DNA of 16,879 nt from an uncultured Pseudomonadota bacterium (lineage in GTDB: Bacteria > SAR324 > NAC60-12). Made by a program: the position numbers and the translations under genes. Within the stretch, counting starts at the first letter, position 1, and each line of letters opens with the position of its first letter. The DNA lies in contig CAJWCD010000083.1 of the NCBI GenBank assembly GCA_913020725.1, forward strand, positions 1 through 16,879, given 5' to 3'. Below, piece after piece: positions 1-16,879 of the stretch. The notes below the pieces were generated by a model. It was not told the origin of the DNA. It ran no database searches and saw only the letters and a program-made list of their open reading frames with translations.

Positions 1-1184
1 AGCGAAGGCATGAGGAAAAAATCAGACCCCGCCTCGATGAGGTGGGCGAGCGGGTCGTTATAGCCGTGAAGCCAGCCCAGCCGTCCGGGATGGCTTGCTG
101 CCAGTCGGTCCAGTGCTTGCCGGAGGTGCTCGTCGCCGCTGCCCAGCAGCAGCACCTGAAACTCAGGAAGCGCAGCGGACGCCAACCACTGCTCCAAGGC
201 CGGAAGCAGGTAGCCAAAACCTTTCTGTTCCGTGAGTCGGCTCACCATGCCAAAAAGCGGCACCTCCGGTTTTTCCGGAAGCCTAAAGCGCTGTTGCAAC
301 GCTGCTTTGCAGGCTCGTTTTCCGGAGCGGTCCTTGAGGGAGTAGTTCGTGGGCAGGTGCGGGTCGGTTTCCGGATTCCAACTCGACTCATCGACACCGT
401 TAAGAATGCCTGCCAAATCCGCCTGCCGACGCTGAAAATGGACGTGCAAGCCATGTCCACCCAGGGGTGTGAGCAATTCCTCCGCGTAACCCGGACTCAC
501 CGCGTTGAGTTTGTCGGCAAGGGCGATTCCGCCCTTGAGCAGATTGAGCTGCCCGTGTTCCTCGAAGACCTCCTGATTCCGGAACTCCGCCGGAATGCCC
601 AGCGCAGCAGCCTGACTCATGGGAGCGTGCCCCTGATACCCGGCGTTGTGCAGGGTCAGCACACTGCGAGTCTTGCGCCAGCGAGCATCTGAGTCACGTC
701 GCTGCCGCAGGTACAGCGCACCGGTGGCGGTGTGCCAGTCGTGCAAGTGCAGGATGTCCGGAATCCAGCCCTGCGCCTCGCACCACGCCAGTCCTGCCGC
801 TGCGAGAAAACCGAATCGGAGAGCGTTGTCGAGGTAGGCACTCCCCCCCTCATCGTAAAAACCCGGACGCTGGAAGAACTCCTGATGCTCCAAGAAATGA
901 AGAGCCACGCTGGCGTCTGCTCCGGAACCTCCGGAAACGAGCGTGGTGCCCCAGACTTTTCCGGCAAGCAGGCGTCCGCCTAGAGACACAGCCAACGTGG
1001 GCTGCACGACCGTGAAATCCTCTTGCCCAGACACGGAGGCGTAGAGCGGAGTGAGGATGCGGACCTCGTGTCCGAGCGCGGCGAGCGCAAGCGGCAGGGC
1101 GTGGCAGACATCGGCGAGTCCGCCTGTTTTTGAGAAACCCGCGACCTCGCTGCACACGAAGGCCACACGCAACGGCTTACTCAA
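1..1184 (-). CDS. glgA: Glycogen synthase (GT5), 3'-partial; runs off the left edge
   Basis: Manual translation of the minus frame absent from the ORF track: TTG at 1184 (AAAGGA upstream, 8-nt overlap with the glgC end), open to base 1. Reads MSKPLRVAFVCSEVAGFSKTGGLADV...PDILHLHDWHT...TLHNAGYQG...GILNGVD...MVSRLTEQKG...IEAGSDFFLMPS. KTGGL, HDWH, SRLxxQKG and MPS are GlgA motifs. Confidence 0.96.
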   Translation of the reverse strand, partial: MSKPLRVAFVCSEVAGFSKTGGLADVCHALPLALAALGHEVRILTPLYASVSGQEDFTVVQPTLAVSLGGRLLAGKVWGTTLVSGGSGADASVALHFLEHQEFFQRPGFYDEGGSAYLDNALRFGFLAAAGLAWCEAQGWIPDILHLHDWHTATGALYLRQRRDSDARWRKTRSVLTLHNAGYQGHAPMSQAAALGIPAEFRNQEVFEEHGQLNLLKGGIALADKLNAVSPGYAEELLTPLGGHGLHVHFQRRQADLAGILNGVDESSWNPETDPHLPTNYSLKDRSGKRACKAALQQRFRLPEKPEVPLFGMVSRLTEQKGFGYLLPALEQWLASAALPEFQVLLLGSGDEHLRQALDRLAASHPGRLGWLHGYNDPLAHLIEAGSDFFLMPS

Positions 1185-2403
1185 CGACGGTTCCTTTGGG
1201 GATCACAACAATTCCACCCTCAGAGACATGGAAGCGTTTCCGGTCTTTTCCCAGATCAAAACCGATCTCCGCTCCGGGCGCGACGCGCACATCTTTGTCG
1301 AGAATCGCCCGCCGGATTTTCGTGCCGCGTCCGATGTCGACACGATCCATGATCACCGATTCCTGCAAGTGACAGAAGCTGTGGACGTGGACACTGTAGC
1401 CAATCACGGACTGCTCCACGAGCGAACCGCTGATGATACTCCCGGAACTGACGATGGAGTTGATGGCATGTCCGGTGCGCAGGTCGCTGAAGTGGACGAA
1501 CTTCGCGGGCGGTAGCGGCGGGTGGTAGGTGTAAACCGGCCAATGCTCATTGTAGAGATTGAACTCCGGGTCGATGCCAACCAAATCCATGCTCGATTCC
1601 CAGTAGGCGTCGAGGGTGCCCACATCACGCCAATAGCCCTTCTCATGCGGCCGCACTCCCGGAATGTGGTTGCGGGCAAAGTCATAGACGAAGACCCTGC
1701 CTTCCGGATACAGCTTCGGGATGATGTCGTGTCCAAAATCGTGATTGCTGTCCTCGCGAGCAGCGTCCGCCCGTAGTTCCCGGACGAGTGTGTCGCACTG
1801 GAAAATGTAGTTGCCCATCGAGGCCAGCACCCGATCCGGATTGCCTGGAATCGTGGGTGGGTTGGACTTGGGTTTTTCGACGAAACCGACCATACGCCAA
1901 TTGTCGTCAACCTCGATGACTCCAAACTGAGCAGCCTCCTCAACGGGCACCGGAATCGCCGCCACGGTCAATTCTGCGCTGTTGCGGTTGTGAAAGCTGA
2001 GCATCTGGCGGATGTCCATGCGGTAAATGTGGTCGCCACCAAACACGCAGACCTGCTCCGGGCGGAGGTCTTCGATGAGGTTCATATTCTGGAAGATCGC
2101 ATCGGCGGTGCCCTCGTACCAACGCTTGCCGGTGCGCATCTGTGCGGGAATGGGATCCACATAGTGATCCAGCACTCCGGACACCCGCCAGCCTTGCCGC
2201 AAGTGTTGCATGAGTGAGTGCGACATGAACTGCGTGAGCACGAAAATCCGGTGCAACCCGGAGTTGACGAAGTTGCTCAGCACAAAGTCGGCGATCCGGT
2301 AATTGCCACCGTAGGGGACAGAGGGCTTGGCCCGCTCATGCGTGAGCGGCGCAAGGCGAGTGCCTTCGCCTCCGGCAAGAATCATGGATAACACTGGAAT
2401 CAT
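1177..2403 (-). CDS. glgC: Glucose-1-phosphate adenylyltransferase (ADP-glucose pyrophosphorylase)
   Basis: ILAGGEGTRLAPLT..RAKPSVPYGG, WYEGTADAI, GGDHIYRMD, FVEKP, ASMGNYIF and YWRDVGT motifs, plus a hexapeptide-repeat C-terminus. AAGGAG RBS 4 nt upstream of the ATG. Coupled to glgA. Confidence 0.97.
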   Translation of the reverse strand: MIPVLSMILAGGEGTRLAPLTHERAKPSVPYGGNYRIADFVLSNFVNSGLHRIFVLTQFMSHSLMQHLRQGWRVSGVLDHYVDPIPAQMRTGKRWYEGTADAIFQNMNLIEDLRPEQVCVFGGDHIYRMDIRQMLSFHNRNSAELTVAAIPVPVEEAAQFGVIEVDDNWRMVGFVEKPKSNPPTIPGNPDRVLASMGNYIFQCDTLVRELRADAAREDSNHDFGHDIIPKLYPEGRVFVYDFARNHIPGVRPHEKGYWRDVGTLDAYWESSMDLVGIDPEFNLYNEHWPVYTYHPPLPPAKFVHFSDLRTGHAINSIVSSGSIISGSLVEQSVIGYSVHVHSFCHLQESVIMDRVDIGRGTKIRRAILDKDVRVAPGAEIGFDLGKDRKRFHVSEGGIVVIPKGTVVE

Positions 2404-2480
2404 GCGGCTCCTTGAGTTGGGACGTGTGATCGGTGGCCGGTTTTTCTGCCTTTTGCCTGCTTTCTAGCTTTGAGCGCATT

Positions 2481-2503
2481 TCGCGGGTATGGCCCGCGCC
2501 TAC
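2481..2503 (-). repeat. GTAG-type REP-like palindrome
   Basis: Minus strand reads GTAG-G-CGCGGG-CCATA-CCCGCG-A: a GTAG tetranucleotide followed by a perfect 6-bp GC stem, the architecture of GTAG-family REPs. Single copy in the window. Confidence 0.5.
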
Positions 2504-2531
2504 GACTCCTGACTCCTGAGTTCTAACTTCT
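2504..2531. repeat. Degenerate heptamer tandem repeat
   Basis: GACTCCT GACTCCT GAGTTCT AACTTCT. Other degenerate 7-mer runs flank it (TTCTGCC TTTTGCC at 2444-2457; GCCTAC/GCCTAA units at 2536-2566). Confidence 0.55.
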
Positions 2532-2629
2532 TTCAGCCTACCACGCCTACCGCCTAAACTCCTAAATCTGTTGTCCACACTCCGGATGTGCTATGCTGGC
2601 ATATCCAGCACGCTTCCTCCGAATTCAAG

Positions 2630-3955
2630 ATGCCTGCGCCCCACCCGATTAAGACACTTGGCCCCTGCCGGGTTGCCTCCCCCCTGCCGCTCAACCGCGA
2701 TCCCAAGGCTCGGGACTTTCGTTTTGTCGAGGACGGCAGCGTGGTTTTGCACAGCGTCCGCGAGGCGCTGGGCACTGCCGAGCCGTCTCCGCCCTTTCAG
2801 ATGGCTGGTCCTTGCGCTGACATTTTCTTCGACCCACCCAAAGTGCATGTGGGCATCGTCACCTGCGGCGGGCTGTGTCCCGGCATCAACAATGTCATCC
2901 GCACGCTGGTGATGCAACTCCACCACAACTACGGGGTGCGCAACATCCACGGCTTCCGCTACGGTTTTCAGGGTTTCATCCCCAAGTACGGACATGAGGT
3001 ACGCAACCTGACCCCGGAATCCGTCAAGAACGCCCACAACCTCGGAGGCAGCATCCTCTCCAGTTCGCGGGGGCCGCAGGAAATCAGCGAAATCGTGGAC
3101 TGCCTCGACCACAACAGCATCCGTGTGCTCTTCGTGATTGGCGGGGACGGCACCCTGCGCGGAGCGCACAGCATCGCTGAGGAGGTCGAGGAACGCGGGC
3201 TCAAAATCGCAGTGGTCGGCATCCCAAAGACGATTGACAACGATATCCCCTTCTGCGTGAAAACCTTTGGTTTCGAGACGGCCTTTTCCAAGGCGATAGA
3301 AGCGGTGCAGTCCGCGCACTCGGAAGCTTATGGCAACCACAACGGCATTGTCATCATCAAGCTGATGGGGCGCGATTCCGGATTCATCGCCGCGAACACC
3401 TCGCTCGCCTGCCCCGATGTCAACTTCGTGTTGGTTCCGGAAGTGCCCTTCACGCTCAAGGGCGAACGCGGGCTGCTGAAATCGCTGGAGCAGGTGATGA
3501 AGAAAAAACGCTTGGAGGGGCGCCATCCGCACTCCGTGATTGTGGTGGCCGAAGGCGTGGGGCAGGACTTGATGGGCAACACGGGCGAAGAGCGCGATGC
3601 CTCCGGAAACGTGCGCTATCGGGACATTGGGGAATTTCTCAAGCACGAGATCAAGCAGCACTTCGCGGAGAGCGATCCGGTCAACGTCAAGGTGATCGAA
3701 CCGAGCTACCTGATCCGCTCGCTGCCCGCCAACGCGCACGACGCGGTGTTCTGCTATTACCTTGCTGACCACGCGGTTCATGCTGGAATGTCCGGAAAGA
3801 CCGACCTGATGATCGGCTACTGGAACGGCCACTTCACGCATGTCCCGCTCGCTCTCGTTGCGCAGCACACCAAGCGCATTGATCCCAACAGCGACTTCTG
3901 GCGGCTCGTGCTCTTTTCCACCGGACAACCCCGCGACATGTGCTCCCCGGAGTAA
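2630..3955 (+). CDS. pfkA: 6-phosphofructokinase, PfkA superfamily group II 'clade X' type, probably ATP-dependent
   Basis: TCGGLCPG, GGDGTLRG, PKTIDND, KLMGRDSGFIA and PSYLIRS motifs. GGDG together with PKTIDND is the signature of trypanosomatid/plant/spirochaete-type ATP-PFKs. ATG 2630 preferred over GTG 2588. Confidence 0.92.
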   Translation: MPAPHPIKTLGPCRVASPLPLNRDPKARDFRFVEDGSVVLHSVREALGTAEPSPPFQMAGPCADIFFDPPKVHVGIVTCGGLCPGINNVIRTLVMQLHHNYGVRNIHGFRYGFQGFIPKYGHEVRNLTPESVKNAHNLGGSILSSSRGPQEISEIVDCLDHNSIRVLFVIGGDGTLRGAHSIAEEVEERGLKIAVVGIPKTIDNDIPFCVKTFGFETAFSKAIEAVQSAHSEAYGNHNGIVIIKLMGRDSGFIAANTSLACPDVNFVLVPEVPFTLKGERGLLKSLEQVMKKKRLEGRHPHSVIVVAEGVGQDLMGNTGEERDASGNVRYRDIGEFLKHEIKQHFAESDPVNVKVIEPSYLIRSLPANAHDAVFCYYLADHAVHAGMSGKTDLMIGYWNGHFTHVPLALVAQHTKRIDPNSDFWRLVLFSTGQPRDMCSPE

Positions 3956-3988
3956 AGATGAGGGCTTGCGGTTTTTCTTTCCAAATTG

Positions 3989-5227
3989 ATGCCCATCACC
4001 AGCCATCCTGACGAAGCCCGCACCTTGATTCACTCTGGGGGTGCTGATGCCCTTGACCAGTGGATGTCTGGGTTGGTGAAACAGGAGTTGTTGCCTTTCG
4101 CCATGACCGTGATTGTGCGCCCGGATGGCATCGGTTACTGGCGCTGGTGCGGCTTTGCCAATCCTGCCCAAGGACTTCCCCCTGCTCCGGACACGCTGTT
4201 GCGGGTCTATTCGATGACCAAACCCGTGACGGCGCTGACTGCCCTGCTGCTGGAGGAGCAGGGCTTGCTCGACCTACTGGCTCCAGTGGAAACCTTGATT
4301 CCGGAGTTGGCCAACTGGCGGGCGCTGAACCATCCCACAGCCGAGTTACAGGACTGCACTCTACTGGGATCCGGCCCCACGCTTTTGCAGCTGCTGACGC
4401 ACACCTCCGGGATTTCCTACGGTGCTGCAGAGGGTTCGATTTTGGATCAAGCCCTTGCTCAGCAAATGTCCCGGAACTGTTCGCTTGGGGGATTGCTCGA
4501 AACCTTGTCTGAACTGCCGCTTGTCTTTCCTCCGGGGACAGCGTGGCGTTACGGGTATGGTGTGGATTTGGTGGGTATCGCGCTCATGCGAGCCACAGGG
4601 AAACCCTTGGGGCAAGTCATGGACGAGTTGATTTTCCAGCCCCTCGGCATGGGGGACACCGGATTTGAAGTCCTGAGTTCAGAAGCAGGACGCCTCGCCG
4701 CCCTTTTCCAATCGGAAGTGAATGGGTGTTTAACGGAAATCACGGTGGAGCCACCCCTCGGCCCTCGGGTTGGCGGTTCTCGAGGACGTGCAGAGGGAGA
4801 TCACTGGGGAGGTTCCGGATTGGCGTCAACGCCTGCGGACTGGCTGAAATTTGTGGATCTGCTGCGGGCCGCACACTCCGGAAAAGAAACCGCCATCGCA
4901 CGCCCGGAACTTGTGCGGCGCATGGCCACCAATCAACTTCAGGGCGACATTGCCTCGCTGCTCCCTGAAGGCCCGGCAGGATTCCGGGAGTGGATGCCGT
5001 TTGCAGGGCTTGGGATGGGATGCGGCGTCTGGGTGGTGACGGACACGCAACGACTCGACTGGGAGTCCAATCCGGGTGAGTTCGGCTGGGGCGGCATTGC
5101 CAACACCGTTTTCTGGATCGACCCCGTTGCCGATGCCGCTGTGCTGTTCTTCACCCAAGTGATGCCCTCCAGCCGACTCGGCCTCCGGGACGAGTTGCAC
5201 CAACTTGCCGCCAAATGTCTGCGCTGA
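3989..5227 (+). CDS. Serine hydrolase, beta-lactamase-related (class C/EstB-like esterase-amidase fold)
   Basis: SxxK (YSMTKP), LLTHTSG, PG..WRY and GEFGWGG motifs. No signal peptide evident. Substrate unknown. Confidence 0.88.
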   Translation: MPITSHPDEARTLIHSGGADALDQWMSGLVKQELLPFAMTVIVRPDGIGYWRWCGFANPAQGLPPAPDTLLRVYSMTKPVTALTALLLEEQGLLDLLAPVETLIPELANWRALNHPTAELQDCTLLGSGPTLLQLLTHTSGISYGAAEGSILDQALAQQMSRNCSLGGLLETLSELPLVFPPGTAWRYGYGVDLVGIALMRATGKPLGQVMDELIFQPLGMGDTGFEVLSSEAGRLAALFQSEVNGCLTEITVEPPLGPRVGGSRGRAEGDHWGGSGLASTPADWLKFVDLLRAAHSGKETAIARPELVRRMATNQLQGDIASLLPEGPAGFREWMPFAGLGMGCGVWVVTDTQRLDWESNPGEFGWGGIANTVFWIDPVADAAVLFFTQVMPSSRLGLRDELHQLAAKCLR

Positions 5228-5233
5228 ATCTGC

Positions 5234-6544
5234 TCAAAGTTTGACGGGTTCCAGCCCACACCAGTTGGCAACAAAGAGGGCAATCGTGCCCGTCACCCGT
5301 TGAAGTGACGTGAGGCTGACGCGCTCGTCAAAGGCGTGAATGTCGTGGGAAACAGGCCCGTACACGAGGCAGGGGCAGGCGTCATACAACACGAACACAC
5401 GCCCATCGAGATACCCCGGCGTCACAAAGGATTCCAGACTGGAGCCAAAGCTGGCCGCGTGAGCCTGCCCCAGCACTTGCTCTGCGTCACTGCCCTCTTC
5501 CAGTACATAGCCCCGCGCAAAGAATCCGTTGTACTCGACCTCCGGAGGATTTTCGGAGAGAAAGGCATCGCCCAGGCTTTTTTTCTGTAGGCAGGCTTCG
5601 ATTTCCTGTGCGGCATCACGAGGATCAACTCCGGGATAAATTGCCGCCCGTACATCCAGAGTACACCACGCCGGTACCGACGAAGCCCAGTCACCACCCG
5701 CTATTTTGCCGACGTTGATATTGATGGGATGGTCGAGGTCTGCAAAATACCGATGCTCGGTCCGCCGTCTGTTCCACTCTGCTTCCAATTCCTTGAGTGC
5801 TCCCATCAGCGTGTACGCCGCTGCAATCGCGTTAGAACCGCGCCCCGCTTCGCGTACATGAAAGGGGCGTCCACGCACATGCACCCGGAACCAAATCACT
5901 CCGGCATTGGCCCGCACCAGCATGTTCTCTTCCGGCTCTGGAATGAGAGCCGCCTCCGCACGGTAACCACGCAGCAGTGCAGACAGTGCCCCGTTGCCTG
6001 TACATTCCTCTTCGGTCACGGATTGCACATGCACTTTGGCGGACGGTTGGAAACCCAAACTCCGCAGGGCGTCCAGCGCAAAGACGTTCGCGCAGAGTCC
6101 GGCTTTCATGTCCGCCCCACCGCGTCCGTACAGCCAATCGCCGACTATGTATGGATCAAATGGTGGGCGCGTCCACATCTCCAGTGGTCCCGTGGGCACC
6201 ACGTCAATGTGGCCGTTGAGGATCAGCGAACGCCCTTTGGCCGCGGTGGGATGATGGGTGCCGACGACGTTGAGCGCATTTGTGTAATCGACCTTGACGG
6301 GCGAAAAACCTGGATGGTTCTCAATCTCGGCAACGTCAATCGCCCAGCGGTCCATCTCGTAACCCCGCGTTTTCAGGGCATCGTAGAAGACGTTTTGGGC
6401 GGTGTGTTCCTGTCCTCGCAACGAGGGGTGGCGCATCAAGTCCATCGTGAAGCCGAGTTGGGTCTCAAAGCCCGCGGTCACCGCATCGAGGATTTTTTGG
6501 GAAAGGTCGGCGTTAATCGGCCCGGAGGGAGAGTCGTTTGCCAT
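5234..6544 (-). CDS. M20-family ArgE/DapE-like deacylase (acetylornithine deacetylase-like)
   Basis: Metal-binding motifs LILNGHIDVVP, GRGGADMKAG, TEEE and C-terminal IHAFDE. ATG is 2 nt after the upstream stop. Confidence 0.9.
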   Translation of the reverse strand: MANDSPSGPINADLSQKILDAVTAGFETQLGFTMDLMRHPSLRGQEHTAQNVFYDALKTRGYEMDRWAIDVAEIENHPGFSPVKVDYTNALNVVGTHHPTAAKGRSLILNGHIDVVPTGPLEMWTRPPFDPYIVGDWLYGRGGADMKAGLCANVFALDALRSLGFQPSAKVHVQSVTEEECTGNGALSALLRGYRAEAALIPEPEENMLVRANAGVIWFRVHVRGRPFHVREAGRGSNAIAAAYTLMGALKELEAEWNRRRTEHRYFADLDHPININVGKIAGGDWASSVPAWCTLDVRAAIYPGVDPRDAAQEIEACLQKKSLGDAFLSENPPEVEYNGFFARGYVLEEGSDAEQVLGQAHAASFGSSLESFVTPGYLDGRVFVLYDACPCLVYGPVSHDIHAFDERVSLTSLQRVTGTIALFVANWCGLEPVKL

Positions 6545-6546
6545 GT

Positions 6547-7530
6547 CTAGACAGGATCGCGGGAAAGTGCGTGGGTGGAGCAGGACACGCAGCCGCCCCA
6601 GTAGCTCACATGGTCGTACTCAATCTCGATGGGTTCCACACCCCGTTTAGCGAGTTCGTCACAAACCCTTCCCAAGCCGGAAGGAATGATGTAGCGTTGC
6701 GCGTCCAAGCTCACACCGACTGTGGCAAACGCTGTGGCTTCGGCCTCGCTGAGTTCAATCACATCCCATTCCTTGAGGGGTTCCGGAAGTTCGCACAGCA
6801 GTTCTTCCCGATGCAGTAGGAGCAAGCCTTCCCGGATCAGCACCATGATACCGAGCAGGTGCAGGATGGTGCCCTTCATCGGCATTGGATGCACCTCGTA
6901 GCCCAAGGGCGCAACGGTGTTCCGGAGCCATTCGGTTCCGGCGCGGTTTGTCGCAATCTTCGATTCCCCCACAAAAAGATGATGCTTGTAACACACGATG
7001 TCTCCCCCTTCGAGATAAGGTCCGGGGCCGTCGTGTGAGGGCGAAAACGGCAGGGCAGGCGGCATCACGATATGGCGTGTTTCGGGGTCTGCCGCCAACA
7101 GCGGTGCCACGATTTCCCGCAAGGGAAACACTTCCTTGCGGCGATAGGCACGTCGGAGATTCACCTCAAGGTAGGTCTTGCCTACCGTGAATACTGGATC
7201 CGCCGGATAGAGCAAAGAAGCCCCCGGTTGTAACTCCGCCAAATAGCTGCGCTCTTCTTCGGTGTAGGGACGCGGGCGGTAAACCGTGACTCCGTGTTTT
7301 ACGTAAAGCGTGGCGAGGCTGTCCAACTGCTCGACGGTTTTTTCCCAACGCTCCGGCATGGCGGTGCGAATGTCCAATGGCTGATCGCCACAGGCCTTGA
7401 GCGCCGCCTGCACTTCGTCGTTGTAGTGATGCAAAGACGGGTTGAAGGGCGGCAGGGACAGCCCCTCGGCACTGCCGACAATAGCGGCCCGCAACACTCC
7501 GTAATCGGTGTAGGCTCCAAAAGTAGACAT
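6547..7530 (-). CDS. Amidinotransferase/pentein superfamily protein (glycine amidinotransferase-like scaffold) with atypical active-site motifs
   Basis: N-terminus YTDYGVLRAAIVGSAEGLSLPP resembles glycine amidinotransferases. Also LEGGD, TNRAG..WL, catalytic-His motif LHL and C-terminal GGCVSCST with the nucleophilic Cys. ATG 7530 chosen because the 7587 extension translates an intergenic repeat. Confidence 0.85.
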   Translation of the reverse strand: MSTFGAYTDYGVLRAAIVGSAEGLSLPPFNPSLHHYNDEVQAALKACGDQPLDIRTAMPERWEKTVEQLDSLATLYVKHGVTVYRPRPYTEEERSYLAELQPGASLLYPADPVFTVGKTYLEVNLRRAYRRKEVFPLREIVAPLLAADPETRHIVMPPALPFSPSHDGPGPYLEGGDIVCYKHHLFVGESKIATNRAGTEWLRNTVAPLGYEVHPMPMKGTILHLLGIMVLIREGLLLLHREELLCELPEPLKEWDVIELSEAEATAFATVGVSLDAQRYIIPSGLGRVCDELAKRGVEPIEIEYDHVSYWGGCVSCSTHALSRDPV

Positions 7531-7557
7531 TGTGGTTTGTCGAAAGTTTTTTTTACA

Positions 7558-7612
7558 ACAGAGATGCAGAGGGCACAGAGAAAACAATCCTCAGTGTTCT
7601 CCGTGTCTCTGT
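7558..7612. repeat. Imperfect inverted repeat built from CAGAG units (REP-like)
   Basis: Arms ACAGAGATGCAGAGGGCACAGAG (7558-7580) and CTCAGTGTTCTCCGTGTCTCTGT (7590-7612); 17 of 23 positions are Watson-Crick complementary; 9-nt loop. Confidence 0.7.
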
Positions 7613-7619
7613 GATGAAT

Positions 7620-7650
7620 GAAAAGGCGGTAGTCGAAACCGCCGCCTTTG
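7620..7650 (-). terminator. Rho-independent terminator or mRNA-stabilising hairpin after the SBP gene
   Basis: Minus strand GGCGGT-TTCGACT-ACCGCC-TTTTCATT, about 20-50 nt after the SBP stop codon. Confidence 0.7.
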
Positions 7651-7671
7651 GGTGAAAGCAACAGGGTGGGA

Positions 7672-9279
7672 TCAGCCCATCCACCAACGCTCGGTGTTCT
7701 TGTGACCGTCGAACTCCCAGTTGGAAGCAACATCGGCGGGACGCTTGACGTTGCTGGTGCTGGCGTGTCCGTAAGCGGAGAAGATCGGAATGATCACGCT
7801 GCAATTGTCATGGACGATGCGCTGCATTTCCACATACATTTCGCGGCGTTTGGCATCATCCAACTCCGCCCGTGCTTGCACCAAGAGTTCTTCAAACTTT
7901 GGATGGACGAAGTTGGTTTCCGACCAGCCTGTGGCGATGGCTTTTTCGGAATAGACCTGGCTGAACATCCAGTCCTCTGTGGGACGTCCCCCCCAGTAGG
8001 AGGCCACCCAAGAATCCTTGAGCCAAGTGTTCGACCAGTAGCCATCATTGGGCTTGCGCACGACCTCGATATTGATGCCCGCCCCACGTGCGGTTTCCGC
8101 GAAGAGCACTCCGGCGTCATCCGAATCCTGAAATGCAGTGTCTGCGACCGAGAGCTTCAGATTGATCGAGGGCAGCCCCGCTTTCTTCATGTAATACTTG
8201 GCCATGTCGAGGTCATACTCGCGCTGCGGAATTTCGGAGTCCGAGGCGCGGTAGCGGTTGGCTGGGCCGATCGGGATGTCGTTGCCCAATGCCGCGTGTC
8301 CAAACCAAATCTTGTCCAGCCACTCCTGGCGATTGATAGCACTTTTGAGCGCCATCACCAAGTTGTTGTCGCCAAACGGATCGCGGTCGCTGAGCATCGG
8401 CAGGGTGCAGTGCTGGTTGCCGTTGGTGAAGAAGACCTCGATTCCCGGCTTGCTGCCCAAGCGCCCGGCGGTGCTCAGATTCGGAGCCGTGATCACATCG
8501 AGTTCCCCGGTGACAAGCCCGTTCTCCCGTGCAGTGACGTCGGCAATAAAGAGCGTCTCCACCGAATCGAAATGTGCCCGTCCGGACTTCCAGTAATTGG
8601 CATTGCGCGAAGTCAGGGTGCGCACCCCCGGATCGTAGTTCTCCAGCTTGTAACCCCCGGTGCCAATACCGGACTCCCAGTCAATCGAACCGTCTGCGTT
8701 GGCGGGACAAATGCCAAGGTGGTAATCCGTGAGCAGAAAGGGAAAGTCGGCGTTGGGACCTTCAAGTTTCATGACCACCTTGCTCTTACCGTCGGCTTTG
8801 ATCTCCTTGATTTGCGCGACAATGCCCTTGGCGCCGGACTTGGTTTTCTCGCCCAGATGGTGCTGAATGGACGCGACCACGTCGTTGGCTACCAACGAGC
8901 GGCCATTGTGGAATTCAACGCCCTTGCGCAGATTGAAGACCCAATTCTGACCGTCGGAGGTGTCCCATGACTCGGCGAGTTCCGGAATCAGTTGGTTGTT
9001 CTCGTCAAGCTCGGTGAGGTTGTTGCGCAACTGCCCCATGCCCACATTGATCATGTAAGAATCAAGGAACGTCGCGGGGTCGAGCCGGTCGCTTGTGGAT
9101 CCCCCGGTGAGTGCTTGGCGCAGCGTTCCGCCTCGTTGCGGAGAAGCCGCCAGCACGGAGTCTGACAGAGTTAGCGCCGTTGGCAGGGCAACGCCGACCG
9201 CCAAGGCGGAGCGCACAAAGTCTCTGCGCGAGAGACGGCCTTGGGCCAGTTTTGTTTTCAGAGCGTTGATTTCGTTCAT
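7672..9279 (-). CDS. ABC transporter substrate-binding protein, family 5 (DppA/OppA/NikA-like), Tat-exported
   Basis: Twin-arginine signal LSRRDFV plus hydrophobic stretch, then GGTLR, LDPA, PELAESW, LRKGVEFHNG and GTGGY family-5 motifs. Start at ATG 9279 (or 9288); the extension to 9435 is AT-rich intergenic sequence. Confidence 0.92.
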   Translation of the reverse strand: MNEINALKTKLAQGRLSRRDFVRSALAVGVALPTALTLSDSVLAASPQRGGTLRQALTGGSTSDRLDPATFLDSYMINVGMGQLRNNLTELDENNQLIPELAESWDTSDGQNWVFNLRKGVEFHNGRSLVANDVVASIQHHLGEKTKSGAKGIVAQIKEIKADGKSKVVMKLEGPNADFPFLLTDYHLGICPANADGSIDWESGIGTGGYKLENYDPGVRTLTSRNANYWKSGRAHFDSVETLFIADVTARENGLVTGELDVITAPNLSTAGRLGSKPGIEVFFTNGNQHCTLPMLSDRDPFGDNNLVMALKSAINRQEWLDKIWFGHAALGNDIPIGPANRYRASDSEIPQREYDLDMAKYYMKKAGLPSINLKLSVADTAFQDSDDAGVLFAETARGAGINIEVVRKPNDGYWSNTWLKDSWVASYWGGRPTEDWMFSQVYSEKAIATGWSETNFVHPKFEELLVQARAELDDAKRREMYVEMQRIVHDNCSVIIPIFSAYGHASTSNVKRPADVASNWEFDGHKNTERWWMG

Positions 9280-9364
9280 GGTATCCATTTCGTGGAAAGT
9301 TACAGAAGCATTCTCAAAGGAACACCCTTTTAGACCAAAATCCCAACCAAGAAGCAACCAAAAA

Positions 9365-9392
9365 ATTTTACGAATTCTGGAACAGACTGCAA
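9365..9392 (-). promoter_or_regulatory. Possible sigma70 promoter for the SBP unit
   Basis: Minus strand TTGCAG-N16-TAAAAT in the AT-rich divergent intergenic region. Confidence 0.3.
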
Positions 9393-9477
9393 ATACCTTG
9401 AGAAATAACCATTGGAATGTAAGAACACAAGGCAAGCTCCGACATTGAGGTAAAATCCCTCATTTCGGAAAGTTGAC

Positions 9478-10059
9478 ATGAACTCACAAACCTTTGTGCC
9501 CAAATTCCTGCAACGCCCGTGGCTGGTGTACTTGCTGCTGCTCTTGCCGCAAGTGGCAATCACCCACTCCGGATTGCAATCCGCCGATCCCATTGCTGCC
9601 TTGCTTGACAGCACAGGTTTTTCCGCGTTTCTGCTGATGGCGCTGAGCCTCAGCCTTGCACCGATCCGACACACCCTGCGCCTCAACACGAACTGGCTTC
9701 AGCGGCCCGTTGGGCTGGCACTTTTCAGCTACGGAATGCTGCACGGATGCTGGTACGTTCTCCCCAACGGACTGGAGGACATCGACAAACCCTTCATCTA
9801 CCTCGGTCTCTCCGCGCTCGGACTCTGGAGCTTGTTGGCGCTGACCTCCAACCGTCGTTCGCAGAAAATCCTCAAGCGCAACTGGAAGCGTGTGCATCGC
9901 CTCACTTACCTTGCTACCGTGCTGGTGCTGGTGCATGTTGCGATGAACAACAAAGCAGATCACTACCTCTACATTGCGGGGTTCGCCTTTTGGTTATTCT
10001 GGCAAGTCGCGGGACGAGTGCGGGCCTCTCGAAAAACCCCTGTGCAAGTAGCCGCCTGA
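9478..10059 (+). CDS. MsrQ/YedZ-like heme-binding ferric-reductase-like membrane protein
   Basis: Several TM segments and the motifs QRPVGL..F.Y..LH, LALTSN and WKRVHRLTY......VH, with the conserved heme-ligand histidines. Confidence 0.85.
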   Translation: MNSQTFVPKFLQRPWLVYLLLLLPQVAITHSGLQSADPIAALLDSTGFSAFLLMALSLSLAPIRHTLRLNTNWLQRPVGLALFSYGMLHGCWYVLPNGLEDIDKPFIYLGLSALGLWSLLALTSNRRSQKILKRNWKRVHRLTYLATVLVLVHVAMNNKADHYLYIAGFAFWLFWQVAGRVRASRKTPVQVAA

Positions 10060-10149
10060 ACCCTTTGCTCAACGGGGCTTCTCTTTCTGCAACGCAGTGC
10101 TAGGATTTTCAGGGCAGGGCTCACCTAAATCTTATCTCACAGAGACCCT

Positions 10150-11316
10150 ATGTACTTCAGCTTGCAAGAATATGAAACCCGCCTCGCCAAAACCCGGCAG
10201 GCAATGGACGCGCAGGGCGTTGAGTTGCTGTTCATCACCGATCCCTCGAACATGTCATGGCTGACTGGCTACGATGGTTGGTCTTTTTATGTCCATCAGG
10301 GGGTGCTGGTGCTTCCGGACGAACCTCCGATTTGGTGGGGTCGGGAAATGGACGTGAACGGGGGCAAGCGCACAGCCTACCTCGACCATGCACGACTGAT
10401 CGGCTATCCGGATCACTACGTCATGTCCACGGAGCGGCACCCGATGGACCACCTCAGCGCCCTCATGCAGGAACGCGGCTGGGGAAATCGTCGCATCGGG
10501 GTGGAAATGGACAACTACTACTTTGCGGCAAAGTGCCTGGAGTCGTTCCGGACGAACCTGCCGGAGGCGGAGTTTCTGGACGCGACAGGACTGGCCAACT
10601 GGCAGCGGGCGGTGAAATCGGCGCAGGAATTGGAGTACATGCGCATCGCCGGGCGCATCGTCACGCGCATGCACGAACGCATCCGGGAGTTCGCCGAGCC
10701 AGGCTTGCGGAAAAACGAGTTGGTGGCGGAAATCTACCGCACCGGAATACAAGGGGTGGACGGCTTCGGGGGTGATTATCCTGCGATTGTTCCGATGCTG
10801 CCTACCGGAGCCGATGCCTCAGCTCCACACCTGACGTGGGACGAGCAGCCGTTGAAATCCGGGGAGGGCACCTTTTTCGAGATTGCGGGCTGCTATCGGC
10901 GTTACCAATGCCCACTCAGCCGAACCCTGTTTTTCGGAACTCCAAACCAAGCGTGGCGGGATGCCGAAAGGGCGTTGCAGGAGAGCATCGAAGCCGGACT
11001 TGCACAAGCGCGTCCCGGTAACAAGTGCGAGGACATCGCCCGCGCCTTCAACGAAACGCTTGCCAAGCACGGACTCAAGAAAGACAGCCGCTGCGGCTAT
11101 CCCATCGGCATCAGCTACCCTCCGGATTGGGGAGAGCGCACCATGAGCCTGCGCTCCGGAGACACCACCGTGCTGGAACCGAACATGACCTTCCACTTCA
11201 TGCCCGGACTCTGGTTCGAGGATTGGGGGATTGAGATCACGGAAAGCATCGCCATCACCGAAGACGAGCCGGAATGCCTCGCCTCGGTGCCGCGAGAGTT
11301 GTTCGTGAAGGGGTAA
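10150..11316 (+). CDS. doeA: Ectoine hydrolase (M24 pita-bread fold)
   Basis: DPSNMSWLTGYDGWSFYVHQ, STERHPMD, GVEMDNYYF, NWQRAVKS, GGDYPAIVP, APHLTW, YPPDWGERTMSLR and FHFMPGLW are characteristic of DoeA/EutD. Confidence 0.92.
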   Translation: MYFSLQEYETRLAKTRQAMDAQGVELLFITDPSNMSWLTGYDGWSFYVHQGVLVLPDEPPIWWGREMDVNGGKRTAYLDHARLIGYPDHYVMSTERHPMDHLSALMQERGWGNRRIGVEMDNYYFAAKCLESFRTNLPEAEFLDATGLANWQRAVKSAQELEYMRIAGRIVTRMHERIREFAEPGLRKNELVAEIYRTGIQGVDGFGGDYPAIVPMLPTGADASAPHLTWDEQPLKSGEGTFFEIAGCYRRYQCPLSRTLFFGTPNQAWRDAERALQESIEAGLAQARPGNKCEDIARAFNETLAKHGLKKDSRCGYPIGISYPPDWGERTMSLRSGDTTVLEPNMTFHFMPGLWFEDWGIEITESIAITEDEPECLASVPRELFVKG

Positions 11317-11325
11317 TCGAAACTG

Positions 11326-12438
11326 TCAGCGGTGTGCCTGCATGACGATTTCTGCAAAACCGTCAAAAGCGTCGCGCTCTAACCAGCGCACCACTACCAC
11401 AAGGTTGCACTCCGTATCGACCCAGATGAGGTTGCGTCCCACGCCCAAGGCAAAATAGCTGGACCGTGGCGCAGTTGCGCAATGCACCCCATCCCCGTTG
11501 AGCCACCAGAGGAAACCGTAGCTGGGATTGAGGTCGCACGGAGTGAGGCATTGCCGAATCCAGTCTGCGGACAACAGTTGTTGATTGCTCCAGCGTCCAC
11601 CATCTTGCATGAGCAATCCGATCCGGGCATGATCGCGGGTAGGGATGAACAATCCACCGCCCCAGTGTGCCCCTCCGGAAACGGACTGCATTCGTGTCCC
11701 GTCAAGCTCCACATACGAATTGCGGTAGCCGTGCCACTGCCAGTCGTTTGACGCGCCAATTGGTTCCATAATTCGTACTCGCAGCACCTCCGGCAGCGGT
11801 TTCCGGAAAACGTGCAACAACGCAAAACTGAGGGCATTGACGCGGATGTCGTTGTATTCCCAGAACTGTCCAGGGGGCTGCAAGTTACGATGCGTGCCTT
11901 TCAGCGAAGGCGTGTTTGGTGGCACGTCCAGCCGACGGTTCCGGTCAATGCGGTCGGCCTTGCTCCACAGTTCTCCTTCCCACTCGCTGGTCTGTTGGAG
12001 CAGATGCTTCCAAGTGATGTCCCGGTTCTGCTCGCTGTCAAAATACCCATTTTGCACAAGGTTCCGCACCGGGTCGTCCACGCTGGGAATCAGTCCGTCA
12101 TCCACCGCGATTCCCGCGCAGATCGCCAAGTAGCTCTTTGTCACGGAAAAGGTCATGTCCGGAAGATGCGTCGGCCCCCATTCGGCAACGATGCGACCGC
12201 CCTTGAGGATCATTCCGGAAGGCTCACCGCGAGGTTGCGTGGGACCCAAGACCTCGCCATCCGGCAGCGGTTCCGAAAAATGTCCGGACTCCAGTGCCCG
12301 ACCGATGTCCCGATCCATCTGTGATTCGTTCTGGAGCGCGAACTCAACGGCGGCTTGCACTCCGTCGGGATCCAGTCCGACTTCTGCGGCTGACACGGTT
12401 TTCCAGGGTTTCCCGGATTGGGGGCAGTACGCAGTCAT
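11326..12438 (-). CDS. Serine hydrolase, beta-lactamase-related (NylB/class C-like amidase fold)
   Basis: FSVTKS (SxxK), WKHLLQQTS, PG..WEYND and YGFLWW motifs. The start codon abuts the upstream stop (TAA-ATG). Confidence 0.87.
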   Translation of the reverse strand: MTAYCPQSGKPWKTVSAAEVGLDPDGVQAAVEFALQNESQMDRDIGRALESGHFSEPLPDGEVLGPTQPRGEPSGMILKGGRIVAEWGPTHLPDMTFSVTKSYLAICAGIAVDDGLIPSVDDPVRNLVQNGYFDSEQNRDITWKHLLQQTSEWEGELWSKADRIDRNRRLDVPPNTPSLKGTHRNLQPPGQFWEYNDIRVNALSFALLHVFRKPLPEVLRVRIMEPIGASNDWQWHGYRNSYVELDGTRMQSVSGGAHWGGGLFIPTRDHARIGLLMQDGGRWSNQQLLSADWIRQCLTPCDLNPSYGFLWWLNGDGVHCATAPRSSYFALGVGRNLIWVDTECNLVVVVRWLERDAFDGFAEIVMQAHR

Positions 12439-12999
12439 TTACAGCACCGGCTCCTCGTCATCCCAGAACGGCTCCAACTCGACCCCCAGCCCATCGGCGA
12501 GGCGGTTGACGTAGGCGTAGTAGCCTACCACCTGCACGATGTCGAGGATGCCGACATCACTGAATCCAGCAACGCGCAATGCCTCCACATCCGCTGCTTC
12601 CATGTTCCATGGCTCTCGCGTGAGTTTGGCCGCATAGTCCAGCATCACCAAGTCCTGCTTGGAGAGGTCGGCGGTTTTGTAATCTTTGATGAACCGCTTG
12701 ACCCATTCGCCATCGCGAGTGATTTGACGGAGTCCCGCTCCGTGGTGGATGATTCAGTAATGACACTGGTTGACGATGGACACCACCACCGCGATCATCT
12801 CACGTTGTTTGCGCAAGAGGTCTTTGGTGCCCTTCATGGCGGAGTGATAAAGCGCCACATGCCCCTCAAGTGTGGGCAGGTTGATGCTGTGGACGCGCAG
12901 GATGTCGTCCACCCCGCCCCACGGATCCCGCAGTTTGTCGTACCACTCCTTGAGTTCCCCTTTTGCTTCGTCTTCGGGGATCATTGGAACCCAAGCCAT
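12439..12999 (-). CDS. AhpD/CMD-like peroxidase-related protein; probable selenoprotein (Cys79-His-Tyr-Sec82), 186 aa
   Basis: AAAGGAG RBS and ATG at 12999. Track ORFs 12754-13074 and 12439-12651 are in the same frame, separated only by TGA at 12756-12754: ...REMIAVVVSIVNQCHY-U-IIHHGAGLR...YAAKLT...GFSD..ILDI..VVGYYAYVNRLADGLG. TGA occupies the second Cys position of the AhpD CxxC..H motif. Confidence 0.9.
12727..12743 (-). promoter_or_regulatory. Candidate bacterial SECIS element
   Basis: Minus strand ACGGAG-CGGGA-CTCCGT: a perfect 6-bp stem starting 10 nt after the UGA, with the loop beginning 16 nt after it and G at loop position 2. Confidence 0.75.
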
Positions 13000-13045
13000 C
13001 GTTTCTCCTTTGTTTGAGTTTTGAAAAATCTCGTCAGGCCAGCAA

Positions 13046-13711
13046 TCAGGCCATGCGCCAGACGAACACGGCACCCAAGTCTTGCTTATGATCGGCAGCG
13101 TTGGGCATGGGCACGGACCAAGGGGTTTGGTCGAGTCGCTGCCAACGTCCGGAGGCTTCCCAAGCTTCGGCCTGCGCCTGAAAACCCAACCGCTCCCACG
13201 AATCTACCATCAGCGGAACCACCACCGCCGCACCGGATTGGGCGACACGTAGCACCTCCTCCAAGCCTTCGACTGACACATGCCCCTGCGTGAAGACTCC
13301 CACGGCGATCACGGCCTCAAAAGCATCGTCCGGAAAGGGCAGACGTTTGAGCAAATCACCAACCTTGGCTTGCGCATACACTCCACGGGTCTGCGCTTCC
13401 TTCAGCATTTCCGGGGAAAAATCGGTGGCTGTCAGATTCGTGTACCCCAAATCGTGCAGCCAACTGCCGACCAGTCCCGTGCCTGCACCGACATCAAGAA
13501 TTGCGGCATCCCGTTTGGTCAGATGACGAGCCAACATTGCCGCCGCCAAAGCCGGAAAGCGATAGCCCATGCTGGCAACATCCGCGTCGTAATCCTGTGC
13601 CCATCCAGCATAGGCCGAGGATAGGTCGTTGGTGGTTGCTGCCCCGTACACCCGCTCCAAGTGCTCGTCAATAGGTTTTTTGGAATGGAGTGTCGTCATT
13701 GCCTCAATCAT
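13046..13711 (-). CDS. Class I SAM-dependent methyltransferase (METTL27/WBSCR27-like)
   Basis: Y..WAQDYD, motif I ILDVGAGTGLVG, motif II TDFSPEML, and AVIAVGVFT.GH. AGGAG lies 5 nt upstream of ATG 13711. Confidence 0.88.
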   Translation of the reverse strand: MIEAMTTLHSKKPIDEHLERVYGAATTNDLSSAYAGWAQDYDADVASMGYRFPALAAAMLARHLTKRDAAILDVGAGTGLVGSWLHDLGYTNLTATDFSPEMLKEAQTRGVYAQAKVGDLLKRLPFPDDAFEAVIAVGVFTQGHVSVEGLEEVLRVAQSGAAVVVPLMVDSWERLGFQAQAEAWEASGRWQRLDQTPWSVPMPNAADHKQDLGAVFVWRMA

Positions 13712-13809
13712 CAGATCTCCTGAACCTGCTTGATTTGGTTTCTGATTTCCCGACTGTAGCACCTTCCAGAACCGGGGGCAACCCTGAAATTTTGCTCCCG
13801 CTCATTGCG

Positions 13810-14733
13810 TCAGTTCTCTGGTTTCAGAGAAGATTTTGTTTCGCTGAAAATGATCACGCCCGTGCTTGAGATGATGATCGCCGCCCCCATCCACGTCCAG
13901 ATTTCCGGAATTTCTCCAAATAAGAGAAATCCAAACAGACTCACCCAAATCAGACGAGTGAAGTCCATCGGCAACACCGCCGTCGCATCGGAGAGCTTAA
14001 ATCCAGAAACTGCTCCCAAGTGACCTAGAGAACCGAGTAGGCCCATAACCGTCAGCCAGAAGAGGTCATTCCAACTGGGCCAAGTCCAGTACCACAAGGC
14101 AAACGGAAAGGTCAGCACGGTGGTAGAAACCGTGAACCAGATGATGATGCCCACCGTGCTGTCAGTGCGGGTGAGCTGCTTCATAAGCACGATGCTGATG
14201 CCCCACATGACCGCAGAGAACAAAACCGCTATCGAACCGAGGTTGACCTCGATCACGCCCGGACGCAACACCACCAACACTCCGACAAATCCCAGCAGCA
14301 CCGCAACCCAACGGCGTGGGTGCATCTTTTCGCCAAGAAACAAAACCGCTGCGAGCGATCCGAAAATCGCATTGGTGAAACTGAGAGTCGTCGCCTTCGC
14401 CAACTCGATCACACTGATTCCATAAAAGTACCCCAGCATCGCACACACACTGGTGACCGCCCTCACCAGATTCAACCTCAACTGCCGCGTTTTCATAGTC
14501 GTAATTCCGTGCCGCATCAACAACGGCAACAGAAACAACAACCCAAACAGGCTCCGGAAGAAGGCAATCTGAAAAGGGTGCATCCCTGCACTCAAATAAC
14601 GGATGACCGTGTGCATCCCCGCCAGCACCCCCGTTGCCATCAGCATCAGAATTCCGCTACGCACCACGGTGGGTAACTGCAACCACCAGTTAGAAAGTAT
14701 TAATATATTTTTAGACAAACTCACAGATTTCAT
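13810..14733 (-). CDS. DMT superfamily EamA-type transporter
   Basis: About 10 hydrophobic segments in two EamA repeats; FFRS, LFLGEK...RW, GFVGVLVVLRPG and LLFGEIP motifs. Confidence 0.9.
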   Translation of the reverse strand: MKSVSLSKNILILSNWWLQLPTVVRSGILMLMATGVLAGMHTVIRYLSAGMHPFQIAFFRSLFGLLFLLPLLMRHGITTMKTRQLRLNLVRAVTSVCAMLGYFYGISVIELAKATTLSFTNAIFGSLAAVLFLGEKMHPRRWVAVLLGFVGVLVVLRPGVIEVNLGSIAVLFSAVMWGISIVLMKQLTRTDSTVGIIIWFTVSTTVLTFPFALWYWTWPSWNDLFWLTVMGLLGSLGHLGAVSGFKLSDATAVLPMDFTRLIWVSLFGFLLFGEIPEIWTWMGAAIIISSTGVIIFSETKSSLKPEN

Positions 14734-14801
14734 TGCGCACAGACGTATTACAGATGGGATTGTTACTAAGAAAACTTGGTTGCGGGGGCCGGAAGCTCAA
14801 A

Positions 14802-15299
14802 CTAGGGGAGGACCGCCATTTGTTGGCTGGTGGGCTGTTTGAGGAATTGTTCAAACTCAGCGTAGAACTCTTCCGGGGCCATTCCATAGGTCTTTACGAA
14901 GGCACCCTCCCACTCCAACTTCTCGAGATTCGGATAGAATGTCTCAAGCAACACCTCAGATCCGTGTTTGTGAACCAAGTAGGCATGTGCCCAGGTTCCT
15001 AAGTCATAGTGGGCACCATCGCATGGTTTCTGATACGTTAGATCCTGCATTTTCAATCCAGAACATTTACTACTGGCAAGTTTCCTCAACCCCTCCTTTA
15101 TTTTTCGCTCCATTTGTTTTCTAAAGACAAACGGCCACCGATTTTTCTCATGTATTTGAGTGAGCGAACCGTCCTGAAAGGATTTTCTTAAAGTGACCTG
15201 AGCCATGTACTCTGCCGCACCTTCATTAAACCAAACCGGGCCTAGAAGTTCCTTGCGCTTATTCCTGTTTTTCGTGTGGATATAAGCGTGTTGCACAGC
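14802..15299 (-). pseudogene. 5'-truncated gluzincin/metallopeptidase-like gene (C-terminal part only)
   Basis: Has the GPVWFNEGAAEYMA third-zinc-ligand-like motif. The expected HExxH just before 'AVQHAY' is absent, and the frame hits TGA 6 codons upstream of 15299. AT-richer than the core genes. Confidence 0.55.
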
Positions 15300-15469
15300 G
15301 CCCTTATGCTGTCTCGCTCACAGAACTTTAAAAGACTCTTGCTCATGTCCACTTGTCTATCAAGCCAAAACTATTGTCCTCACCCCTGCTAGAGAGCCGC
15401 GGAGACTTGAATTTCCAGTATGCGGAGGTCTGGATTCCAAATGGGGCAATCCTGACTCCGGAATGCTTC

Positions 15470-15870
15470 TCCTTCGTGATCCCCCCACGCCTCCCGACAA
15501 GCCAACTCAGGTCGCCACCGAGGCTTTGCTCACAGCATTCGGGCCTCATGCCGACCTTGTCCACACGCTCACCCATGACAACGGCAAGGAGTTCGCCCAT
15601 CATCAGACCGTCGCCGAGGGGCTAGACACCTAGGGCTGCCTTACCCAGCCCAGCCATTTCTAGGAGCGCGGACTCAACGAGAACACCCACCCGGACTTAT
15701 CCGGCAATACCTGCCCAAGGGCACCGATTCCCACCCCTTCACGACCGAACAGGTCCGCAGCAGCATGGGCAGGCTCAACAACCGGTCCCGGAAATGTCTT
15801 GGCTTCAAGACTCCGAATCAGCTATTCTCAGGAATCAATCCACCGGTTGCCCTTACAAGTTGAATCCGCC
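15470..15870 (+). mobile_element. IS30-family relic: decayed transposase C-terminus plus right end
   Basis: Reads HTLTHDNGKEFAHH...*...*ERGLNENT / frameshift near 15691 / GLIRQYLPKGTD...LNNRSRKCLGFKTP...VALTS*. TAG stops at 15631 and 15661. Ends GTTGCCCTTACAAGTTGAATCCGCC, like IS30 right ends. Left boundary approximate. Confidence 0.88.
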
Positions 15871-15879
15871 AGAGATCAA

Positions 15880-16464
15880 ATGAGACTGAGAACAAGATTT
15901 GGCGGGATCGCATTCCTGCTCTTCATCGCAATATTCTTTGATTTCAGAGAAATGGAGTTCAAATGGGATATGCTCAGTGGGGTTTGTGAGGAGGTATACA
16001 CCTATGAAGGCAAAGAGTCTAACACGAATCAACTCACGAAAACTCTCAATGAGAACCTCAGTCCAGCCTATGAATCAGTTGCTGGTAAATTCTCATGTGG
16101 AGAAGGGTCAATCAGCATCCCCATCCCAAAAGTATCATTATTCTTTGATCCCCCAACCATCCTTCTTATTTGGGGGATCACCTTTCTCGTCGTGTACAGC
16201 AGGAAAGGTAATCGGATTGAAATGTGGGAGGAAGCTTCGCATGTTGCAAAGGATGTGGGAGAACTTGGTGCAGCAATCGGAGCGATCACTGTCTTTTGGG
16301 GGCAGTTCAGTGAACGGAGTATGTCGATCGGATTCGGGGTTTGCTTTATCAGTTATTTTGTTGGTCAAGCCACGGCGTTATTTCTCAAGACGTATGCTCA
16401 GCATCTGAAGAGGAAGCAGCACATGGAGGAAGCAACTAATCAGGAATCAGTGTCGGCATCATAG
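15880..16464 (+). CDS. Hypothetical membrane protein, 194 aa; C-terminal half loosely MotA/TolQ/ExbB-like
   Basis: N-terminal TM, a soluble loop with two Cys, then FFDPPTILLIWG..TF and VGELGAAIGAI...SIGFGVCFISYFVG helices. The track's 15799 start lies inside the IS30 relic. Confidence 0.6.
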   Translation: MRLRTRFGGIAFLLFIAIFFDFREMEFKWDMLSGVCEEVYTYEGKESNTNQLTKTLNENLSPAYESVAGKFSCGEGSISIPIPKVSLFFDPPTILLIWGITFLVVYSRKGNRIEMWEEASHVAKDVGELGAAIGAITVFWGQFSERSMSIGFGVCFISYFVGQATALFLKTYAQHLKRKQHMEEATNQESVSAS

Positions 16465-16494
16465 GCGCTAATAAATTCAGGTGGCCCTACAGAT

Positions 16495-16540
16495 ATGAGC
16501 CAAGTCTTTGCCCGCCGTCTGCGAAACATGCGGATCCGCA
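16495..16540 (+). pseudogene. Possible 5' fragment of an Xre-type HTH gene interrupted by IS256
   Basis: AGGTGG then ATG, encoding MSQVFARRLRNMRIR up to the IS end. F..RLR..R resembles helix 1 of Xre/HTH_3 proteins. Only 15 codons. Confidence 0.4.
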
Positions 16541-16879
16541 GAGTTATAATCGAATCTGGTGTTTGAGGAATTGAAAAAAGGCGGCATATCTGGTTGACTA
16601 GAATTTTCGAATATCAATCAACCAAATAAAAAGGATATGCCACTATGGGAAAGAACAGCATTTTAGAGTTCAATAATAAAGAGAGTGTTTCAGATGTTCT
16701 GAACGAGTTGTTACGAGACGGGGCACAGCAATTAATACGTCAGGCAGTAGAAACAGAATTGAGCGAGTATTTGTCTCAGCATCAACGCATAGCCGATGAT
16801 GGAAGGCTTGCGTTGGTACGCAACGGCTACCTGCCAAAACGAGAAATCCTGACAGGTATAGGCCCAGTCAGTGTCCGCA
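16541..16879 (+). mobile_element. IS256-family element, left end (partial)
   Basis: Begins GAGTTATAATCGAATCTGGTG, resembling IS256-family terminal repeats, about 100 nt upstream of the transposase. Confidence 0.8.
16645..16879 (+). CDS. IS256-family (Mutator-type) transposase, 3'-partial
   Basis: MGKNSILEF...DVLNELLRDGAQQLIRQAVETEL...VRNGYLPKREILTGIGPVSVR; the RNGY..R...T..G motif is typical. Not in the ORF track because there is no stop in the window. Confidence 0.92.
   Translation, partial: MGKNSILEFNNKESVSDVLNELLRDGAQQLIRQAVETELSEYLSQHQRIADDGRLALVRNGYLPKREILTGIGPVSVR

Follow-up and report, generated by a model that had tools for sequence, protein, structure and literature searches.

Introduction

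Penteins are defined by the grip of two aspartates on a guanidinium group, and DDAH and NnhA have each lost one of the two and gained a new substrate. The window analysed here, a stretch of 16,879 nucleotides from an uncultured SAR324 bacterium, carries a gene that raises the question of what a pentein would act on when a third combination (an arginine, the second aspartate and a late asparagine) is gone; this combination was lost once, in what we call the A-D-L clade, which makes it a testable case of new pentein chemistry. A first-pass annotation had read the guanidinium pocket as rewired and had proposed a substrate with carbon where arginine has NH2, naming ectoine-type amidines and creatine among the candidates. 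We consider below the residues, the predicted fold, the neighbouring genes and the host genome, and the alternatives that each of them brings into play.

Gene, motifs and predicted fold

The open reading frame 7530..6547 (minus strand) is a pentein, judging by the propeller fold of its model and by the positions that alignment gives to a Cys-His-Glu triad. The gene and the codons referred to below are as follows.

6547..7530, minus strand: coding sequence of the pentein (guanidino-modifying superfamily), A-D-L-V sub-clade; 327 amino acids, ATG start
6580..6582, minus strand: Cys317 codon, predicted nucleophile, aligned with the catalytic Cys of AGAT, HsvA and SxtG
6859..6861, minus strand: His224 codon, predicted acid/base, from alignment to amidinotransferases
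7009..7011, minus strand: Glu174 codon (EGGD), predicted third triad residue, from alignment
7198..7203, minus strand: Ala110-Asp111 codons, Arg of the RD motif swapped and Asp retained, from alignment and clade rows
6853..6855, minus strand: Leu226 codon, standing for the HxD Asp, from alignment and clade rows
6718..6720, minus strand: Val271 codon, standing for the late conserved Asn, from alignment and clade rows
7141..7143, minus strand: Arg130 codon, likely binder of the substrate carboxylate (predicted), by analogy with arginine deiminase (ADI) and DDAH

The translation contains the motifs Y108-P-A110-D111, E174-G-G-D177, L223-H224-L-L226-G227, A269-T-V271-G-V and W311-G-G-C314-V-S-C317. 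An end-to-end HMM alignment with human AGAT, HsvA and SxtG sets PAD opposite PRD, EGGD opposite DAAD, HLL opposite HID, and C317 opposite the C-terminal catalytic cysteine; because the catalytic Cys of all three aligns there, we assign the nucleophile to the second Cys of GGCVSC, and C314 varies within the clade (G/A/S/C/D). The late Asn column falls on V271 in MAFFT and on G272 in a gapped HMMER alignment, and is non-Asn both ways. The first-pass annotation was thus right that the catalytic Cys, His and EGGD are retained, that HxD reads HLL and that the late Asn (in ATVGV) is replaced; its reading of the RD motif as YPAD holds for the arginine, which is lost, and not for the aspartate, which is kept as D111.

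An AlphaFold2 model was built from A1, a profile of 40 homologues with 64-82% identity (mean pLDDT 85.5, pTM 0.87), and compared with 48,161 representative PDB chains. AGAT is the best structural match (Z 34.8, rmsd 2.7 Å, 315 residues aligned), other matches being StrB1 (Z 34.2), ADI (29.0-27.6), NnhA (27.8), ArgZ (27.1) and DDAH (25-26.3); the comparison with AGAT, ADI and DDAH that had been suggested earlier thus gives Z of 34.8, 29 and 26. All of the top 18 matches (Z 15.5-34.8) are penteins, with the alpha/beta propeller fold, and Foldseek is concordant (E 1e-22). HsvA and SxtG lead the sequence-profile searches, and the ten PDB matches of the single sequence are all amidinotransferases or DDAH. 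The predicted fold is therefore closest to that of the amidinotransferases.

Since transferases make up all the best matches by structure and by profile, and an AGAT-like N-terminal segment is found in the HMM alignment, the protein might be an imidoyl or amidino transferase, in which a covalent intermediate formed from an altered donor would be passed to an amine unmasked by the deacylase encoded beside it. The title of one PDB entry, that of D280A ADI with a covalent intermediate trapped, points the same way, as loss of the HxD Asp may therefore impair hydrolysis. We nonetheless think a transferase unlikely: the catalytic acid is the Glu of EGGD, as in ADI and DDAH, rather than the Asp that amidinotransferases use in DAAD, every aligned transferase retains RD, HxD and N, and, as described below, the neighbours are not biosynthetic.

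Searches with the protein gave no Pfam match at E 0.001, PF02274 included, and its homologues carry automatic database names, either "glycine amidinotransferase" or "dimethylaminohydrolase"; the nearest named one is from SAR324 (90% identical), and the ESM Atlas holds automatic "amidinotransferase" names only, without a model. If such names were correct, this would be an ordinary Arg:Gly amidinotransferase or arginine deiminase; that it is one of these, or a dead enzyme, is very improbable. Three residues found in every aligned transferase are missing, a canonical AGAT (PPRD/FDAAD/HID/SMN/GGLHC) is encoded elsewhere in the genome (contig C96), and in A1, whose 40 sequences were not selected for the triad, E174 and H224 do not vary and C317 hardly does. 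The first-pass annotation had likewise allowed that an ordinary Arg:Gly amidinotransferase would undo its reading, and these findings argue against one.

Three pocket substitutions fixed in one clade

In a close set consisting of the query and the best 120 of the 254 homologues found (n = 121), HLLG, ATVG and EGGD are each present in 121/121 and PAD in 118/121, while H[LI]D occurs in 0/121. For a wider view, the best 150 of 475 matches among 50%-identity representatives were taken, and those of at least 200 amino acids were aligned with references (136 rows); after removal of 36 rows that were fragments or lacked an aligned triad, and with 15 close relatives and references set aside, 85 remained. 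Arg, Asp and Asn are all present in 73 of these and all absent from 10, the query included, and 2 lack Arg only. A further search contributed 72 new proteins to a FastTree tree of 168 rows, in which the 75 rows without Asp at position 226, the genome's own DDAH-like outgroup not counted, form one clade (support 0.964). It has no Asp-bearing member and sits beside relatives bearing the normal R/D/N set.

Within these 75 rows, position 110 is A in 66 and C in 9, position 111 D in 73 and E in 2, position 226 L in 61, F in 6, Y in 5, another residue in 3 and D in 0, and position 271 C in 38, V in 31, D in 6 and N in 0. Arg130 is invariant in A1 and present in 50/75 clade rows. Position 317 is C in 75/75, these rows having been selected for it; the invariance of the triad in the clade is by construction, because rows were selected for the triad. 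The query's own sub-clade, A-D-L-V, comprises 31 tips (support 1.0) and its sister within the A-D-L clade 44, and members as little as 25-40% identical keep the substitutions. No PDB chain belonging to the clade was among the structure matches found, and in genome samples of 401, 400 and 1 we found query-type or canonical genes only, and none of the sister sub-clade. A separate, well-supported pentein clade of 17 tips has RE and HGDY-type motifs, many of its members lying in proteins of 500-2550 amino acids (P0161, P0166, P0172, P0175, P0204, P0243 and kin).

The substitutions are more than noise, with HxD in 0/121 close proteins and 75/75 Asp-less rows in a single clade; the possibility raised earlier, that they might not be conserved in homologues, is thereby set aside. 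We discarded a Fisher test of the co-occurrence of R and D (p 2e-11), as the tree indicates one origin: because the joint loss of R, D and N is one evolutionary event, it does not count as independent evidence. Aligned residues thus support the earlier view of a rewired guanidinium pocket, in which, by alignment, Arg, Asp and Asn have given way to Ala110, Leu226 and Val271.

In penteins N-epsilon and one terminal nitrogen are held by the first Asp, and the terminal nitrogens by that of HxD; R130 presumably corresponds to the Arg that binds the substrate carboxylate in ADI and DDAH. The query would then still hold the carboxylate and an HN-C=NH pair, and the place of the other NH2 would be lined by non-polar residues. 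Such a pocket would suit N-iminoethyl or N-formimino amino acids of linear form, cyclic 2-imino acids, or substrates of the N-omega-alkylarginine type. On the same geometry, ectoine, with both nitrogens in the ring and ring N-H bonds that cannot pair with Asp111, would fit less well, and so would creatine, which has no N-epsilon H for Asp111 to bind; creatine, one of the substrates first proposed, accordingly loses favour.

The available portion of PMC11659421 describes the HxD Asp of ADI as stabilising the guanidino group, the second Asp as contacting the substrate from the opposite side, and the late Asn as conserved in ADI, DDAH and NnhA; NnhA is inactivated by D262N and by N311D. DDAH has a Lys at the HxD Asp site, which admits the dimethylamino group, and is the one characterised precedent for loss of that Asp (PMC11659421, same portion). 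The clade may accordingly be a second, independent solution of the DDAH kind, hydrolysing an N-omega-methylated or alkylated guanidino acid with release of the alkylamine bound in the non-polar site and an ureido acid as the product. We regard this as unlikely, if less so than a transferase: DDAH uses Lys and retains Asn (PMC11659421, same portion), the NCBIfam DDAH models give the query 33.6, 27.7 and 18.6 bits against cut-offs of 340, 450 and 300, and the genome already has a separate DDAH-like pentein on contig C124 (YTHD/EGGD/HLM/GCN).

NnhA, which acts on 2-nitroimidazole, is a pentein with a more hydrophobic pocket outside guanidine chemistry (PMC11659421, in the portion available). By analogy, the clade might attack a non-amidine electrophile, such as a lactam, a cyclic ureide, an imidate or a heteroaromatic carbon, and hydantoinase/oxoprolinase genes are convergent neighbours of the pentein in one lineage. 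This, too, we think rather improbable, slightly more so than a transferase. Position 111 is D or E in 75/75 clade rows, and its conservation suggests that there is an N-H pair to bind; the pattern in NnhA is moreover the opposite one, with the first Asp lost and HxD and Asn kept (PMC11659421, same portion).

Deacylase partner and gene neighbourhood

Two genes on the same strand flank the pentein.

5234..6544, minus strand: M20 ArgE/DapE-family deacylase, PRK06837 subfamily (NF005306, 666 bits against a cut-off of 376)
7672..9435, minus strand: family-5 ABC solute-binding protein (PF00496), upstream of the pentein, possible uptake partner

The ATG of the deacylase lies 2 nt past the pentein stop codon, and hydantoinase/carbamoylase models are absent from the best 25 of its 48 listed matches. 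A PRK06837 deacylase lies directly downstream in 31/32 genome loci of the query's sub-clade (36 loci, minus 4 without the pentein 3' end), the pair being interrupted in L014, and in 64/70 metagenome loci (80, minus 10 without room downstream). The pairing holds at 51-55% pentein identity (L032, L111 and L116) and is found in L147 too, and the partners in L032, L116 and L147 likewise exceed the PRK06837 cut-off; by record title, the loci come from SAR324, Arenicellales/Acidiferrobacteraceae, other Gammaproteobacteria and Hyphomicrobiales. Paired loci are kin, and the correlation of pentein and M20 pairwise identities (Mantel rho 0.78, 20 dereplicated pairs) shows joint inheritance, not co-evolution.

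The coupling is not tight in every lineage. Two SAR324-like loci, L040 (pentein 99% identical) and L043 (93%), share a deletion junction (1192-1244 and 1083-1126, respectively) by which most of the deacylase is gone while the pentein is intact, L040 bearing a further deletion, and the deacylase is also missing in L010, L051 and L107-109; loci of this kind argue against tight coupling and weigh against a hydrolase that depends on the deacylase. A carbamoylase-type (hydantoinase/carbamoylase) M20 gene lies directly upstream of the pentein in L010, L026, L047 and L063 (2/36 genome and 2/80 metagenome loci), which would suit an N-methylguanidine substrate, as would the methylamine-catabolism genes (MttB, dimethylglycine-dehydrogenase-like, MTHFR) that recur near the pentein; the usual partner, however, belongs to a deacylase family and not to the carbamoylases.

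We found no assayed member of PRK06837, and the closest PDB entry, 3pfo, is titled "putative". Homologues without a pentein, in six plasmid contexts (6/63 records), have ABC uptake, aminotransferase, CoA-transferase and HDAC-family neighbours, which do not name the substrate. In one of them (L125, 5302-10470) the PRK06837 homologue lies between an aminotransferase III gene, CoA-transferase subunits and a thiolase, a gene set that the route from acetyl-beta-lysine to 4-acetamidobutyrate resembles.

Close homologues of the solute-binding protein adjoin the pentein in SAR324-like loci, and outside these one was seen in L032 alone, with 45% identity; the remaining flanking genes differ between lineages. 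No biosynthetic cluster surrounds the pentein, its neighbours being uptake and catabolic genes. The stretch between the solute-binding protein and the pentein (window 7581-7643) contains a terminator-like hairpin at 7643-7625 and an element of about 40 nt with 82-88% matches at five other places in the genome; a promoter and terminator scan stayed at chance level. Contigs from 4/4 RNA libraries of seawater or marine origin include parts of the pentein and M20 genes, one across the junction with the solute-binding protein and one across the pentein-M20 junction, although neither transcription nor a single transcript can be concluded from contigs.

Among the relatives with canonical R/D/N residues, a carbamoylase or an isochorismatase-family amidase is near 4/9 wide-flank loci (L119, L150, L152 and L154), all of one sequence type, and no PRK06837 gene was seen beside the canonical relatives in the loci examined. 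A carboxamide product is favoured mainly because the A-D-L clade adjoins a deacylase whereas its canonical relatives adjoin a carbamoylase (guanidine to ureide), but this contrast of neighbours is suggestive only. The part of the earlier proposal that places carbon where arginine has NH2 is compatible with the adjoining deacylase; the substrates it named are not supported.

The canonical loci are of interest in themselves. L154 (1569-9983) and L152 (2646-10091) carry a canonical-motif pentein, an isochorismatase-family amidase (BiuH-like, below cut-off) and a Bmp ABC transporter in one run, which in L154 also has a creatininase over cut-off, and a DUF1989 gene comes next in this setting; they are a candidate route from creatinine through creatine to N-carbamoylsarcosine by way of a pentein deiminase. 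In L119 (2389-7954, an Agrobacterium plasmid) and L150, a canonical-motif pentein labelled "hypothetical protein" has an amino-acid ABC transporter and a carbamoylase beside it, and these genes likely serve the catabolism of an unusual guanidino acid.

Host genome and the ectoine route

One further gene of the window bears on the substrate.

10150..11316, plus strand: DoeA ectoine hydrolase, over cut-off, 2.6 kb from the pentein

Ectoine is an amidine that carries a C-methyl group and a carboxylate, a deacetylase is required to process its product, and 29/34 carrier genomes have no DoeA over cut-off, all of which could be accommodated by an alternative ectoine/hydroxyectoine ring hydrolase with the M20 enzyme in DoeB's place. 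DoeA and DoeB form the standard ectoine-degradation route (PMC5320631, in the part available). The source genome, which is 93% complete, has DoeA and also EutE/DoeB over cut-off (TIGR02994; contig C18, apart from DoeA); DoeA is over cut-off in 5/34 carrier genomes, a DoeA or DoeA-like gene is present in 30/34, and an EutE or AstE/AspA gene adjoins it in G111, L144 and L145. DoeA is moreover near the pentein only in the window and two near-identical contigs, and so is not a conserved neighbour, and the ring geometry reasoned out above is ill-suited to bidentate binding by Asp. We thus give the ectoine-type substrate of the first-pass annotation only a slight chance.

Two further roles were tried and rejected. 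The idea that the M20 enzyme replaces a missing DoeB arose from an empty PF04952 search, but that is a domain model of 76 positions, and TIGR02994 found EutE over cut-off; the pair is also not needed as a stand-in for HutF, as HutF and HutU are both over cut-off in the source genome; the substrate may nonetheless be a formamidine. Because the genome has AGAT, DoeA, EutE, HutF and HutU, the pair would be unneeded for creatine synthesis and for ectoine or formiminoglutamate breakdown. The pentein is patchy in distribution, occurring in 3/88 genomes of its own phylum, in 2/401 genomes of the class of L032 and in 1/400 of that of L006 (both of the latter counts include the centre genome).

Several further observations were made in these genomes. 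On contig C96 (2546-7640) the canonical AGAT has as neighbours two creatinase-like M24 peptidases, an ABC uptake system and an ORF of 281 amino acids. DoeA-like M24 genes that fall short of the DoeA cut-off, at about 400-430 bits, occur widely in these Gammaproteobacteria (G091-G120; L145, L146), and in L145 one of them is next to genes for an AstE/AspA deacylase and a PhyH dioxygenase and to an EutA-like gene, possibly a second pathway for an ectoine analogue. In the window itself, an AhpD/peroxidase-related ORF at 13074..12442 (minus strand) has an in-frame TGA at 12756 (CHY-TGA) and stays open for about 105 codons beyond it; it is likely a selenoprotein because the genome has tRNA-Sec.

Proposed reaction and its significance

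The explanation that we prefer, tentatively, is that this pentein of an uncharacterised clade is an amidine hydrolase, converting an N-substituted amidine amino acid, with C-alkyl or H in place of one guanidino NH2, to an N-acyl amino acid that the deacylase then cleaves. Asp111 would pair with two amidine N-H groups and Arg130 would hold the substrate carboxylate, while the non-polar site of Ala110, Leu226 and Val271 would accept the carbon substituent (of the N-iminoethyl, N-formimino or 2-imino-pyrrolidine/piperidine type). Cys317 would attack the amidine carbon, His224 and Glu174 would help to expel ammonia or a ring amine, water would convert the thioimidate to the carboxamide, and the deacylase would release acetate or formate and the amine.

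Retention of the triad and of the first Asp, together with the joint loss of R, D and N in one clade, is consistent with such a hydrolase, as are the ADI/DDAH-type EGGD motif and a partner far above its deacylase cut-off that lies directly downstream in most loci. N-iminoalkyl-ornithines bind DDAH, which is likewise without the HxD Asp; the portion of PMC6273216 available presents these alkyl amidines as inhibitors, turnover not being reported there, which cuts the other way. The proximity of the fold to transferases, the intermediate held by D280A ADI, and the loci that lack the deacylase or have a carbamoylase upstream also count against a hydrolase.

It is possible, and we advance it with somewhat greater reserve, that among penteins the A-D-L family was the first to turn from guanidines to the hydrolysis of C-alkyl amidines. 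Pentein and deacylase would then make up a two-step pathway, so far unrecognised, through which a marine amidine metabolite, as yet absent from the list of ocean substrates, supplies carbon and nitrogen to SAR324, to Gammaproteobacteria of the Arenicellales type and to some Alphaproteobacteria. As most carriers in our searches are uncultured bacteria of the sea, the substrate would lead to an organic nitrogen compound that is used in seawater and not yet listed. Database names such as "glycine amidinotransferase" are corrected for genes of this clade.

Comparison with known systems

Our search found nothing relevant in the literature on the A-D-L clade, its residue roles or amidine-hydrolysing penteins, most subscription papers lying outside its scope, and the portion of PMC12623156 available makes no mention of an enzyme of this kind; the sequence network of the NnhA paper may include A-D-L sequences, unnamed. 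The amidinotransferases AGAT (1jdw), StrB1 (1bwd), HsvA (5wpi) and SxtG (6u1r) are like the query in fold, length, N-terminal segment, Cys/His and first Asp, but share only about 20% identity with it, have the DAAD Asp where it has the EGGD Glu, and carry R, the HxD Asp and Asn where it has A, L and V (PAD, HLL, TVG). ADI (1s9r, 1rxx, 4bof; Z 27.6-29) shares EGGD and the triad, whereas the query has neither the PF02274 match nor the HxD Asp and Asn.

DDAH (P. aeruginosa, 1h70/3bpb; human DDAH-1) and the query are both without the HxD Asp and both have the first Asp and an ExGD acid; DDAH, however, has Lys at the HxD site and the late Asn where the query has Leu226 and Val271, is shorter (about 255-285 amino acids; Z 25-26), and its NCBIfam models score the query at about a tenth of their cut-offs or less. 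NnhA (9azg; Z 27.8, 16% identity) also comes from an uncharacterised pentein group and acquired, by way of a more hydrophobic pocket, a substrate other than arginine, but its rewiring is the mirror image, with the first Asp replaced by Trp149 and Asp262 and Asn311 kept.

The logic that we propose, amidine to amide and then deacylation, is that of DoeA/EutD with DoeB/EutE and of HutF with HutG. The ectoine and Hut enzymes, however, have M24 or amidohydrolase folds, HutF being of the latter kind, whereas the query is a pentein. By its aligned residues, then, the query is within the pentein superfamily and yet without the defining residues of AGAT, ADI, DDAH and NnhA.

Follow-up and report, generated by a model that had tools for sequence, protein, structure and literature searches.

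We find that the gene on the minus strand at 12999-12439 of the window (the whole 16,879-nt stretch of DNA analyzed here) is very likely intact, with its one in-frame TGA read as selenocysteine (Sec). It is a further, ordinary member of a published and common selenoprotein family. An "AhpD-like protein" with a CXXU motif was first listed in 2005 from 27 sequences, for which a SECIS element was predicted (PMC1088965), and "AhpD-like 1" (COG2128, CxxU), with 299 sequences from 37 samples, ranks fourth by number among the selenoprotein families of the GOS survey (PMC2398784). An initial sequence-only reading of this DNA had noted that such CxxU selenoproteins are reported from marine and deltaproteobacterial selenoproteomes, and its remark that the family is known is borne out. 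The family is also described from sequenced genomes (PMC1794560), serves as the example family of BSepDB (PMC13326102), and is filed in a 2026 review under CxxU with TIGR01926 as its model (PMC13188914). Both SAR324 and selenoprotein are mentioned in PMC5029168, where a table names two SAR324 genomes. The gene shares with this family the TIGR01926 match, the CxxU motif, a downstream SECIS-like hairpin, and a marine source, and no defining difference was found.

One reading frame across an in-frame TGA

Translation of 12999-12439 (minus strand) yields a single frame of 186 codons followed by TAA, with exactly one in-frame TGA, at codon 82 (12756-12754), in the context N-Q-C79-H-Y-U82-I-I-H-H. 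A Shine-Dalgarno-like AGGAG, read directly from the DNA at 13005-13009 (minus strand), lies 5 nt upstream of the ATG. Ordinary open reading frame calling splits the gene in two, with one fragment ending at 12754 and another, of 70 aa, starting at 12651; the proposal that two such frames join into one of 186 aa across a single TGA is confirmed by the translation. GC content by codon position is alike in the two halves (0.63/0.33/0.74 versus 0.67/0.34/0.75).

The read-through protein scored 143 bits against TIGR01926 (cut-off, 81.8; residues 2-174) and tiled the profile without gap or overlap: residues 2-81 cover its positions 1-81, and the half downstream of the TGA covers positions 84-174 of 178. 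It also matched Pfam CMD and, weakly, Pfam PA26. At an E value of 0.001, it had no match to TIGR00777, the model for AhpD proper, and its score of 53.6 bits against NF041238 (AhpD_rel_CFYUT) was below that model's cut-off of 175. NF041238 and NF041537 (ArsM_AhpD_UU) resemble this gene in having an AhpD-type domain with Sec, but the fusion of NF041537 is absent here. With a score above the TIGR01926 cut-off, a TGA at the second Cys of the motif, and a TGA in several independent sequences, the gene belongs to the AhpD-like selenoprotein family.

Among 48 distinct homologous sites (drawn from L001-L067, identical contexts counted once), codon 82 was TGA in 26, a Cys codon in 15, and a Ser codon in 7. 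All 13 distinct sequences of at least 70% identity, this gene included, carry TGA; the close relatives thus keep it, rather than the TGG or TGC that the sequence-only reading had considered. The TGA is retained at 73% protein identity, where synonymous sites are near saturation. The relatives of 73-74% identity that carry a name come from one SAR324 and one deltaproteobacterial record. Relative to the 89%-identical L015, the nearest relative, dN/dS was 0.055 before the TGA and 0.075 after it, so that selection is not relaxed downstream; in more distant pairs, dS was near saturation and the computable dN/dS values ranged from 0.005 to 0.11. The view that both halves are intact therefore holds, since they are consecutive stretches of TIGR01926 and each is under purifying selection. 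In a tree of the 48 sequences, the gene falls in one close clade of 13 sequences, and a CxxS/CxxC clade groups with the Sec clades (support, 95/96), a pattern suggesting at least one change at position 82.

These data bear directly on whether the TGA is a true stop, leaving either a pseudogene or an 81-aa protein plus a C-terminal protein with its own start. In this genome, TGA does function as a stop: it ends 7 of the 13 other genes of the window, and prfB is present. In orthologues L016 and L017, an ATG follows the TGA at once, and 21 of 120 database homologues start at that point. Here, however, the TGA is followed by ATC, and the first in-frame ATG, GTG, or TTG is codon 117; therefore, a restart could not recover residues 83-116, including His86. 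Moreover, constraint on the residues is as strong downstream of the TGA as upstream, the TGA persists across the divergence described above, and in the AlphaFold2 model the break would fall inside the catalytic helix. We consider a true stop extremely improbable.

The 120 database homologues have Cys at position 82 in 49 cases, Trp in 39, Gly in 3, Arg in 3, Leu in 3, and a gap in 23. Together with the Cys found at this column in structure 2pfx, the 49 Cys entries support the claim that the TGA (12754-12756, minus strand) replaces the second Cys of a CxxC motif, while the 21 entries that begin just after it agree with the statement that pipelines often split such genes. The Trp and Gly entries could also indicate that UGA is read as one of these residues, through a changed code or leaky read-through, or that the TGA is a sequencing error. 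However, the database entry for this gene's own protein (P0002) has Gly at 82 although the DNA reads TGA, which shows that a gene caller can place such a letter at a TGA; we infer that the 39 Trp entries have the same origin. The six Trp codons of the gene are all TGG, neighboring genes end in TGA, and among the tRNAs listed by ARAGORN the only one with a TCA anticodon is tRNA-Sec. Regarding a sequencing error, independent contigs hold the identical codon: codon 82 was covered without a listed difference by contigs of all four RNA-library runs (from four studies) and by contigs of three of four DNA runs, the latter possibly being the source of this DNA. A Trp or Gly reading or an error thus has a negligible chance of being correct. 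In P0006, P0014, P0035, P0102, P0108, and P0109, which show Arg or Leu in place of Sec, the residue could reflect an error or a single-base change of TGA, or these could be genuine CxxX variants.

The sequencing runs in which the sequence occurs are marine and, with the named relatives above, make a SAR324-type host probable. The RNA-library contigs were set aside as evidence of expression; they partly cover the neighboring genes too, and neither transcription nor its strand or level can be read from contigs.

Selenocysteine decoding and the predicted SECIS hairpin

The genome, which is 93% complete, encodes selA (531 bits), selB (388 bits), and selD (363 bits), all above curated cut-offs, as well as a tRNA-Sec (66.3 bits; cut-off, 47; Rfam RF01852). 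The selD gene has an in-frame TGA of its own, in the motif CGU. The expectation that this organism decodes Sec is therefore well founded, and UGA codon 82 is almost certainly recoded as Sec. In the mechanism that we propose, with the same near certainty, SelB carrying Sec-tRNA would bind a hairpin whose loop lies 16 nt past the UGA and would out-compete release factor 2. In the prfB gene (G000:C119, about 4850-4960, plus strand), one frame ends E-G-Y-L-TGA and the continuation is in another frame, which we take to be the usual programmed +1 frameshift of release factor 2. Across 88 genomes searched, selA was found in 73 and selB in 77, and each of the 16 genomes that have a TGA copy (E value, 1e-30 or better) carries both. 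As a test of decoding, this co-occurrence discriminates little and was set aside as uninformative because almost all 88 genomes carry selA/selB.

The predicted SECIS element is a hairpin at 12743-12727 (minus strand), ACGGAG-CGGGA-CTCCGT, with a 6-bp stem and a 5-nt loop. The bacterial SECIS model given in PMC13188914 (Fig. 2A) has a loop of 3-9 nt, a stem of 4-16 bp, a G in the first two loop positions, and a spacing of 16-37 nt from the UGA, with an energy of -7.5 kcal/mol or lower. The loop CGGGA starts 16 nt after the TGA and has G at its second position, and the hairpin thus agrees with the loop, stem, G, and spacing rules. Its energy is borderline, at -7.9 kcal/mol with flanking bases and -7.3 kcal/mol bare. 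Over the 42 nt from the TGA, the stability of this sequence alone was within chance (z = -0.38), and 311 of 2,000 synonymous recodings of the same peptide gave an equally good hairpin; stability as a stand-alone proof was consequently dropped. However, only 130 of the 3,848 sense codons of the window genes have an equally good hairpin behind them. No Rfam family matched in the window at gathering scores.

The support for the hairpin instead comes from its conservation across TGA-bearing homologues. Within the SECIS geometry, a hairpin of -7.5 kcal/mol or lower follows 10 of 26 TGA codons and none of 22 Cys/Ser codons, and at -5 kcal/mol or lower the counts are 18 of 26 versus 5 of 22, although the relatives counted are not independent. 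Several orthologues have weaker hairpins (-2.7 to -4.4 kcal/mol). The codons of G87 and A88 do not vary among the 13 orthologues, whereas at the 34 other invariant codons of fourfold or greater degeneracy an average of 0.59 of pairs differ, and only 1 of the 34 shows no variation. When 23 of the 26 TGA sequences were aligned (the remaining three, whose hairpin comes later, were excluded), the stem cells in the 22 distinct sequences of this register were paired in 93.9% of cases, versus 37-42% when the stem was slid. Covariation was not significant, with a two-sided change in one of six pairs and 161 of 500 shuffles scoring as high; the stem is therefore conserved but not proven by compensatory change. 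Thus, of the SECIS-like hairpin claimed by the sequence-only reading, the 6-bp stem, the loop, and the spacing stand, and the stem is conserved, whereas its stability alone does not set it apart from chance.

Predicted fold, catalytic residues, and possible chemistry

An AlphaFold2 model (built with Cys at 82 from 76 sequences) is all-helical, with a mean pLDDT of 95.6, and its predicted helices 63-76 and 80-94 form a two-helix catalytic hairpin. The best structural matches were 2pfx, 3c1l, 6k40 (D. radiodurans), 2prr, and 2oyo (Foldseek TM, 0.87-0.89; Z, 23-24; 25-33% identity); these share the whole-length fold and the Glu/Cys/Tyr/Cys/His spacing, but have Cys rather than Sec at the second position. 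Lower matches were streptococcal AhpD (Z, 20), Bmp8 (Z, 18.5), PA0269 (Z, 18), the N-terminal domain of Sestrin2 (Z, 12-14), and M. tuberculosis AhpD (Z, about 11). Bmp8 and Sestrin2 belong to the same fold family at 13-18% identity, and Sestrin2 differs in keeping only the first Cys (PMC4674687). M. tuberculosis AhpD (TIGR00777) and PA0269 resemble this protein in the two-helix catalytic hairpin and the proton-relay spacing (PMC3141380). The mycobacterial protein differs in that its motif is C-terminal, it has His in place of Tyr81, and it sits with ahpC; here, none of the genome's seven AhpC-TSA matches is on this contig, and the window has no peroxiredoxin gene.

Glu67, Cys79, Tyr81, Sec82, and His86 are spaced as Glu36, Cys48, Tyr50, Cys51, and His55 in PA0269 (PMC3141380), and Glu67, Cys79, Tyr81, and His86 are nearly invariant among homologues. 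Glu67 (12799-12801), equivalent to the proton-relay Glu of AhpD, is Glu in all 98 homologues with a residue there; Cys79 (12763-12765), the first Cys of the CxxU motif, is Cys in 95 of 97 with a residue at that column; and the proton-relay His equivalent, His86 (12742-12744; all minus strand), is His in 116 of 120, its codon overlapping the start of the hairpin. The protein is thus predicted to have an AhpD-like all-helical fold, with the five residues on the two-helix hairpin, and it is highly probable that it is a Sec-containing CxxU oxidoreductase.

By analogy with these relatives, a role as a Cys79/Sec82 peroxide-defense reductase is somewhat favored. The chemistry, proposed as a whole with the same modest preference, would run as follows: (i) Sec82 would be the reactive center, owing to its low pKa and to a relay formed by Glu67 and His86; (ii) Sec82 would reduce an organic hydroperoxide or an oxidized peroxiredoxin; (iii) Cys79 would pair with Sec82 as a selenenylsulfide; and (iv) the enzyme would be reset by a dithiol donor, for which a lipoyl protein, the donor described for AhpD (PMC8945050), is the probable candidate. 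Loss of DR_1765 is reported to cause H2O2 sensitivity in a manner dependent on both Cys residues (PMC8945050), and PA0269 is described as a weak Cys-dependent peroxidase in PMC3141380. Against this order of steps, Sestrin2, as noted above, works with the first Cys only, Cys130 is called essential in PMC3141380, and a CxxS clade lies among the Sec clades; hence Cys79, and not Sec82, may be the attacking residue. In mycobacterial AhpD, the second Cys is said, from work by Koshkin in 2003, to be activated by a His/Glu relay. In the literature searched, with subscription journals outside its scope, we found no assay of a Sec-containing family member.

An alternative is that the same selenoprotein uses C79 and U82 to reduce a different small electrophile. 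A halogenated aromatic would be one example, on the model of Bmp8, a debrominase of the AhpD fold. Selenium-dependent deiodinases offer a parallel for the reduction of halogenated aromatics. The protein shares the fold of Bmp8 (VIA Z, 18.5; rmsd, 3.1 Å over 178 residues; 13% identity; profile E value, 6e-7), which is described as a dehalogenase in PMC7918430, and the peroxidase rates measured in Cys relatives are reported to be low (PMC3141380). In addition, the genome has four AhpD-like paralogues with differing motifs (CxxU twice, CxxS, and CxxC), which suggests different substrates. However, the five closest structures are the peroxidase-related group, well above Bmp8, and no halogen-metabolism gene was recognized among the 11 window neighbors scanned. 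We regard reduction of such another electrophile as unlikely. Its broadest form, by analogy with the thyroid enzymes, would make the marine CxxU family a selenium-dependent reductive dehalogenase acting on marine organohalogens, an AhpD-fold counterpart of the thyroid deiodinases, rather than a peroxide scavenger; this form, founded on fold kinship with Bmp8, seems a very long shot. If it were true, bromine or iodine would be stripped from marine organohalogens, with the four paralogues acting on different substrates.

Genomic context and other candidate selenoproteins

Upstream of the AhpD-like gene are a methyltransferase gene and an EamA transporter gene, and a serine hydrolase gene starts right after its TAA. 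The methyltransferase and serine hydrolase genes accompany it only within the species and in relatives of 89% identity (L011 and L015); the neighbors are not conserved in loci at 72-78% identity or beyond the genus. The neighborhood was therefore dropped as a clue to the substrate, and no shared pathway is inferred from it. A promoter scan returned two sites, with 1.9 expected, and none before the AhpD-like gene.

Elsewhere in the window, an ectoine hydrolase gene, doeA, at 10150-11316 (plus strand) exceeds the TIGR02993 cut-off and lies near genes for an ArgE/DapE-like deacylase (5234-6544), an amidinotransferase-like protein (6547-7587), and an ABC binding protein (7672-9435); together, these possibly serve osmolyte or amine scavenging. 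An MsrQ-like ferric-reductase membrane protein at 9478-10059 (plus strand) scores below cut-off, and no msrP was recognized beside it. From sequence motifs, we take positions 1-3955 to hold glycogen synthase-like, ADP-glucose pyrophosphorylase-like, and phosphofructokinase-like open reading frames. An open-ended frame at the contig end (16645-16879, plus strand) has no Pfam match and presumably resembles the start of an IS256-type transposase.

Of the paralogues in this genome (G000), the second CxxU gene (L008; G000:C34:10568-11167, minus strand) is 44% identical to the gene studied here and scores 134 bits against TIGR01926; its hairpin differs, having 7 bp and a loop that starts 24 nt after the TGA. 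The CxxS paralogue (G000:C72:5859-6395, minus strand) falls in the clade grouped with the Sec clades, and the CxxC paralogue (G000:C93:3236-3811, plus strand) lies about 1.7 kb downstream of selD. In other genomes, L042 (G026:C214) and L047 (G041:C498) each contain two TGA-bearing AhpD-like genes in tandem, with a separate hairpin for each gene.

Further candidate selenoprotein genes encode a SelW-like protein (G000:C5:47294-47515), a Trx-like UxxC protein with only a weak family match (G000:C6:11024-11464), two PrdB-like proteins below cut-off (G000:C35:4844-5662 and C100:3134-4138), a UGSC-family protein (G000:C175:3313-3852), a TxxU peroxiredoxin (G000:C60:14404-14781), and SelD (G000:C93:489-1412). 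A motif-plus-hairpin screen reduced 22,117 TGA read-through frames to 145 rows, mostly noise, from which five new candidates were chosen by eye and checked against NCBIfam; therefore, the list of selenoproteins is incomplete.

The substrate question is no more testable through this gene than through the hundreds of published family members. What changes is the annotation, in that gene callers split this AhpD-like gene or place Trp or Gly at its active site, and the picture of the organism, a marine bacterium, probably of the SAR324 type, with a selenium pathway and at least nine candidate selenoprotein genes.
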